A stretch of DNA of 64,000 nt from an uncultured bacterium (lineage in GTDB: Bacteria > Chloroflexota > UBA5177 > JANWHV01): NCBI GenBank assembly GCA_963827235.1, contig CAWHAE010000009.1, forward strand, positions 352,001 through 416,000, read 5' to 3'. The position numbers were made by a program, and so were the translations under genes. Below, in pieces: positions 1 through 64,000 of the stretch (positions are counted from its first letter, which is position 1; every line of letters starts with the position of its first letter). The notes under the pieces were generated by a model. It was not told where the DNA came from. It did no database searches and saw only the letters and a program-made list of their open reading frames with translations.

Positions 1-399
<399 letters not shown>

Positions 400-507
400 C
401 TAGTTGCTTTGGCCATCGGATCGGCTATGGTGGTCATAATAGGGCCATCTGTGCGCTCAATCGGCCGAGGCGCAGAGGACGGAAGAAGGGCTCCTGTGGG
501 TAATGGC

Positions 508-2196
508 ATGAAGAAATCGCGCGGCGCGCCGGAACCATCCGGCGCGCGGTATTATCAAGAGCTGCTCGCCTTGACCCACGAAATGGTGTGGGTCGTCGAT
601 GCGGCGGGCACGGTGCGCTACGCCGGCCCGGCCAGCCAACGCGTGATGGGCTACTCTCCGGAGACTCTAGTAGGCAGCCCGGCCCTGGCGCACGTGCATC
701 CCGAGGACGCGGCGGCCGTACGGGAGGCGTTCGCGCGCGCCGTGGCCGCCGAAGGCAAGGCTGTGTCGGTCACTTTTCGCTGCCGCCATGCCGGCGGATC
801 GTACCGCGTGCTGGAGGCGACGGGACAGAGCCGGCTGAGCGACGGCATCCTGAACGGCCTGGTGGTCAGCGCGCGCGACGTCACCGAGCAGGCTCAGGCC
901 GAAGAGGAGCACCGGGCGCTGCTCGAGCACATCCATGCCTCGCTGGCCGCGCTGGCGAGCCTGGCCGGCGACCTGACACGGATCGACGGCAACGTCGCGG
1001 CAGACGACCACCATGGCCTGACGGAATCGGTGCTGCGCCTGGCCCGCGAGGCGATCGGCGCCCACGCCGTGGCGGTCACCCTGATCGATGCCGGCGGTGC
1101 CTGCCGGACCGGCGCCTGCTCGGGTCTCACTCCCGCGCAGGAACAGGAATGGCGCTCCGGGCGGCCGGGTACCACGCTGCGCGAGCACATGACAGCCGAG
1201 GATCACGAGCGGCTGCGCACGGACGGCGTGCTGGTGCTCGATCTGGACGGCGATCCGCCACGCCGCTTGCCCTGTGGCGTACAGACCGCGCTGCTGGCCG
1301 TTCTCTCGGCCGGCTCGCGGATCGCTGGCGTGCTGGCGCTCGACCTGGGCGCCGCGCACCGCCGCCTGAGCGAGGAGGATCTCCTGCTGGCGCGGGCCGC
1401 GGCCTCGCTGGTGGCACTGGCGGTCGAACGCGACCGATTGGTCCGGGAGTGCGCCGCCACGGCCGCCGAGGAGTTGGCCATGCGCGAGACCGGTCGCCGC
1501 ATGGAAGCCTTTCTGGCCCTGGCCGCGCACGAGCTGCGCACGCCCCTGGCCGCGTCGAGCGGCAACGTGCAGATCGCGCTGCGCCGGCTCGACCTGGAAG
1601 CGAATCGCGGCACGCCCGTGCCCGGCGACCTGAAGATTGTCCTTACGCGGGCCCAGCGCGCCCTCGATCGCCTCAATCTGCTGATCAACGACGTGCTGGA
1701 CGTGGCGCGCCCGCAGGCCGAACAGCTGATAGTGCACCGGGAGCGCTGCGACCTCGCGGTGGTGGTGCGCGAAGCGGCAGAGGAGCTTTCGGCCCTGGCG
1801 CCGGATCGCGTACACATGGACCTGGCGCCGGGACCGCTGCTCTGCGACGCGGACACGGCGCGCATCAGCCAGGTCGTGCACAACTACCTCACTAACGCGC
1901 TGAAGTACGCCCCGGAGGGCAGCCCGATCGAGATCGGCGTGCGCCCGGTGGGCGGCGTGGCGCGCGTGTGGGTGCGCGACCATGGCCCGGGCATACCGGC
2001 GGAAGATCAGGCACGCGTCTGGGAGCGCTTCTATCGCGTGGACGGCATCGCGCACCAACCCGGGACGCGCCCGGGCCTCGGCCTCGGGCTCTACATCAGC
2101 AAGACGATCGTGGAGCAGCACGGCGGTGAGGTGGGCGTGGAAAGCGCGATAGGAGGCGGCTCGACCTTCTGGTTCACCATACCCCTGGCCAATTGA
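508..2196 (+). CDS. PAS/GAF sensor histidine kinase (no adjacent response regulator)
   Basis: PAS (HVHPED), H-box AAHELRTPL, N-box NYLTNALKY, DHGPGIP, GLGLGLYIS. Start uncertain; ATG 508 chosen within ORF 349-2196. Confidence 0.92.
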   Translation: MKKSRGAPEPSGARYYQELLALTHEMVWVVDAAGTVRYAGPASQRVMGYSPETLVGSPALAHVHPEDAAAVREAFARAVAAEGKAVSVTFRCRHAGGSYRVLEATGQSRLSDGILNGLVVSARDVTEQAQAEEEHRALLEHIHASLAALASLAGDLTRIDGNVAADDHHGLTESVLRLAREAIGAHAVAVTLIDAGGACRTGACSGLTPAQEQEWRSGRPGTTLREHMTAEDHERLRTDGVLVLDLDGDPPRRLPCGVQTALLAVLSAGSRIAGVLALDLGAAHRRLSEEDLLLARAAASLVALAVERDRLVRECAATAAEELAMRETGRRMEAFLALAAHELRTPLAASSGNVQIALRRLDLEANRGTPVPGDLKIVLTRAQRALDRLNLLINDVLDVARPQAEQLIVHRERCDLAVVVREAAEELSALAPDRVHMDLAPGPLLCDADTARISQVVHNYLTNALKYAPEGSPIEIGVRPVGGVARVWVRDHGPGIPAEDQARVWERFYRVDGIAHQPGTRPGLGLGLYISKTIVEQHGGEVGVESAIGGGSTFWFTIPLAN

Positions 2197-2544
2197 ACGT
2201 TCCCGGACCGTTGTGGGTCGTTTGCCGTGTTCCGTGCCCTTCCAGCCCGGCGTCCCAGAGGCCCGGCTAAAGGCTATCCACGCCGGGGCTCATAGTGGCA
2301 GTGAAGGCGCACTCCGCCCCTGCGGGTCCGAGCCTGGCCCGGGCAATGGCGGGCCATGAGGACTCCTGCGAGCGGGTATCCGGCGCTGAAGACGCGGGGC
2401 GTCGACGGCCATGGGTATGACTGGCGGCCCGCCGCTGTCGATCCGCGAGAGATGTGCCCGCAAATGTGACCGTTCTTCGTGTTCCCGGTGCGAGACCCGA
2501 GCAATGCTTGGCGTATCGGGTCCAGGCCAGAAAGGAGCACGACC

Positions 2545-2976
2545 ATGCACCTCGCGCGCTGCGGCGCGCGCCGGTTCAGGAACGCTACATGCCTCGTCCT
2601 CGCCGTGATCGCCGGCCAGCTCGGCGCCTACCCTGCTCGCGCGGCCGGTTCGCCTGCAACCTTCGCGGTTAAGGTCACACCATCGGACGCGGGCCAGGGC
2701 GATTTCGTCGTGATCAGCGGCACCTCGGTGGTCGACAGCAGAACGCCCGAGGTCAAGATCACCGTGGTCGCGCCGGGAACATCAGGCACGACCACGATGA
2801 CAATGCCTGCTGCCGCGGCTGTGCGACACGTGAGCCCTCCCGTACCCGTTCTTCGTGGCCGGCTACGATCTGCCGGCGAAGACTGGAGCCGCACACGATC
2901 CCGCCTCTACTGCAGGTATAGCCGAGCACCGGCGAATGGCAAAGGAGCGGAGGGCGGAAGCGTACCTGAAATCTGA
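2545..2976 (+). other. Possible exported protein or its 5' remnant
   Basis: RBS AAGGAG, then a signal-peptide-like N-terminus (LVLAVIAGQLGAYPARA) and a beta-rich stretch that degrades into R-rich, non-protein-like sequence. Confidence 0.35.
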
Positions 2977-3292
2977 TCCAGCGCTTGGATCCGTCGATCC
3001 TGGGACTGCGGCCGTTTCCGGACGTGCCCGCTATGGCTTCCATCGTCGCCAGACGACAAGCCGCTCCGTCACCGTGTCCGCGTGGGCCGGCGGCGCGCAG
3101 CGCTCGCGGCATGGAAGCCGCCGCCTGCCTGTGCTTCGACCCGCCGCGCGCTCCGTAAAGAGCATCCCGGCACCGAGCAGCGACGCGCGAACGCCGGTCC
3201 GGGCGCCATTGCCCGGACCGGCGTTCTCCGCCGCGTGAGCCTGCCCGGCCGCACGCGAGCCGCGCGCCCGTTGAGCCGGAAGACCGGCCCGC

Positions 3293-3676
3293 TCAGGCTT
3301 GCCGTTGCATCGGCGTGAAGAGGGCGATGTGGTTCCCGGCCGGATCCGCGAACACACCCCACCAGCCCACGTGCGGGATCTCCGATTTGCCCAGCACGAT
3401 CCGGCCGCCGTGCGCCGCCACCTGGCGCAGCGACTCCTCGATGTCGTCGCTGGCCAGGTACAGCAGCACGCTGCCGATCTTGTAGTCGAACCCCATGTCC
3501 CCTGCGGGTCCGGCTTTGACGAAGCCGCCACCGGGACCGCCCTCGACCTGGAACATGGTGTAGTCATACGTGGCATCGGTCGTGATGCCCCAACCGAACA
3601 CGTCGGCATAGAACTTGCCTGCCGCCTTGGGGTCGTCCGCCGGGAGCTCGATGTGCACTACTGGATGGCCCGCCAT
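3293..3676 (-). CDS. VOC/glyoxalase family protein
   Basis: MAGHPVVHIELPADD..FYADVFGW..GWWGVFADPAGNHIAL; RBS GAGGAG. Confidence 0.9.
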   Translation of the reverse strand: MAGHPVVHIELPADDPKAAGKFYADVFGWGITTDATYDYTMFQVEGGPGGGFVKAGPAGDMGFDYKIGSVLLYLASDDIEESLRQVAAHGGRIVLGKSEIPHVGWWGVFADPAGNHIALFTPMQRQA

Positions 3677-4036
3677 CGATTCTGTCTCCTCATCCGCTGC
3701 TACTCCGCCAACTGCGAACTCGACGTCGCCCATCTATAGTAGGACATGGGTTCTAACAGATCAAGCACTTTCTCGACGCCGCATTCGCTTGTTTCATTCC
3801 CCCCATCTCCCGTTCAGCCGGCCGCAGCCCGGGGCACCCACCGCAATGGGTCGCTCCCTGCCGTCCTGCCGCCGCTGGAGGTCATCTTCTCCTGTCAGCC
3901 CGGGACCGCAGTCCCACCTCTGCTGCCATGACGAGTGCTATCGCAGGCTTGGTCCCCTAACCGTGCGCTACATTGGCAGAGACGGCTCTTCTGTCAACAC
4001 CATGGCGAGACGTTGGAAAAGGAGTGGAGTTTCATA

Positions 4037-5116
4037 ATGCCCGAAGATCGACAATTCCGCGTGGCCGTCGTCGGACTCAGAGTGGGCGTCAACATGCTCG
4101 ACGCCCTGGCGTCTCATCCCCGGGCGAAGGTCGTGTCCATCTGCGACACCGATGAGCCACGCCTCCGTGAGCTGGCGGATCAGTACGGTATCGGACGTAT
4201 CTACCTCGATTACGGGCAGATGCTGGAGAGCGAGCAGCTCGACGGCGTCTGCATCGCCACCCCCAATCGCCTGCACGTCCCCATGGCGCGCCTGGCTTTG
4301 GAGCGCGGGCTGCACGTCATGTGCGAGAAGCCGCTCGCCCTCTCCACGCAGGATGCTCGGGACCTTCTGCTCCTCGCCCGCCGGAAAGGCGTCACGCACG
4401 CCGTCAACTTCAGCAACTGGACCAACCCGGCCGTGCGCTACGTCAAAGACCTGATCGATGCCGGCGAGCTCGGGCGCATCTACCAGGCCCATCTTGCCTA
4501 CCTGCAGGACTGGCTGGCCGACGCGACGGCTCCCTACTCGTGGCGGAACAGCAAGGCCGACAGCGGTACCGGAGCGCTCGGCGATCTCGGCTCGCACGTG
4601 ATCGACCTCGGGCGGCTCTTTGCCGGCGAGATCGGCTCTGTCAGCGCCACGCTGGCCGTCATCATCGCCGAGCGGCACAGCCCCGACGGCTCGCTACGCC
4701 GCGTCGACGCCGACGACCTCGTGGACATGCAGATACGCTTCCGCTCCGGCACGCTCGCCTCGCTGCGCGTCAGTCGCGTGGCGCGCGGCTTCGGAGACTA
4801 CCGCCGCATAGAGCTCTACGGCGAGCGGAGCGCGCTCATCCTGGAGATCGATAGCAACGTGATTCGCGTCACGCGTGCCGACGAGGCCAACTTGATGACG
4901 GGACGCGACTTCCGCCTCGTCTTCGCCCGCGACGCCCGGCGAGGAGAAGGCCGCTGGACGGGAAACACCATCGCCTGGGCCGATGCTGCCCTCGAGGGGC
5001 GCCCCTTCTCCCCCAACTTCGAGGACGGCCTGCGGTGCCAGCAGGTCATCGACGCCGCGGTCAGGTCGGATGCCGAGAGGCGATGGATTGATCTTCCTGC
5101 CGATGAGCAGTCCTGA
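4037..5116 (+). CDS. Gfo/Idh/MocA family oxidoreductase
   Basis: IATPNRLH, HVMCEKPLA, GALGDLGSHVID motifs. Confidence 0.92.
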   Translation: MPEDRQFRVAVVGLRVGVNMLDALASHPRAKVVSICDTDEPRLRELADQYGIGRIYLDYGQMLESEQLDGVCIATPNRLHVPMARLALERGLHVMCEKPLALSTQDARDLLLLARRKGVTHAVNFSNWTNPAVRYVKDLIDAGELGRIYQAHLAYLQDWLADATAPYSWRNSKADSGTGALGDLGSHVIDLGRLFAGEIGSVSATLAVIIAERHSPDGSLRRVDADDLVDMQIRFRSGTLASLRVSRVARGFGDYRRIELYGERSALILEIDSNVIRVTRADEANLMTGRDFRLVFARDARRGEGRWTGNTIAWADAALEGRPFSPNFEDGLRCQQVIDAAVRSDAERRWIDLPADEQS

Positions 5117-5126
5117 AGAGGAACGC

Positions 5127-5441
5127 ATGATGAGCGCGCCAGTCAAGGCCACCGCGTGGGGCGAGTTCTTCGACATCCCCCAGCCCGACGAGTTCGTCTT
5201 CATCAGCTCGTTCTCCGGCGGCGAAGTGTTCCGCGGCGGCTGCTGCTTCAAGCGCGGCAGTGGTCGCATCTTCTACTTCGGCCCCGGGCACGAGACCTTC
5301 CCCATCTACCACCAGACGCCGGTCCAGCGGGTCATAGCCAATGCCGTCCGCTGGGCGGCAGCGCCCCAGCGGCACCACGTGAACAGGGCGGAAGACGCGC
5401 TGCCCGTGGGCTGGTTCGAAGGGCATCATCCGGGGGATTGA
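5127..5441 (+). pseudogene. ThuA-like (trehalose utilisation) gene with a large in-frame internal deletion
   Basis: N-terminal KATAWGE joined directly to the C-terminal block GEFFDIPQPDEFVFISSFSGGEVFRGG..FYFGPGHETFPIYH..VIANAVRWA. Only 104 aa; the central region is absent. Confidence 0.75.
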
Positions 5442-5599
5442 AGCCGGACCGCGCTGATGATACCGTGCGGCTGATACGGATGGGTGGCTCCTGGAGCAGG
5501 TTATCGCCCGCTCTCCGGCCGTCTCCGGGCATTGTGCTCGCCGCGCGGCGAGCACAATGCCGCGGCACGCGAGCCGCGATCCCAGGAGTGGAGGCGCTG

Positions 5600-6784
5600 A
5601 TGAGCACGCCGGTACCGATCCGCTTGCGGTCAGCCGCGGCGCCCGCGGCGCGCGGGCTGGTCGGGCGCCTCACGTTCACCGGACTGCTGCTCAGCGCGCT
5701 GGCCGCGCTCGCCGTCCTGGTCGCCTTCAGCCGGCGCTCCGGCGGCTACGGCGTGGACTGGCTGACCTTCTTCAGCGCGGCGGAGCGCTGGCGCGACGGC
5801 GGTAAGGTCTACACGGTCGCTGCCGGGTTCTTCAACCCGCCGCCTACCTTGCTGCCGCTTCGCCTGGCCATCGCGCTTCCCTACGACGTGTCGTGCGTCC
5901 TCTGGGGTATCCTCTCCCAGATCATGCTGCTGGCATCCGCCGTCGTCACGGCCCGGGCGTTTGATTGGACGCCGAGCCTGAAGGAGCAGGTACTGGGCGC
6001 CTGGTGGATCCTCGCCTCCGCCCCGGCTCTGCTTCTGGTACCGGTCACCGGCAACCTGTCCGCCCCCGTGCTCCTCTCCCTCGCCTGCGCGCTCGCCCTA
6101 TTCCGGCACGACCACGAAGTACTGGCAGGCGCCGTGCTGGCCGGCACGCTCGTCAAGCCGCAGCTCGCCATGCTCGCCGTGCTGCTCTTGCTCTACAAAC
6201 GGCGCCGGCGGGCGGTCGCCGGTCTCGCCCTGGCCGTCGCCGGTGCCGGTGCCGTCACGCTGCCGTTCACCGGACTGAAAGTGTTCGCCGACTACGCCGG
6301 GGTGCAGCGTTCCGTTGCCGGCTGGTCCAGCAACAACGATGCCCTGCAGCTCGACGTGCCGGGCATCCACGGCATGCTGCTGCAGCGCTGGCCCCACGTG
6401 CCCGCGGCGGAATGGGCGGCGGACGCCGCCATGCTGCTCGTCGTACTGGCACTCGCCCTCTACTGGCGCGGCCCGTGGCTGCCACGAAGCAGACGCTTCG
6501 CTATCGGCTGGGCTCAAGTGATCCTGGCGACCTTACTGGTCACCAGCTTCGCCCACAGCTACGACCTGGTCCTGCTCATCGTGCCTGCCGTCGCCCTCTA
6601 TGCCACCCACCTGCGGCCCGGGCGTGCCGGCGGCGAGCTGCGGCGGTGGCTGCTTCCCGTCCTGGTCGCCGTCTACGTCGCCCCTTATCTGGTACTGCTC
6701 TACAGGCACCACTTCCTCGTGCCCGTCATGCTGGCTGCCTTCGCCCTGCTCTGGCGCGTGGCGGCAGCCGCCGAGGACGGATAG
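5600..6784 (+). CDS. GT87/DUF2029-like multi-TM glycosyltransferase (GT-C fold)
   Basis: DW..F near the N-terminus, FFNPP, GN, VKPQL, HSYDL motifs and many TM segments. Confidence 0.82.
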   Translation: MSTPVPIRLRSAAAPAARGLVGRLTFTGLLLSALAALAVLVAFSRRSGGYGVDWLTFFSAAERWRDGGKVYTVAAGFFNPPPTLLPLRLAIALPYDVSCVLWGILSQIMLLASAVVTARAFDWTPSLKEQVLGAWWILASAPALLLVPVTGNLSAPVLLSLACALALFRHDHEVLAGAVLAGTLVKPQLAMLAVLLLLYKRRRRAVAGLALAVAGAGAVTLPFTGLKVFADYAGVQRSVAGWSSNNDALQLDVPGIHGMLLQRWPHVPAAEWAADAAMLLVVLALALYWRGPWLPRSRRFAIGWAQVILATLLVTSFAHSYDLVLLIVPAVALYATHLRPGRAGGELRRWLLPVLVAVYVAPYLVLLYRHHFLVPVMLAAFALLWRVAAAAEDG

Positions 6785-6937
6785 ACGCAGGCTACGTCTT
6801 GGCCGCAACGGTGGTAGGTGCATCCACGGCGCCCACGATGCCCAAGCGCTGAGCCTGTTTCCCGCTTATCTGAACCGCTGTGGCCGGGAGGCCTGACCGG
6901 CATTGCAGCGCTGCATGGAGTAATGGGTCACTGCACC

Positions 6938-7558
6938 CTACCGCGAGCGCCAGTCCAGCCGCGACGTAACCAGGTAGCTGCTGCCTGCGGCAAATATGAT
7001 CATGACCATGATGTCAATCAGGTGATTGGAGCTCAGCTGCCCCTGCAGAGCCCGGCGAGGCGCGTCGGCCGCATGGGTCGGCGGCAGTACGGTGCCGGTG
7101 ACGCGCAGCACACCCGGCAGCGCGGAAGCTGGCACGAGAACCGGCGAGAGGAACATCACCACGACCAGTGCCAGGTTGGTGATCACTCCTGCTACCTGTT
7201 GATTCGGCGACAGCACGCCGATCATGGCGCCGACTCCGCTCAAGGTCAGCGGCGCAAGCAGCAGCACCAGCACGGCCAACACGTTGGGGCTGAAAGTGAC
7301 ATGGAATATGAGCGCGCCCAGGATGGGCAGCAGTATCATCCCGGGAATCGCGCAGCAACAATGTGCCGGAGTCCGGTCGCAGGATACCCGTGAGCTGCCC
7401 GACCAGCGTCGTCTTGCCGGCCCCGTTGGGACCCAACAGGCCAAAGACCTCCCGGCCGCGATCTCGAAGGTTGGTCCGTCGTTCGCGCGCACTTTGCCGA
7501 GCTTGTAGGTCTTCACCAGGTCGCGCAGGACGTAAACATGGGTAGAAGCAGTGCTCAT
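6938..7558 (-). pseudogene. Collapsed ABC exporter: ATPase N-terminus fused to ABC-2 permease C-terminus
   Basis: LRDLVKTY..RAND, frameshift near 7450, Walker A GLLGPNGAGKTTL, then a jump near 7350 to the permease C-terminus (MFLSPVLVP..LP..LPPTHAADA). Confidence 0.8.
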
Positions 7559-7727
7559 TCCGCGGTGCAGTGCACACCAGCGCCATCTGGTCGCAACCGG
7601 AGGTTCCGGCTCTCACCGCCCGATGCGCCGCCCAGGCCCAGGCCAAGTTGCAACCCGCGCCGGGATCGCAGCCCACCCTCTGCTCACATGCGATCGCGAT
7701 CGCAGGCCACCACCCCCTCTGGAGGGG

Positions 7728-9077
7728 CTACGTGTTGAACACCACGTAGTGGAAGACCCGCTTTGACTGCGCCGTGCCGGACGGCGTGGCGGCTTTGATG
7801 GTGAGCGTGGCCAGGCCCGGCGTGTACGGCGTCACCTTGATCTTGATGTTCAACGAGACGGATCCCGCCGCTCCCATCGTCTTGTCGGTGCTCGAAGTGA
7901 AGACGGTGGTCGTGCCGCCGTTGCTGCCGGCTGCCGTGATCACCAGGTCCACGTGCACTTTCGTACCCGGGCGGCCCTTGGCAAAGATGGCCACCACGTT
8001 GCGATCGAACTCGGGGCGCACGATGCTGACCAGGGCGCCGATCTTCGGCGTGGGCGTGGCCGTCACGGTCGGCGTCCTCGTGCGCGTCGCGGTCGAGGTG
8101 GGCGGCGCCGGTGTAAAGGTGGCGGTGGGAGTCTGCGTGCTGGTAGCGCTGGCCGGCACAGGAGTGCTGCTGGCCGTCGCCGTGGCCCCGATCGTGGGTG
8201 TGCCGGTAGCGGTCGCGCTGGGTGTGGCGGAGAGGGCCGCCGTGGCCGTTGCGGTCGCCTGCGCGGTCACCTGGAACGAGGCGGTGAGGTCCTCTAGTGC
8301 CCCGCCCAAGGCGCTCTGGATGATCAGCTCGAAGGTGTGCGTACCCAGTGCAGTGGCTGCCGGGATCGTATAGGAGTATGACGAACCCGTGTTGCAGCTC
8401 ACGCCGAAGCCGTTTCCGCCGCTGCTCGTGCACGGCGCCAGCGTAGGCGCCGGCGAGATTGCCGTCTTGTCGAACGTCAGGCTGAGCGAGGTACCGCCGG
8501 TGAGCAGGGCGAGCGAGGGGATGTTGATCGCGCTCAGCGATACCGCGCTTGCCGCCGGGCCGGAAGTAGGATTGGCGATCAGCGAGGCCGGGCTGAGCAC
8601 GGTGAACGTGGCCGTGAGGTCCAGAGGACTGACGCCGGGTATCGTGCTCGTGAGCTCAAAGGTATGGCTTCCGGGTGCCGTGCCGGCCGGAATGACGTAG
8701 CTATAGGCCGAATTTGCGCTGCACTGGCTGCCGAAGCCGATGAAGTTGGTGCTTGTGCAGCCGGTGAACGTGGGAGTGGGCGAGATCGCCGTCTTGTCGA
8801 AGGTCAGGCTGATCGTGCCTTGATTATAGATTCCCTGGATGTTGACGGCGCTCAGCGAGACGGTGCTGCCCGCCGTTCCGGAGGTGGGCGATACGGTCAT
8901 GGTCGGCGAAACCGCCGCCACCGCCACGCCGGTCCGCTGGCGCGCGGTCCACAGGGCCTGCGAGGAAACCAGGAGCGCGAGCACCGCGACAATCGCCACG
9001 TATCGCGGTCCTCTGCCGGACGGGCCGTGCAGGCGCCGGCGGTGAGTCGACAGTTCGGGGATCCGCTGGTCATTCAT
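7728..9077 (-). CDS. Exported protein with two ~100-aa beta-rich repeats, a T/A/P-rich linker and a C-terminal beta domain
   Basis: Hydrophobic N-terminal segment; repeat PTSG.A.S.VSLSA.NI..SLTFDKTAISP.PT..C..GFG..C..YSY.IPA.TA.G.HTFEL occurs twice. Confidence 0.8.
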   Translation of the reverse strand: MNDQRIPELSTHRRRLHGPSGRGPRYVAIVAVLALLVSSQALWTARQRTGVAVAAVSPTMTVSPTSGTAGSTVSLSAVNIQGIYNQGTISLTFDKTAISPTPTFTGCTSTNFIGFGSQCSANSAYSYVIPAGTAPGSHTFELTSTIPGVSPLDLTATFTVLSPASLIANPTSGPAASAVSLSAINIPSLALLTGGTSLSLTFDKTAISPAPTLAPCTSSGGNGFGVSCNTGSSYSYTIPAATALGTHTFELIIQSALGGALEDLTASFQVTAQATATATAALSATPSATATGTPTIGATATASSTPVPASATSTQTPTATFTPAPPTSTATRTRTPTVTATPTPKIGALVSIVRPEFDRNVVAIFAKGRPGTKVHVDLVITAAGSNGGTTTVFTSSTDKTMGAAGSVSLNIKIKVTPYTPGLATLTIKAATPSGTAQSKRVFHYVVFNT

Positions 9078-9429
9078 CCTGCCCCTCCTCGATCGGACCT
9101 TGTCTACACGATCGCCCGCCGGGTGGAGAGCCGCGCTCTCCGCCGGTAAGCGGCGGCCACTGCTACCCCTATCCTAGGCTATGCTCGCGCGAGTGTGAAC
9201 CCTGCAGGACACGATGTCACTGCCAGTGTGCCACAAGATGGTTCCCTACGCTATCGCCCCCGTCCACCAGGGCGAGCCTGGATAGTGATCCTGCCTGTTG
9301 GCGAAATCCAAAGGGCCCCACACCCGGGACCGCGGACATCTCGTGCGCCCTCGTGAGCCAGGTGGACGGGTCGAGCCACGGTGCCGCCCAGCCACGGGAC
9401 CATAGCCTCGGGCAGTACGGACGCCCATC

Positions 9430-10911
9430 TCATGACGCCTTCAGACGCACCACGGCCACGGACCAGGGCGGTATGGAGATCCGCGATCCGCTAAGACGTG
9501 CATGCCGTACGGCGCCGGCGCCGTCCGCCCGGCTGGAGTCCGGCGCGATCCACCACATCTCGGCGGCACTGCCCGATCCCGCCTGCAGGTCGACGCTCTG
9601 CGCCTTCTTGCCGTCCAGGTTTACCAGCAGGAGGCGCCTCTCGCCCGTGTCCGTCGTGGCGCCCGCGGCAAGAACGCCGGCCTTCGTGGCCCCGCTGCCG
9701 AGTTGGACCGCCACGGGATGCGTGCCGAAGTAGCGCCCGAGCAGTGTGTAGACGTCGATTGCCGAGCGTGGCGCGGAGGTTGCTATGTCGAACGGCTCCT
9801 GCGCCGGGCCGAACATGGGCGCCTCGACGGCCATGGCGATCGGATTGTCGCCGCCGGCGTCATCCCACACACGGGCCAGCAGGGCGGCGGTGAACAGGGC
9901 CTGCGCGTATCCGCCGTAGACGCTCGGCTCGTTCAGCCCTGTATTCGCGTCGATAGACCAGCGCCCGATGAAGATCTTGATCGAGCTCGACTGGTCGAAT
10001 TGCTGCAGACCTTCACGCAGGCTCTCGAGCCAGGCGTCCACGCCGGGCCGGTCGCCATAGCCGTTCTCCACGGCCTGCACGATGTCCTGCACGCCCAGCG
10101 TGTGGCTTCCGGACGAGTAGATCAGCGGCGCGTAGTGCGTGTCGACGCCGCCGTGGGCCAGGGCATCGATCCAGCTCTCGTCGGTGGCGCCGGTAATGAA
10201 CTCGTCGGCCACGATCTTGATTGGATGCTGCCGGTAGTACGGCGCCGCCAGCACCATCGCCGCCTTGTACGACGTGACGAGCGCCGCATACTGGTCCGGA
10301 GTAGCCATGGAGGAGTCGCTCGGCTGGCGCTGTTTGAGCGGAATGGCAAAGTGCGACCAGGTCGCCGGAGAATCGCCGATCTCCCAATAAGGGTCCGGGC
10401 AATCCTGGTCCGGCGCGTGCGCGCAGTGCTGCCAGTAGAAGGCGACCAGCTGCGCGGCCTGCTGTGGATCGTCGATCTCGCCGTTCACCGCGATCAGCGG
10501 CTGCGCCCCGACCTGACCGGCAAAGGCCATGAACTGGTCCAGCGGGCTGCCGTGTCCGGCCCGGTTATAGCAGTCGGGCCGCGTCCCCGTGGAGCCGTAC
10601 ACGCAGCCCTGCTGCCAGTCGTAGTCGTCGGCATGCGTGTCGAGAAAACGGAGTACCTGGAGGCGCGCCGCGCGTATCGGCCCCGCCAGGGAATTGCTGG
10701 GAATGTCGCCCAGGCCGATGCCCAGTCCCAGGGCCATCGTGCCCGAGATGCCGGAGGTTAGCTCGAGCACCAGGGCACGGGCTGGAAGCGCGGGAGGCTG
10801 TGCCGGCTGTCCGGAAAACAGCGTCACGCCAAAGATCGAGGCCAGGAACAGGCCGGCCAGCGCGACCAGCGCCGCGGATACCGCGAAAGCAACAACCTGT
10901 TGCCGCCGCAT
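9430..10911 (-). CDS. Membrane-anchored/exported clan GH-A-like protein (GH44/51/79-like), probably non-catalytic
   Basis: DQFMAFAGQVGAQPLIAVN, YWEIGDSP (vs WEIGNEP), IFIGRWS (vs ITEW), C-terminal LLLVN beta-sandwich; N-terminal TM helix. Confidence 0.7.
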   Translation of the reverse strand: MRRQQVVAFAVSAALVALAGLFLASIFGVTLFSGQPAQPPALPARALVLELTSGISGTMALGLGIGLGDIPSNSLAGPIRAARLQVLRFLDTHADDYDWQQGCVYGSTGTRPDCYNRAGHGSPLDQFMAFAGQVGAQPLIAVNGEIDDPQQAAQLVAFYWQHCAHAPDQDCPDPYWEIGDSPATWSHFAIPLKQRQPSDSSMATPDQYAALVTSYKAAMVLAAPYYRQHPIKIVADEFITGATDESWIDALAHGGVDTHYAPLIYSSGSHTLGVQDIVQAVENGYGDRPGVDAWLESLREGLQQFDQSSSIKIFIGRWSIDANTGLNEPSVYGGYAQALFTAALLARVWDDAGGDNPIAMAVEAPMFGPAQEPFDIATSAPRSAIDVYTLLGRYFGTHPVAVQLGSGATKAGVLAAGATTDTGERRLLLVNLDGKKAQSVDLQAGSGSAAEMWWIAPDSSRADGAGAVRHARLSGSRISIPPWSVAVVRLKAS

Positions 10912-11726
10912 CAGCGCCCGGTTAGGTCGAGGGTGAGCGAGACCTGAGGCCCCGTGTAGCCGTCCAGGCTGAGCTGCGCCAGCACCGTCAGCGAGGTGTT
11001 CTGATCGCTGGCCTTCGGCTGGTAAACCACTGGAAGCTGGCAGCGATACATGCCGTTTGCATTGGTCAGCGAGGTCGAGGTCAGGTCATTGCGGTAGCAG
11101 CTTATCGACGTGCTGTCCGGATAGACCAGCTTCGCCGTGACCTGGGCGCCCGGATCGCTGCTGATCTGGATGACCAGCACGGCGCCGTTGCGGATAGAGC
11201 AGGCAGCCTGGTCATCCGGGCACCAGGTCGTCATGTAGCGCGGGCGGGCGCGCAGCACGGTAGAGGCAAGCGGTGCCGTTTCCGCGATGGTCACGCTCCC
11301 GCTCACCATGTCGGGGTGACCCTTGTTGAGCACGGTGACGGTGAGCTGCGCCTGCGCGTAGCTGGTCACCGGGTTGTAGTGAATGGGCAGATTGGCCCGC
11401 GCGATACCCCTGGCGTTTGCCGTCACGGTGAGCACTCCTGATGGCGGGGCGGTCGTACCATCCGGGAACCTGAGCTGCACCTGGACCGCGGCGTATTTAC
11501 GCGTGCCAATCACGAGGTGCAGCGTGTCGCCGGACTGGATGGTGGAGCTGCATACGAGCACGTCGGTGCTGTCGCTGCTGTAGTGCACCGCGTGATCCGA
11601 CGTAGCACACGCGGGAACGGGAACGGTGTCGAGCGCCAGGCGAGCATGCGTATTGGCAGGGGTCAGCCCGACGCTGGACCACAGGAGTATCACGGTGGAC
11701 ACGAGAGCGGCGATGCGACGGGCCAT
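10911..11726 (-). CDS. Hypothetical exported Cys-containing protein with two related beta domains
   Basis: Signal peptide; V.L.FPDGT / AKLVYPDST and LPIHYNP / LPVVYQP internal similarity; stop overlaps the next start (TGATG). Confidence 0.7.
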   Translation of the reverse strand: MARRIAALVSTVILLWSSVGLTPANTHARLALDTVPVPACATSDHAVHYSSDSTDVLVCSSTIQSGDTLHLVIGTRKYAAVQVQLRFPDGTTAPPSGVLTVTANARGIARANLPIHYNPVTSYAQAQLTVTVLNKGHPDMVSGSVTIAETAPLASTVLRARPRYMTTWCPDDQAACSIRNGAVLVIQISSDPGAQVTAKLVYPDSTSISCYRNDLTSTSLTNANGMYRCQLPVVYQPKASDQNTSLTVLAQLSLDGYTGPQVSLTLDLTGR

Positions 11727-11910
11727 GGCGTGCACGCATTTCTTCCGGCTTCGGACCGGTCGTTGGGTCGACTATGATGGAATGTAGGTTCCCCTACGCT
11801 ATATAGTATGCAGCGCGCATTGCTGCGTTATTGCATATATGTAAACGTTGTGTAAAGGCTGCGCGAAACCGGGCAGATGCATGTCGCCGGACCGCCCGGA
11901 CGGTCCGGCA

Positions 11911-12846
11911 TCAGATTGGCCCCACCGCCGCGCGGGCGGCCCGCAGCCACTCTTCGGGGCAGTCGTCGGGCACCGAGCAGCCGGGAGCCACGATCAGCCG
12001 CCTGCCATCGCTCTGCGCCAGTGCATCCTGCATCTCCTTCCTGATCGCCTCGGCCGGGCCCGTGGTGATGGCACCGCGCTCGTGCAGACCGGCCATCAGC
12101 GTCATGTTCGGCAGCGCCTCGCGCATGCGACGCAACGAGACGCCCGTGTAGCGATCGCTCCAGCTCCACACCGATACCGGATAGCGCAGAAGCTCGCTGA
12201 ACAGCAAGTCGTACTCGCCATGCGCGTGCAACACGTTCAGCCAGCCCTCGCGCCAGGCGCTCAGCAGCAGCATGTCGTAGGGGCGGCCGAACTCCGCGAA
12301 CTGTGCCGGCGTGAACAGGCCGTTCCCCATGCCTTGAACGGAGAGAAAGATGCCGTCCGCGCCGGCATCCAGCAGCGCGCGCCCGAGACGCGCCAGGTTG
12401 TCCGCGATCACCGCCAGGGCACCGTGCAGCGTGGCAGGTTCCTCGGCGATGTGGGCGCGCACGCGATCGATGCCGGCGAAGGAGACCGCCTCGGTGAGCG
12501 GCGAGAAGAGTGTGCTGATCACCGGCACGTCCGGCCCCACCGCGGCGCGCACCCGGCGCACGGTTTCCACCTGCCGGCCGAAGTTGCCCGCGTCCACGGG
12601 CAACGGCGTCAGCAGATGCCACTGGTCGGCCGACTGGATGGCGTCGCGCGGAAACGGATAGGGAAGGTCGGGCATCACCTTGAAGATGTCCAGATCGAAG
12701 CGGCCGAAGAAGTCGAGCGTCGCCTCGGCCAGAGCCCGTGCCGAGCCGCGAGGCCGGAAGTGGTGCCAGAACGCGATCGGCGGCCTGTCAAGCTCCTCGC
12801 CGCCGATCGCGGCCAACACACGCTCACGTTTCGTCATTCCGCTCAT
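11911..12846 (-). CDS. Uroporphyrinogen decarboxylase (URO-D) superfamily protein
   Basis: MTKRERVLAAI..DRPP, TLFSPLT, GADGIF, LHAHG, IVAPGCSVP. Confidence 0.88.
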   Translation of the reverse strand: MSGMTKRERVLAAIGGEELDRPPIAFWHHFRPRGSARALAEATLDFFGRFDLDIFKVMPDLPYPFPRDAIQSADQWHLLTPLPVDAGNFGRQVETVRRVRAAVGPDVPVISTLFSPLTEAVSFAGIDRVRAHIAEEPATLHGALAVIADNLARLGRALLDAGADGIFLSVQGMGNGLFTPAQFAEFGRPYDMLLLSAWREGWLNVLHAHGEYDLLFSELLRYPVSVWSWSDRYTGVSLRRMREALPNMTLMAGLHERGAITTGPAEAIRKEMQDALAQSDGRRLIVAPGCSVPDDCPEEWLRAARAAVGPI

Positions 12847-13105
12847 GCCACTCGCTCCTTCACATTCATATGGATGTCGTCGTGGCCAGCTCCCACGTCA
12901 CTCGCCACTCGCCGAAAGAGCGCGGTGCCCGGGCGGCAGCGCGGGTCGAGGAAACGAACGGCCGGCACCTCTTATGTTACATGCCTGGTGCTCCGGCGCG
13001 CATGCGCCGTGCCCGCTTGCACCACCCTGTCCATCGGAGGATGATGGTGATCGGTGGTACGGCACCGGCACGCCCGCGGCCGTACGGGCACGGAGAGGAG
13101 GCACG

Positions 13106-13594
13106 ATGATCGGCGACGACGTGGTGAGAGCCCAGGTTCTCGAGCTTCTACGCGGCGGCAGCGCCTACATGACCCTCGACGAGGCCGTGGCCGACTACCC
13201 CATGGCGAGCATCAATACGAGCATTCCCAACGGCACGTACAGTCCATGGCACCTGCTGGAGCACATGCGGCTCGCACAGGAGGATATTCTCGAGTTCATG
13301 ACGAGCTCGGGCTACGTCGAACGGCGCTGGCCCCAGGACTACTGGCCGGCCGCGGACGCGACCGCTACCGCGGAACAGTGGCAGCAGACGATCGACCGCA
13401 TCCGGGCCGATCGGGCCAGGATCGAGCAGATGGCTGTCGATCCCGCCGTGGATCTCGCCCAACGCATACCCTGGGGCACCGGGCAGACGATGCTGCGCGA
13501 GTTTCTCCTGGTGGCAGACCACAACGCCTATCACGTGGGTGAGTTCGGCCTCCTGCGGCAGGTGATGGGCACCTGGCCGCCTGGCCACGTCTAG
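13106..13594 (+). CDS. DinB family protein
   Basis: SPWHLLEHMRLAQEDIL..YWP..LREFLLVADHNAYHVGE; RBS GAGGAGG. Confidence 0.88.
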   Translation: MIGDDVVRAQVLELLRGGSAYMTLDEAVADYPMASINTSIPNGTYSPWHLLEHMRLAQEDILEFMTSSGYVERRWPQDYWPAADATATAEQWQQTIDRIRADRARIEQMAVDPAVDLAQRIPWGTGQTMLREFLLVADHNAYHVGEFGLLRQVMGTWPPGHV

Positions 13595-13774
13595 CGCGGC
13601 GTCACGCCTCGCCACCGCCGCCATCGCAGCCCGCGCACCCGGCGCCGCGCAGGCCGGTGATCGGCCTGCGTGTCCCGGACGTACTAGCTCACGGCACAGA
13701 TGGCCGTTGCGCCGGTGCGTACCCGAGAGACGGTCGCCGGCCGGCACGGCGCAAAGGAAGGGTACGGCGGCAGC

Positions 13775-14404
13775 ATGGAACACGCATCGCTCTATGGGTT
13801 TGATCCGCGACAGACGGCTCTCCGCGAAACGCAGCTCTGGGAAGCCTACTACGACCGGCATTGGATGCTCGCCATGCGTCGCCTGGTACAGCTTCTGCGC
13901 TCGCAGTTTGGCCTGGGACTCGCTCAGGCCATGCGCGCCGCCTTCTGGGGCACGCTGGCCGGAATCGCCTGGAAGCCGCGCCGGCACGACGTGGCGCGCG
14001 TCAAGTGGCTGATCAAGCGTTTCTACCGGGTACTGCGCGCGGCGACCGCTGCTCGCTTCAGTCTCGGCGCCGCGGCCGAGGCCGAGCTCCGCTACTGGTC
14101 GGTGCACCGCGCGCTCTCCGGTCTGGTGGGATCGCCCGAGCTGGTGGACGCCCTCGCCGCCATCTCGACGGCCGTCTACGGGTTGGCGCCGGAGCGGGTG
14201 CGGCCTGCCGCCGAAGCGCGAGCCCGCGCCTGCGACCTGGTGGACGAGATCACCGCCGGCCTCCGGGAGCCGGCGCTCGAAGCCTGGAGCGCCGTCACGG
14301 AGGCCCTGTGCGAGGCCTACACACGCCTGAAGGAGGAGCTCCCGGAGGCGGGCAGAATCGGCGCCGGCGGCAGGGGGCAACGGAAGGTCATGCAGTCCTT
14401 CTGA
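13775..14404 (+). CDS. Hypothetical helical protein
   Basis: Protein-like composition (FDP..ETQLWEAYY..AELRYWSVHR); no function assigned. Confidence 0.7.
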   Translation: MEHASLYGFDPRQTALRETQLWEAYYDRHWMLAMRRLVQLLRSQFGLGLAQAMRAAFWGTLAGIAWKPRRHDVARVKWLIKRFYRVLRAATAARFSLGAAAEAELRYWSVHRALSGLVGSPELVDALAAISTAVYGLAPERVRPAAEARARACDLVDEITAGLREPALEAWSAVTEALCEAYTRLKEELPEAGRIGAGGRGQRKVMQSF

Positions 14405-14497
14405 ACCGGCGAGCACCGTCTCGGCGCTATCCGGTCAACAGGCTGTGGGCGACCGGCGGGTGAGCGCCGCACCTCACGACATCCGGGCCCTCGACCG

Positions 14498-14677
14498 TCT
14501 CGATACTGGCGGCAGACGATCGACGGCCAGATTGCCGAGGCTTCGCGCGCCGGCGCCGGCGGCTTCGTCGTTTCCTGGTGGGGTAAGGGCAGCGTCGAGG
14601 ATGCCAACTTCGCCCTCATGCTCGAGCGCGTGGGCGCTTGGAATCGCCGCACTGGGGCTCGGAGCGCAGAGTGCTAG
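14498..14677 (+). pseudogene. Internal remnant of a GH99/GH71-like glycoside hydrolase
   Basis: Manual translation QTIDGQIAEASRAGAGGFVVSWWGKGSVEDANFALML resembles the I..QI..A..AGIDGF.VSWWG motif; no start context. Confidence 0.6.
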
Positions 14678-14837
14678 AGCAGTTGGGTCGGCTAGCCTGC
14701 GCTGTCCGGCTGCCGCGGATAGCAGAGAGTCTCAACCTCTCTGCTTCACGGGCGCAACGAATCGCAGGCGTTCGACGTCGCTTCTCCCGAGAGGGGGATC
14801 AGCGGCGCATTCAGTGCGCCGCGGCTGAGCGCGCCGC

Positions 14838-15830
14838 TTATCGCCGCCTATCCCAGCGCAGCATGCGCGGATCGAACGCCTCACGCAGGCCGTCGCCGAC
14901 GAAGGAGAAGCAGAGCACCATGGCCGTGAGGGCAAGACCAGGGAAGAGCGACTCCGTCCAGCTTATGTTCAGCACCTGGATTGCGTTGCTGATCATCAGG
15001 CCGATGCTGGCGTTCGGCGGCTGCACGCCCAGGCCAAGCAGGCTGAGCGTCGCTTCGTTGACCACCTGCGATGCCATGTCCAGCGTGGTCACCGTCAGCA
15101 CCAGACCCAGCACGTTGGGCGCGATGTGTGCCAGGACAATGCGCACCGTGGAGGCGCCGCTGGCGCGAGCGGCTTCGATGTAGTCGCGCTCGCGCAGCGA
15201 AAGCACCTCGGCCCGCACGTAGCGCGCCATCAGCGGCCAGCTCACCAGGGCCAGGGCGCCGCTCACCAGGGCCAGGCGTCCAAGGCCGCCGCCGGCGTCG
15301 CTCACGCTCGGCCCGAAGACGCCGGCCACCAGGATGGCCAGCAGCAGGCCGGGAAAGGCGAAGAGAGCGTCGGCGATTCGCGAGAGGACAAAGTCGATGG
15401 CGCCCCCGTAGTAGCCCGCTGCCAGGCCTATCGGCACGCCAAGCAGCACGTCCAGCACTTCCACGCCCACGGCTACGCCCAGCGAGACCCGCAGCCCGCT
15501 CATCAGACGGGCCAGGATATCGATACCGTCCTTGTCGGTGCCGAGCAGGTGGTCCGCGCTCGGTGCCGCGTTGGGATCGAGGTTGAAGATATTGGCGGAG
15601 GTGGCGCTCTGCCCGTAGACCTGCGGGCCGATGATTGCCACCAGCACCAGCACGATCAGCGCGCACAGCGCGGCGAGCGACAGCCGGTTGGCGGCGAAGG
15701 CCGACGCCGTGCGCCGCCAGAGCGGCCGGTCGCCTCCAACGAGCCCGCCGGCCTCCGGCGCGTCGCTCCCCGGATCCGCGGCCCGGGAAGGCAACGTATC
15801 TGTCGCGTCTATCCGCGGGTGGCGCCGCAT
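14838..15830 (-). CDS. Peptide/nickel ABC permease (OppC/DppC-like)
   Basis: HLLGTDKDG.D, EAA loop YIEAARASGAS, HIAPN. Confidence 0.93.
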   Translation of the reverse strand: MRRHPRIDATDTLPSRAADPGSDAPEAGGLVGGDRPLWRRTASAFAANRLSLAALCALIVLVLVAIIGPQVYGQSATSANIFNLDPNAAPSADHLLGTDKDGIDILARLMSGLRVSLGVAVGVEVLDVLLGVPIGLAAGYYGGAIDFVLSRIADALFAFPGLLLAILVAGVFGPSVSDAGGGLGRLALVSGALALVSWPLMARYVRAEVLSLRERDYIEAARASGASTVRIVLAHIAPNVLGLVLTVTTLDMASQVVNEATLSLLGLGVQPPNASIGLMISNAIQVLNISWTESLFPGLALTAMVLCFSFVGDGLREAFDPRMLRWDRRR

Positions 15831-15885
15831 GAGCCCCTATCCGCCGATGCCGCGAGCAGCCTGAAGCCTGCCGTCACCGGGCACA

Positions 15886-16824
15886 TCATTGCGCGCCGAT
15901 GCGCGGATCGAGCAGGCGGTAGAGCATGTCAGCCAGCAGGTTCATCAGCACAACCACCACTGCCACGACGATCGTGGCGCCCTCGACCACTGGGTAATCC
16001 CGCGCTTCGATACTGTTGACGGCGGCAAAGCCGACACCCGGCAGGTTGAAAACGTTCTCCACCACGAACGTACCGGTCACCAGACCGCCGATGGCCGGGC
16101 CCAGGAAGGTGATCACGGGCAGCAGTGAAGGCCGCAGCGCGTGGTAGTAGATCAGGCGGCGGCGCGAGATACCCTTGGCGCGCGCCGCGCGGATGAACTC
16201 CTCGCGCAGGGTCCCGATCATCGTGGTGCGCGTCAGGCGGGCCATGTACGCCGCGTTCCCCGCGGCAAGCACCGTGATCGGCAGCACGGCCTGCTGCACG
16301 GTGCCCCAGTTGGCTACAGGCAGCGAGGGATAGCCGTGCTGCTGCAGCCAGATGTCCACTGCCAGCAACAACGGGATGAGCACGAAGCTGGGCACCGAGT
16401 AGAGGATCAGCATGGCGGTCATGCTCAGCCTGTCGCCGAGCCGATTGTGATGCGCCGCCGCGAAGACCCCGGCGGGCACGCCGGCGGCCGTAGCTAGCAA
16501 CAGGGCCAGGATACCGATCGTGAAGGTCACCGGCAGCGCATCCCCCAGGATGGCCGCTACCGGCCGGCTGCCGTACTGGTATGAGTTGCCGAAGTCTCCG
16601 TAGCGCACGATGTGCCACACGTAGTCGCAATACTGCACCACCACCGGCTGGTCCAGATGATAGAAGTGAACCAGCCGGTGGTAGGTGGCAGGGTCATAAT
16701 GCAGGCCAAGCATGACCTTCACCGGATCGCCGGGCGCGGCATGGGCGATCAGGAAGGTCAGCAGCGTCACGGCAAACAGCACGAAGATCAGTCCGCAGAG
16801 GCGCCGGACCAGAAAGGCGAGCAT
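15886..16824 (-). CDS. Peptide/nickel ABC permease (OppB/DppB-like)
   Basis: APGDP, GDFGNSY, FIRAARAKG, VENVFNLPGVG, RDYPVV. Confidence 0.94.
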   Translation of the reverse strand: MLAFLVRRLCGLIFVLFAVTLLTFLIAHAAPGDPVKVMLGLHYDPATYHRLVHFYHLDQPVVVQYCDYVWHIVRYGDFGNSYQYGSRPVAAILGDALPVTFTIGILALLLATAAGVPAGVFAAAHHNRLGDRLSMTAMLILYSVPSFVLIPLLLAVDIWLQQHGYPSLPVANWGTVQQAVLPITVLAAGNAAYMARLTRTTMIGTLREEFIRAARAKGISRRRLIYYHALRPSLLPVITFLGPAIGGLVTGTFVVENVFNLPGVGFAAVNSIEARDYPVVEGATIVVAVVVVLMNLLADMLYRLLDPRIGAQ

Positions 16825-16841
16825 CGATTCTGACTCGGGAG

Positions 16842-18469
16842 CTACTGGATGGTGACGTCTGCCCAGTTCGGCGGAATGATCAGCGATCCGCCGCCCAGGG
16901 CGGTGAGGGCGAGACCCTTCACCTTTGGATTGATCAGCACGTTCGCCTTGCCCCAGTCGATCACGATGCAGCCGGCGGTATTCATGAGCAGTTGCTCCGC
17001 CTGTTGATACTTCTGGTAGCGCGCGGGGCTGTCGTGTGGCATGATGTCCGCCGCTTGGGTCAGCGAGTCGAAGGTCGCGTTACTGTAAAAGCCGTTGTTG
17101 AAGGCCACGCCGCTCTGGAACTCCAGGCTGAGGAAATCCTGCGGGTCCGGGTAGTCCGCACCCCACTGCACCGCCGAGAGATCGAAGTTGTGGTCGGTCA
17201 GAGCATTGGTGTAGGCGCCATGCTCGAGCTGATTCAGTCGCACGGTGATGCCCAGTACCTGCTTCCAGAACTCCTGCAGCGCCACGGCCTTGGTCTGGCC
17301 GTCGTTGTCTCCGCCGTCGACGTTCAGGGTGAGGGTCGGGAAACCCTTTCCGCCCGGGTAACCGGCCTGTGCCAGGAGCTGCTTGGCCTTGGTCTGGTTG
17401 AACGTCTCGCCTTTAAGATTCTTGTTGTAGCCCGGCATACCCGGCGGCAGCATGCCGTCGGCCGGCAGGAAGCGGTTGTCGAGCAGCCTGACGATCGTGG
17501 CGCGGTTGACGGCATACGAGAGCGCCTGGCGAACCAGCGGATTGTCGAGCGGCGTGCGGTGCTCGTTGACGACCAGAAACTCGGTGAAGAGCTGGGGAGT
17601 GGTGTGGAAGTCGGGCGTGCCCTGCACGTCCTTGAGGTGGTTGCCCGGGAAATTGATCATGCCCATGATGTCCAGGGCGCCGGTCTTGTAGAGGTTGTAG
17701 GCGGTCTCTGTATCCTTTATGAACTCCACGACGACGCCCGCCAGTTTTGGTGTGCCCTGCCAGAAGTAGGGATTGGGTGCCAGGTCGATTTCCTGGTTGT
17801 GCTTCCACTGCTTGACGATGAAGGGACCGGTAGCGGCGGCGTGCTCCGTCCAGTTACTACCGTATTTCTCCACCTGGTCGCGCGGCACCAGGAAGGCCAC
17901 GGAATAGGCAAGCTCGTCGAGAAAGACTGCCGCGGGCTGATCGAGTGTGATCTGCACCTTATTCGTGCCGATCGCCTTGAGTCCCTTCACCGTCTTGGCC
18001 TTTCCGTTGGCCATATCCAGGCCGCCTACGATGTGGCTCAGGTAGAAGCTGACGCCGCCCGCGGCATAGGCCGGGCTGAAGGCGCGAGTAAGCGACCACA
18101 CGACATCCTGCGCGGTGACGGGCGTGCCGTCACCCCATTTCAGACCCGGGCGGAGCGTGAACGTGTAGACCTTGCCGCCATTCGAGACCGTCCAGGAGGA
18201 TGCGGCGGCCGGCTGCACGCGCAGGTTCTGGTCCAGCCGCACGAGACCTCCGAAGACGAGGTTCTCCACCACGTCACTCTGCGCATCCCCGGCACTCGGT
18301 GAGGGAGGGTCTATGACGCCAGGTCGCTTTCACCCTCGTCCGAGATTCGCAGCACGCCGCCGGCCGCATGAGCCGGCGTCGCCACGCCGTGGGCGGCCAC
18401 CGGGCTGATCAATCCGAGCATGAGGCCAAGCGCGGCAGCAAGCCGTGCCGCCCGCGGTCGCATAGTCAT
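16842..18469 (-). pseudogene. OppA-like solute-binding protein with a single frameshift near 18314
   Basis: The signal peptide MTMRPRAARLAAALGLMLGL..PAHAAGG starts at 18469 and stops at TAG 18313-18311. Shifting one base gives IDPPSP..VVENLVFGGLVRLD and the full SBP_5 body (WGADYPDP). Confidence 0.8.
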
Positions 18470-18721
18470 TGGTCGTCCCCCTATTCCACACCTGCACGCT
18501 TACCCATGTAACCAATTGAAGTAGTGCATTCCGCTGTGATCACTGTACCTGATTCGCGATCGCCGCGCGCCTGAGACCGGCCTCGACCGTTCCGCTCTTC
18601 CGCACAGCGCGATCGCTTCTGTCCCTGGCCGCAGCGCAGCCGGATCGTCGCCGGCCTGTCGTGGACCATAGCGTATACGGCGATATTGACGAGTCTCCCG
18701 GACACCCTTTACGATGCGCCC

Positions 18722-19489
18722 ATGAGCGACCCGAGCAGCCCTGCCGAGCACGTCCTGCGCAACCGCGCCGCCTGGAACACCATGGCAAGCGAGTACGCCG
18801 CACCGGGGCGCAACGCCTGGCAGGAAGAGCCGCGCTGGGGCATCTGGCGCATACCCGATGCGGAGTTGCGGATTCTTCCGGACGTCGCCGACCTGGACAC
18901 GATCGAGCTGGGCTGCGGCACTGCCTACGTGTCGGCCTGGTTGGCCCGCCGTGGCGCGCGCGTCACCGGGATCGACAATTCGCCGGAGCAGATCAAGACG
19001 GCCCTGGCCCTGCAAGCAGAGTTCGGACTCTCCTTCCCGATCATCTTCGGCGACGCCGAGCACGTGCCGCTTCCCGACGCGCGCTTCGACCTGGCGATCA
19101 GCGAGTACGGCGCCAGCATCTGGTGCGATCCCTACCGCTGGATCCCCGAGGCGGCGCGCCTCTTGCGGCCGAGAGGCCGGCTGATCTTCCTCGTCAACGG
19201 CGTGATCCTCATGCTCTGCTCGCCCGATGCCGACGGCGTTCCGGCCGAAGATCGCTTGCTGCGCGACTATTTCGGCATGCACCGGTTCGAGTGGCCCGAT
19301 CAGATCTCAGTGGAGTTTCACCTGGGCCACGGCGATTGGATCCGGCTGCTGCGTGCGAACGGCTTCGACGTGGAGAATCTGGTCGAGCTGCAGGCGGCTC
19401 CAGGTGCGACCACGCGCTACCCCTACGTCACACCGGAGTGGGCGCGGCGATGGCCGTCCGAAGAGGTCTGGATCGCGCGCAAGCGTTGA
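18722..19489 (+). CDS. Class I SAM-dependent methyltransferase
   Basis: IELGCGTAY, GIDNS, GDAE..FDLAISEYGA, LRPRGRL. Confidence 0.92.
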   Translation: MSDPSSPAEHVLRNRAAWNTMASEYAAPGRNAWQEEPRWGIWRIPDAELRILPDVADLDTIELGCGTAYVSAWLARRGARVTGIDNSPEQIKTALALQAEFGLSFPIIFGDAEHVPLPDARFDLAISEYGASIWCDPYRWIPEAARLLRPRGRLIFLVNGVILMLCSPDADGVPAEDRLLRDYFGMHRFEWPDQISVEFHLGHGDWIRLLRANGFDVENLVELQAAPGATTRYPYVTPEWARRWPSEEVWIARKR

Positions 19490-19605
19490 GCGACTGAGCA
19501 CCAGAGGCAAAATCACATATTCGTCTGCTTCGCCCGCGTTGCACGGTTCTTCGGCGTTGAACGCGCTTACCGCGGTTGCACCGCGAGGACCGCCTGCGCA
19601 GGCCC

Positions 19606-21246
19606 TCAATCCAGCGGGAAGGGCGCGGGCAGCACGAGATCGACGTTGCGGTCGAGCGGAGAGCCGGCCTGGTTGGACTTGATGCCGCAGAGCGGATCGT
19701 TGGCCGCCAGCTCGCGGTGGATGGCTGCCAGTCGCAACACACCGCTCTCATCGGCCGGATCGATCGCCGCGGCATGATCGACCATCGTGCATAACAGCGA
19801 GAGAGTGCCGTCGCCGTTGGAGACAACCTCCAGCAACCGGGCCTGGCAGGGCCAATCCATCAACGACGAGGTCGTCACCTCCCAGAAACCGGCGGACCTC
19901 CCAGTGGGATCCGGTCGCGGCTTGACCGTATTGACGTGCGTGTGGCCGTTGACCCAGAGCACGACGTTGGGGAAACGGTGGACGAGCGCCTCGATTTCAG
20001 GTCCCAGCACCCGCGGCAGATCGCGCTCGCCTCCGGATGTCACCATGTCGTTCGACAGCGAGTCGACACCATGGTGTGAGATCAGCACGACCAGTCTGTC
20101 GGCGGCCGCGCACCGCACTCGACGGCCCGCGGCATCGAAGTACCTAGAATGAACCTCGGCAAGCCGGCTCTCCAGCCAGGCGAGCTGGGCAGCGCCGATG
20201 CTGCCGTGGTAGTTGCCGCCGGCGTTCACGGTGTCGAGCACCACCAGGCGGATGCCGTCATGCCTATCGTCCACGTAGAACGTCGATGGTCCTGAGCCGA
20301 CTCCGTGTCCCGCCGGGGAGCCGAGCGCCGCACGGTGTGCCAGCATGAATTCCGCGCGGTCGAAGTGCCGGCGCAGGGGATCCGCGGTGACCTCGCGAGC
20401 CGGACCGGCGAGGAAGATCTCCGGTGCCTGAATGTAGCTCTCGATCTGCTTCCTGATGTCGAAGCCGGGTGGCAGGGCCAACGGCTTTCGCCCGCCGGTG
20501 ACCAGGCGATTGAACGCCGGTGTAAAGAGGGCGGTGCCCTGAATCAGCGCGTCGTGGTTGCCCAGACAGGAGATCCAGGGGCGCGAGGATCCGGAGGCTC
20601 TGAACGGCTGGTAGGCCTCGGCGATCAGGCCGGGATAGGTGGGGAAGCCCCAGCGCTGCGCGTACTCGTCGCCGCCGCATTCGGGGTGCCAGTAGGCGCT
20701 ATCGCCCCATGCATCCGATGCCACCCCCTCGTAGGTCGGGCCTCCCGACTGTGGGAGGACGTCCGAGCCCTCCAGAAGGGAGATGGCCCAGCGCAGCTCG
20801 TTGACCTGACAGTTGTCCGTCAGGTCACCGGTGCAGACGAGGAAATCGACGTCCGCGCCCGAGGCGGGGTTCTTCCCGAGGGCGTTGATCGCGCGGATCA
20901 TGGCCTCGACTGCATACGGCTGCAAGAATTCCTGCGGCCGGTACGCCGGGGTCAACAGATGCATGAACGGCGGTCCCGTGAAGCGATTGACGAACTCGAA
21001 CCGGCCCGGCGACTGCTCGTCCTGTACATGGATATCGCTGATCTGCGCGAAGCTGAGCAGCGTACGCCAGCGTACGGCGTGCGGCGTGCCGGGCAGGAGA
21101 TCGAGCCGGCCGTAGTGCGACTCACCGGGACCGGCCGTGAGTCCGCGGTAGGGTCCTTGGGAGCCCGGCCTCTTCACGGCACCCGCCCGGATTGTCTGCG
21201 CCGAGGTCGTTCCCGCGAAGGCCGGCAGCCCGGCAAGCTCGTTCAT
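19606..21246 (-). CDS. Metallophosphoesterase (TIGR03767-like family)
   Basis: [46 protein letters not shown]. Confidence 0.88.
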
Positions 21247-21391
21247 GCGGTAGATTCTCCGTACACTGCAATCACTCAGGAACAACGAAGGATCCCGGGG
21301 AGTGCCCCGTCATCGCCCTGCTCGCGGGCACGAACCGGCATCGCGGGCATTGGGCACCTCTTTCGACTGGACCCGGCACGGCGAGTCGCCG

Positions 21392-21985
21392 TCATGAGGG
21401 ACCCGGCCCGTACAGGCGAGTGGTGAGCGACTCCCGGACACCGGGCCACTCGTCGTCGGTGATACTGTAGACCACGCTGTCGCGCGATCGCCCGCCCTGC
21501 ACCACCATGTGCTTGCGCAGTACGCCTTCCCGCATGGCGCCGAGCGCCTCGATCGCGCGCTGCGACCGCACGTTGAGCGCATCCGTCTTGAACCACACAC
21601 GACGGCAGCCGACCGTCTCGAAGAGGTGGCCGAGCATCAGGTATTTCGCCTCGCGGTTCAACCCGGTACCCCACCAGGCGCGTCCGAGCCATGTGGCGCC
21701 GATCTCGACGCTGTAGTTGGCCGGCTGGATATCCATGTAGCGGGTGCTGCCCACCACGGCACCCGTGGCACACTCGACCGTGGCGAAGGGAAGCTGCTCA
21801 CCTCGGGCCGCCCGCCCATAGGCTGTAGCAAGCCAGGCGGCAAAGTCGCTGGGTGGAGTTGCCATGTGACGGCTAATCTCCGCGTCCATAACAAGTGCGG
21901 CCAGTGCCGCCTCGTGCCGCTCTGCAAGCGGCTCCAGGCGCACCCAGCGTCCTTCCAGGGTTGGCGGCACAATTGTGTCCATCAT
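21392..21985 (-). CDS. GNAT N-acetyltransferase (RimJ/RimL-like)
   Basis: VGSTRY, EIGATW, KTDALNVRSQRAIEALGA.REGVLR. Confidence 0.92.
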   Translation of the reverse strand: MMDTIVPPTLEGRWVRLEPLAERHEAALAALVMDAEISRHMATPPSDFAAWLATAYGRAARGEQLPFATVECATGAVVGSTRYMDIQPANYSVEIGATWLGRAWWGTGLNREAKYLMLGHLFETVGCRRVWFKTDALNVRSQRAIEALGAMREGVLRKHMVVQGGRSRDSVVYSITDDEWPGVRESLTTRLYGPGPS

Positions 21986-22035
21986 CGGCAGTTTCCTAGT
22001 AAAAGATAGTACCGCGGCACGCAGGCACCCACGCT

Positions 22036-23319
22036 CTACGGTGCGTCGGTAGGCAGAAGCGAGGCGACCACCGCGTTGTGCCAGCAGGCCCGCACCCGCT
22101 CGACGCCGTGCCGGTTGGCGTCGGGATGCACCCGGTTGGTCAACAGGATCAGGAGCAGGTCGAGAGATGGACAGACGACGATCGACGTGCCGGTAAAACC
22201 CGTGTGCCCGTACGTATCCGGTGGCAGCAAATCGCCCGCCCAGGCAGGCTGTGGTGTTCCGGCCGCGTCGTCGGGAAAGATGGCGCTCGTCAGAGAGGAG
22301 TGGACCGGAGGCGCCACGGCAGTGGTGCCGCGTGCGTTCACCCGCCAGCCGAGACCATACGCACTCAGGCTGCCGGAAACCTGGACGCCGGTAGCGGCGG
22401 CTACGGCAGCGGGGCTTAGCAGCGTTCGCCCCTGCCAGGTGCCGCGTTGCAGAAGGAGCCGGCCGAAGCGCACGAGATCGCCTGCCGTGGCAAACAGACC
22501 GGCATGGCTGCTGATCCCGCCCATCGCATAGTGCGTGTTGCCGTCGTGCACCTCGCCCCGGATCAGGCCGGATCGCCAGCCCGCGAAGCGCAGCCCGGCA
22601 CGCGCTACCATGGCCCGCTCGTAGTGGTTCCCGTCTTCGGTGGCGGCGGCGAGGCTGCGGCGCCGGCCGGCCGGGCAGTAGCCCGCGTCGCGCATCCCCA
22701 GCGGCGTGAACAGAGCGTGCTGAAGCAGGTCGGGCAGATCCTCGCCGGCGACCACGCGCACGAGCGGCCGGATCAGGGCCATGCCGAGATCGCTGTACAC
22801 GACCTGCTCGCCGGGCGCGGCTTCGAGATCGAGCGACGCGATGTATCCCACGCTCTCCTCGATGGTCGCCGCTGCCGTATAGCAGGGTCGCCAGGGTGGC
22901 AGCCCCGAGCTATGGGTGAGCAGGTGCCGCAGCGTGATCCCGCCTTTGCCGCCGTCGAAGCCGGGCAGGAAACGCGCCACCGGATCGTCGAGACAGACCA
23001 GGCCGGCGTCGAGCAGGAAGAGGATGCTACTCACTCCCGCCACCACCTTCGTCACCGAGGCGAGATCGAAGAGTGTATCCAGACGCATGGGACGGTGGTC
23101 GGCGCCGATCTCCGCTTGCCCAACCGCCGATGCAGCCGCGATCGCGCCCCGCCGGGCCACCACCGCCACGGCTCCGGCATAGGCACCGGTTGTCACCCCA
23201 TCCTCCACGACTGCCATGGCTCGCGAAAGTCGATCGGCGGCAAAGCCGCACGTCTCGGCCGGCGCGCGCGGTAAGCCGAGATCCGGCTCGACGGTGGAAA
23301 GCTGATCGGATGCGCCCAT
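22036..23319 (-). CDS. Serine hydrolase, beta-lactamase class C-like (possible AmiE-type muropeptide amidase)
   Basis: FDLASVTK (SxxK), LLTHSSG, YSD, GEVHD.N, HAGLF, GHTGFTGT; start overlaps the anmK stop (TAATG). Confidence 0.88.
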   Translation of the reverse strand: MGASDQLSTVEPDLGLPRAPAETCGFAADRLSRAMAVVEDGVTTGAYAGAVAVVARRGAIAAASAVGQAEIGADHRPMRLDTLFDLASVTKVVAGVSSILFLLDAGLVCLDDPVARFLPGFDGGKGGITLRHLLTHSSGLPPWRPCYTAAATIEESVGYIASLDLEAAPGEQVVYSDLGMALIRPLVRVVAGEDLPDLLQHALFTPLGMRDAGYCPAGRRRSLAAATEDGNHYERAMVARAGLRFAGWRSGLIRGEVHDGNTHYAMGGISSHAGLFATAGDLVRFGRLLLQRGTWQGRTLLSPAAVAAATGVQVSGSLSAYGLGWRVNARGTTAVAPPVHSSLTSAIFPDDAAGTPQPAWAGDLLPPDTYGHTGFTGTSIVVCPSLDLLLILLTNRVHPDANRHGVERVRACWHNAVVASLLPTDAP

Positions 23320-24542
23320 TAGACGGCCGGCACGGGCATGAGGTCTATGCCGAGCCGTCCCGGTGTGATGCTGCCCAGAGGCACCGGCCGGGTCGCCCCG
23401 GTTACCGAGGGCAGGTTGCCCGACCTGCCGCGCAGGGTGAAGTAGGCAAGCATGCCGAAGAGCATGGCCTCCTTGGCATCCGCCTGGCCGCCCGCAGCTT
23501 CGACGGTGCGCAACGGGATCGGCGCCAGCGCGCCTTCCAGGCACGACATCAACGCCCTATTGTGAACGCCGCCGCCGCTGGCCAGGACTTCGGCGGGTAT
23601 CGCACCGCCCGGGAACCAGGTGCGGAGGGCTGCCGCCACTGCTTGAGCGGCAAACTCGGCCAGTGTGGCCAGGAGATCGGCTCGCGAAAGCTCGGGATGC
23701 GCGGAGAGCAGGCCCGTGGCGAACGCCTCGCCGAACTCCTCGCTTCCCGTCGCCTTGGGCGGCGCCGCCGCGAGGAAAGGATGTGCCTGCAGCTCCCGCA
23801 GGAGCACACGCGACACGGCACCGCGCAGCGCGTTGGAGCCATCGGGGTCGAACGACTCGCGGCCGCCGCTCGTCAGTCGCATCACCGCATCCAGCGGCAT
23901 ATTGGCCGGCCCGGTGTCGAATCCGATTACCTGCGCCGGATCGCGCGAGGCGGTGAGCAGGGTGAGATTGGCGATACCGCCCAGGTTCAGCAGCGCGCGT
24001 GCACGGCCGTCCTGCCCGAACACTAGCAGATCGAACAGGGACACGAGGGGCGCACCGCGGCCTCCGGCAGCAATGTCGCGTGCTCGAAAGTCGGAGACCA
24101 CGGTGATGCCCGTGCGCTCGGCGATCACGGCCGGATCGCCGAGTTGCTGCGTCGAATAGCAGCGAAAGCCGGCCAGCGTGCCGCCGGTCATGTCGCTCAC
24201 CGTGGTCTGGCCGTGGGATCCGATCACCGATACCTCCGGCGGCTGCCAGCCCGATCGAGCGATGACGTCCAGTGCCGCCTGAGCGAACAGCTCACCGAGC
24301 ACCACGTGCATTCGGCAGGCGGCGAGCGCGCTGCCTTCGCCGCCCTCGCAGATGGCGCCCAGGGCATCGCGAACCTCGGCGGGATACGGGCGAATGACGT
24401 AGTCACGCAGGATCACGCGCATCGGCGTCCCATCCTCGATCTCCACGGCAGCGGCGTCGATGCCGTCCATCGAAGTGCCGGAGATCAGCCCGACGGCCCG
24501 GATGAGCGAGTTGGCTCGCTCGTGCTCTTCGGTTCTCGTCAT
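23319..24542 (-). CDS. anmK: Anhydro-N-acetylmuramic acid kinase
   Basis: GLISGTSMDGID, GSHGQT, DFRARDIAAGGRGAPL, NLGGIANLT, FDTGPAN, GGGVHN, KEA. Confidence 0.95.
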   Translation of the reverse strand: MTRTEEHERANSLIRAVGLISGTSMDGIDAAAVEIEDGTPMRVILRDYVIRPYPAEVRDALGAICEGGEGSALAACRMHVVLGELFAQAALDVIARSGWQPPEVSVIGSHGQTTVSDMTGGTLAGFRCYSTQQLGDPAVIAERTGITVVSDFRARDIAAGGRGAPLVSLFDLLVFGQDGRARALLNLGGIANLTLLTASRDPAQVIGFDTGPANMPLDAVMRLTSGGRESFDPDGSNALRGAVSRVLLRELQAHPFLAAAPPKATGSEEFGEAFATGLLSAHPELSRADLLATLAEFAAQAVAAALRTWFPGGAIPAEVLASGGGVHNRALMSCLEGALAPIPLRTVEAAGGQADAKEAMLFGMLAYFTLRGRSGNLPSVTGATRPVPLGSITPGRLGIDLMPVPAV

Positions 24543-24549
24543 GACGTCG

Positions 24550-25032
24550 TCACCCTCCCGGGCTGAAATGCTTTCTGTAGATCAGCTCGGCGATGCCCGG
24601 CACGACGTAGTCCTGCAGGATGCCGACCTGTGCGTAGCCGTGGCCCTGATAGAAGCGCTGGGCAGCGACGTTGAAGTCAGACACCAGCAAGAACAGATCG
24701 TGCTGACCATCCTCCAGGGCTCGCTGCTCGGTGCTGTCGAGCAGCGCCGTGCCGATGCCATGTCCCCGGACTGCCGCGTCGACGCCAAGCTGCTTCAGAT
24801 AACCGCTCAGGCCAAAGCCGCCCCCGGCAACATACCAGGCAAAGCCGACAGCACGTCCATCTAGTCGCGCCACGCTTACCGTGGCATCGTCGCGCAGCGC
24901 GCGGCGCCAGAGATCGGCAGCCGATTCAGCGCTCACATGGTAGTGCGTCCACGGCTCGCCCGCAGCCATGATCTGCGCGCAGGACACGATGTCGTCGTCG
25001 CTCAGGGGCATAATCTGAAGGCGGCCATCCAT
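24550..25032 (-). CDS. GNAT N-acetyltransferase
   Basis: RGHGIGTALL acetyl-CoA motif, NVAAQRFY. Confidence 0.88.
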   Translation of the reverse strand: MDGRLQIMPLSDDDIVSCAQIMAAGEPWTHYHVSAESAADLWRRALRDDATVSVARLDGRAVGFAWYVAGGGFGLSGYLKQLGVDAAVRGHGIGTALLDSTEQRALEDGQHDLFLLVSDFNVAAQRFYQGHGYAQVGILQDYVVPGIAELIYRKHFSPGG

Positions 25033-25034
25033 GG

Positions 25035-25919
25035 TCACCACCCGACGCGCGACGGATCGGCAAGATCGCGCAGGCTATCGCCGACCAGATTAAAGCCCAG
25101 CACGCCAAGCATAAGCGCCCCACCGGGATAGATGACCATCCAGGGCTGCGTAGTGAGAAAGCCCTGACCTTCGGTGAGCAGGGCGCCGAGCGAGGGTGTC
25201 GGCGGCGAGATGCCCAGACCGAGATAGCTCAGCGCCGCCTCGATCAAGATGGCGTCCGAGATGGCAAGCGCGGTTTGGGTGATGGTTGGTGAGAGGCTGT
25301 TGGGTACGACGTGCCGGATCATGATGCTCCCATGGCCGGCTCCCGCGGCACGCGCCGCTTCGATGTACGGCTCGCCGCGAACGCCGAGCACGGAGCTACG
25401 CATCACGCGGGCAAAAATGGGCACGTAGATGATCGCGATGGCCAGGCCCACGTTGAACAGGTTTCCGCCGAGCATGGTCATCAGTGCAATGGCAAGCAGC
25501 ATGGCCGGAAAGGCGATCAAGACGTCCATGACGCGCATCAACACGGTATCGAATATGCCGCCGAAGTAGCCGCCGAGCAAGCCCAATGTGGCGCCGACCA
25601 GTAAGGAGACGGAGATCGAGCCTAGGCCGACTACCAGCGAGATGCGCATGCCGGACAGTATGCGGCTGAGCAGATCGCGGCCGAGATCGTCCGTGCCGAA
25701 AGGAAAGGCACCGTCCGGTGCCTGCAGGATTGCCGTTGGGTACATGGTGTCGTAGGGATGCGCCACCAGCACCGGGCCGATCAACGCCGCGAGCACGAAG
25801 ACGCCGAGCAGCACGACACCGGCGATGCCAATCCAATCGGCTCGCAGCCGGCGCCGGGATCGCGGGAGAATCCGTGCCTCTCCCGGGGCGTCGTCATCCG
25901 GCTGCGGCTTCTGCATCAT
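25035..25919 (-). CDS. Peptide ABC permease (DppC-like)
   Basis: FGTDDLGRD, YIEAARAAGA, EAALSYLGLG. Confidence 0.93.
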   Translation of the reverse strand: MMQKPQPDDDAPGEARILPRSRRRLRADWIGIAGVVLLGVFVLAALIGPVLVAHPYDTMYPTAILQAPDGAFPFGTDDLGRDLLSRILSGMRISLVVGLGSISVSLLVGATLGLLGGYFGGIFDTVLMRVMDVLIAFPAMLLAIALMTMLGGNLFNVGLAIAIIYVPIFARVMRSSVLGVRGEPYIEAARAAGAGHGSIMIRHVVPNSLSPTITQTALAISDAILIEAALSYLGLGISPPTPSLGALLTEGQGFLTTQPWMVIYPGGALMLGVLGFNLVGDSLRDLADPSRVGW

Positions 25920-25920
25920 G

Positions 25921-26871
25921 TCAGGAATAACGAATTCTTGGGTCAATCCACGCATAGCAGAGATCTACGACAAGGTTCACCACGATGACGATCGCCGCCA
26001 CCACGAAGACGACGCTCTGCACGAGCGGATAGTCACGCTGCTGTATGCCCTGGACCACGAGCCGGCCGACACCGGGTAGTGTGTACACGTTCTCCACGAT
26101 CACGGCGCCGCCCAGCAGGTATCCGGCCTGCAGGCCGACGATGGTCACCACCGGGAGCATGGCGTTACGCAGGGCGTGCTTTCCCAGCACTTGAGCGCGG
26201 CCAAGCCCCTTTGCCCGTGCAGTGCGCAGGTAGTCCTTGGATAGCACCTCGAGCATCGCCGCCCGCGTCATGCGCACCAGGATGGCCAGCAATCCAAGTG
26301 CCAGCGTGAACGACGGCAAGAGCATCACTTTGAGGTTCTCCAGCGGCGATTGGAGCAGCGGCACAAAGGCGAACGATGAGAGCCACGGAACGTACAGCGA
26401 CACGGCCAGAATGAGCAGCGTACCCAGCCAGAAGCTGGGAATGGAGAGCGAGATCAGGCAGAGCACGCGCCCAAGGACGTCCGGCAGCGTGCCTCGGCGC
26501 GTAGCAAGCCAGATCCCGGACGGCAAGGCGATGACCAGGGCCATGATCACGGACAGCACCGTTAGCTCGGCCGTGACGGGCAGAGCCAGGCCGAGCGAGG
26601 TGGTGATCGGCAGGCCGGTCCGCAGGGAGAAGCCCAGGTCGCCGCGCACGACATGACCGGCCCAGGTCAGATACTGCTGCCAGAGCGGCTTATCGATACC
26701 GTAGAGTGAGTTCAGCTCGGCGATCTGCTGCGGCGTCACGTCGGTGCGCGTGCCGAGCATGACCTCCACGATGTTGCCGGGTATCAGATGGATGGTCAGG
26801 AAGGCCACCACTGAGATGCCGAAGAGCGTAGGGATCGCCAGCAGGAGCCGGCCGATGATGAACTGGCGCAT
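25921..26871 (-). CDS. Peptide ABC permease (DppB-like)
   Basis: GDLGFS, DYLRTARAKG, HALRNA, RDYPLVQ. Confidence 0.94.
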   Translation of the reverse strand: MRQFIIGRLLLAIPTLFGISVVAFLTIHLIPGNIVEVMLGTRTDVTPQQIAELNSLYGIDKPLWQQYLTWAGHVVRGDLGFSLRTGLPITTSLGLALPVTAELTVLSVIMALVIALPSGIWLATRRGTLPDVLGRVLCLISLSIPSFWLGTLLILAVSLYVPWLSSFAFVPLLQSPLENLKVMLLPSFTLALGLLAILVRMTRAAMLEVLSKDYLRTARAKGLGRAQVLGKHALRNAMLPVVTIVGLQAGYLLGGAVIVENVYTLPGVGRLVVQGIQQRDYPLVQSVVFVVAAIVIVVNLVVDLCYAWIDPRIRYS

Positions 26872-26883
26872 GCCGTTCCTTCG

Positions 26884-26919
26884 GCGATCGGCAGGGTAGG
26901 CTTCTACCCCGCCGATCGC
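26884..26919. promoter_or_regulatory. Stem-loop between SBP and permease genes (probable mRNA-stability or attenuation hairpin)
   Basis: GCGATCGGCaGGGTAG-gctt-CTACCCcGCCGATCGC, 16-bp stem with one mismatch. Confidence 0.6.
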
Positions 26920-26927
26920 TCGCCAAG

Positions 26928-28481
26928 CTACTGGAAGTAGGCGCCGGCTAGACCCTGATAGCTGGCTCGTGGGATGTAGACGAAACCCTTGACGTTTGGA
27001 CTCATCGCATAGTCCCAATAGCTCGCATAGGTGTAGATCATAGGCCCGCCGTCATTTACCAGCCTGAGCTGGACCTTGTTGTACAACGCCTTGCGAGCGG
27101 CCGCCGACGTCGCGGCTCGTGCCTGGTCGAGCAAGCCGTCAACCGCCGGATCGCTGAACTGGAAGGCGTTCGTCGAGCCGCCGGTATGGAGCGCGGCGTA
27201 CATGGCCAGATCGGGATCCGTCCAATCACCGTTCTCGCCGGTGAACGAGTCGAAGTCGCGTACCACCCACTTGTGGACGTAGTCGCCCCACTCAGTCGTG
27301 GCGATATTCACGGTGATGCCCAACGGCTTCAGCTGCTGCTGGATGATCTCAGCGGCTGTGTAGTCGGATGGCAAGTAGTGCGACGCCATGATGCTGAAGC
27401 TGAAGCCTTTGGCATAACCCGCCTGGGCCAGCAGCTGCTTGGCCCGGGCCAGGTTCGGCGTGTAGGACGGGTACTGGCTCACCGGCAGCGCCCAGCTCCC
27501 GAGAGCGGGCGTGAGCAGGCCGGTGACGACGCCCTGGCCGCGCCCGGCGGCCTGCAGGATCTGCTTTCTATCGATCGCGTAGCTGAGCGACAGCCGGACA
27601 AGCGGATTGTCGAAGGGCTTGCGCTTCGTGTTGAAGCCGAGGAGGTGATAGTTGATGTCGAGCACATGCAGCACCGAAACGAGGTTGGCTTGCTGGAGCT
27701 GCTGTACTTGCTGGAAGTAGATCGGATCGAGAAAGGCCGCGAACTGGATCTGGCCCGTGCGCAGGGCGGCCACTCTGCTCGCGTCGGAGGGGATGATCTG
27801 GAAGACGACACTGTCGAAATGCGGTTGTCCGGGCACGAAGTAGTGCGGGTTCTTCACCAGCGTAATCGAGGTGTTCGGCACCCAGGACTTGAGCATGTAC
27901 GGACCCGTGCCGTCTTCGACGCGAGTCAGCTTGCCGGCATTGGCCGTCAAGAACTTGGCCGAGGTGACCGTCAGGAAGCTGGCGATCACCGCCAGAAACG
28001 GGCCATACGGCTTGCTCAGCTTCACGACCACGGTGGCGTTGTCCGGCGTGGAGACCGCGACGACCGGAGTAAAGAATGAGGCCCAGGGCGATGCAGTCTT
28101 CTTGTCTTGCAGGCGGGCCATGCTCGCCGCGACGTCGCCGGCCGCCAGCGCGGTTCCGTCGTGGAACGTGACGCCGGATCGGAGATGGAACGTGTAGGTT
28201 TTTCCGCCGTCCGTGATGGCCCAGCTCGATGCCAGGTCGGGCACAATCTGCGCCTTCGCGTCAAGCTTGACCAGGCTGTTGTAGAGAAGATCCTCGACGG
28301 GCAGTGAAGCCTCGTCGGTCGTGACCGTTGGATCGAGAGTGAGCGCATCACTCGACGCGCCAATGGTGAGCGTGTTGGCCGCCGCGCTGGCACGATGCGC
28401 GTGCAAGGGCAGTGTGCCAATCAGCAAGGCTGCCAGCAGAGCACTGGCAAGCACCGCGCGTACCTGAACCGGCTTGAACAT
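26928..28481 (-). CDS. Peptide-family (SBP_5) solute-binding protein
   Basis: Signal peptide, TLDP, LYNSLV, PDLASSW, TFHDG, GTGPY. Confidence 0.93.
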   Translation of the reverse strand: MFKPVQVRAVLASALLAALLIGTLPLHAHRASAAANTLTIGASSDALTLDPTVTTDEASLPVEDLLYNSLVKLDAKAQIVPDLASSWAITDGGKTYTFHLRSGVTFHDGTALAAGDVAASMARLQDKKTASPWASFFTPVVAVSTPDNATVVVKLSKPYGPFLAVIASFLTVTSAKFLTANAGKLTRVEDGTGPYMLKSWVPNTSITLVKNPHYFVPGQPHFDSVVFQIIPSDASRVAALRTGQIQFAAFLDPIYFQQVQQLQQANLVSVLHVLDINYHLLGFNTKRKPFDNPLVRLSLSYAIDRKQILQAAGRGQGVVTGLLTPALGSWALPVSQYPSYTPNLARAKQLLAQAGYAKGFSFSIMASHYLPSDYTAAEIIQQQLKPLGITVNIATTEWGDYVHKWVVRDFDSFTGENGDWTDPDLAMYAALHTGGSTNAFQFSDPAVDGLLDQARAATSAAARKALYNKVQLRLVNDGGPMIYTYASYWDYAMSPNVKGFVYIPRASYQGLAGAYFQ

Positions 28482-28598
28482 CTAGACACCTCCCAGCGTC
28501 CGGAGCACAGAGCAACGTCCCCAATTGCATGTCCGGTGAACCTGAAAGCTCCCGCTGTCTCTCCTTTCTCCTCTCTTGCCCGGCCACGCGCGCCGTCT

Positions 28599-28765
28599 TC
28601 AGCTCATCCGGAGCCCTGCATGCGGCGCCATCCGCACATGCAAGAAGCCTCCGGCCTCCGCTGCCGCCGGCTTGCCCAGGAGTATGAGGATAGCGAGCTT
28701 GACGTCGCCCTCGGCATAAGCCGGCACTTCGTCGACCGTCCTCGCGACGCAGTTGGTCGCCGTGC
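28599..28765 (-). pseudogene. murQ: C-terminal remnant of MurNAc-6-P etherase
   Basis: ATNC..AEGDVKLAILILLG..AAEAGGFL resembles the MurQ C-terminus (G.VK.AI.M.L.G..A.GG.LR); located at the head of the anmK operon. Confidence 0.55.
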
Positions 28766-28826
28766 CACCGCGCGGCGGGAACGGTCGCGCCGCTTGACGT
28801 CTCGAGGCGCTGTGTCGACCACCACT

Positions 28827-28838
28827 ATGTCTAGACAT
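28827..28838. promoter_or_regulatory. Palindromic operator ATGTCTAGACAT (GntR/HutC-type, DasR/NagR-like)
   Basis: Perfect 12-bp palindrome; second copy at 29061. Confidence 0.6.
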
Positions 28839-29060
28839 CGCTGGTGTGGCAATGTAGCACCGCCGTAGTTAGCGTGCAACCCTGGCGGGAGTTCAGGGGG
28901 GCATCGTAGCGGTAACCGCGCCCGGCTGAAGAACCTCTGGTCGCAGGAGCCATGCCCGGAGCCACACCGCCTCTTGAGGCTCATGCACAGGCCCTGAACG
29001 TCTCGCAGGCTCGCCGATCGCCGGCTCCTTCCCGCGTGTCGTCCGCCTTGGTGAGCCACA

Positions 29061-29072
29061 ACGTCTAGACAT
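29061..29072. promoter_or_regulatory. Second operator copy ACGTCTAGACAT
   Basis: 11/12 match to 28827-28838. Confidence 0.55.
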
Positions 29073-29184
29073 GTGCGAAGCGCCATGGAACGAGATGGCG
29101 CCGGTGCGTACCACGGGAAGGGTAGTCTGCCAATCCTGGGAGTGACCCAGTGAGCGGCGCGGGGCAGGTACGCGTCTCGACGGG

Positions 29185-29239
29185 TTGACATCCGTGTGAC
29201 CGCCGGCTAATAATATGGGTGGTTACCCACTCATATTAT
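29185..29239 (+). promoter_or_regulatory. Sigma70-like promoter plus TetR-type inverted-repeat operator
   Basis: TTGACA at 29185, TAATAAT at 29208, inverted repeat ATAATATGGGTGG-ttac-CCACTCATATTAT (13-bp arms, 1 mismatch) at 29210-29239. Confidence 0.75.
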
Positions 29240-29252
29240 CCGATGGGGTGCC

Positions 29253-29858
29253 ATGCGCTATCCACGAGCAGATGCTGACCATGTCCTGGCCGAGGCCCGG
29301 CGGCGACTGCTGGATGCTGCCGCTGAGCAGATCGCGCGCGAAGGCTATGAGGGCGCGAACGTCAATCGCATCTCCATCAGCGCCGGCTTCGCAAAGGGCA
29401 CCATCTACAACTACTTCGCCAGCAAGCAGACACTCATGGAGTCACTGCTGCAGTCCATCGCCGAGCACCATTGCTCCTTCGTCGCGGAGCACGTCCGGCA
29501 GGGGCCGGCGGCCGAGACGCGGCTGGCCGGCTTCTTCGAGGCCGGGTTCGAGTTCGCGCGCCGTTATCCGGCCCAGGCTCGCGTAGCGATCACTACCGTG
29601 CACGGATCCAATCTCGCCTTCAAGACGACGCTGTACCTGGCATATCAGCCGCTCTTTGAGCTCATCGCCGCGGAGATCATCGCCTGCGGAGTGGCCGAAG
29701 GCGTCTTTCGCGAGCTGGATCCTGCGGCGACGGCACGCTTGCTGATGACCCTGTACCTGGGATCCGTCTCGGAGGTCGACGATCGTGGTCGACTCTGGCT
29801 GTCGGCTGCCGACGTCTCGGGCTTTGCCTGGCACGCCCTCCGGGTGGCTGAGCCTTGA
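29253..29858 (+). CDS. TetR/AcrR family regulator
   Basis: RRRLLDAA..GYEGANV..AKGTIYNYFASK. Confidence 0.92.
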   Translation: MRYPRADADHVLAEARRRLLDAAAEQIAREGYEGANVNRISISAGFAKGTIYNYFASKQTLMESLLQSIAEHHCSFVAEHVRQGPAAETRLAGFFEAGFEFARRYPAQARVAITTVHGSNLAFKTTLYLAYQPLFELIAAEIIACGVAEGVFRELDPAATARLLMTLYLGSVSEVDDRGRLWLSAADVSGFAWHALRVAEP

Positions 29859-30700
29859 TCGTGGTCGACCGGGAGCATTGCTCCGGATGTGGCCTTTGCG
29901 CCCTCGTCTGCCACGAGCATTGCATCGACCTGCTCGGCGGCATTCCGCGCTTCCGAACCGGCGTCTGCAGCACGTGCACCCAGTGTATCGCGGTGTGTCC
30001 GCAGCAGAGCCTTTCCTGGGACGGCGTATCCCCGCGGAGCAAGAATAGCGCGCTCCTGCCATCGGCCGCACAGCTCAACGAGCTCTTCATGCAGCGACGC
30101 AGCGCGCGGCATTTCAGGGCCGGCAGGATCGATCGCTCGCTCCTCGCCGAGGTAGTCGGCAGCGCCGTCTACGCGCCCACGGAGAACACCGGGCTGCGGG
30201 CAATTGTGATCGACGATGAGACCATGATCAGAGAGCTGGATCGCACGCTGGTGCGAGTAGCGCGTAGAATCTACAACCTCGTCTATCGTTGGAAGGTGGT
30301 GGGCGTCCTGGCCCGGTTGGTGGGCGCGGAGCACGCCTATCGGCGCCAGGAGCCGAAGCTGCGGGAAGCACTACGGCGCGGCACGGGATGGCGCACGCTG
30401 CCCGCTGCGATCGTGTTCATCGTGGGGAGGAAGGGGATTCCGCTGTCCGACGCCAGCGCCCAGTATGCGCTGGCCAACGTCGTCTACTGCGCGCAGGCTC
30501 ACGGCCTGGGCAGTTGCCTCTGCGGCAACGGGCCGCTCTTCTTCGACAGAGAGAGGTCAATTCGCAAACGACTGGCTCTCAGCCGGCGTGAGAACATTCT
30601 CGCAGCGCTCGTACTGGGATATCCCGCCATCACCTACGCCAACGTGGCGCAGGGCAAGGCGATGCCGTTGCAGTGGAACGGCAACACCCAGCCGAGCTGA
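29855..30700 (+). CDS. Nitroreductase with N-terminal 4Fe-4S ferredoxin domain
   Basis: CSGCGLCALVC, CSTCTQCIAVCP, RRSARHF, GLGSC, LGYP. Confidence 0.9.
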   Translation: MIVVDREHCSGCGLCALVCHEHCIDLLGGIPRFRTGVCSTCTQCIAVCPQQSLSWDGVSPRSKNSALLPSAAQLNELFMQRRSARHFRAGRIDRSLLAEVVGSAVYAPTENTGLRAIVIDDETMIRELDRTLVRVARRIYNLVYRWKVVGVLARLVGAEHAYRRQEPKLREALRRGTGWRTLPAAIVFIVGRKGIPLSDASAQYALANVVYCAQAHGLGSCLCGNGPLFFDRERSIRKRLALSRRENILAALVLGYPAITYANVAQGKAMPLQWNGNTQPS

Positions 30701-30980
30701 GCATTCCCACCGCTAGCCTGGCCGCGCACAAGGCAGAGAGCGTTGCGGTCCTCTACATCGGTGTAGACATCGTCTACAGGGGCCTGCGGCTGCCCGAGGC
30801 TGATCGGAGTACGGCAGTTTTGCTCACTGTATATCTGCCTGGTCCTGGGTCCCATTCTCATCGGCGACTTTCTCAGCGTGCTGAGTTGGGACACGGCGTC
30901 ACCGTGGCGCTGGGCTGGCCTCAAGAACTTCCGGCACCATACTGGAGGTAGACCCGTCGAGCTTTACAGGAGGTACCTAC

Positions 30981-31400
30981 ATGACAGCTCTGCCAGCCGA
31001 CGATCAGATCTGGCTGCATGACGACCAGGAGGAGGATCTCGTGGGAACGGACTGGCACCAACGAGCGATCGATTGCCTATTCGACGCGCTGCAAGATGTG
31101 GCGGAAGCCGCCGGACTGCCGTGGCACGTGGGCAACCAGCATACCCTGCTCGCCCGCATGCGCGACGGACGCTTCTGGCGTCCTTGCCCCGACATCATGG
31201 TGCATCCCCAGGCGGGCAGTGAGCCGCGCGAGGAGATGGTCGTCTCGAAGGAAGGCCCGCCGGCGCTCGTCATCGAGGTGAGCAGAGCATCGACAGTTGA
31301 CCGCTGAACGCGAGCAGCAGTCACAGGAGATCGCCTTCCTGCGTTCCCAGGTGGAGCGGCTGCAGCGGCGCCTCGAGGGTCGTGACACCGATAGCCCAGC
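30981..31400 (+). pseudogene. Uma2/DUF820 endonuclease with internal deletion
   Basis: WHQRAI..PDIMV..PPALVIEVS.ST, then a stop; the coiled-coil tail AEREQQSQEIAFLRSQVERLQRRL follows immediately in another frame. End coordinate approximate. Confidence 0.72.
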
Positions 31401-31710
31401 CGAGGGCGGTCCCGAGTCGCGCTCGACCCGGCGGCACCCAGCGATCCTGTCCTCCGCCGGTGGACGTTGCGCCAGCCGTGGGCGATCGAGGCGAGCCTGC
31501 CGCGTCCACCGCATCGCGTTGCTGCCATCCGGAGGAGCGCGGGCTGTCGCCGGGCCCTGAACGGCCGCCAAGCGGCTGGCCGGAACAACAGCGATGAATG
31601 CGCTACCCTACACGACAGTTCGAGTAGGATTGGGTCCGGCTGCGCGGCGCTCGACCCGGAGGCGCGGGCGAATTACTGGCGACCGGTGCCGATACCAATG
31701 GGAGAAGACA

Positions 31711-32754
31711 GTGAACTTCGATCTGCTCAAGAGGCTGTGCGAGACACCCGCGGTTCCAGGACGGGAAGAGGCACTGCGCACGCTCGTCCAGGCCGAGCTG
31801 GGTCAACTGACCAGGGACGTGCGCGTGGATGCCATGGGCAACGTCATAGCCCGTCTTGCGGGCTCGAGCGAGGGCGCGAGAACGGTGATGCTCGCGGCGC
31901 ACATGGACGAAATCGGCTTCCTCGTTCGCCACGTCGACAAGCGTGGCTTCATTCGTCTGCAGCCTGTCGGCGGCTTTGACGCGAGAGTCCTGGTCGCGCA
32001 GCGGGTGTGGGTGCACGCGGGCGGCGGCATGCTCCGCGGCATCTTGATGTCGGGCTCCAAGCCCATCCATCTGCTGCACAAGAAGGCCAAGGCGGCCAAG
32101 ATGGACGAGCTCTTCGTCGACCTCGGCCTGCCGGCAGAGAAGGTGCTCGAGCTGGTGGAGATCGGCGATCCCGTCACGCTCGATCGCGCGACGGAATACC
32201 TGGGCGACTGCGTGGTCAGCAAGGCACTGGACGACCGCCTGGGCATCTTCGTCATGATCGAAGCCCTGCGCGCGATGCGGGCTCCGGCCGTCACCATCGT
32301 GGCCGTGGCCACCGTGCAGGAGGAAGTCGGTCTGCGCGGTGCCGGCGCGGCGGCCTTCGGCATAGATCCCGACGTCGCGATCGCGCTCGATACCACGTTG
32401 GCGGTCGACATCCCGGGCGTGGAGGACGAGCTGGCGGTTACCCACCAGGGAGCGGGCACTGCGATCAAGATCATGGATTCCGCTTCGATCTCGCAGCCGG
32501 CGCTGGTACGGCAATTCCGTCGCATCGCGCGGTACCACCAGATTCCCCATCAGCTCGAGATTCTGCCCAGGGGCGGTACCGATGCCGGCACCATGCAGCG
32601 CAGCCGCGGCGGCGTCGCCGCCATCACCCTGTCCATTCCCAGCCGCTACGTGCACACGGTTAACGAGACGGCACATCTCACCGACATTCAGGCCAGCATC
32701 GATCTGCTCGCCAGGTATCTGGAGGAAGCGCATACCGGCGAGCTGAGCTCCTAA
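31711..32754 (+). CDS. M42 family metallopeptidase
   Basis: AAHMDEIG, KALDDR, TVQEEVGLRGA, GGTDAG, RYVHT. Confidence 0.94.
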   Translation: MNFDLLKRLCETPAVPGREEALRTLVQAELGQLTRDVRVDAMGNVIARLAGSSEGARTVMLAAHMDEIGFLVRHVDKRGFIRLQPVGGFDARVLVAQRVWVHAGGGMLRGILMSGSKPIHLLHKKAKAAKMDELFVDLGLPAEKVLELVEIGDPVTLDRATEYLGDCVVSKALDDRLGIFVMIEALRAMRAPAVTIVAVATVQEEVGLRGAGAAAFGIDPDVAIALDTTLAVDIPGVEDELAVTHQGAGTAIKIMDSASISQPALVRQFRRIARYHQIPHQLEILPRGGTDAGTMQRSRGGVAAITLSIPSRYVHTVNETAHLTDIQASIDLLARYLEEAHTGELSS

Positions 32755-32896
32755 GGCATCCAGATTGGCATCCGCGCCCTGCGTCGCCACCGCTGATAGC
32801 GCCTACCGGAGCTACCCCTCGCGGCGAAAATGCCGCGGAGGGGCAGCGCTAAGCCCAGCAATAGGTCTTCTGTGGTAGGCATGCGAAGCATTCCGT

Positions 32897-34450
32897 CTAC
32901 TTGAGATCGGTCCTCGGCGTGGTCGGTAACAGCAGCGGTGGTCGTGGCTGCTGATTGAAATCGAAGTCGTTGACCAGGTTGCCAAGGATCGACGCGCTCT
33001 CCCGCACGGCCGGACGGGAGTCAGGCCGTCCGTCCGTCTTCGGATCCAGGCGCCGGCTTCCAAGGAAGTCGTCTTCGATGAACTTGTTGTAGGCATCGAA
33101 GGAGAGCGTCTGATGGTCGATGTAGCCCTTTTTCGCATAGGGGCTGATCACGATACCCGGCACGCGCATGCCGTAGCCGTTCTTGTCTACGGTTGGCGGC
33201 ACCACGTGGTCGTAGAAGCCGCCCCAGTCGTCCCAGGCCAGGAAGATGGCTGTGCTGTCCCAGTCTGGACTCCTCATAATGGCGTTGATCAGCCCGGTGA
33301 CGTAACTCTGACCGGCCGTGATGAGATAGGGCGGGTGCTCGCTGAGGGCCAGGCTCGGTACCACCCAGCTCACCGCGGGGAGTGTACCGGCCTTGGCGTC
33401 GGCATAGAAATGCGTGAGATCCTGAATATTGCTGGTCTGCTTGTCCTGCTTGACGTCCGTGAAATACGGCAGGGGATTCCAGATGTACGGCGTACCCTGC
33501 CGTTCCTGCCGCGTCAGCTTCTGAACGTCGGCGGGCGAGATCGTGCCCTTCGGCAAGGAGGTCAAGTTGACAGACCCCGGTGCGACGTAATACTTCCAGC
33601 TCACCAGTTGCTGACTCAGAAGATAGGTGATGTCTGTCCAGGCATAGTTGCTCGGTACCACCTCGTTGCGCAATGCCTGTCGCTGTGCAGTCGGCAGCGA
33701 CCGACCGAACAGGGACAGCAGGCCGGCCAGGTTTTGCGGTGGCGTGCCCGAGGGAGATTGCAGCGCGGACGCGCAGCTCATCGGATCGTTCTGCTTGCTG
33801 CATACGGCTGACCAGCCCGACACCATGTAGAGGTGCGAGGGCAGGCTCCAGGAGGCGTTGGGCTCGTACAGGTGGTCTTGCAAGACGAAGTTGTTCGCGT
33901 ACGTCCAGTAGTTGAGAATGTCGCTCCCGTTGTGGTAGCCCATCACGTCGATAGCGGAACTGTTCGTGCAGCTCGGATTGGTGTTGTTGCCGCAACCCTT
34001 ATTAGCGCTCTCGGCCTGCCCGATGAAACCGTCCATCTTGCCGCCATCGAGATCCTTGGTCGACGCGGACGCCGTATGGGGGCCGCCGCCGTCCCCGTCC
34101 GAGGTATCGTGGTAGGGTTTCTGACAGATGCCTTTCTTGGGATCGGGGACACAGACGGCAGGGACACCATGTTTCATGGGGATGCCGTCGGCCCCGGGAT
34201 AGGTGCCGAAGTAATTGTCGAACGAGCGGTTCTCCTGCATGATCACGACCACGTGCCGGATCTTCTGGATACCGGATGCGGCATTCGCCCGCGGTGATCC
34301 GCCCTGAAGCCGGGGAATAATCGCGCCGGCTGTGAGCGCAGACAGTATAATCGCCGCCAAACCAAGCCTTCTTGCCTGTCGTGCCCCCCGTCCAGGTGCG
34401 TGTGGGTCTTGCCGGCGCCTGGAACCCGCCGGCCTGGCTGTTCCACTCAT
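32897..34450 (-). CDS. Secreted phosphoesterase (phospholipase C / AcpA family)
   Basis: [49 protein letters not shown]. Confidence 0.92.
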
Positions 34451-34502
34451 CGATCCTCTCCTCATCTTGGGTGGCGGCGATCGCAAATCCCTGCCTCGCA
34501 GT

Positions 34503-34892
34503 CTAGAGCGCACTCAACACGGGATGCGGCATCGTATCCAGGGCAGTCACTTTGGCCAGGAGTCTCGCGTACACCTGGCCTTCCCGCGAGGCGCTCATGA
34601 TGCCCCTGCCGGCCGCGGTGTCGAGCCGGGTCTTGGTCCGGGCAAGCAGTGCGGTGGCGAGATCGCCCGCGCTCTTATACTTGGTTCCCGCGATCTCCAG
34701 CAGGCTGTCCCCCTTGAGGAGATCCATGGCCAGCACGCCGGCGCTCACGCCTTCCACCCGTGCTATGGGGCTGCAATAGTGTGCTGAGACGACCGGTTGT
34801 GCCGGTGCTGCCTGCGCCACCGCTGTACCGGTCGTCCCTATCAGCCCGGCGAGAACGGCCGCCGCGATCAGCTGCGCTACTCTGCGATTCAC
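34503..34892 (-). CDS. Small exported hypothetical protein
   Basis: Signal peptide (AVAQA); RBS GGAGGA; likely co-transcribed with the phosphoesterase. Confidence 0.65.
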
Positions 34893-35048
34893 GACTCTTC
34901 CTCCAGATTGTGGGAGCTTCAGCTTTCGTGCGTCATGCTGCCGCGGCGGGCGCGCTCGTGACCGCCCGACCGCACGGCCATCCGCATCGTAGTCCGATCA
35001 CCTTGGCAAGTTGTGACCAAACTGTGTGCTGGGCTCGGGCGTTTGCCC

Positions 35049-35190
35049 TCACGGAGGCGTCCTGGGCGGCGGACTTGTCGGGACCAAGGAGGACGGCCAC
35101 CAGTTGCAGCGCCCCAGGAGCACCACCGCTCGGGGCACCAGCAGGGTGCGAACCAGGAAGGTGTCCACGAGCACGACCAGGCAGGCGTGC
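35049..35190 (-). pseudogene. C-terminal remnant of an MMPL-family transporter
   Basis: VLVDTFLVRTLLVP..VVLLGRCNWWP matches the MMPL terminal motif. Confidence 0.7.
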
Positions 35191-35299
35191 GAGTCGAATT
35201 CGCGCTCCTGTTGGGTCACTGGTGTCCCGGCAGCCAGGACCCCTCGCCTGAGCGGATCGATTTCCTGATCGCCTCGGCGTAGCCGGGCTTCGGTCCAGG

Positions 35300-35430
35300 C
35301 GGGCGGCGCAGCAAGGCGGAGGCACGAACGACCAATTTGCCCGGCGAGAACGGTTTGCCGGCATAGCCGTCGACGCGCTCGGCAAAGCAGCGCAAGCGGT
35401 CTTCCTCGACCCGGGGCGCGGTGAACATGA
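35300..35430 (-). pseudogene. Degenerate OmpR-type response regulator receiver remnant
   Basis: MFTA..EEDRLRCF..DGY.GKPFSP.KLV.R.SALLRR. Confidence 0.6.
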
Positions 35431-35769
35431 GCTCGAGAGCGGCAATCTCGGCTGCAGAGCTGGAAAGGGTACGATATGTCGACACAGCTGCCGTGGCAGG
35501 AAAACAAACACAGGTTGGCGCTTGTGCGCTGTCCCGGCTTCATGGTGGCCAATCCTCTATCCAGTGGCCGCAAGACCGTTCGGAGGGAGTCATGGATGTC
35601 GACAAGGTTGTCTGAGCTATGGGCCCGTACGTGCTTCCACGCTCTACGGTCGCGCTATCGTCGCCGGCCGTTGGCCGCCTCCGGGGCGACGAAAGCCAGA
35701 ACGTGGGAGGCCGATCCGGCATGCCGGTGCACTCTAGTGTTTTGATACCTTCTTGAGGGAGCAGTCTCC

Positions 35770-37326
35770 ATGCATTCTGTAGCGGACGATCGTGCGGTGC
35801 CATCAACACCCAGAAGCGAAGCCATGCGGCAACTCTATCGGCCGCAATTCCACTTCTCGCCGCCCAGGAATTGGATGAATGATCCCAATGGCCTGGTGTA
35901 TTACGAAGGCGACTACCACCTGTTCTATCAGCATAATCCTGATGCCATGGTGCACGGCACGGAACGGCCAATGCACTGGGGCCATGCCATCAGCACCGAT
36001 CTGGTGCGGTGGACCGATCTTCCGATCGCCTTATCGCCGGATCACCTGGGCGACATCTGGTCCGGATGTGCGGTGGTGGATCATGAAGACAGTGCAGGTT
36101 TGTTCGCCGGTCAGGCTGGGCTCGTTGCCGTTTTCACGCAGAGCCTGGATAGCCTGCAGCAGCAGAGCATCGCCTACAGTAGCGACAAGGGCCGGACCTG
36201 GACGATGTTCCCGGGAAATCCCGTGCTGTCCAATCCTGGTTTGCCCGACATGCGCGATCCCAAAGTGTTCTGGCATGCGCCTGCGAAGCGATGGGTCATG
36301 GTCCTTGCCTGCGGTGACCACGTCCGGCTCTATACGTCGCCGGATCTGATCGGCTGGACGCATGTCAGCTCCTTCGGCCAAGGGCATGGATCCCACGCCG
36401 GTGTCTGGGAGTGTCCGGATCTGTTCTCCTTGCCGGTTGACGGCGATCCAAACGACCGAAGATGGCTGTTGTCCGTCAGCGTGGGAAATGCTCAGTTTAG
36501 CCGTGTCCAGTACTTCGTCGGTCGATTCACCGGTGACGAGTTCATCAATGACGACGCGGCCGGCGTGATCAGGTGGGCCGACTGCGGCGCGGACAACTAC
36601 GCCGCTGTCACGTGGTCGGACACATCTCTTGCGGATGGACGCCGAGTGTGGATTGGCTGGATGGCCTCGCCGTCGTATGCCGAGCGGGTTCCTACGAGTC
36701 CCTGGAGAGGCTGCTTGACACTGCCCCGCTTCCTCGATCTGCATGCAACCGGGCACGGTCTGCGGCTGGCACAGACCCCTGTCCCCGCATTGCGCCAGTT
36801 GCGCGGAGAGGGCCGTCACTGGGCGCACACAACGGTCGTGCCCGGGACAAACCTTCTTTCGGGCACTACAGGGCGAGCACTTGAGTTCGCAGGGCAGTTC
36901 GCGCCGCCGGTGTCGACGGAGTTTGGCTTTCGGGTACATACGAACGGCGAACACTACACAACCGTTGGATACGACTCGAGAACCTCGACGTTGTTCATCG
37001 ATCGAACCGCTTCTGGACTCACGTCCTTTAGCCCGCGCTTCTCAGGCCGTCATGAGGTCCAGCTCCCCTTGCGAAACGGTGCCCTCGAGCTCCAGATCTT
37101 CATCGACTGGTCGTCGATCGAAGTCTTTGGCAACGGCGGTGAGGCCGTGATCACCGATCTCATCTTCCCCGATATCGACGCACTCGGCCTGGAACTCTAC
37201 GCTTGCGGCGGCGAGGTCGCGATCGAGTCCCTGGATATCTACCCCGTTATGTCGATCTGGGAGCCTGGCTCGCCGGTCTTGACCGTGCCCGACACCTGTT
37301 TGGCTGCAGATCCAACCGACCAGTAA
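35770..37326 (+). CDS. GH32 beta-fructosidase (levanase/exo-inulinase-like), no signal peptide
   Basis: WMNDPNG, HWGHA, WSG, RDPKVFW, WECPDLF, DWSSIEVF. Confidence 0.94.
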   Translation: MHSVADDRAVPSTPRSEAMRQLYRPQFHFSPPRNWMNDPNGLVYYEGDYHLFYQHNPDAMVHGTERPMHWGHAISTDLVRWTDLPIALSPDHLGDIWSGCAVVDHEDSAGLFAGQAGLVAVFTQSLDSLQQQSIAYSSDKGRTWTMFPGNPVLSNPGLPDMRDPKVFWHAPAKRWVMVLACGDHVRLYTSPDLIGWTHVSSFGQGHGSHAGVWECPDLFSLPVDGDPNDRRWLLSVSVGNAQFSRVQYFVGRFTGDEFINDDAAGVIRWADCGADNYAAVTWSDTSLADGRRVWIGWMASPSYAERVPTSPWRGCLTLPRFLDLHATGHGLRLAQTPVPALRQLRGEGRHWAHTTVVPGTNLLSGTTGRALEFAGQFAPPVSTEFGFRVHTNGEHYTTVGYDSRTSTLFIDRTASGLTSFSPRFSGRHEVQLPLRNGALELQIFIDWSSIEVFGNGGEAVITDLIFPDIDALGLELYACGGEVAIESLDIYPVMSIWEPGSPVLTVPDTCLAADPTDQ

Positions 37327-37456
37327 TGGTTGTAAGCAGTGATCGAAACAGAGGGACAAGTGTCGCAGCCAGCCGCTCGAGGTCCGGATAGACGAAAGCA
37401 ACTACAATTCGTTCGCGACGATCACTACGCATCGGACGACCACCCCATGTCCGCGT

Positions 37457-37996
37457 CGCACCTCGCTCGGCCCCATGTCCGCGTTCGCGATCAGGCCTGT
37501 CCCGGCAAAGCGCGCCTGCTGCCGCTCCCGCGCCGCCTGCACCGCATGGGACGGCTCGCCCTGGCTCTCGCCCGTCAGCTTCTCGTACTGCACTCGCGGC
37601 ACTTCCACGTGGATGTCGATGCGGTCCATCAGCGGCCCCGACAGCCGGTGCTGGTACTTCGCTATCGCCCCCGGCGAGCACGTGCACTCCCGCACGCTGT
37701 CCCCGGCATAGCCGCACGGGCACGGGTTCATCGCCCCTACCAGCATGAACTTGGCTGGAAAGGTCACCGAGCCATTCACCCGGCTGATCGTCACCGTGCC
37801 GTCCTCCAGCGGCTGCCGCAGCACTTCCAGCCCCGCCTGGCCGAACTCCGGCAGCTCGTCCAGGAACAGCACCCCCCGGTGCGCCAGCGAGATCTCGCCC
37901 GGGCGCGGCCAGCGCCCGCTTCACATGCTCCTGGCCGCGCACCGCGGAGAAGTCCACCGCCGGGCTGGGCTGGACGTCCAGGTCCAGAGCCAGGGG
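37457..37996 (-). repeat. Partial yifB/comM copy A (matches 44335-~45130, with two deletions)
   Basis: Near-identical to the intact gene; 12-nt deletion at a GCACC repeat and 245-nt deletion at an 11-nt repeat CCAGCGCCCGC that removes Walker A. Confidence 0.95.
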
Positions 37997-38021
37997 CGTG
38001 GCTACCGCCGTGTCACGCCGC

Positions 38022-38501
38022 CTACTGACCCTGCACGACGAGCGTGTAGCAGCCCTGGTTGTGCAGGGTACAGCTGCCGGCACGCAGCTGCACGCTGTAC
38101 ACCGCCGGCTCATTCCAGTCCACAGGAGCCGGGCCGGTGCCGCGCGTCAGCAGGCTGCCCACGACCGGCACCCGGCGCAAGATGTTCCAGGTCGAGTCGC
38201 CCGCCTGCACTTCCAGGGGAAACTGGACGCCCGCATTCTGGGTCGCATCGTCGAGAAGGAGCGCCTGCAGATAGCACAGGGTCACGCTCGGCGCACAGGG
38301 ATAGAGCTCGACGGCCGTGCCGCGGACCAGCAGCGTACGGCCAACCCAGGCAGCCGGGTTTCGCGCCAGCCCGGCAGAGATCTGCGCCACGCTGTACACC
38401 GGCGCGGCGGCAAGCGGCCGCGCCGGCAATGGCCGGGGGCGGAGCCACCAGGTCGCCAGCCCGGCGCCGAGCAGGAGCACCAGAGCATATCTCATCCTCA
38501 T
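38022..38501 (-). CDS. Hypothetical membrane-anchored protein
   Basis: N-terminal TM helix YALVLLLGAGLATWW, P..WVGRTLLVRG, two Cys pairs. Confidence 0.65.
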   Translation of the reverse strand: MRMRYALVLLLGAGLATWWLRPRPLPARPLAAAPVYSVAQISAGLARNPAAWVGRTLLVRGTAVELYPCAPSVTLCYLQALLLDDATQNAGVQFPLEVQAGDSTWNILRRVPVVGSLLTRGTGPAPVDWNEPAVYSVQLRAGSCTLHNQGCYTLVVQGQ

Positions 38502-39035
38502 CAGACTGACCCTGCCAGCCCGGTCCTTCAATCCTCCGCGCTTGCGGACGGCGCATCCTGTGCTGGCGGCTGACCGCGCAGCCAAGGTCTCGCAGCCCGG
38601 ACATACTGGTCCGCCGCCCCAGACCCTGCGCGTGCCGAGCGATCGGCACAGCCGGCGGAACGGGCGCGCTGCCCGTGGCGGCTCTGCAGGCAAGACCAGC
38701 GTGCCGGATTACCAATGCGCTTCCCCTACCGGTGTACCACCACGCGACATTGTGCGACGCTCTCAAGGACCGGCAAGCGGCTGGGTCTCCTGTCGCCTTC
38801 AGCTTCCAATTGCATTGCTCGAACTGTGGGCAGAGGCGCTGCGCCGCGTTGATAGCGGATATCCTAGCGTTGATGGTGGAGTCGAGGAATGACACCATTG
38901 CAGAGACCTTGACCAAGGCCGAAGAGTGGAAAAGCCCGAGAGACCCTGCGGGTCTCGTCACCGTCGTGGAGGCATCGATGTCAGGGTGCACCGCTGGCAC
39001 ATCTTGGGACAGAGCAACGCGGCAAGGAGTAGCCG

Positions 39036-39923
39036 ATGGCGATGAACGTAACTAAGGCGGTGATCACGGCGGCCGGGCCCGGTCAGCGCACCCTGCCGGT
39101 CCAGATGCTCATTGACCGCGATGGCGTCGAAAAGCCTCTGCTCCAAATCTTCGTCGAGGAAATCGTGAGCGCCGGGATCGAGGAAATCGGGGTGGTCGTG
39201 GCCCCCGGAGATGAAACGTCGTACCAGGAGGCAATCGGCGACCGGGATGGCTTGGGCCACGGTTACCGCGGCGCCAACGTGACGTTCATCTGCCAGGAAC
39301 GTCCTTTAGGGTATGGTCACGCCGTCTACTGCGCCCGCGACTTTGTCGGCGGCGAGCCCTTCCTGCACCTTGTCGGCGATCACCTCTACGTCTCCGGGAG
39401 CGAGAAGTCGTGTGCCCGTCAGCTGGTCGAAACAGCCAGCGCCCAGGAATGCGCCGTCTCGACCGTGCAGGCCACGCGGGAGAGTCTGCTCCCCTACTTC
39501 GGCGCCATCGGGGGCCGCCGCATCCAGGGACGCCGCGAGCTCTACCTGGTTGAGACGGTTATTGAGAAGCCGGCGCCAACCGAGGCGGAACTCAGGCTTG
39601 CCGTCCCCGGCCTGCGGGCTGGGCACTACCTCTGCTTCTTCGGCATGCACGTGCTCACACCCACGATCATGGAGATCCTGAGCGATCAGCTGGCAGAGGC
39701 CACGGCCGCGACCACGCTCTCCGCGGCATTGGCCAGGCTCGCCGAGCGAGAGAGATACCTGGCTCTCGAGGAGCACGCTTGGCGGTACGACGTCGGCGCC
39801 AGGTACGGCATCTTCAACGCGCAGCTTGCCCTGGCGCTCAGTGGGAAGGACCGCGCCGAGGTGCTCTCGTTGCTCCTCGAGCTGGTGGCGCAGCGGGACC
39901 TCGGCGCAACGCAGAGGTCATGA
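39036..39923 (+). CDS. GalU-like sugar-phosphate nucleotidyltransferase
   Basis: [32 protein letters not shown]. Confidence 0.88.
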
Positions 39924-42900
39924 TGAGCGGGCAACTCGTCGAGATCCTCACATCTACCGACCCGGCAGTTCGCAACCGATCACTCGATGCGTGCTGCAGA
40001 ACGGCGTCGCTGGCCGAGCTTCAGCGCGAATGCGCGGACCTGGAGGCCCTGCGGCACACCAGTGCCAATCTCTACGAGCGCGTGCGCGCACTGTTCTTCC
40101 TGTACGCCATCCACCGCTTCCACGTGCCGGCCAAGCTCACTGGGCCAGCTTCTGGGCTGATTCCCTATGAGGGCTATGCTCGCCTGCTGCAGCGGCGCTT
40201 CGAAGAAGCGATAACGGAGTTCCTCGGCGCCGGACGAAGCTCTGGCAATAGCGCAGCGATTTCCAGCGCCCTGGCCGAAGCCTACCGCCGCCTCGGTTTG
40301 CAGACGCTGGCCGATCAAGTGCGCCGAAGCGTCCGCTCGGTGCGCGGCAATCAATGGATGTTCCGCGTCGGCCATCCCATGGACCAGCCACTTCGCGTGC
40401 GCCACGAACTGGTGGAGCGGTCGCCAGATGGCCTGTTCCCGATCCTCCATGAGGCAACGCCGGTCCGCATGGACCTGAACCACTGTGCCTGGAGCGACAT
40501 CTTCTTTCTCGGGATGGATTATCCCGAGGGCGCCCGCGTGCTGAACGTCTCGATAGACCTCGCGGTCCGTGGGCGCGAGCCTTCCCCGCGCCCACCCGTG
40601 GAGGCATACTTCCGCGTCATCGACGAGCCTGTCCTCCGCCTGGCGAGCGTGGATCTCGGCGCCACGGCAGAGATAAAGAGCCTCGCCGAGGTGTTCGACT
40701 ACGCCGCCGACTACCTCGGCCTCCTCAAGGCCGCGGTCATCGCGTCTGGTCTCGTTCCTCCTGGGATCGAAGGCTCCGGCGAGCGCCTCGAGGACCTGCT
40801 GGCTCGTGTTGCCGGCGAAGGCAAGGGTATCGAGCTCGTCAGCCGTGTCAATGGCATCCCAAAGGGCTCGCGCCTCGCGGTGTCGACCAACCTGCTTGCC
40901 AGCCTGATCGCGGTGTGCATGCGAGCAACCGGCCAGACCGCCTCGATGGTTGGCGAACTCGCCGAAAGCGAGCGGCGCATCGTGGCGGCACGCGCCATTC
41001 TGGGCGAGTGGTTGGCGGGCTCGGGCGGGGGATGGCAGGACTCGGGCGGGGTCTGGCCCGACATGAAGCTGATCACCGGCGTTCTGGCCTCACCGGACGA
41101 CCCAGAGTACGGCATCAGCCGCGGCTGTCTCTTGCCGGTGCACCACATCCTCACCGCGGACGAGGCGTCGGACGACACCCGCAGCCGCCTCCAGGACAGC
41201 CTGGTGCTCGTCCACGGCGGCATGGCGCAGAACGTCGGACCGATGCTCGAGATGGTAACCGAGAAGTACTTGCTGCGCTCCGAGGCCGAGTGGGCCGCGC
41301 GGCAGGAGGCCGGCGCCATCCTGGACGAGATCCTTGGCCTCCTTCGCACGGGCGACACCCACGCCATCGGCGCCGCAACCACGCGCTGCTTCCTCGGGCC
41401 CATTCGCACGATTGTCCCACGTGCGACAAACCTCTTCACCGAGTCGCTGATCGATCAGGTGCGAGCTGAGTTTGGCGAAGCGTTCTGGGGCTTCTGGATG
41501 CTCGGAGGAGCCTCCGGAGGTGGGATGGGCTTCATCTTCACGCCGGAGCGGCGAGATGCCGCGAAGGACCGCCTCCAGGAGATCATGCTGCAGACGAAGC
41601 GGCGCCTCGAGCACGCGCTGCCCTTTGCCATCGATCCGGTGGTCTACGACTTCGCCATCAACACGCGGGGGACGGTTGCCGACTTGCGCTCGGGCGGCTC
41701 GGCCCTGATGCCGTCCGGCTACTACCCGCTGACCATTCCCGGACTCCTCCGGCAGGACCCGCTCAGTCTTGCGCAGGGACGCCGCGTCGAGTTAAGCCGC
41801 GTCGGCATGGTCTGCCGCACCCAGCCTGAGTTCTCCGGCATGGTGCAACGGATCTTCGACCGGGTCATGCCTGAGCCAGGGCATGAAGATGGCAACGGCC
41901 AGAGCCTGCACGACCTGCTCGCCGCACTCGGCTTCGACCGCATCCAGCACGAGCAAATCCGGGCGGACCTGCGGAGCGGCCGTATTGGCCTGGCCCAAAA
42001 CCGGCTACCGGCGCGGACCGTCATCCGCGACGCCGAACCGGGCGACGTGGCCAGCCTCGTGGCGCTGCCGGAACTCCGGACCTTGCAGGAGCGCGGCCGG
42101 CAGCTGGTGGGCGAGGGTGCCGCCGCGGTGGTCACGTTCGCCGCTGGCGTCGGCAGCCGCTGGACCGAGGGAGCAGGTGTGGTCAAGGCGCTCAACCCCT
42201 TCGGCAGGCTCGCCGGCAAGCACCGTACGTTTCTCGAGATCCACCTCGCGAAGAGCCGGCGCCTCGGCCGGGAGTGCGGGGTGGCCTTGCCACACGTCGT
42301 CACTACCAGCTTTCTGACCGATCAGCCGATCCGGGATTTCCTCGAATCCCACGACCGCTACGGCTACGGCGGACCACTGGTACTCTCGCCCGGGCGGAAT
42401 GTCGGGTTGCGTCTGGTGCCGATGACGCGCGACCTGCGCTTCGCCTGGGAGGAGATGCCCCAGCAGCTGCTCGATGAGCAGGCGCAGAAGGTGCGGAAGA
42501 GCCAGCGTGCGGCGCTCATCGGCTGGGCCTTGCAGTTGGGTGAGGGCAGCGACTACACGGACAATGTGCCACTCCAATGTCTCCACCCAGTTGGCCATTG
42601 GTTCGAGTTCGCCAACATGCTCAGGAATGGTGTCCTGGCGCAGCTCATCGCGGAGCGCCCCACGCTGCAGGTGCTGATGGTGCACAACATCGACACGGTG
42701 GGCACGGACGTCGATCCGGCGCTCCTTGCGTGGCATCTCGAGACGGAGGTGGCCATGACCGTGGAAGTGATCCGGCGGTACGTCGAGGACCGAGGCGGTG
42801 GCCTGGCCCGCGCCGATGGACGCTTGCGGCTGGTTGAGGGCCTGGCCATGCCGCGTGAGCAGGACGAGTTCAATCTCACGTTCTATAACACGGGCACGAT

Positions 42901-43243
42901 GTGGCTACATGTCGACCGCGTTCTGGCGGTCTTTGGGCTGACGAGGGCCGACCTCGGCGACGAGGAGCGCGTCGCGGCAGCGGTACGGGCAGTGGCGACG
43001 CGCATGCCGACGTACGTCACGCTGAAAGACGTCAAGAAACGTTGGGGACAGGGCCAGGAGGATATCCTGCCGGTGGCACAGTTCGAGAAGCTCTGGGGCG
43101 ACATGACTGCTCTGCCCGAGCTGGAGTGTCGCTATGTTGAGGTGCCGCGGCCACGCGGGCAGCAGCTCAAAGACGTCGCCCAGCTCGATGGCTGGCTCCG
43201 CGATGGCTCCAGCGACTACGTCGCCTCGATCTGCGCCTTCTAG
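39920..43243 (+). CDS. Bifunctional GHMP-type sugar kinase / UDP-sugar pyrophosphorylase-like protein (~1107 aa)
   Basis: [31 protein letters not shown] (GHMP/fucokinase-like), then [22 protein letters not shown] (UDPGP-like); ATGA overlap with the upstream gene. Confidence 0.85.
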
Positions 43244-43417
43244 CGAGGAGCCGTATGCAAACCACACGTCGCGTGGCAGAAGCCCTTCTCCGGTGGGGAA
43301 ACGGTCGGCGTTGTCCAGGGCTGCGTTGCCGCGTTTCCTCAATGGGCGGAGTGTACACCATGGCATAGATACCTCGAATACTGCGGTAGACGGGCATCGA
43401 ACGACTGGATAGGCTCC

Positions 43418-43576
43418 TCAGGAAGTCAATTCGTCGATGAAGGTAGCCGGCGACGCCTGGAAGTACTCCGCCAGCTTCTGCACGTGCGTCATGGCCAGTC
43501 GACGCTTGTTATGCAGAATCTCGGACACGAGTGATCGTCGCCCCAGTACCGGCACGAGATCGGCCTGTCGGAGGCC
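43418..43576 (-). pseudogene. C-terminal HTH half of a HigA-type antitoxin
   Basis: Manual translation [46 protein letters not shown]; its 5' end abuts yifB copy B. Confidence 0.78.
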
Positions 43577-43824
43577 CGGACAGCCGGTGCTGGTACTTCG
43601 CTATCGCCCCCGGCGAGCACGTGCACTCCCGCACGCTGTCCCCGGCATAGCCGCACGGGCACGGGTTCATCGCCCCCACCAGCATGAACTTGGCCGGAAA
43701 GGTCACCGAGCCGTTCACCCGGCTGATCGTCACCGTGCCGTCCTCCAGCGGCTGCCGCAGCACTTCCAGCCCCGCCTGGCTGAACTCCGGCAGCTCGTCC
43801 AGAAACAGCACGCCCCGGCGCGCC
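43573..43824 (-). repeat. Partial yifB/comM copy B (matches 44524-44775)
   Basis: 252-nt near-identical copy encoding [23 protein letters not shown], with about 7 substitutions. Confidence 0.95.
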
Positions 43825-44036
43825 GCCAATCCCTGTTCCGGATCCCAACCCAGGTGCAGTGCCTTGGACTCAAGATAACGATCGATGAGAGACAGGAGCG
43901 CGCTCTCCAGGACGCCATGCATTCCCTTAGGTGGCGGTATTTCCCGTATCGCTCCCCGCACATATTCATGCAGGTTCCCGTTGTCGGGTAACGCCAGGAA
44001 CTCTTCGAAGCTGTGGTGTCTTCGCTCTGCGACCAT
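43825..44036 (-). pseudogene. Uma2-family N-terminal fragment fused in frame to yifB copy B
   Basis: [38 protein letters not shown], a typical Uma2 N-terminus. Confidence 0.78.
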
Positions 44037-44141
44037 GCCTATCCCTCGCGCTACAAGCACAGTGTCCGCGTCCCGTATCACCTTGGACCTGTACAGAAGC
44101 GCGCAAATGTGCTGGACTGGAACAGGCAACGAGTGGGATAA

Positions 44142-45659
44142 CTACACTTGCTTCCGCGCCCGATACTGCAGCGCCTCGGCGGCGTGAATGGCAGCGATCG
44201 TCTCCGCACCCGCCAGGTCCGCGATCGTCCGCGCCAGCTTCAGCGTGCGGTGGTAGGCTCGGGCACTCAGGTGCAGCTGCTGCATGGCCGATTTCAGCAG
44301 CCCCTGCGCGCTTGCCTCCGTCAGGCAGTACTTGCGCACCTCGCTCGGCCCCATGTCCGCGTTCGCGATCAGGCCTGTCCCGGCAAAGCGCACCTGCTGC
44401 CGTTCCCGCGCCGCCTGCACCCGCGCCCGCACCGCATGGGACGGCTCGCCCTGGCTCTCGCCCGTCAGCTTCTCGTACTGCACTCGCGGCACTTCCACGT
44501 GGATGTCGATGCGGTCCACCAGCGGCCCCGACAGCCGGTGCTGGTACTTCGCTATCGCCCCCGGCGAGCACGTGCACTCCCGCACGCTGTCCCCGGCATA
44601 GCCGCACGGGCACGGGTTCATCGCCCCCACCAGCATGAACTTGGCTGGAAAGGTCACCGAGCCATTCACCCGGCTGATCGTCACCGTGCCGTCCTCCAGC
44701 GGCTGCCGCAGCACTTCCAGCCCCGCCTGGCCGAACTCCGGCAGCTCGTCCAGGAACAGCACCCCCCGGTGCGCCAGCGAGATCTCGCCCGGGCGCGGCC
44801 AGCGCCCGCCGCCCACCAACCCCGCGTTGCTGATCGTGTAGTGCGGCGCCCGGAACGGTCGCTCACGCACCATCGGCTGGTCCGGCGAGAGCATACCAGC
44901 CACCGAGAAGATCTTCGTCGCTTCCAGACTCTCCTCCGGCGTCATGCGCGGCAGGATCCCGGGCAGCGCGCGGGCAAGTAGCGTCTTGCCCGCGCCCGGC
45001 GATCCACTCATCAGCACGTTGTGCCCGCCGGCCGCAGCGACCTCCAGCGCCCGCTTCACGTGCTCCTGCCCGCGCACCGCGGAGAAGTCCACCGCCGACG
45101 TCGGTTCCACGTCCAGGTCCAGCCCCATCGGCTGCGCGGGTGCGATCGGCCTGTCACCGCGCAGATGCCCGACCAGCGCCGCCAGGTTCTCCCCCGGGAT
45201 GATCGTCATGCCTTCGACCAGCGCCGCCTCCGCAGCGTCGACCGCCGGCACGAACACCGTGCTGATCCCATGGTCCCGCGCCAGGGCCACCATGGGCAGG
45301 ATGCCGTTGGTGTGCCGCAGGGCCCCATCCAGCCCCAGCTCCCCCAGGAACAGGCACCCCGTGTCGTCGAATACGATCTGCTCACCCGCGCGCAGCACGC
45401 CCACTGCCATCGGCAGGTCGTACGATGGGCCTTCCTTGCGAATGTCTGCCGGCGCCAGGTTGACTGTGATGCGCTTGAGGGGGAAGCTGAGCCCGGAGTT
45501 GCGGATGGCGGCGCGCACGCGCTCCTTGGCCTCGTTGACCGCCGCGTCGGGCAGTCCCACGATGGTGAAGGCGGGCAGCCCGTTGGCCAGGTCTACTTCC
45601 ACCTGCACGAGGGCGCCGTCTAGGCCGACCACCGCGCATGACTGCACCATCGCCAGCAT
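44142..45659 (-). CDS. comM: YifB/ComM family Mg-chelatase-like AAA+ ATPase
   Basis: [65 protein letters not shown]. Confidence 0.95.
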   Translation of the reverse strand: MLAMVQSCAVVGLDGALVQVEVDLANGLPAFTIVGLPDAAVNEAKERVRAAIRNSGLSFPLKRITVNLAPADIRKEGPSYDLPMAVGVLRAGEQIVFDDTGCLFLGELGLDGALRHTNGILPMVALARDHGISTVFVPAVDAAEAALVEGMTIIPGENLAALVGHLRGDRPIAPAQPMGLDLDVEPTSAVDFSAVRGQEHVKRALEVAAAGGHNVLMSGSPGAGKTLLARALPGILPRMTPEESLEATKIFSVAGMLSPDQPMVRERPFRAPHYTISNAGLVGGGRWPRPGEISLAHRGVLFLDELPEFGQAGLEVLRQPLEDGTVTISRVNGSVTFPAKFMLVGAMNPCPCGYAGDSVRECTCSPGAIAKYQHRLSGPLVDRIDIHVEVPRVQYEKLTGESQGEPSHAVRARVQAARERQQVRFAGTGLIANADMGPSEVRKYCLTEASAQGLLKSAMQQLHLSARAYHRTLKLARTIADLAGAETIAAIHAAEALQYRARKQV

Positions 45660-45881
45660 CGGACCGCTTCCTTCCCGCTACGCCGGAAAGTGTAGCATAG
45701 GGCGTGCGCAGGGAAGGCCGCAGTCGCCGGGAATGCTGTGAAATATCGCAACCGGGATCGTCCGGTCAGGCGGGGCGCCACACCGCCTTGGCGGCGCGAC
45801 CTGGAGTGGGCACGCCGGGGCTTCTCGGTCATATCCAGAGCCCACGCTGCCCGGCAGCGAGAGCAGCCACTCACCCGGGCA

Positions 45882-48053
45882 TCAGAGGGCCTCGATCAGC
45901 AGCAGCTCCGAGGTAAGCGGGCTTTCCAGGCGAATCTCCAGTCCGTCGCGGCGCAGGTCCAGGCCCGTGAGCTCGACGCACTCGCCGGTATTGTCCAGCT
46001 GCACCCGGTAAGCCCGGCCATCGCGCAGGCCGCGTGGTCGATAGCAGTAGCGACCTGGATCGGGCTCGGTCAAGCGGAAGATCCCGGCCACTTCGCTCGA
46101 GCCGTCGGGTGAGGCGTATTCCAGCACGCACCACGGCCGCGGCCGGTCCAAGGGTAGCACGGGCGTGTGGTGATAGACCCTGGCGTCGGGCAGGATCGGG
46201 CGAATGAACTCCTTATAGAGACGTACGGCGTGTGCGATCGTGGCGCGGCGTGGCTCGCCGAGCTGGTCCGGAGACGGCGCGATCCCGCGGAAGATCGGAT
46301 GGGCGAACAGGCAGGAGCGCAGCAGGTAGTCGAGGTCGCCGTACAGGTAATTGTCCGGAAACTCGGTGCCGAAGGTGCGCAGGCAGATCTCCGGCGGCAG
46401 GTGCAGGCTCAGGCCGTTCAGGATCTTGAGCGAACGCGGGGCAGGCATCCAGTCCGAGATCTCGGTGATCTGGAAGTAGCGCAGCATGCCGAGATCCAGC
46501 CGGCCCCCGCCTGAAGCGCAGTTCTCGAAGATCACTCCGGGGAAACGCCGGCGAAGGCGCTCGAATATGCCCCAGATCGCTTCCACGTGACGCCAGATCG
46601 TGTTCTCGAGGAAGCCGTCTCGCAGCCGGTTGCCGCCCTCGTAGACGTGGGTATTGTAGTCCAGGCGAAACACGTCGAGCCCGTATTGCGCGATGATCCG
46701 CACGAGCTCGGCTTCCATCCAGCCGGCGACCGCGGGATTCGCCACGTCTAGGTGCCTTCCTTTCCCCACCGGCTCGCCGTTGCGGGTCAGCACCCAGTCC
46801 GGATGTTCCTTGAGCAGCATGGAACTGGCGCCGATGCTCTCGATTTCGACCCATAGACCGAACAGCAAGCCTTTATCGTGGGCATGCCGGACCAGAGGAT
46901 GGAGATCGTTCGGCAGCCATGCCCCGGCGTACCAATCGCCGACGTTGTCGGCCCAGCGGTTTGGCTCTGGTCCGTACCAGCCGGCATCGATCATGAAGAT
47001 CTCGGCGCCGATCTCGGCGGCCATGTCGATCTCGCGCATGATCCCACCCTCGTCTTCGTGGTCCGAAAGGTAGCCGCGATGGTTGGCTTCGATCAGCTGC
47101 GACTTGCCCGGCAATTGTGCCGGCAGTACGGCGGAACGAATGTGGTCGTGCAGCGCCTGGACACAGCCGTCCAGGTCCGCATGCAAATGCCCTATGTGTA
47201 CCGCCGGGACGCTGACCGTCTCGCCGGCTTCGATCACGCGCAGGGTGGGGTCCGCGGCGAACGGCCCTATCTTGACGAAGAGCCTGGCATAGCGCGCCCG
47301 ATCGTCCTGTTCGACGGTGATCTCGTACCGCCAGTTGCCGCTCCAGGCCAGCTCTCCGATGAAGGTCTCGCCGGTGACCTCGTTTCTGAGCATGAACGAC
47401 GGCCGGCCGTGTCCGGAACGGCCCATCCTGCCCTCGACGACCTTCGTGCCGGCGCGCAACGGCTCCCAGCGGAAGTCGCCCTCTCTGAGAGGGCTCGAAT
47501 CGACGAAGTAGCCCAGGCTGAACACCGATCCCGAGCCGCCCTCGGGCAGGTTCTCGGCGAAATCGCGAATCCACCAGAGCAAGCCGGCAAACGGGGCAAC
47601 GGCCGACAGCGAGACCGGTCGCGCCCCGGTATTGGTCACGCTCAGCCAGCGCTCGAGAAACGGGCTGCCGTCGAAGCGCGTGTGCACTGTCACGCCGGCG
47701 TCGCTCGACTGATGCGCGAGCTCGATCGCCAGGTGGCGCGATCCGGGACGATCTTCGGCGATCTCCCGGCTGGCAACCCATTGCCAGGCGCTCTCGAGCA
47801 GCAGGTTGCCGATGCGCAGATGGAATGCCTCGGTAGGCAGGATGTCGACGATCTCCCGTTCCTGCTCGATGGCCTGCCAGGGCCTGATCGTCCCGTTCGC
47901 CGACCAATATCTGCCGATGAATCGGCCGCTGCTCAGCTCTTCGTCATAGATGGTGAGACCGGATCTGTAGCAGACGCCTGGCGAAGGTGCGGAGCGCAGC
48001 TCAATCGCCGTGTCGGCCTCTTCATTGAGGCGGTTGATAGGCAACCGTGGCAT
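45882..48053 (-). CDS. GH36 alpha-galactosidase-like protein
   Basis: FMIDAGW, GDW, FGLWVE.E, LDYN, ENCASGGGRLDLG, ISD. Confidence 0.9.
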   Translation of the reverse strand: MPRLPINRLNEEADTAIELRSAPSPGVCYRSGLTIYDEELSSGRFIGRYWSANGTIRPWQAIEQEREIVDILPTEAFHLRIGNLLLESAWQWVASREIAEDRPGSRHLAIELAHQSSDAGVTVHTRFDGSPFLERWLSVTNTGARPVSLSAVAPFAGLLWWIRDFAENLPEGGSGSVFSLGYFVDSSPLREGDFRWEPLRAGTKVVEGRMGRSGHGRPSFMLRNEVTGETFIGELAWSGNWRYEITVEQDDRARYARLFVKIGPFAADPTLRVIEAGETVSVPAVHIGHLHADLDGCVQALHDHIRSAVLPAQLPGKSQLIEANHRGYLSDHEDEGGIMREIDMAAEIGAEIFMIDAGWYGPEPNRWADNVGDWYAGAWLPNDLHPLVRHAHDKGLLFGLWVEIESIGASSMLLKEHPDWVLTRNGEPVGKGRHLDVANPAVAGWMEAELVRIIAQYGLDVFRLDYNTHVYEGGNRLRDGFLENTIWRHVEAIWGIFERLRRRFPGVIFENCASGGGRLDLGMLRYFQITEISDWMPAPRSLKILNGLSLHLPPEICLRTFGTEFPDNYLYGDLDYLLRSCLFAHPIFRGIAPSPDQLGEPRRATIAHAVRLYKEFIRPILPDARVYHHTPVLPLDRPRPWCVLEYASPDGSSEVAGIFRLTEPDPGRYCYRPRGLRDGRAYRVQLDNTGECVELTGLDLRRDGLEIRLESPLTSELLLIEAL

Positions 48054-48310
48054 AATCGTGTCTCCTTCATTCGTGAGCCGCGGTCCAGCGGAGGCGTGTG
48101 CTTCTCTCAGGCACATATCGGGTCGCTTCGCCGCGCGAGGCAGCATGCAGTGCCATGTGTGTTATACCGCTCGCCACCCCGATTGGCCGGCACCAGCGCT
48201 GCCGGATTTGCCGCGTGCCTTACTCATGAATTGGCCGGCCTACGCCGTCCGCGGCCGGGCGATGCGGGCAGCGACAACCGCGGTCGATCTCGCCATGGAG
48301 CGCGTGCGCA

Positions 48311-48344
48311 CGGGCATCGCGCAGCCGCGGGCATCGCGCAGCCG
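48311..48344. repeat. 17-bp perfect tandem duplication
   Basis: CGGGCATCGCGCAGCCG twice, intergenic. Confidence 0.8.
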
Positions 48345-48366
48345 CACCGGCAGGCAGCGGCGCGTC

Positions 48367-49506
48367 TCAGGCCGGCGGGCCGGCGATTTCCTCGGGAAGG
48401 ACGGCCTGACCTGAGCTGCTCGACCGGTATGCGGCCAGCACGATAGCCAGCGTGGCCCGCCCGTCTTCGAGCGTGATCGTGGGCGGCGTGTCGGCCAGGA
48501 TCTGGCCGAGAAAGTGGCGCAGCTCGGCAGCATAGCCCAGCGCCCACCGCTCGTCCGCCAACGGGTAGCTCCAGTTCTGATCGGCACGCGGAATCGCGCC
48601 GAACATCGAGGCGCCGAGCGTGCCGTAGCCGGGCTGGCTATACACCCGGATCGGCGAGTTACGGTAGATATCGAGAAAGATGGTGCCTTTGGTGCCGTAG
48701 ATCTCGGCCCGATCGTCGAATGTCCCCAGCGCGTTGACCAGCGAAGTGTCGACCCAGGCAATCTGACCGCCGCGATGGCGCAGCGTGACGTAGGCTGCAT
48801 CCTCGACGCCATCCTGTTGATGGCTGACCGTGCTCAGCTCGGCATAGACTCGCGTGACCGGCTCGCGGTCGAGCAGATAGCGGATGTACATGATGCAGTG
48901 GCAGCCGGTGCTCATCAGGGCACCGCCACCGCTCTTCGCCTCGTCGAGGTACCACGATCCCAGGGTCTGTCCTTCTCCTCCGGAGGGCGCCCCCGAGTGT
49001 AGGGCACCATAGGCATCTTGCTGCGCCGCCACGCCACCGCCGGAGCTCTCGCAGCAGCGGAGGAACATCACGTCGCCGATACCCCCTGCGTCGATAACCT
49101 CCTTGGCCTGCCGGTAGCACGGACTGAAGCACAGGTTCTCCAGGTACTGCGTGTGCACGCGCGCCGCTCGGGCTGCCGCGATCATGGCATCCGCCTGCTC
49201 GAGGCTCAGGCAGAGCGGCTTCTCTACCGCCACGTGCTTGCCCGCCTGTGCAGCCTCGATCATGACCGGCTCATGCAAGAACGTGGGCGTGGCCACTATC
49301 ACCGCGTCGATGTCCTTGCGCTCGAGCACCCACCTGTAATCGGTATAGGCGCTGGCGCCATAGCGATCGGCCGTCGATCGTGCGCGCTGCTCGTCCAGGT
49401 CACAGACCGCCACGAGCTCCGACTCGGGGATGCCGGCACACCACTGCGCGTGTGTCGGGCCGATCGATCCCAGCCCGATCACGGCTGTTCGCACCCTGCG
49501 GGACAT
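48367..49506 (-). CDS. Gfo/Idh/MocA family oxidoreductase
   Basis: IGLGSIG, ATPTFLH, GKHVAVEKP, SGGGALMSTGCH. Confidence 0.92.
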   Translation of the reverse strand: MSRRVRTAVIGLGSIGPTHAQWCAGIPESELVAVCDLDEQRARSTADRYGASAYTDYRWVLERKDIDAVIVATPTFLHEPVMIEAAQAGKHVAVEKPLCLSLEQADAMIAAARAARVHTQYLENLCFSPCYRQAKEVIDAGGIGDVMFLRCCESSGGGVAAQQDAYGALHSGAPSGGEGQTLGSWYLDEAKSGGGALMSTGCHCIMYIRYLLDREPVTRVYAELSTVSHQQDGVEDAAYVTLRHRGGQIAWVDTSLVNALGTFDDRAEIYGTKGTIFLDIYRNSPIRVYSQPGYGTLGASMFGAIPRADQNWSYPLADERWALGYAAELRHFLGQILADTPPTITLEDGRATLAIVLAAYRSSSSGQAVLPEEIAGPPA

Positions 49507-49563
49507 AACCATTGCCTCCTCTGCATTGGGCGCCGCACGGGTCTATGCTTCCCGGCGCGCGGT

Positions 49564-50397
49564 CTATCCCTTGATGGCGCCCAGGGTCAGGCCGCGGATG
49601 ATGAAGCGCTGGACGATCACGAAGAATACGATTTGCGGGCCCGTGGAGACGATCGTCGCCGCTGCCATCAGCGACCAGTCGAAGTTGGCATAGCCCTGGA
49701 AGTTGGCGATCGCCAGAGACACGGTGTTGGCATTGCTGTAGGCCAGGGCAAGCGGAAACAGCAGATTCGTCCACACGGTGATGAAGCTCAGGACGGCGGT
49801 CGCCACGATACCCGGCGCGATGAGCGGTACCACGACACGCCAGAGGAGAGTCGTGGTGCCGCAGCCGTCCATCCGTGCCGCCTCGTCGATCTCGCCGGGA
49901 ACGGACTGAATGTAGCCGACCAGGAGCCAGGTGGTGTAGGGAAGCGTATAGATCTGGAACGCCACGACCAGGCCGAAATCGGTATCGTAGAGGCCGCTCG
50001 TGCGGAACAGCGTGTAGAGCGGGATGAGAAACACCATCTCGGGCAGCATGCGAACCACGATCAGCCATGTGCCGGCCAGTGTGCCTCCCAAGGGTCGCAT
50101 GCGGGCCAGGGAGTAGGCAAACGGGATTCCCAGCACAAGCGTGAGCAGAATGGTGGCCAGGCCGACCACGATCGTGTTCACGAAGTCGTGGGCGAAGGTC
50201 CCTACCGACCAGACGTCGACGTAGTGCTGCCACTGCGGCGCGAAAGTCCAGACCGGCGGAATGGCCATCGAGTCGATCTGTGTCTTGAGCGAGGTCCAGA
50301 TCACCCAGAGTATGGGCGCCAGGAAGAAGGCCGACACGCAGATCAGCAGGAAGTAGGGCACGACACGCCGGCGCACGACCGCGAGTGTGGTATTCAT
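49564..50397 (-). CDS. Carbohydrate ABC permease (MalG-like)
   Basis: EIDEAARMDG, QRFIIRGLTLGAIKG. Confidence 0.93.
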   Translation of the reverse strand: MNTTLAVVRRRVVPYFLLICVSAFFLAPILWVIWTSLKTQIDSMAIPPVWTFAPQWQHYVDVWSVGTFAHDFVNTIVVGLATILLTLVLGIPFAYSLARMRPLGGTLAGTWLIVVRMLPEMVFLIPLYTLFRTSGLYDTDFGLVVAFQIYTLPYTTWLLVGYIQSVPGEIDEAARMDGCGTTTLLWRVVVPLIAPGIVATAVLSFITVWTNLLFPLALAYSNANTVSLAIANFQGYANFDWSLMAAATIVSTGPQIVFFVIVQRFIIRGLTLGAIKG

Positions 50398-50400
50398 CTG

Positions 50401-51336
50401 CTACACCGCCACTTCCGGCGTGAACCGCAGGTAGAGCACGACCAGGATACCCATGATCAGTGCCAGAACCACCGCGAGTGCCGAAGCATAGCCGATATTG
50501 AGGTAGTTGCCGAGACCTTGGGTGTAGATGTAGAGCTGGCTGACGATGGTCTCGTTGGCCGGACCGCCTGCCGTCGTGCCCCACACCAGCGCGAAGACGC
50601 GCAACAGGTCGACGGCGCGGAACAGAAGGGCGAAGAGGATAAACGGCCTCAGCCAGGGCAGGGCGATATAGCGGAAGGTCTGCAACGCCGAAGCGCCGTC
50701 AATCATGGACATCTCGATCAGATCGCGCGGCAGGCTCTGCAGGCCGGCGAGCAGGATGAGCACGATATTGCCGGTCTGCCACCAGGCGTCGACCACCGCG
50801 AGCGCCGGCATCGCGGCCGTGGGGTCGCCCAGCCAATCCGGGGTCGGCAGGTTTAGGGTGCCCAGCACATAGTTGATGAAGCCCTGCGAGGGATCGAGCA
50901 GCATCTTCCACATCACTGCCGCCACGATGTCGGCGATCATCAGCGGGAAGATGATGGCGGATCGGAAGAGGGTTATCCCGGGCAGGTCGAGATTGAGCAG
51001 GATTGCGCAGAGTAGGCCCAGACCGAATTCGAGCGTGATGGCCATGCCCGAGAACATGAGCGTGTGACCGAGCGAGGACCAGAATAGCGAATCGCTGAGC
51101 AGGTTCTGGTAGTTGCTCAGGCCGATCCAGCGCATGCTGCCCGCCTGGCCATAGCTCCAGTTCCATTGGTGGAAGCTCACGAAGAGGCCGTCGAAAACCG
51201 GGTACAGCGTGATGGCGGCCAGCAGGAGAAACCCCGGAGCAGCGAGCGCGTAGGCAGGCAAGCGCTTTTGTCGCCATGCGCGATGGCGCGCGGACGCAGG
51301 CATCGCGTGTGCGGTTTGGCTCACGGCTTTCGGCAT
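50401..51336 (-). CDS. Carbohydrate ABC permease (MalF-like)
   Basis: IGLSNY, LAGLQSLP..IDGA, TAGGP, IGYASALA. Confidence 0.93.
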   Translation of the reverse strand: MPKAVSQTAHAMPASARHRAWRQKRLPAYALAAPGFLLLAAITLYPVFDGLFVSFHQWNWSYGQAGSMRWIGLSNYQNLLSDSLFWSSLGHTLMFSGMAITLEFGLGLLCAILLNLDLPGITLFRSAIIFPLMIADIVAAVMWKMLLDPSQGFINYVLGTLNLPTPDWLGDPTAAMPALAVVDAWWQTGNIVLILLAGLQSLPRDLIEMSMIDGASALQTFRYIALPWLRPFILFALLFRAVDLLRVFALVWGTTAGGPANETIVSQLYIYTQGLGNYLNIGYASALAVVLALIMGILVVLYLRFTPEVAV

Positions 51337-51600
51337 CCTCTCATACCGCCATCGGCCCCTGTACGGTTCAACGCAGCGTCGTCCTTTGCCCGAGCGGACC
51401 GGGACCCGGACCGCCCTCGCGGGTGAAGACCGGAGTCAGGCGATGCCCAGCCATGGGCGCCCCGCCACTCCCGAGGTCGCCGGCAACGTGTGCTTCCGCT
51501 CTCTGCGACGGCGGCACCATGCTCCACCCGCGAGCGATCCGGACATTCTTCCAGAGCCGGCCGGGCATGGCTCTGCCCTACCGGCCGGCCGGTGTTCGGA

Positions 51601-52662
51601 CTACGGCCAAACTGCATCGGGCGCGCCCAGCACACCCTTGCCGAGGAAGATGCGTGCGTCGAGATCGTAGATACCGCGCTCTGCCGCGCCGTACACGGTA
51701 AACGCCTCGAGCGGGCCCAGCAGCGTGAACGGCGAGAGCAGCTCGTGCGGCGTGCCGAGCGCGGCCGCGTCGTAGACCAGGGAGGTGGATCCGCGCGCCT
51801 GCACGAAGCCCAGGACCTGCTCATCCATGGCCCGTGTGTCGCCCGACCCGATCAGGTGCACCATGTACGGCTTCTGGCGGTCCAGCATCTCGCACGGCCC
51901 GTGCCGGAACTCGGCCGGATCGATGAGCGAGCCGTGGATGCGGAGGTTTTCCATGAACACGGTCAGGGCGAACTTGTAGGCCAGTCCCCAGAGCGGCCCG
52001 GAACCGAGCACATACAGCATCGACACGTCGCGCCATTTCTGGGCATCTTGGCGGGCCGCCGCCTCGGTCTGCAGCAGGACGGAGGCAAGGTGTTCCGGCA
52101 GCGCGGGGAGGGCGGAGTCCACGGCCTGCACTTCGGGACCGGCCTGACCGCGCCGGCGAGCAATGGCCACGGCAAGCAGGTAGGAGAGCAAGAGCGGGCA
52201 GGCATAGAGCGCGATGGAGTCGTACGCGATCGCCGCGTCGGCTTCTCGCGCCAGGGTCACGCTCGGCCGCCGCACGAAGGCAAGCGTCGTGGCGCCCCGC
52301 TCTTTGGCGAATCGCAGCGCGGCGACCGTGTCCTGTGTTTCTCCACTATAGGAATGGACGACGACGAGCGAGCCGGGACCCAGCGCCGGGCCGGCATCGC
52401 GAACGAAGGGGAAACCCGAGACCACCTGGCTGGGCAGCGTGGTCCAGCGGTTCAACAAGTAGCTGCCGGAGTAGAGGGCAGCATAGGCGCCGCCGCATGC
52501 CACGAAGAACACGCGCTCGATGGATTCGAGCTTCAGCGAGCCGAATGTAGCGTCGATCTCCTGCCGCCGTTGCAGGAGCCGTCCTATGTCCGAAGCCAGT
52601 ACGGGAGCGGTGAAGAACTCGCTGCCCCGTGCCTGCTGTAGTCTTGCCTCACTGACAACCAC
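51601..52662 (-). CDS. SIS-domain deglycase (FrlB / fructosamine-6-phosphate deglycase-like)
   Basis: FVACGG, SYSGETQDT, LGSGP.WG.AY.F..FME, EFRHGP.E. Confidence 0.85.
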   Translation of the reverse strand: MVVSEARLQQARGSEFFTAPVLASDIGRLLQRRQEIDATFGSLKLESIERVFFVACGGAYAALYSGSYLLNRWTTLPSQVVSGFPFVRDAGPALGPGSLVVVHSYSGETQDTVAALRFAKERGATTLAFVRRPSVTLAREADAAIAYDSIALYACPLLLSYLLAVAIARRRGQAGPEVQAVDSALPALPEHLASVLLQTEAAARQDAQKWRDVSMLYVLGSGPLWGLAYKFALTVFMENLRIHGSLIDPAEFRHGPCEMLDRQKPYMVHLIGSGDTRAMDEQVLGFVQARGSTSLVYDAAALGTPHELLSPFTLLGPLEAFTVYGAAERGIYDLDARIFLGKGVLGAPDAVWP

Positions 52663-52694
52663 CGCGAACTACCTCCTCAGAACCTCTTCGCACA

Positions 52695-52896
52695 GTGATC
52701 ACATACTGAGCATAACGGATTATATGTGATTGTTACTAGCCGGTCAAGGCTACTGAACGTGATCATGGTGTGCGGCGGATTACCGATCCTCCTCAGGAAC
52801 CACCCTACCACTCCCGCCCCGAGTGAGGCTGTATGAAGCTTGTCCGTGATAGGTATTGACCATTTGAGACCGTAATGGTAGGCTATTGGTCAGCAA
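52695..52896. promoter_or_regulatory. Divergent promoter region with GTGAT-type operator repeats
   Basis: GTGATCAC (52695), inverted pair ATCACATA / TATGTGAT (52698-52730), GTGATCAT near 52760; TTGACC..TGgTAGGCT upstream of the DeoR gene. Confidence 0.55.
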
Positions 52897-53694
52897 GTGA
52901 CGATGAGAAGATCATCAGAGGAGCGAGTAGTGATCGCTGCGCAGCGCCGGAAGATGATACTGGAAGACCTGGAGAGCGCCGGGAGTCTGCTCGTCGATGC
53001 CACCAGCCGGCGTCTGGATGCTTCCACGGTGACCGTGCGCCGTGACTTTGCTGCTCTTGCGAGGGAGGGGAAAGCAGTACGGGTCCGAGGCGGAATAGTA
53101 TCGGTCAACGATGGCCAGGCGGTCGAGCTTCCCTACAGCGTCAAGCATACGCAGCACCTTCCGGAAAAACGGCGCATAGCCGCGCTGGCTGCCGGTCTCA
53201 TTGAAGAGGATCAGGCCATTATCCTGGATGGCGGCACCACCACGGCGCAGATTGCCGCGCAGTTGCGGACGAAGCGGCACATCTCGATCATCACCACCAA
53301 TCTGCGCGTCATGGTGCTGCTGGCAGAGTCCACCAACCATACGGTCATCGTGCCGAGCGGCATCTTGCGGCCGGGCATGTACGAGCTATTCGGGCCGGAA
53401 ATGGTCGGCTTCTTCCGCACGCTGCACGTCGACTATGCCTTCATCGGCGCGGACGGCATCGATCCGATCCAGGGCGTGATGAGCGCCGGCATAGCCGATC
53501 CTCCGGTGAAGCGCGCCATGATGGCCGCGGCACAGCACACGGTCGTGGTCGCGGACCATGCCAAATTCGGCCACCGTGCTCTCACACAGGTCTGTGACCT
53601 GCGCGACGTGTCGCGACTGATCACCGACACAGGCCTGGAGCCGGACATTGCTCGCGCAATGGCGGAAGCCGGCATCACGATCGACCTCGCCTAG
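52897..53694 (+). CDS. DeoR/GlpR family regulator
   Basis: S.VTVRRDF, RVRGG, EKRRIA..AA, LDGGTT, ADHAKFG. Confidence 0.93.
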   Translation: MTMRRSSEERVVIAAQRRKMILEDLESAGSLLVDATSRRLDASTVTVRRDFAALAREGKAVRVRGGIVSVNDGQAVELPYSVKHTQHLPEKRRIAALAAGLIEEDQAIILDGGTTTAQIAAQLRTKRHISIITTNLRVMVLLAESTNHTVIVPSGILRPGMYELFGPEMVGFFRTLHVDYAFIGADGIDPIQGVMSAGIADPPVKRAMMAAAQHTVVVADHAKFGHRALTQVCDLRDVSRLITDTGLEPDIARAMAEAGITIDLA

Positions 53695-53755
53695 CCAGCC
53701 CTAGCCCCGCGTGCAGAGACGTCCAGCACGCCAGTTTGCTGAAAAGGAGTCAGAT

Positions 53756-55201
53756 GTGGATACCAACGAGACGACATCGCCGGATCAAGCAATGCAAAAC
53801 GTCACCCGCCGGCAGGTGGTAAAGGTCGGCGGCCTGGGCCTGGCGGCCGCGGTCGGCGCTGCCGTCAGCGATCGTCTGCCTCTCGCACACGCGGAGACTC
53901 TGCGTGCCGCGAGCGCGAAGTTCGATTGGCAGCGGTTCAGCGGGCAGTCGATCAACGTCCTCTTTACGAACCACCCCTGGCAGCAAGCCGTCGCACCGCT
54001 GATCTCGCAGTTCGAAAAGCTCACGGGCATCAACGTCAAGCTCACCGTGATGCCCGAGTCCACCTACTACAATCGCGCGCTGCTCGGCCTCGGCGCCGGC
54101 TCGGCGCCCTTTGACGTCTTCTTCCAGGATCTCGTGGACTTCGGCTACAATGCCTGGCAAAACGGCTGGCTCGAATCACTGGATTCCTATGTCGGCGATC
54201 CTACCCTGACGGACAAGGCAGCCTATGACGTGGCGGATTTCTATCCCAAGTTCATGGACGGCTTCCGCCTGCCGACCTCGAGCGGCCAGCTCTACGGCAT
54301 TCCAATCACGGTCGAGACCTATTTCATCTTCTACCGTACGGATGTGTTCGCGAAATACGGCATCAACGCCGCGCAGCTCAAGACACTCGACGACTGGCTG
54401 GCGGCGATCGAGGGCCTTGCGCCGAAAGTACGGAAAGACAACATGTACGCGGCGGTGATCCGCGGCGTGCCCGCCTCGCTGATCGATCAGTTCGACGCCA
54501 TGGCGCTCGACTGCTGGGGTAACCGCCCCTACGTGGAGCGGCGGTTGAACTTCTTCGACCAGCAGTGGCATCCGCAGTTCACCAGTGCCTCCGTGGTAAA
54601 GGCGCTGGGTTCCTGGGCGCGCGTGGAGAAGGTCTCGCCTCCCGGCATCACGGCCTATGACTGGTACAACTGCACCGCGCAGTTCCAGCAGGGCCGGGTA
54701 GCCACCTTCTGGTTCGACGCCAGCCTCTTCGCCTCCATCTTCGAGGATCCCAAAGTGTCTCGCGTCGCCGGCAAGGTGGGCTATGCCATGGTGCCGGCAG
54801 GCGCCGGCGGCCAGGCGCCGCGTACCGCGTTCTGGAACTGGGGCCTGGGCATTCCAAAGTCCGGCCACAACAAGAACGCTGCCTGGTACTTCATCCAGTG
54901 GGCGACGAGCAAGCAGATCGATCTGCAAGCGGCGCCGAAGACGTTCGCGCCCGTCCGCAAGTCCAGCTGGCACAACGCCGGGCTGATCAAGCAGTTCCCG
55001 GCCGGCTACGCGAACGCCGTGGCGTTCGCCCTCGATCATGCCGACGACGCCGACATTCTCTTCAAGGGAGCGGATCAGGTCGGCATCAAGATCGGCGACG
55101 CCATCACCCAGATCTATCAAGGCAAGACAGCGGCAGACGCGGCAAGCACGCTACAGCAGCAGGCCACGACGATCGTGAAGGCGGCTGGGTATCTCAAGTA
55201 G
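53756..55201 (+). CDS. Tat-exported sugar ABC solute-binding protein
   Basis: TRRQVVK twin-arginine motif, GQLYGIP, YRTDVF, AAWYFIQW; RBS AAGGAG. Confidence 0.9.
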   Translation: MDTNETTSPDQAMQNVTRRQVVKVGGLGLAAAVGAAVSDRLPLAHAETLRAASAKFDWQRFSGQSINVLFTNHPWQQAVAPLISQFEKLTGINVKLTVMPESTYYNRALLGLGAGSAPFDVFFQDLVDFGYNAWQNGWLESLDSYVGDPTLTDKAAYDVADFYPKFMDGFRLPTSSGQLYGIPITVETYFIFYRTDVFAKYGINAAQLKTLDDWLAAIEGLAPKVRKDNMYAAVIRGVPASLIDQFDAMALDCWGNRPYVERRLNFFDQQWHPQFTSASVVKALGSWARVEKVSPPGITAYDWYNCTAQFQQGRVATFWFDASLFASIFEDPKVSRVAGKVGYAMVPAGAGGQAPRTAFWNWGLGIPKSGHNKNAAWYFIQWATSKQIDLQAAPKTFAPVRKSSWHNAGLIKQFPAGYANAVAFALDHADDADILFKGADQVGIKIGDAITQIYQGKTAADAASTLQQQATTIVKAAGYLK

Positions 55202-55268
55202 GACGCGATGACCGACTGCGTGGCGCACGACCCGGAAGGCGCAGTCTTGGATCGAAAGGACGCATGCC

Positions 55269-56069
55269 ATGGATTCTGAATTCTCAATGGGGCCGTTCCT
55301 TGCGGGCCAGACGGCGATCATCACCGGTGGCGCCAACGGCATCGGGCGTGCCATCGCAGCAGCGCTGGCACAGGCGGGTGCTTCGGTTTTCGTTCTCGAT
55401 CGCGATGGGGAGGCGGCCGAACAGACGGCCGCCTCCCTGCGGGCACGAGGTCGTGCTGCGCATGCCGTCAGATGCGACGTAACCAGCGCGGACGACGTCG
55501 GGCAGGCGATCGAGACGGTGGGCGCGCAGAGCGACCGCATCGACCTTCTGATGAACAACGCCGGCGTATCCTCCATGCAGCACGTCTGGGATATCACGGA
55601 AGAGGAGTGGGATCGCAACTTCGACGTGAACGTCAAAGGCATGTTCCTCTGCTCGAAGGCGGTGCTGCCGACGATGATGGGCCGGCGTGCCGGAAAGATC
55701 ATCAATACGGCCTCCGTGGCCGGCACGCGAGGCGTTCCCCTGCTGGCTCACTATGCCGCCTCGAAGTGGGCGGTGATTGGATACACCAAGAGTCTGGCCA
55801 TCGAGCTGGCTCCCTACGGCATCACGGTCAACGCCGTCTGTCCGGGCTATGTGATGACGTCGATGCAGGAACGGGAACTGGGCTGGGAGGCGAGCCTTCG
55901 CGGCCTCACCCCGGAGGAGGTGCGCGCGGAATACGTCAAACTTACGCCGATGGGCCGGCTCGAGCGCCCGGAAGATGTCGCCGCGACAGTGCTGTTCCTG
56001 GCCTCACCGCTGGCGTCCTATATCACCGGGCAAGCAGTGACCGTCGCAGGAGGCGCCGACCTGCTCTAG
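55269..56069 (+). CDS. SDR oxidoreductase (polyol dehydrogenase-like)
   Basis: TGGANGIG, NNAG, YAASK, NAVCPG. Confidence 0.93.
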   Translation: MDSEFSMGPFLAGQTAIITGGANGIGRAIAAALAQAGASVFVLDRDGEAAEQTAASLRARGRAAHAVRCDVTSADDVGQAIETVGAQSDRIDLLMNNAGVSSMQHVWDITEEEWDRNFDVNVKGMFLCSKAVLPTMMGRRAGKIINTASVAGTRGVPLLAHYAASKWAVIGYTKSLAIELAPYGITVNAVCPGYVMTSMQERELGWEASLRGLTPEEVRAEYVKLTPMGRLERPEDVAATVLFLASPLASYITGQAVTVAGGADLL

Positions 56070-56112
56070 CCGAGGCTACACCTGTCTATTCTCTCCTGCG
56101 GAGTGCAGCTCC

Positions 56113-57066
56113 ATGCCAAGCATAGCCGTCATAGGCAATCTGATCGGCGACCTCGTCGTGGGACCGCTGGATCGGCTTCCCGAATTCGGGCAGGAAGCGG
56201 TAGTCGAAGAGCGCTCGCTGCGCTCCGCGGGCCAGGCCTTCAACACGGCGATGGCGCTGGCCGCGCTTGGCGAGACTCCTTGCCTGGTCAGCAACGCCGG
56301 CGACGACGACGTCGGCCGGCAGATTCTGCGAGACATGGAGAGCATGGGCCTCGGCACCGATCTCGTGCGCATCGAGCCGTCCACGCCGACCGGCCTCAGC
56401 ATTGCCCTGCTCAACTCGGCGCGCGATCGAGCGTTCGTCACGCACCTCGGCCATCTGCACCACTTCACGGCCGGCACCGTCCTCGCGGCCTGGTCAAGTA
56501 TCGCCGCCTGCCGCTTCTTCCTCTTCTGCGGCTACGGCAACCTGCCTGCCATGCGCGGCGAGAGCAGCGTCGGCCTGTTGAAGCAGGCACGAAACGCCGG
56601 CCTCGTCACCGTTCTGGATACAGGCTGGGACCCGGATGGCTGGACGACCGGCGCGCGCGAGGAGGTGTGGGCCATGCTCGAGGAGACCGACATCTTCATC
56701 CCCAATCTCGAGGAGGCGCGAGCGCTCACCGGCCAGGACGATCCCGCCGCCGCGGCCGCGCAACTGCGGAGCCGAGGCGCGGGCACGATCATCGTCAAGC
56801 TTGGCCCGGAAGGCGCCCTGTGCCTGACCGCGGCCGGCACGACGCACATGCCGGCCATCGAGACGCAGGTCGCGGACACGGTAGGCGCCGGCGACTCGTT
56901 CAACGCCGGGGTGCTGTACGGGCTGGCTCGCGACTGGTCGCTGGAAGACGCGATCCGCCTGGGCACCGCGGTGGCAAGCCACGTGATCGCCGGGCATCAG
57001 CCGCGCTATCCCTCGATCGAGCAGGCGCTGGCGCTCGGCGGCGCTCCCGCGGCCGGCACAAGGTAG
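56113..57066 (+). CDS. PfkB family carbohydrate kinase
   Basis: PN.EEA, VKLGPEGA, DTVGAGDSFNAG. Confidence 0.93.
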   Translation: MPSIAVIGNLIGDLVVGPLDRLPEFGQEAVVEERSLRSAGQAFNTAMALAALGETPCLVSNAGDDDVGRQILRDMESMGLGTDLVRIEPSTPTGLSIALLNSARDRAFVTHLGHLHHFTAGTVLAAWSSIAACRFFLFCGYGNLPAMRGESSVGLLKQARNAGLVTVLDTGWDPDGWTTGAREEVWAMLEETDIFIPNLEEARALTGQDDPAAAAAQLRSRGAGTIIVKLGPEGALCLTAAGTTHMPAIETQVADTVGAGDSFNAGVLYGLARDWSLEDAIRLGTAVASHVIAGHQPRYPSIEQALALGGAPAAGTR

Positions 57067-57504
57067 AGGCTCGCTGCCACGCCGGGCACGTGCCGCTACC
57101 GGCACTCGGGCCGCGCCGGCAGGCGGACACGTAACATCGACGTTGCACCCGCAGGGTATGTCGTGCAGCCTGCTGTACTCAGGTACATTGGGGATGAATG
57201 CCGCGCCCGGAGCGAACGGCGCGGGTAAGATGTCCGCGCGGCGTTCCGTACGGCGCCGAGCGTGAGCAACAGTCCAGTAACCGGCACGCATTCCGGCCTC
57301 GGCAATCTCCTGCGCACAGTGGCCGGAGCACTCGAGCCTGTCGCCCATTGATCTGCTCCTGGGCGCCACGGACCGGGCACGGGAGCTGAAGCGGCACGCA
57401 CTGGCGCACAGTGCGACTCGGGAGCTACCATCGAGAGCAGAGCTGCCGGGCCCGCCGATGGGTCGTGGCCGCGCGTCTACCGCCCGAGACCGGAAGGAGC
57501 GCCC

Positions 57505-57876
57505 ATGCCGATCGGCAACCTCTTCGAGATCGTCCTCTTCGTGGAGAATATGCCGGCGCAGGTGCGCTTCTATCGGGACGTGCTGGGTCTTGAGCTGAGT
57601 GCGCCGCTCGACACGGATGCGGCCGAGGGGCAAAAGTGGGTGACCTTCAAGAGCGGTGCCTGCACGCTGGCCCTCCATGCCGGCGGCAAGAGGCGGTTTG
57701 GAGGCGACGCCCCCCAGTTCTATTTCCTGGTCGACGACATACAGGCGGCACGAGCAATGCTGCTGGACAAGGGCGTCGCCATGTCCGAGATCAGGCACCC
57801 CAATGAATGCTCGTCCTTCTGTTCCGGTCAGGATCCCGAAGGCAACTGCTTCGGACTGGAATCGCGAGACTGCTGA
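57505..57876 (+). CDS. VOC family protein
   Basis: RFYRDVLGL, FLVDDI, DPEGN. Confidence 0.88.
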   Translation: MPIGNLFEIVLFVENMPAQVRFYRDVLGLELSAPLDTDAAEGQKWVTFKSGACTLALHAGGKRRFGGDAPQFYFLVDDIQAARAMLLDKGVAMSEIRHPNECSSFCSGQDPEGNCFGLESRDC

Positions 57877-57926
57877 ACCGGCACCGGCACGCTTAGCGCC
57901 GAACGCTCTCGCCGGACGCCACTCCG

Positions 57927-58544
57927 CTACGGGCGACCCATCGGCTGGCGAATCACGGTCCTCAGCTTCGCGGGCTCGGTGCGCCGGGGATCGCCCAGGT
58001 AGATCTCGTGATGCTTGCCCGCCGGGACGTAGCCGCGGGCGTGAATGAACTCGTGCAGGCGCTGGATCGTCGGGCCTTCGTCTTTGTAGGCGCCATAGTA
58101 CAGGATCTGGGCGCACAGACCTTCCTGGTATTCCTCGAAGCGCATGCGCGGCAGCGCGGGCAGCGGCTTCTTCTTGGCGGCGGCCTGCAGCGCCGCCTCG
58201 ACAGCCCCTGCCGTGACCACGGGAGGCTGCATGATCATCGCCGTCCAGCACCATGTATCGCGCTGATCCATGGCGAAGTCCGCCATGTCCGTGCTCCACC
58301 ATAAGCCCTCGAGCGGCATGACGGCGTAGTCCGCGGATGGGTCTGTCTTCTTGACGTCGAACTTCAGCGTGTAGGCCACGGTGTAGAGGGCGTTGATGGC
58401 TTCGGCATAGTCCTGCGACGTATTCGGATCGCCCTGCCCGTCGATCATCAGATAGCGCATGGGCGGCAGGTCCACGATGGCAAAATCCCTGGCCGATGGC
58501 TGATAGAGATCCTTGAGCTCGCGCTTGAAATCGGTTGCCGGCAT
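57927..58544 (-). CDS. GyrI-like small-molecule-binding protein
   Basis: LMIDGQGDPN, YAVMPLEGLWW, GKHHEIYLGDPRR. Confidence 0.9.
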   Translation of the reverse strand: MPATDFKRELKDLYQPSARDFAIVDLPPMRYLMIDGQGDPNTSQDYAEAINALYTVAYTLKFDVKKTDPSADYAVMPLEGLWWSTDMADFAMDQRDTWCWTAMIMQPPVVTAGAVEAALQAAAKKKPLPALPRMRFEEYQEGLCAQILYYGAYKDEGPTIQRLHEFIHARGYVPAGKHHEIYLGDPRRTEPAKLRTVIRQPMGRP

Positions 58545-58557
58545 CCTCGTCCTCCTT

Positions 58558-58725
58558 CTAGGATCGCTCTACTGGGAACTGGATCTCGACCACGGGCACA
58601 CCTTGCCCGGGGAGTGTGACGTAGACCTCGCGGGCCGGCCCGTTGATGTGATGGCCGCTTGCCTCAATCCAGCGGCCGATGGCCATGAAAGCCCCGCCTA
58701 TAGTTTCGTCGCCAATGCTGAACGT
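58558..58725 (-). pseudogene. Collapsed MerR/BmrR-like regulator (N-terminus joined to C-terminal GyrI-like domain)
   Basis: Manual translation (T)FSIGD|ETIGGAFMAIGRWIEASGHHINGPAREVY..VVEIQFPV*; the first codon is ACG. Confidence 0.68.
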
Positions 58726-58840
58726 CGCTCACCAGCCCGGTAATCAGCTCGTCTCCCATCCTCGCTACCTACCCTACGCCTTCCAGTAGCTGGAATGTCA
58801 AGGGCACTGGTGGAATCGGTAGGAGGACGTGGCGCGGATG

Positions 58841-60256
58841 TCAGCCCTGCTGGATATCGCGCACTGCCTGGTCGACGACCGGATCGTCGCCCGCGGAGAG
58901 CTCGGCGGCAGTGACCGTCACCTGCTGGTCGGGAGCGACGCCGACCTTGTCGACTTTCTCCCCCTTGGCACCGAGCACGTGGAACGCCGTGATCTCCAGC
59001 GCGCTGGCATCGCTCAGACTGTAGAAGTAGGCTCCCGCCAGCTCGCCGCCCGTGCGGCTGCCCACAACCTTGCCCAGCTTCAAGTCGCGCACGGCGGAGG
59101 CCACCAGCTCAGACGACGACGCGGAGTCGCCGTCGGTCAGAACGACCAACGGCCCGTGGAGGGCGCTGACCGTGCTGTCCGTGCGAAGAGCAACGCGTTT
59201 GCCGCTGCCCTGCACCTCGTAACCGACCACGGCGTGGCGCGCGAAGGCACTGAGTATCTGGACTGCCTGGTCCTCCGCGCCCCCAGGGTTGCCCCGCAGG
59301 TCCAGCACCACACCGCGTACTGCCGTGCCCAAGTGCAGCCCCTTGATCGCGGTGAAGACACGAGAGGCGGCATCGGCGCTGAACTCGAAGAGCCGCACGT
59401 AGGCGATGCCGTTCCCCACTACGCGCGCGGTCGCGAACGGCGTGACCATCAACTTCGGCTGCAACGACACGGTGAAATAGGCTCCGGTGGAGGGGCGAAA
59501 CAGCGACAGAGAGACCGCAGTGCCCATCCGCGGGATGCTCACTGCGCCCAACGCCGCGGTCTCCTGGCCGCCTGCTACCACGGCCTTGCCGTTCACCTGC
59601 TCAATCGTGTCGCCCGGACGCAGGCCGGCGCGGGCAGCCGGCGTGCCCGGCAGCACGTCGGTGACATACGTGGACGTGACTGCCTTGGTCACCGGCGCCG
59701 TGACGATCCCCAGGGTCGGCGCCGGTGTTCCCGGGCTCAGCTGGCTGATGTAGATCTTCGTCTCATCCTGGGGCCAGTACGCCAGGTGATCGTCATGCAG
59801 GCTCATCGTCATGCCAAAGAGAGCCAGCTCAGCCAGGGCTTGCTGCACGCTCGCGGTTGGTTGCAGCAGGGACGAGATGGCGTCATATTCGTCTGCGAAC
59901 AACTGCCAGTCGATGTCGCGATCGCCCAGAAGCGACGGCAGGGTAAATGCCGACAGGCTGGAGGGAAGTGAGCCGGCAATCTCGTTGAAGGCACCGCGCA
60001 ACAGGGTGCGGTCATCCACGATCTTGCCCGCGATGTAGTGGCTCAGAATGCAGCGGTAGCCCTGCTCGACGATGGCAATGTCACTCGCATGGCCGGTGAG
60101 CAGGTCCTTCGGCGCGTCGAGCCGCTTGCAGAGGGCCGGCGTAGCGCCGGCGGTCGGCAGTGGGTAGAGGGACCAGGCGATCAGCGCCCACAGCAGCGCG
60201 CAGAGCGTCACGGCGCTGGAGCAGGCCAACCTCCTGCGTTCCCTGCGCCTCGCCAT
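58841..60256 (-). CDS. Exported S41 family peptidase with PDZ domain
   Basis: TPAARAGLRPGD, LDLRGNPGG, SASSSE, GVAPD. Confidence 0.9.
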   Translation of the reverse strand: MARRRERRRLACSSAVTLCALLWALIAWSLYPLPTAGATPALCKRLDAPKDLLTGHASDIAIVEQGYRCILSHYIAGKIVDDRTLLRGAFNEIAGSLPSSLSAFTLPSLLGDRDIDWQLFADEYDAISSLLQPTASVQQALAELALFGMTMSLHDDHLAYWPQDETKIYISQLSPGTPAPTLGIVTAPVTKAVTSTYVTDVLPGTPAARAGLRPGDTIEQVNGKAVVAGGQETAALGAVSIPRMGTAVSLSLFRPSTGAYFTVSLQPKLMVTPFATARVVGNGIAYVRLFEFSADAASRVFTAIKGLHLGTAVRGVVLDLRGNPGGAEDQAVQILSAFARHAVVGYEVQGSGKRVALRTDSTVSALHGPLVVLTDGDSASSSELVASAVRDLKLGKVVGSRTGGELAGAYFYSLSDASALEITAFHVLGAKGEKVDKVGVAPDQQVTVTAAELSAGDDPVVDQAVRDIQQG

Positions 60257-60534
60257 CACCATACAGCCCCCGACACCTCGGCAGTCCACCTGCCTCCTGA
60301 TAGGGTACTGCGTCTGCCGGTACACGATAAGGTCCTGCCGGGATCGAAGCGTGCCTGCGGTAGTGGTCAACCGGCATTCACTGCGGTTAGGGCCGGCCTG
60401 CGACTGCGGACGCTCATGGCAGCAGCGGGGCGAGTGCGGTGGTATCCCTGCTGACGTTCATGCCGTAGCCGTCTGCGGTAGCAGTGGCCGCAAGCGCAGG
60501 TCGGTCCCTACCGAGGGTCTCCCATGGCAAGACT

Positions 60535-61134
60535 TTAGCCGGCGGCCGCGTGCTCCTCATGAGCGGGACAGAGGCCATGCATGAGCGCGGCGACGATATC
60601 GGCGGCGAAACGGCTATCCGCCTCGTCGTCCGGCGTCTGCTCGAGAAAACGCATGTTCATGGCTCGCTGCTGGCAGGCGCCCAGCAGGAGCGTGGCCACG
60701 ACGTCCACATCGACGCCGGCGCGGATCCGCCCCAGGCGCTGCTCGATGCGCAGGTAGGTGGCGAGCGACTGGTTGGCCCGGTGGGGACCGAGACCCTTGC
60801 TGCGCAACCCTTCCGAGAGCTCCGGCGAGGCCAGCACGCTGGCCGCAATCGGCGTCAGCTTCTGGTAGAACTGCGCGGCCAGACGGGCAACCTCTCGCAG
60901 ATGATCGAGCAGCGTGTCCTCGCCCGCGCGCTCCAGCATGGCGTGGAGAAGCGGGATGAATGGAGGCAGCCGTTCCGCCATCACGGCGAGCAAGAGGCTC
61001 TCCTTATTGGCGAAGTACGTGTACAGGCTGCCCTCCGAGCAGCCGGCGGCGCGGGCGATCTCCTTGGTGGTGAGTGCCAGGATACCGCGCTCGGTCAGGA
61101 CGGCGAGCGCGGCGTCGAGAATCCGTGCCCTCAT
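60535..61134 (-). CDS. TetR/AcrR family regulator
   Basis: RILDAA, TTKEIARAAGCSEGSLYTYFANKE. Confidence 0.92.
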   Translation of the reverse strand: MRARILDAALAVLTERGILALTTKEIARAAGCSEGSLYTYFANKESLLLAVMAERLPPFIPLLHAMLERAGEDTLLDHLREVARLAAQFYQKLTPIAASVLASPELSEGLRSKGLGPHRANQSLATYLRIEQRLGRIRAGVDVDVVATLLLGACQQRAMNMRFLEQTPDDEADSRFAADIVAALMHGLCPAHEEHAAAG

Positions 61135-61167
61135 TCCGATAATATCCACCGTTGTAACATACAATAC

Positions 61168-61210
61168 TTGACATTGAGCGTTTGCACGCCTACCATGAGC
61201 ATACACTCAT
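61168..61210 (+). promoter_or_regulatory. Sigma70 promoter and TetR-type operator for the MFS gene
   Basis: TTGACA-17 nt-TACCAT; imperfect palindrome ATGAGCATACACTCAT (61195-61210). Confidence 0.75.
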
Positions 61211-61374
61211 CCGCAGGCGATGAGGTGGGCAGCGGCCTCTGCGGGCCGTGTTTTCGTCCCGGCATCTATGGTGGCGGGGCTGCAGGTGGGGCAAAGCCTC
61301 CGGGATTGCCCGGCAGTGGCGACCTGCCGTTGCTTCGACGCCGTTCCTCACGAGACTACAGGGGAGGAATCCGT

Positions 61375-63087
61375 ATGTCTGCAATCGCACCCGCGTACGC
61401 CGCGCAGACCGAGGCCGTGCCGGCGCACCGGTGGTGGGCGCTCGTCGCCACCTGCTTCGGCCTGTTCATGGCCCTGCTTGACGTCACCATCGTGAACGTC
61501 GCCCTGCCGACCATCGGCCGCGATCTGCACGCGAACTTCGCCGATTTGCAGTGGGTGATCAACGCCTACACGATTGCCCTGGCCGTCTTCCTGGTCACCG
61601 TCGGCCGTCTGGGCGACCTTTTCGGACGCAAGCGCATGTTCATGGTGGGCCTGGGTGTCTTTACCCTGGGCTCGTTCCTCTGCGCCGTCTCCGGCAGCAT
61701 ATCGATCGGCGGCCTCTCGCACACCAACATGCTGTTCGCCGCACGTGCCCTGCAGGGGTTTGGCGGCTCGTTCATGCTGCCTCTCTCCCTGGCGATCATC
61801 ACTGCCACGTTTGCCGGCCATGAGCGAGGCACGGCGATCGGCATTTGGGGCGGCATCACCGGTCTGGCCACGGCAATCGGTCCCGTGGTCGGCGGCGTGT
61901 TGGTGCAGGATGTGGGCTGGCAGTCTATCTTCCTGATCAATGTGCCGGTCGGCATCGTCGGCATCGGGCTGTCCGCCTGGGCGATCACGGAGTCGCGAGA
62001 CGAGCGCGCGCCGCGCACGGTCGACGTTTTCGGCCTGCTCACCAGCGCCGCCTGCGTCTTCTGCCTGGTCCTGGCCCTCGTGCAGGTCAACGACCCCGAC
62101 AAAGGCTGGATGTCGCCATATATACTGGCTCTCTTCGGCATCGCCCTGCTCACCCTGGTCGTATTCGTGCTCGGCGAGCTGCGCCTCAAGCACCCGATGG
62201 CCGATCCGCGTCTCTTTGCCGTCCGCGGCTTCACCGGCAGCGCCATCGTCGCCTTTACACTGAGCGCAGGGTTCTTCAGCCTGTTCTTCTTCCTCACCCT
62301 GTATTTGCAGAACACGCTGGGCTTTGATCCCCTGCAGGCAGGCATCCGTTTCCTCGCCCTCAGCGGGCTGATCATCGTCGGCGCGCCGCTATCCGGGCGC
62401 CTGACAGACCGCGTCGGACCCAGGCCCTTCCTGCTCGTGAGCACGGCGCTGCTCGTCGTCTCGGCACTGCTGATGACCACGATCTCCACGAGCCGGTTCG
62501 GCCAGACGCAGTGGCTGGCCCTCCTGCCCGCCTTCCTGGTCGGCGGCATCGCCAGCGGCATGGTGAATCCGCCCATCGCGGCCCTGGCGGTGGGCACGGT
62601 CGAGCGCCGGCTGGCCGGCATGGCCTCCGGCATCTCCGGTCTCTGCCGCCAGGTGGGCATGGCAGTGGGAATCGCCTTCCTCGGTGCAATGCTCACCAGT
62701 CGCTACAACACGTACATCCACGATCGCATTCTGTCCTGGCAGGCGCCGGGCCTCACACCGGCGATTCGCCAGCACCTCATTCAGGGGGCGCAGGGCGCGG
62801 GCGACCTGGCCGGTAGCACCGGGCTTCAGAGTGCCGGCAGCCAGTACACGCGACTGCCGTTCTTCCCGGGACTGAGCCACCTAGCGCGGGTCGCCTTCGT
62901 CGAAGGCACGATCGACATCCTGCGCATTGCCGCCGCCGTGCTGGCGGTCGGCTTCCTGGCAAGCGTCCTCCTGGTACGACGCTCGGACCTGCAGAACGAG
63001 GCGCACGACGCCCGGCCGTTCGCCGCGGAATCCAGGGAGGAGGATTACCCGGGCGAGCGCGCGATGGCGAGCCGCGCCGCCGGCTGA
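61375..63087 (+). CDS. DHA2 (EmrB/QacA-like) MFS efflux transporter
   Basis: LDVTIVNVALP, GRLGDLFGRKR, WQSIFLINVPVG; RBS GGAGG. Confidence 0.94.
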   Translation: MSAIAPAYAAQTEAVPAHRWWALVATCFGLFMALLDVTIVNVALPTIGRDLHANFADLQWVINAYTIALAVFLVTVGRLGDLFGRKRMFMVGLGVFTLGSFLCAVSGSISIGGLSHTNMLFAARALQGFGGSFMLPLSLAIITATFAGHERGTAIGIWGGITGLATAIGPVVGGVLVQDVGWQSIFLINVPVGIVGIGLSAWAITESRDERAPRTVDVFGLLTSAACVFCLVLALVQVNDPDKGWMSPYILALFGIALLTLVVFVLGELRLKHPMADPRLFAVRGFTGSAIVAFTLSAGFFSLFFFLTLYLQNTLGFDPLQAGIRFLALSGLIIVGAPLSGRLTDRVGPRPFLLVSTALLVVSALLMTTISTSRFGQTQWLALLPAFLVGGIASGMVNPPIAALAVGTVERRLAGMASGISGLCRQVGMAVGIAFLGAMLTSRYNTYIHDRILSWQAPGLTPAIRQHLIQGAQGAGDLAGSTGLQSAGSQYTRLPFFPGLSHLARVAFVEGTIDILRIAAAVLAVGFLASVLLVRRSDLQNEAHDARPFAAESREEDYPGERAMASRAAG

Positions 63088-63101
63088 TTCCGTGGTCCGC
63101 G

Positions 63102-63142
63102 AGCGCACCCAGCCGGAAGGAAGTGTTCCGGCTGGGTGCGCT
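63102..63142. terminator. Strong hairpin after the MFS gene
   Basis: Perfect 17-bp stem AGCGCACCCAGCCGGAA / TTCCGGCTGGGTGCGCT, 7-nt loop, no U-tract. Confidence 0.6.
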
Positions 63143-63174
63143 GAGCCATCCACTCTGTTCAACCGTACTACCTG

Positions 63175-63906
63175 ATGGGAACCCATGGTCTCCCAAAGGA
63201 AGGGTTCGCAGGAGGGATCGGCATGCGCTCGTTGGGACTCCCTATCGTCTTTCTGGTCATGCTGCTCAAAGAGGCCGGCATTCCCATCCCGGTACCCGGC
63301 GACGTGATCATGCTGGGCGCGGCAGCCCGCGCGGCCAGCGGGCAATGGAATCTCGCGGCCGTGATCGCGGTCTTCGAGGTAGCGATGATCGCCGGAGGCA
63401 CCGCGCAGTACCTCCTGGCGCGCGGTCCCGGCCGGCGATTAGTTTATGGATTGGGCTGTCGCCTCGGCCTGACGAGCGATCGCCTTGATCGCGTCGCGCT
63501 TGGGCTCAAGCGCGGCGGATTCACCGCAGTCGCCATCGGCATGACCACTCCCGGCGTGCGCGCGGCGACGCTGGCAGCGTCGGGTCTGGCCGGCCTCCCG
63601 TTCCGCACCGTGGTACCGGCTCTGATAGCAGGCGACAGCGTGTTCTTCCTGCTCCACCTGGCCATCGGCTATGCGGGCGGTACCGGCATCGCGGCGCTGG
63701 CACGGAGCAGCCACGTCTCGTCGGGCGCCATGCTCGTGGTCGTATTAACAGCAGTGCTGCTGCTCGGGCTGGCTGGCTGGCTGTTCCTGCGCCGGCAGGG
63801 CGAGCGACGGAGCATAGGGGTGCCGCCGGCCGGCGCCGTTGTCGGCACCTGGCGGGAGGCTGCCTGCCCGGTCTGCCTGATGCTCGGCGCCGCGCGCGCC
63901 GAGTAG
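63175..63906 (+). CDS. DedA/VTT family membrane protein
   Basis: EAGIPIPVPGD, PGVR..SGLAGLPFRT; C-terminal CPVC. Confidence 0.85.
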   Translation: MGTHGLPKEGFAGGIGMRSLGLPIVFLVMLLKEAGIPIPVPGDVIMLGAAARAASGQWNLAAVIAVFEVAMIAGGTAQYLLARGPGRRLVYGLGCRLGLTSDRLDRVALGLKRGGFTAVAIGMTTPGVRAATLAASGLAGLPFRTVVPALIAGDSVFFLLHLAIGYAGGTGIAALARSSHVSSGAMLVVVLTAVLLLGLAGWLFLRRQGERRSIGVPPAGAVVGTWREAACPVCLMLGAARAE

Positions 63907-64000
63907 GGCGCTGTCCCTACGTCGGCTCATCTTGACCAGAACACGCTGTAGGGACATAGACTCGGCGGGGACCTGTTACTGGCAGCAGGCGCGCGCACTG

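Follow-up and report, generated by a model that had tools for sequence, protein, structure and literature searches.

An intact comM gene and two partial copies

On its minus strand, the 64,000-nt stretch of Chloroflexota DNA analyzed here (the window) encodes an intact comM/yifB gene of 505 amino acids (44142 to 45659), identified with Pfam and NCBIfam TIGR00368 and the sole full copy in the genome. The gene product consists of a ChlI N-domain, an AAA+ Mg_chelatase domain with Walker A, Walker B and NPCPCG motifs, and a Mg_chelatase_C domain (Pfam E-values of 2e-46, 1e-92, and 3e-31, respectively). Its TIGR00368 YifB score is 575 bits against a cut-off of 362, and the three domains together with this score place 44142-45659 in the YifB/ComM family of AAA+ ATPases. 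A helicase role in natural transformation is predicted from the family alone, as this is portrayed in an account of ComM (PMC11472951).

When the intact gene is compared by blastn with the window and the whole 7.98-Mb genome, comM sequence appears at three places and no others, each of them on the minus strand. The intact gene is 5′-most on that strand, and two partial copies (A and B) follow downstream in the same orientation with cargo interspersed, which bears out the original prediction of an intact yifB followed by two co-oriented partial copies interleaved with cargo. Residues 1-175 are missing from both partial copies, and neither reaches the stop codon of comM in this genome. Relative to its counterpart in a congener (G001, same genus), the intact gene diverges fairly evenly, by 12-17% in five segments, and no mosaic breakpoint can be distinguished from this even divergence.

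Copy B (43573 to 43824, minus strand) corresponds to gene nucleotides 885-1136 and residues 296-379, extending from Walker B to slightly beyond the NPCPCG motif. By blastn it is identical to the gene at 245 of 252 positions, with seven mismatches. Inside an open reading frame at 43509-44129, copy B is joined in frame to a 5′ fragment of about 70 codons (43825 to 44036, minus strand), for which membership of the Uma2 family had been proposed. A match to positions 1-53 of the 172-position Pfam profile PF05685 (E = 3.2e-5) hints at this identity, but lies below the gathering score. The fragment has no nucleotide paralog elsewhere in this genome, and its closest congener homolog is 57% identical and found at an unrelated locus. 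Next to copy B is also a C-terminal fragment of an Xre-type HTH protein (43418 to 43570, minus strand), which matches positions 23-53 of 55 in the Pfam profile HTH_3 (E = 0.0098) and nothing in NCBIfam; the name higA previously given to it is therefore not confirmed.

Copy A (37457-37997, minus strand) is not a single colinear piece, as had been supposed, and instead comprises two segments brought together by a deletion of 245 nt that is out of frame. The 3′ segment (37457 to 37919, minus strand; gene nucleotides 851-1325) is 99% identical to the intact gene, with four mismatches and one 12-nt gap by blastn. The 5′ segment (37909 to 37997, minus strand, aligned over 37909-37987; gene nucleotides 528/538-616; 9 of 79 nucleotides mismatched by blastn) represents a divergent allele of the linker ahead of the AAA+ domain. 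The variant linker noted in this copy is upheld by sequence comparison. The outer ends of copy A fall at residues 176 and 442. Its two segments meet at an 11-nt direct repeat, GCGGGCGCTGG, found in the gene at nucleotides 606-616 and 851-861, and the resulting loss of 245 nt shifts the reading frame. The 12-nt deletion in the 3′ segment likewise coincides with repeats, in this case of 5 nt. At the 3′ end of the copy, the repeat search identified a 14-nt direct repeat (family D5, minus strand) in two copies 28 nt apart (37443-37456 and 37471-37484), a signature of slippage or template switch. Position 37443, originally taken for the start of the array, actually belongs to the second copy of this repeat at the 3′ junction of copy A.

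Cargo, flanking genes, and recombinase searches

A cargo block occupies 38816 to 43243 on the plus strand and consists of a promoter region followed by two genes recognized with Pfam and NCBIfam. The first encodes an NTP_transferase (39036-39923; Pfam). The second, ending at 43243, encodes a protein of about 1106-1154 residues that combines a GHMP-kinase/fucokinase-like region with a UDPGP domain. These Pfam assignments agree with the sugar-nucleotide gene pair, oriented opposite to comM, that had been described from the sequence. A homolog of the block in G001 (C10) is 90.2% identical over 4427 nt, with homology stopping at the stop codon, and resides at a locus without comM pieces; the block is present in 2 of the 31 relatives searched. 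The neighbors of the G001 copy are scattered in the present genome, and hence the ancestral empty site of the cargo operon is not definable.

Ahead of copy A, a minus-strand open reading frame (38022 to 38693, likely start near 38501; GC3 0.82) encodes a small protein, lineage-specific and hydrophobic in a stretch at its N-terminus; roughly 25 nt separate the stop codon of this frame from the start of the copy. The protein has no Pfam or NCBIfam match, and only weak homologs (39-42%) exist, in two congeners. Beyond the far side of the array is a GH32 glycosidase gene (35770 to 37326, plus strand; Pfam), while a GH36 alpha-galactosidase-like gene (45882 to 48146, minus strand; Pfam) flanks comM upstream. 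Congener homologs of these genes are at most 51% and 42% identical, respectively, and are found at other loci. Thus, in the manner of an element array, co-oriented comM repeats bound cargo that is absent from relatives or located elsewhere in them. No RNA anchors were detected by Rfam in the 30-50 kb part of the window or by a tRNA scan over all of it.

The predicted lack of an integrase holds. None of the 52 window open reading frames (10 + 42) matches an integrase or transposase family in Pfam (Resolvase, Recombinase, Phage_integrase, or transposase domains), and the closest remnant of a large serine recombinase (LSR) domain is about 34 kb away, beyond the window. An LSR gene in or beside the array, as found in one relative and in most of the viral loci described below, is therefore not present here. 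The repeat search revealed no att-like motif common to the cargo boundaries beyond short repeats at chance level.

comM pieces in relatives and viral contigs

Partial comM genes recur in related genomes. A comparison of the downstream locus in relatives, proposed with the original prediction, reveals no conserved neighborhood, and comM stubs are present in these genomes as well. For close relatives, public genome and metagenome contig collections contain nothing above 69% identity. The congener G001 harbors at least eight comM pieces that match its intact gene at 85-95% identity, and five of the eight share one end at gene nucleotides 640-653, just before Walker A. Three of its 5′ pieces are placed downstream of its intact gene. 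In the relative G006, another genome of the class, comM residues 1-217 lead directly into a 621-residue protein with Resolvase, Recombinase, and Zn_ribbon_recom domains, which weakly matches the NCBIfam CcrB and XisF models. The junction lies at the same position as the fixed end in G001, so that a fixed target-gene junction at nucleotides 640-653 is shared by the two genomes. A sequence of about 45 nt past the breakpoint in two G001 stubs, searched as a 27-nt degenerate pattern, occurs at only those two places among 31 genomes. The junction runs straight into a stop codon, and for this reason neither an intein nor a homing element at Walker A was accepted as an explanation.

Additional comM pieces near an intact comM are also found in G013, L040, L043, L051, L111, L115 (two in series), L119, and L172. 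In G013 and L115, stub similarity stops at the stop codon and the intact gene continues beyond it, as an insertion that restores the reading frame would predict. An MNT-HepT module common to G013 and G007 was rejected as a single shared cassette, because only 29-35 residues out of 100-115 agree between the proteins. Synonymous differences among the copies likewise led to rejection of a variation cassette system of the pilS type.

Recombinases adjoin comM junctions in viral contigs. Among 15 IMG/VR loci with a partial comM, 11 encode a serine recombinase close to the junction, the end of its open reading frame lying 3-96 nt away, or 770 nt in L207. The viral junctions fall into classes near residues 213-215, 271, 297-305, 326-335, 347, and 384, and the junction just before Walker A is common to G001, G006, and the viral loci L195 and L198. 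In L212 and L213, a 114-nt internal comM piece is sandwiched between two LSR genes, an object of the type that copy B represents. The ends of copy B (residues 296 and 379) approximately match two viral LSR junction classes, at a distance of 3-5 codons, and by a rough estimate about 5% of random placements would bring two of the four ends as near. The outer ends of copy A, at residues 176 and 442, match no viral junction class. The viral contigs range from 31 to 50% G+C, which points to unrelated hosts, and their comM parts are either phage-borne or host flank.

Known systems and the origin of the array

Genes of this family are established targets of mobile elements. Of the LSRs predicted to be site-specific, 12.4% are reported to insert into the Mg-chelatase/ATP-dependent-protease gene family (Durrant et al., 2022, PMC10083194). 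Phage WO sr1WO is described as inserting into a Mg chelatase gene (PMC9203015), and in Acinetobacter baumannii comM is reported to be interrupted by diverse mobile elements (PMC11472951). The LSR prophages and elements in comM/yifB (PMC10083194, PMC9203015) share with the present array the target gene, partial target-gene pieces flanking inserted DNA, and an Xre-type HTH gene near one junction. As presented in these sources, however, the gene is disrupted and the recombinase present, whereas here the gene is intact and the recombinase is gone. Moreover, the short att repeats described for such elements contrast with the long, allele-like stubs of this locus.

Staphylococcal SCC and pseudo-SCC composite islands at rlmH are serial serine-recombinase islands bounded by co-oriented target repeats. 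Within the same phylum, Chloroflexota, several ssrA islands of Dehalococcoides likewise follow one another downstream of a single target gene, each bounded by a co-oriented target repeat, and 15 of 31 are reported to have no integration module of their own (PMC3146451). The present array appears to resemble both groups in its organization. In contrast to the ssrA and SCC repeats, described as about 20 bp of the gene end, its repeats comprise 250-540 nt of internal coding sequence and are rearranged, and no recombinase is found anywhere in the array.

With integrons, the locus has in common an array of cargo units beside a fixed anchor. Unlike in integrons, there is no IntI-type tyrosine recombinase (the window open reading frames contain no Phage_integrase-family match), and pieces of the anchor gene, rather than attC sites, delimit the units, inverted repeats being short and at chance level in the repeat search. 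Part of the cargo here, moreover, is an operon of two genes that has an upstream region of its own and runs in the opposite orientation. Polymorphic-toxin (Rhs/CDI) loci contain a full-length gene followed by co-oriented partial orphan cassettes that share a homology stub. The analogy with these loci, drawn when the array was first noted, fails. The comM stubs carry neither an alternative C-terminal module nor an immunity gene and differ mostly synonymously, leaving nothing to swap in; they derive from the interior of comM, with 0.9-2.8% differences, and unrelated gene fragments come after them.

The locus is probably (at a likelihood of roughly 60%) an accretion array, now decayed and devoid of recombinases, that goes back to integrative elements targeting comM and carrying replacement comM ends. 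As such, it is most likely at heart an instance of known comM targeting and not a new kind of system. Elements of this type, which bear LSRs in relatives and viral contigs, would insert within comM, and some would bring their own comM stretch, thereby rebuilding the reading frame. Each insertion would yield an intact gene at the 5′ side, then cargo, then a displaced, 5′-truncated, co-oriented comM copy, and at least two such rounds may have taken place in this genome. Later, the elements would have lost their recombinase genes and most of their backbones, after which deletions mediated by short repeats may have trimmed the stubs and their neighbors. Such trimming would account for the deletions of 245 and 12 nt, the junction with the 14-nt repeat, and the truncation of the Uma2 and HTH genes. 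We infer both this origin and this order of events. The anatomy, with the intact gene 5′-most and the stubs co-oriented downstream, fits serial replacement of the 3′ end. This reading is also favored by the allele-like divergence of the stubs, the recurrence of the pattern in relatives, the fixed junction common to G001 and G006, the recombinases beside viral comM junctions, and the published targeting of this gene family. Against it count the missing recombinase, both in the window and between intact comM and stubs in nine arrays of other genomes, the unmatched outer ends of copy A, the approximate matches of copy B, the unrelated hosts of the viral contigs, and the lack of a shared att-like motif. 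Since both stubs fall short of the stop codon, several later deletions have to be assumed, and the three 5′ pieces downstream of the intact gene in G001 are not predicted by a simple series.

If this accretion by integrative elements took place, the locus documents the commonest LSR target gene after repeated hits, in a little-studied Chloroflexota lineage with large genomes: the gene would be kept intact, allele-like stubs would accumulate alongside it, and recombinase-less cargo would be stranded between them. In practice, comM stubs may serve as markers of island boundaries in metagenome-assembled genomes, and annotators are cautioned against calling such pieces pseudogene ‘duplications’.

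A recombinase-free, homology-driven origin, essentially the idea of the original prediction, is rather unlikely. Part of a relative's comM with adjacent cargo would enter by RecA-mediated recombination, either as a circle, through one Campbell-type crossover, or, in a putative transformation process, through a double crossover with the two comM repeats serving as arms; the product would be an intact gene, cargo, and a truncated copy, with no need for an integrase. Consistent with this route, an integrase is found neither in the window nor between intact comM and stubs in nine arrays from other genomes, the cargo of those arrays is small, heterogeneous, and often composed of toxin-antitoxin or Abi modules, and the left boundaries of 3′ stubs differ from locus to locus. 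The comM pieces in relatives, 100-700 nt long, suffice for homologous recombination. Stubs also group with the clade of the resident gene, as expected if the donors are close relatives: in G001, they differ from the resident gene at 11-22 of 195 nt and from the gene of this genome at 36-43 of 195. However, the nine arrays were viewed with ±10-kb flanks, a sampling that favors small, decayed inserts and would miss large elements, and a Campbell product should retain the 3′ end, which is missing from the stubs described here. The window has no recombinase, but the suggestion of an integron-like array assembled without a site-specific one is not supported in that form: homologous recombination alone hardly explains the fixed end in five of eight G001 pieces and at the LSR element in G006, and LSRs adjoin comM in 11 of 15 viral loci and target this family in 12.4% of predicted cases (PMC10083194).

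It is quite unlikely that comM stubs act as portable homology arms, such that ‘comM piece + cargo (+ comM piece)’ units spread among related Chloroflexota as recombinase-independent mobile cassettes via RecA-dependent recombination or transformation. If they did, the cassettes would rebuild comM each time and stack into arrays. By entering any resident comM and restoring it, they would turn a recombination-helicase gene into its own landing pad for toxin-antitoxin, defense, and metabolic cargo. Demonstration of a recombinase-free route would give the locus more weight, since cargo arrays could then also be built by homology only.

It is highly unlikely that internal comM segments underwent local dispersed duplication, through templated repair or a template switch for instance, and then decayed neutrally. 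The short-repeat junctions in copy A (11 nt at the 245-nt deletion, 5 nt at the 12-nt deletion, and 14 nt at the 3′ end) and the 99% identity of its 3′ segment agree with such an origin. Against it, 13 of the 20 differences between the two copies and intact comM fall at third codon positions (P = 0.004 against one third), including 5 of 7 in copy B and 6 of 9 in the 5′ segment of copy A. Divergence along copy A is uneven (9/79, or 11.4%, in the 5′ segment and 4/452, or 0.9%, in the 3′ segment; Fisher P = 1e-5). Within the 252-nt core common to both copies, copy A differs from the intact gene at a single nucleotide, whereas copy B differs from either at 7-8 of 252. In line with the original prediction, this third-position bias and uneven distribution argue that the copies are alleles rather than products of a decaying local duplication. 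The 5′ segment of copy A is nearer to comM of this genome (9 differences) than to that of G001 (18 differences), and no flanking sequence shared between the copies was found. Many independent genomes repeat this pattern, with a synonymous-biased divergence of 5-10%. Third positions account for 101 of 142 differences in the G001 stubs (P = 6e-11 against the 44% expected for one decaying copy) and for 29 of 35 in the G013 (L017) stub.

That comM variants of different strains were stitched into one contig is very improbable, even though the assembly consists of 21 contigs with an estimated contamination of 9% and a read test with the public run X1 (7% of sampled words, contigs) bridged no junction under a 31-nt rule, because the contig extends over 1.3 Mb, the copies show internal rearrangement instead of being parallel haplotypes and are parted by 4.4 kb of single-copy cargo and unique junction sequence, and the same architecture is found in independent assemblies, including G001 and L043 (OZ252229.1, titled ‘chromosome: 1’). 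The sole X1 joint listed, from 37902 to 45018 (side 23), reflects cross-mapping within comM. In X1, which may be the source sample, an exact 151-nt contig spans 43799-43949, with 26 nt on the copy B side where 31 are required.

An intact comM gene and its two partial copies

The window, C9:352001-416000, belongs to the genome G000 (7.98 Mb, 21 contigs, 65% G+C) and encodes an intact comM/yifB gene on the minus strand (44142-45659). Its 505-aa product contains the Pfam domains ChlI, Mg_chelatase and Mg_chelatase_C and scores 575 bits against NCBIfam TIGR00368, for which the cut-off is 362. In blastn searches of the window and the whole genome, comM matches two more places, both co-oriented with the gene, and all other matches lie within noise. 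The arrangement of the original prediction, an intact gene with co-oriented partial copies and cargo between them, is thereby confirmed. Copy B (43573-43824, minus strand) aligns to gene nt 885-1136, where 7 of 252 nt are mismatched. Two minus-strand segments make up copy A. The 3′ segment (37457-37919) matches gene nt 851-1325 apart from 4 mismatched positions and a gap of 12 nt, and the 5′ segment (37909-37987(97)) matches gene nt 538(528)-616 apart from 9 mismatched positions among 79 nt. The segments meet at an 11-nt direct repeat, which intact comM contains twice, so that 245 nt have been lost and the halves lie in different frames. A 14-nt direct repeat, its occurrences 28 nt apart, marks the 3′ end of copy A. 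Neither stub reaches the stop codon. As copy A overlaps copy B, at least three gene copies are involved.

Third codon positions hold 13 of the 20 differences of copies A and B from intact comM, a bias relative both to one third (P = 0.004) and to the 44% estimated as the expectation when one of two copies is under constraint and the other is free (P = 0.048). Copy A is unevenly diverged: its 5′ segment differs at 11.4% of positions and its 3′ segment at 0.9% (Fisher P = 1e-5). In the 252-nt core common to all three, copy A differs from intact comM at one site, while copy B differs from either at 7-8 sites. Outside comM, no sequence is common to copies A, B and the intact gene. The comM of the congener G001 shows 14.5% nucleotide divergence from that of G000, roughly even along the gene, and the 5′ segment of copy A carries 9 differences from the G000 gene and 18 from the G001 gene. 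On these sequence comparisons the G000 copies are alleles rather than a decaying local duplicate; the third-position bias and the uneven divergence within copy A bear out the allele-like character first ascribed to them.

comM pieces in related genomes

A comM protein match is found in 30 of the 31 relatives searched. In G001, from the same genus, an intact comM is accompanied by at least eight partial pieces on two contigs. These pieces are 80-95% identical to the G001 gene, group with it and not with the genes of G000 or the congener G003, and hold 101 of their 142 differences at third positions. Five of eight stop at gene nt 640-653, immediately ahead of the Walker A codons, and two of those have about 45 nt past the break in common and diverge beyond it. 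The cargo includes URO-D-like genes, ABC transporters, a fucosidase, ParE and DUF5615, with no recombinase among 30 ORFs neighbouring the pieces. The 5′ pieces located downstream of the G001 gene do not fit a simple series. Flanking synteny around comM is absent among G000, G001 and G003.

Comparable arrays occur more widely. In another relative, G013, comM is followed by MNT-HepT and a stub corresponding to gene nt 1183-1516. Intact-plus-stub loci were also found at L051, L040, L043, L111, L119 and L172, and L115 contains an intact comM with two stubs in series. The L043 stub, from a record titled 'chromosome: 1', has an internal deletion resembling that of copy A. In both G013 and L115, stub similarity ends at the stop codon and the intact gene reads through the point at which the stub starts, a structure that would be expected if an incoming unit had brought a replacement 3′ end. 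Between the comM repeats of the arrays lies small cargo, in many cases a toxin-antitoxin or Abi module. None of the nine arrays yielded an integrase within flanks that reached 10 kb only, so that large elements would be missed. As rough frequencies, a second comM match is present in 4 of 80 genome loci, and a second or truncated match was flagged in 8 of 80 metagenome loci.

Three further loci show other configurations. At one end of a G001 contig (L015, C7), two comM pieces (9395-9596 and 11087-11158) have a common junction distinct from the others. Each is followed by an ORF that is ribbon-helix-helix antitoxin-like on sight of its sequence, giving a stub-plus-gene unit in tandem repeat directly after which the contig ends. 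The relative G007 (94% complete) shows just the 3′ third of comM, aa 360-503 (L019, C15, 10129-10560), with an Ig-like-domain gene before it and MNT-HepT-HepT after it; the 5′ part was not found in this genome with the query used. A contig of G003 (L016, C185, 12775-14037) stops within comM at aa 421, which would fit an assembly broken by repeats at this gene as well.

Recombinases at comM junctions and the origin of the array

The 'magnesium chelatase/ATP-dependent protease' gene family is reported as the target of 12.4% of predicted site-specific large serine recombinases (LSRs), whose targets are described as enriched in competence genes (Durrant et al., PMC10083194). Interruption of comM by Tn7-like AbaR and other elements carrying defence systems is described in Acinetobacter baumannii (PMC11472951). 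For Dehalococcoides, one account describes tandem islands downstream of ssrA that are bounded by 20-bp target repeats, with a serine-recombinase module retained in 16 of 31 (PMC3146451). A blunt literature search, which does not establish absence from print, returned no description of ORF-restoring comM stubs or of such arrays in Chloroflexota.

In G006, a relative from the same class, comM ends at aa 217, and the sequence immediately after it encodes a 621-aa protein carrying Resolvase, Recombinase and Zn_ribbon_recom domains; the break coincides in position with that of two G001 stubs. In IMG/VR, fifteen loci contain a partial comM whose junction lies within the locus, and 26 of 60 candidate ORFs were run against Pfam. 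In 11 of these loci the end of a serine recombinase ORF is 3-96 nt away from the comM junction (770 nt in L207), and 10 of the 11 have both Resolvase and Recombinase domains. The junctions can be grouped into classes around aa 213-215, 271, 297-305, 326-335, 347 and 384. Two loci, L212 and L213, hold an internal comM piece of 114 nt flanked by an LSR gene on each side, the arrangement that insertions into two different sites of a single gene leave. Copy B (aa 296-379) shares the form of these pieces and ends within 3-5 codons of two viral junction classes; the outer ends of copy A match none. The viral contigs have 31-50% G+C, hence their hosts are unrelated.

With a probability of roughly 0.6, comM-targeting elements inserted, rebuilt the gene and then decayed into the G000 array. 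Such elements, of LSR type in relatives, would have inserted at least twice, each time supplying comM sequence from which the gene was rebuilt and displacing an older 3′ portion downstream. Recombinase genes and element backbones would later have been lost, and short-repeat deletions would have cut back both stubs together with their neighbours. Intact comM may have homogenised the long 3′ segment of copy A by gene conversion, in which case the isolated 79-nt segment would have kept its old divergence. The array is best classed among the known accretion arrays at target genes, here at the commonest LSR target. The original prediction was partly right, in that the copies are alleles and that a local recombinase is missing (no recombinase or transposase family was found among the 52 ORFs of the 64-kb window), but the array is of this known type and is not a new integron-like system.

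A recombinase-free, RecA-driven route would end in the same structure and accords with the lack of integrases, whether by Campbell integration of a circle that holds cargo and one end of comM or by double crossover with the repeats as arms; such a route leaves the fixed Walker A junction unexplained and is unlikely. In-place duplication of comM followed by decay is more doubtful still, for the slippage signatures that suit it stand against a codon-position bias, an uneven divergence and a recurrence that do not. An assembly artefact is highly improbable, as cargo and junctions are unique and independent assemblies have the same architecture.

Elsewhere, G000 has four LSR-domain matches. The nearest is a broken gene (C9:431093-431915), about 15 kb past the window end and about 34 kb upstream of comM, with Resolvase-like and Recombinase-domain matches and an open frame of only 156 aa. 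Two equal-scoring Recombinase-domain matches, each in an 803-aa open frame, lie on different contigs (C9:989152-989508 and C12:1391317-1391673) and may represent a duplicated element or an assembly-breaking repeat.

Cargo and neighbouring sequence

In minus-strand reading order, intact comM is followed by the 5′ fragment of a Uma2-family gene, which continues in frame into copy B, then by the C-terminal fragment of an Xre-type HTH protein (Pfam), a two-gene sugar-nucleotide block oriented opposite to the copies, and a small protein with no Pfam or NCBIfam family match, the last before copy A. The name higA, originally given to the HTH fragment, was dropped, its sole support being a Pfam E-value of 0.0098. 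The cargo operon (38816-43242) is present in just 2 of 31 genomes and is 90.2% identical to a locus on another G001 contig, where it has no comM pieces.

The operon encodes a protein of about 1106 aa (39923-43243, plus strand) with a fucokinase/GHMP-kinase-like region (NCBIfam NF009948, E 2e-18, far under its cut-off) and a C-terminal UDPGP domain. Among the 31 relatives it occurs in G000 and G001 only, at 91% aa identity. It adjoins a GalU-like nucleotidyltransferase (39036-39923), with which it may form a sugar-1-kinase/pyrophosphorylase salvage pair, as the domain content suggests.

No tRNA genes were detected in the window and no Rfam families at 30-50 kb. Upstream of a GH32 gene, an 84-nt intergenic stretch (35092-35175), itself without a match to any Rfam family, is repeated at C9:200241-200324 (85% identity) and C16:720389-720472 (78% identity).
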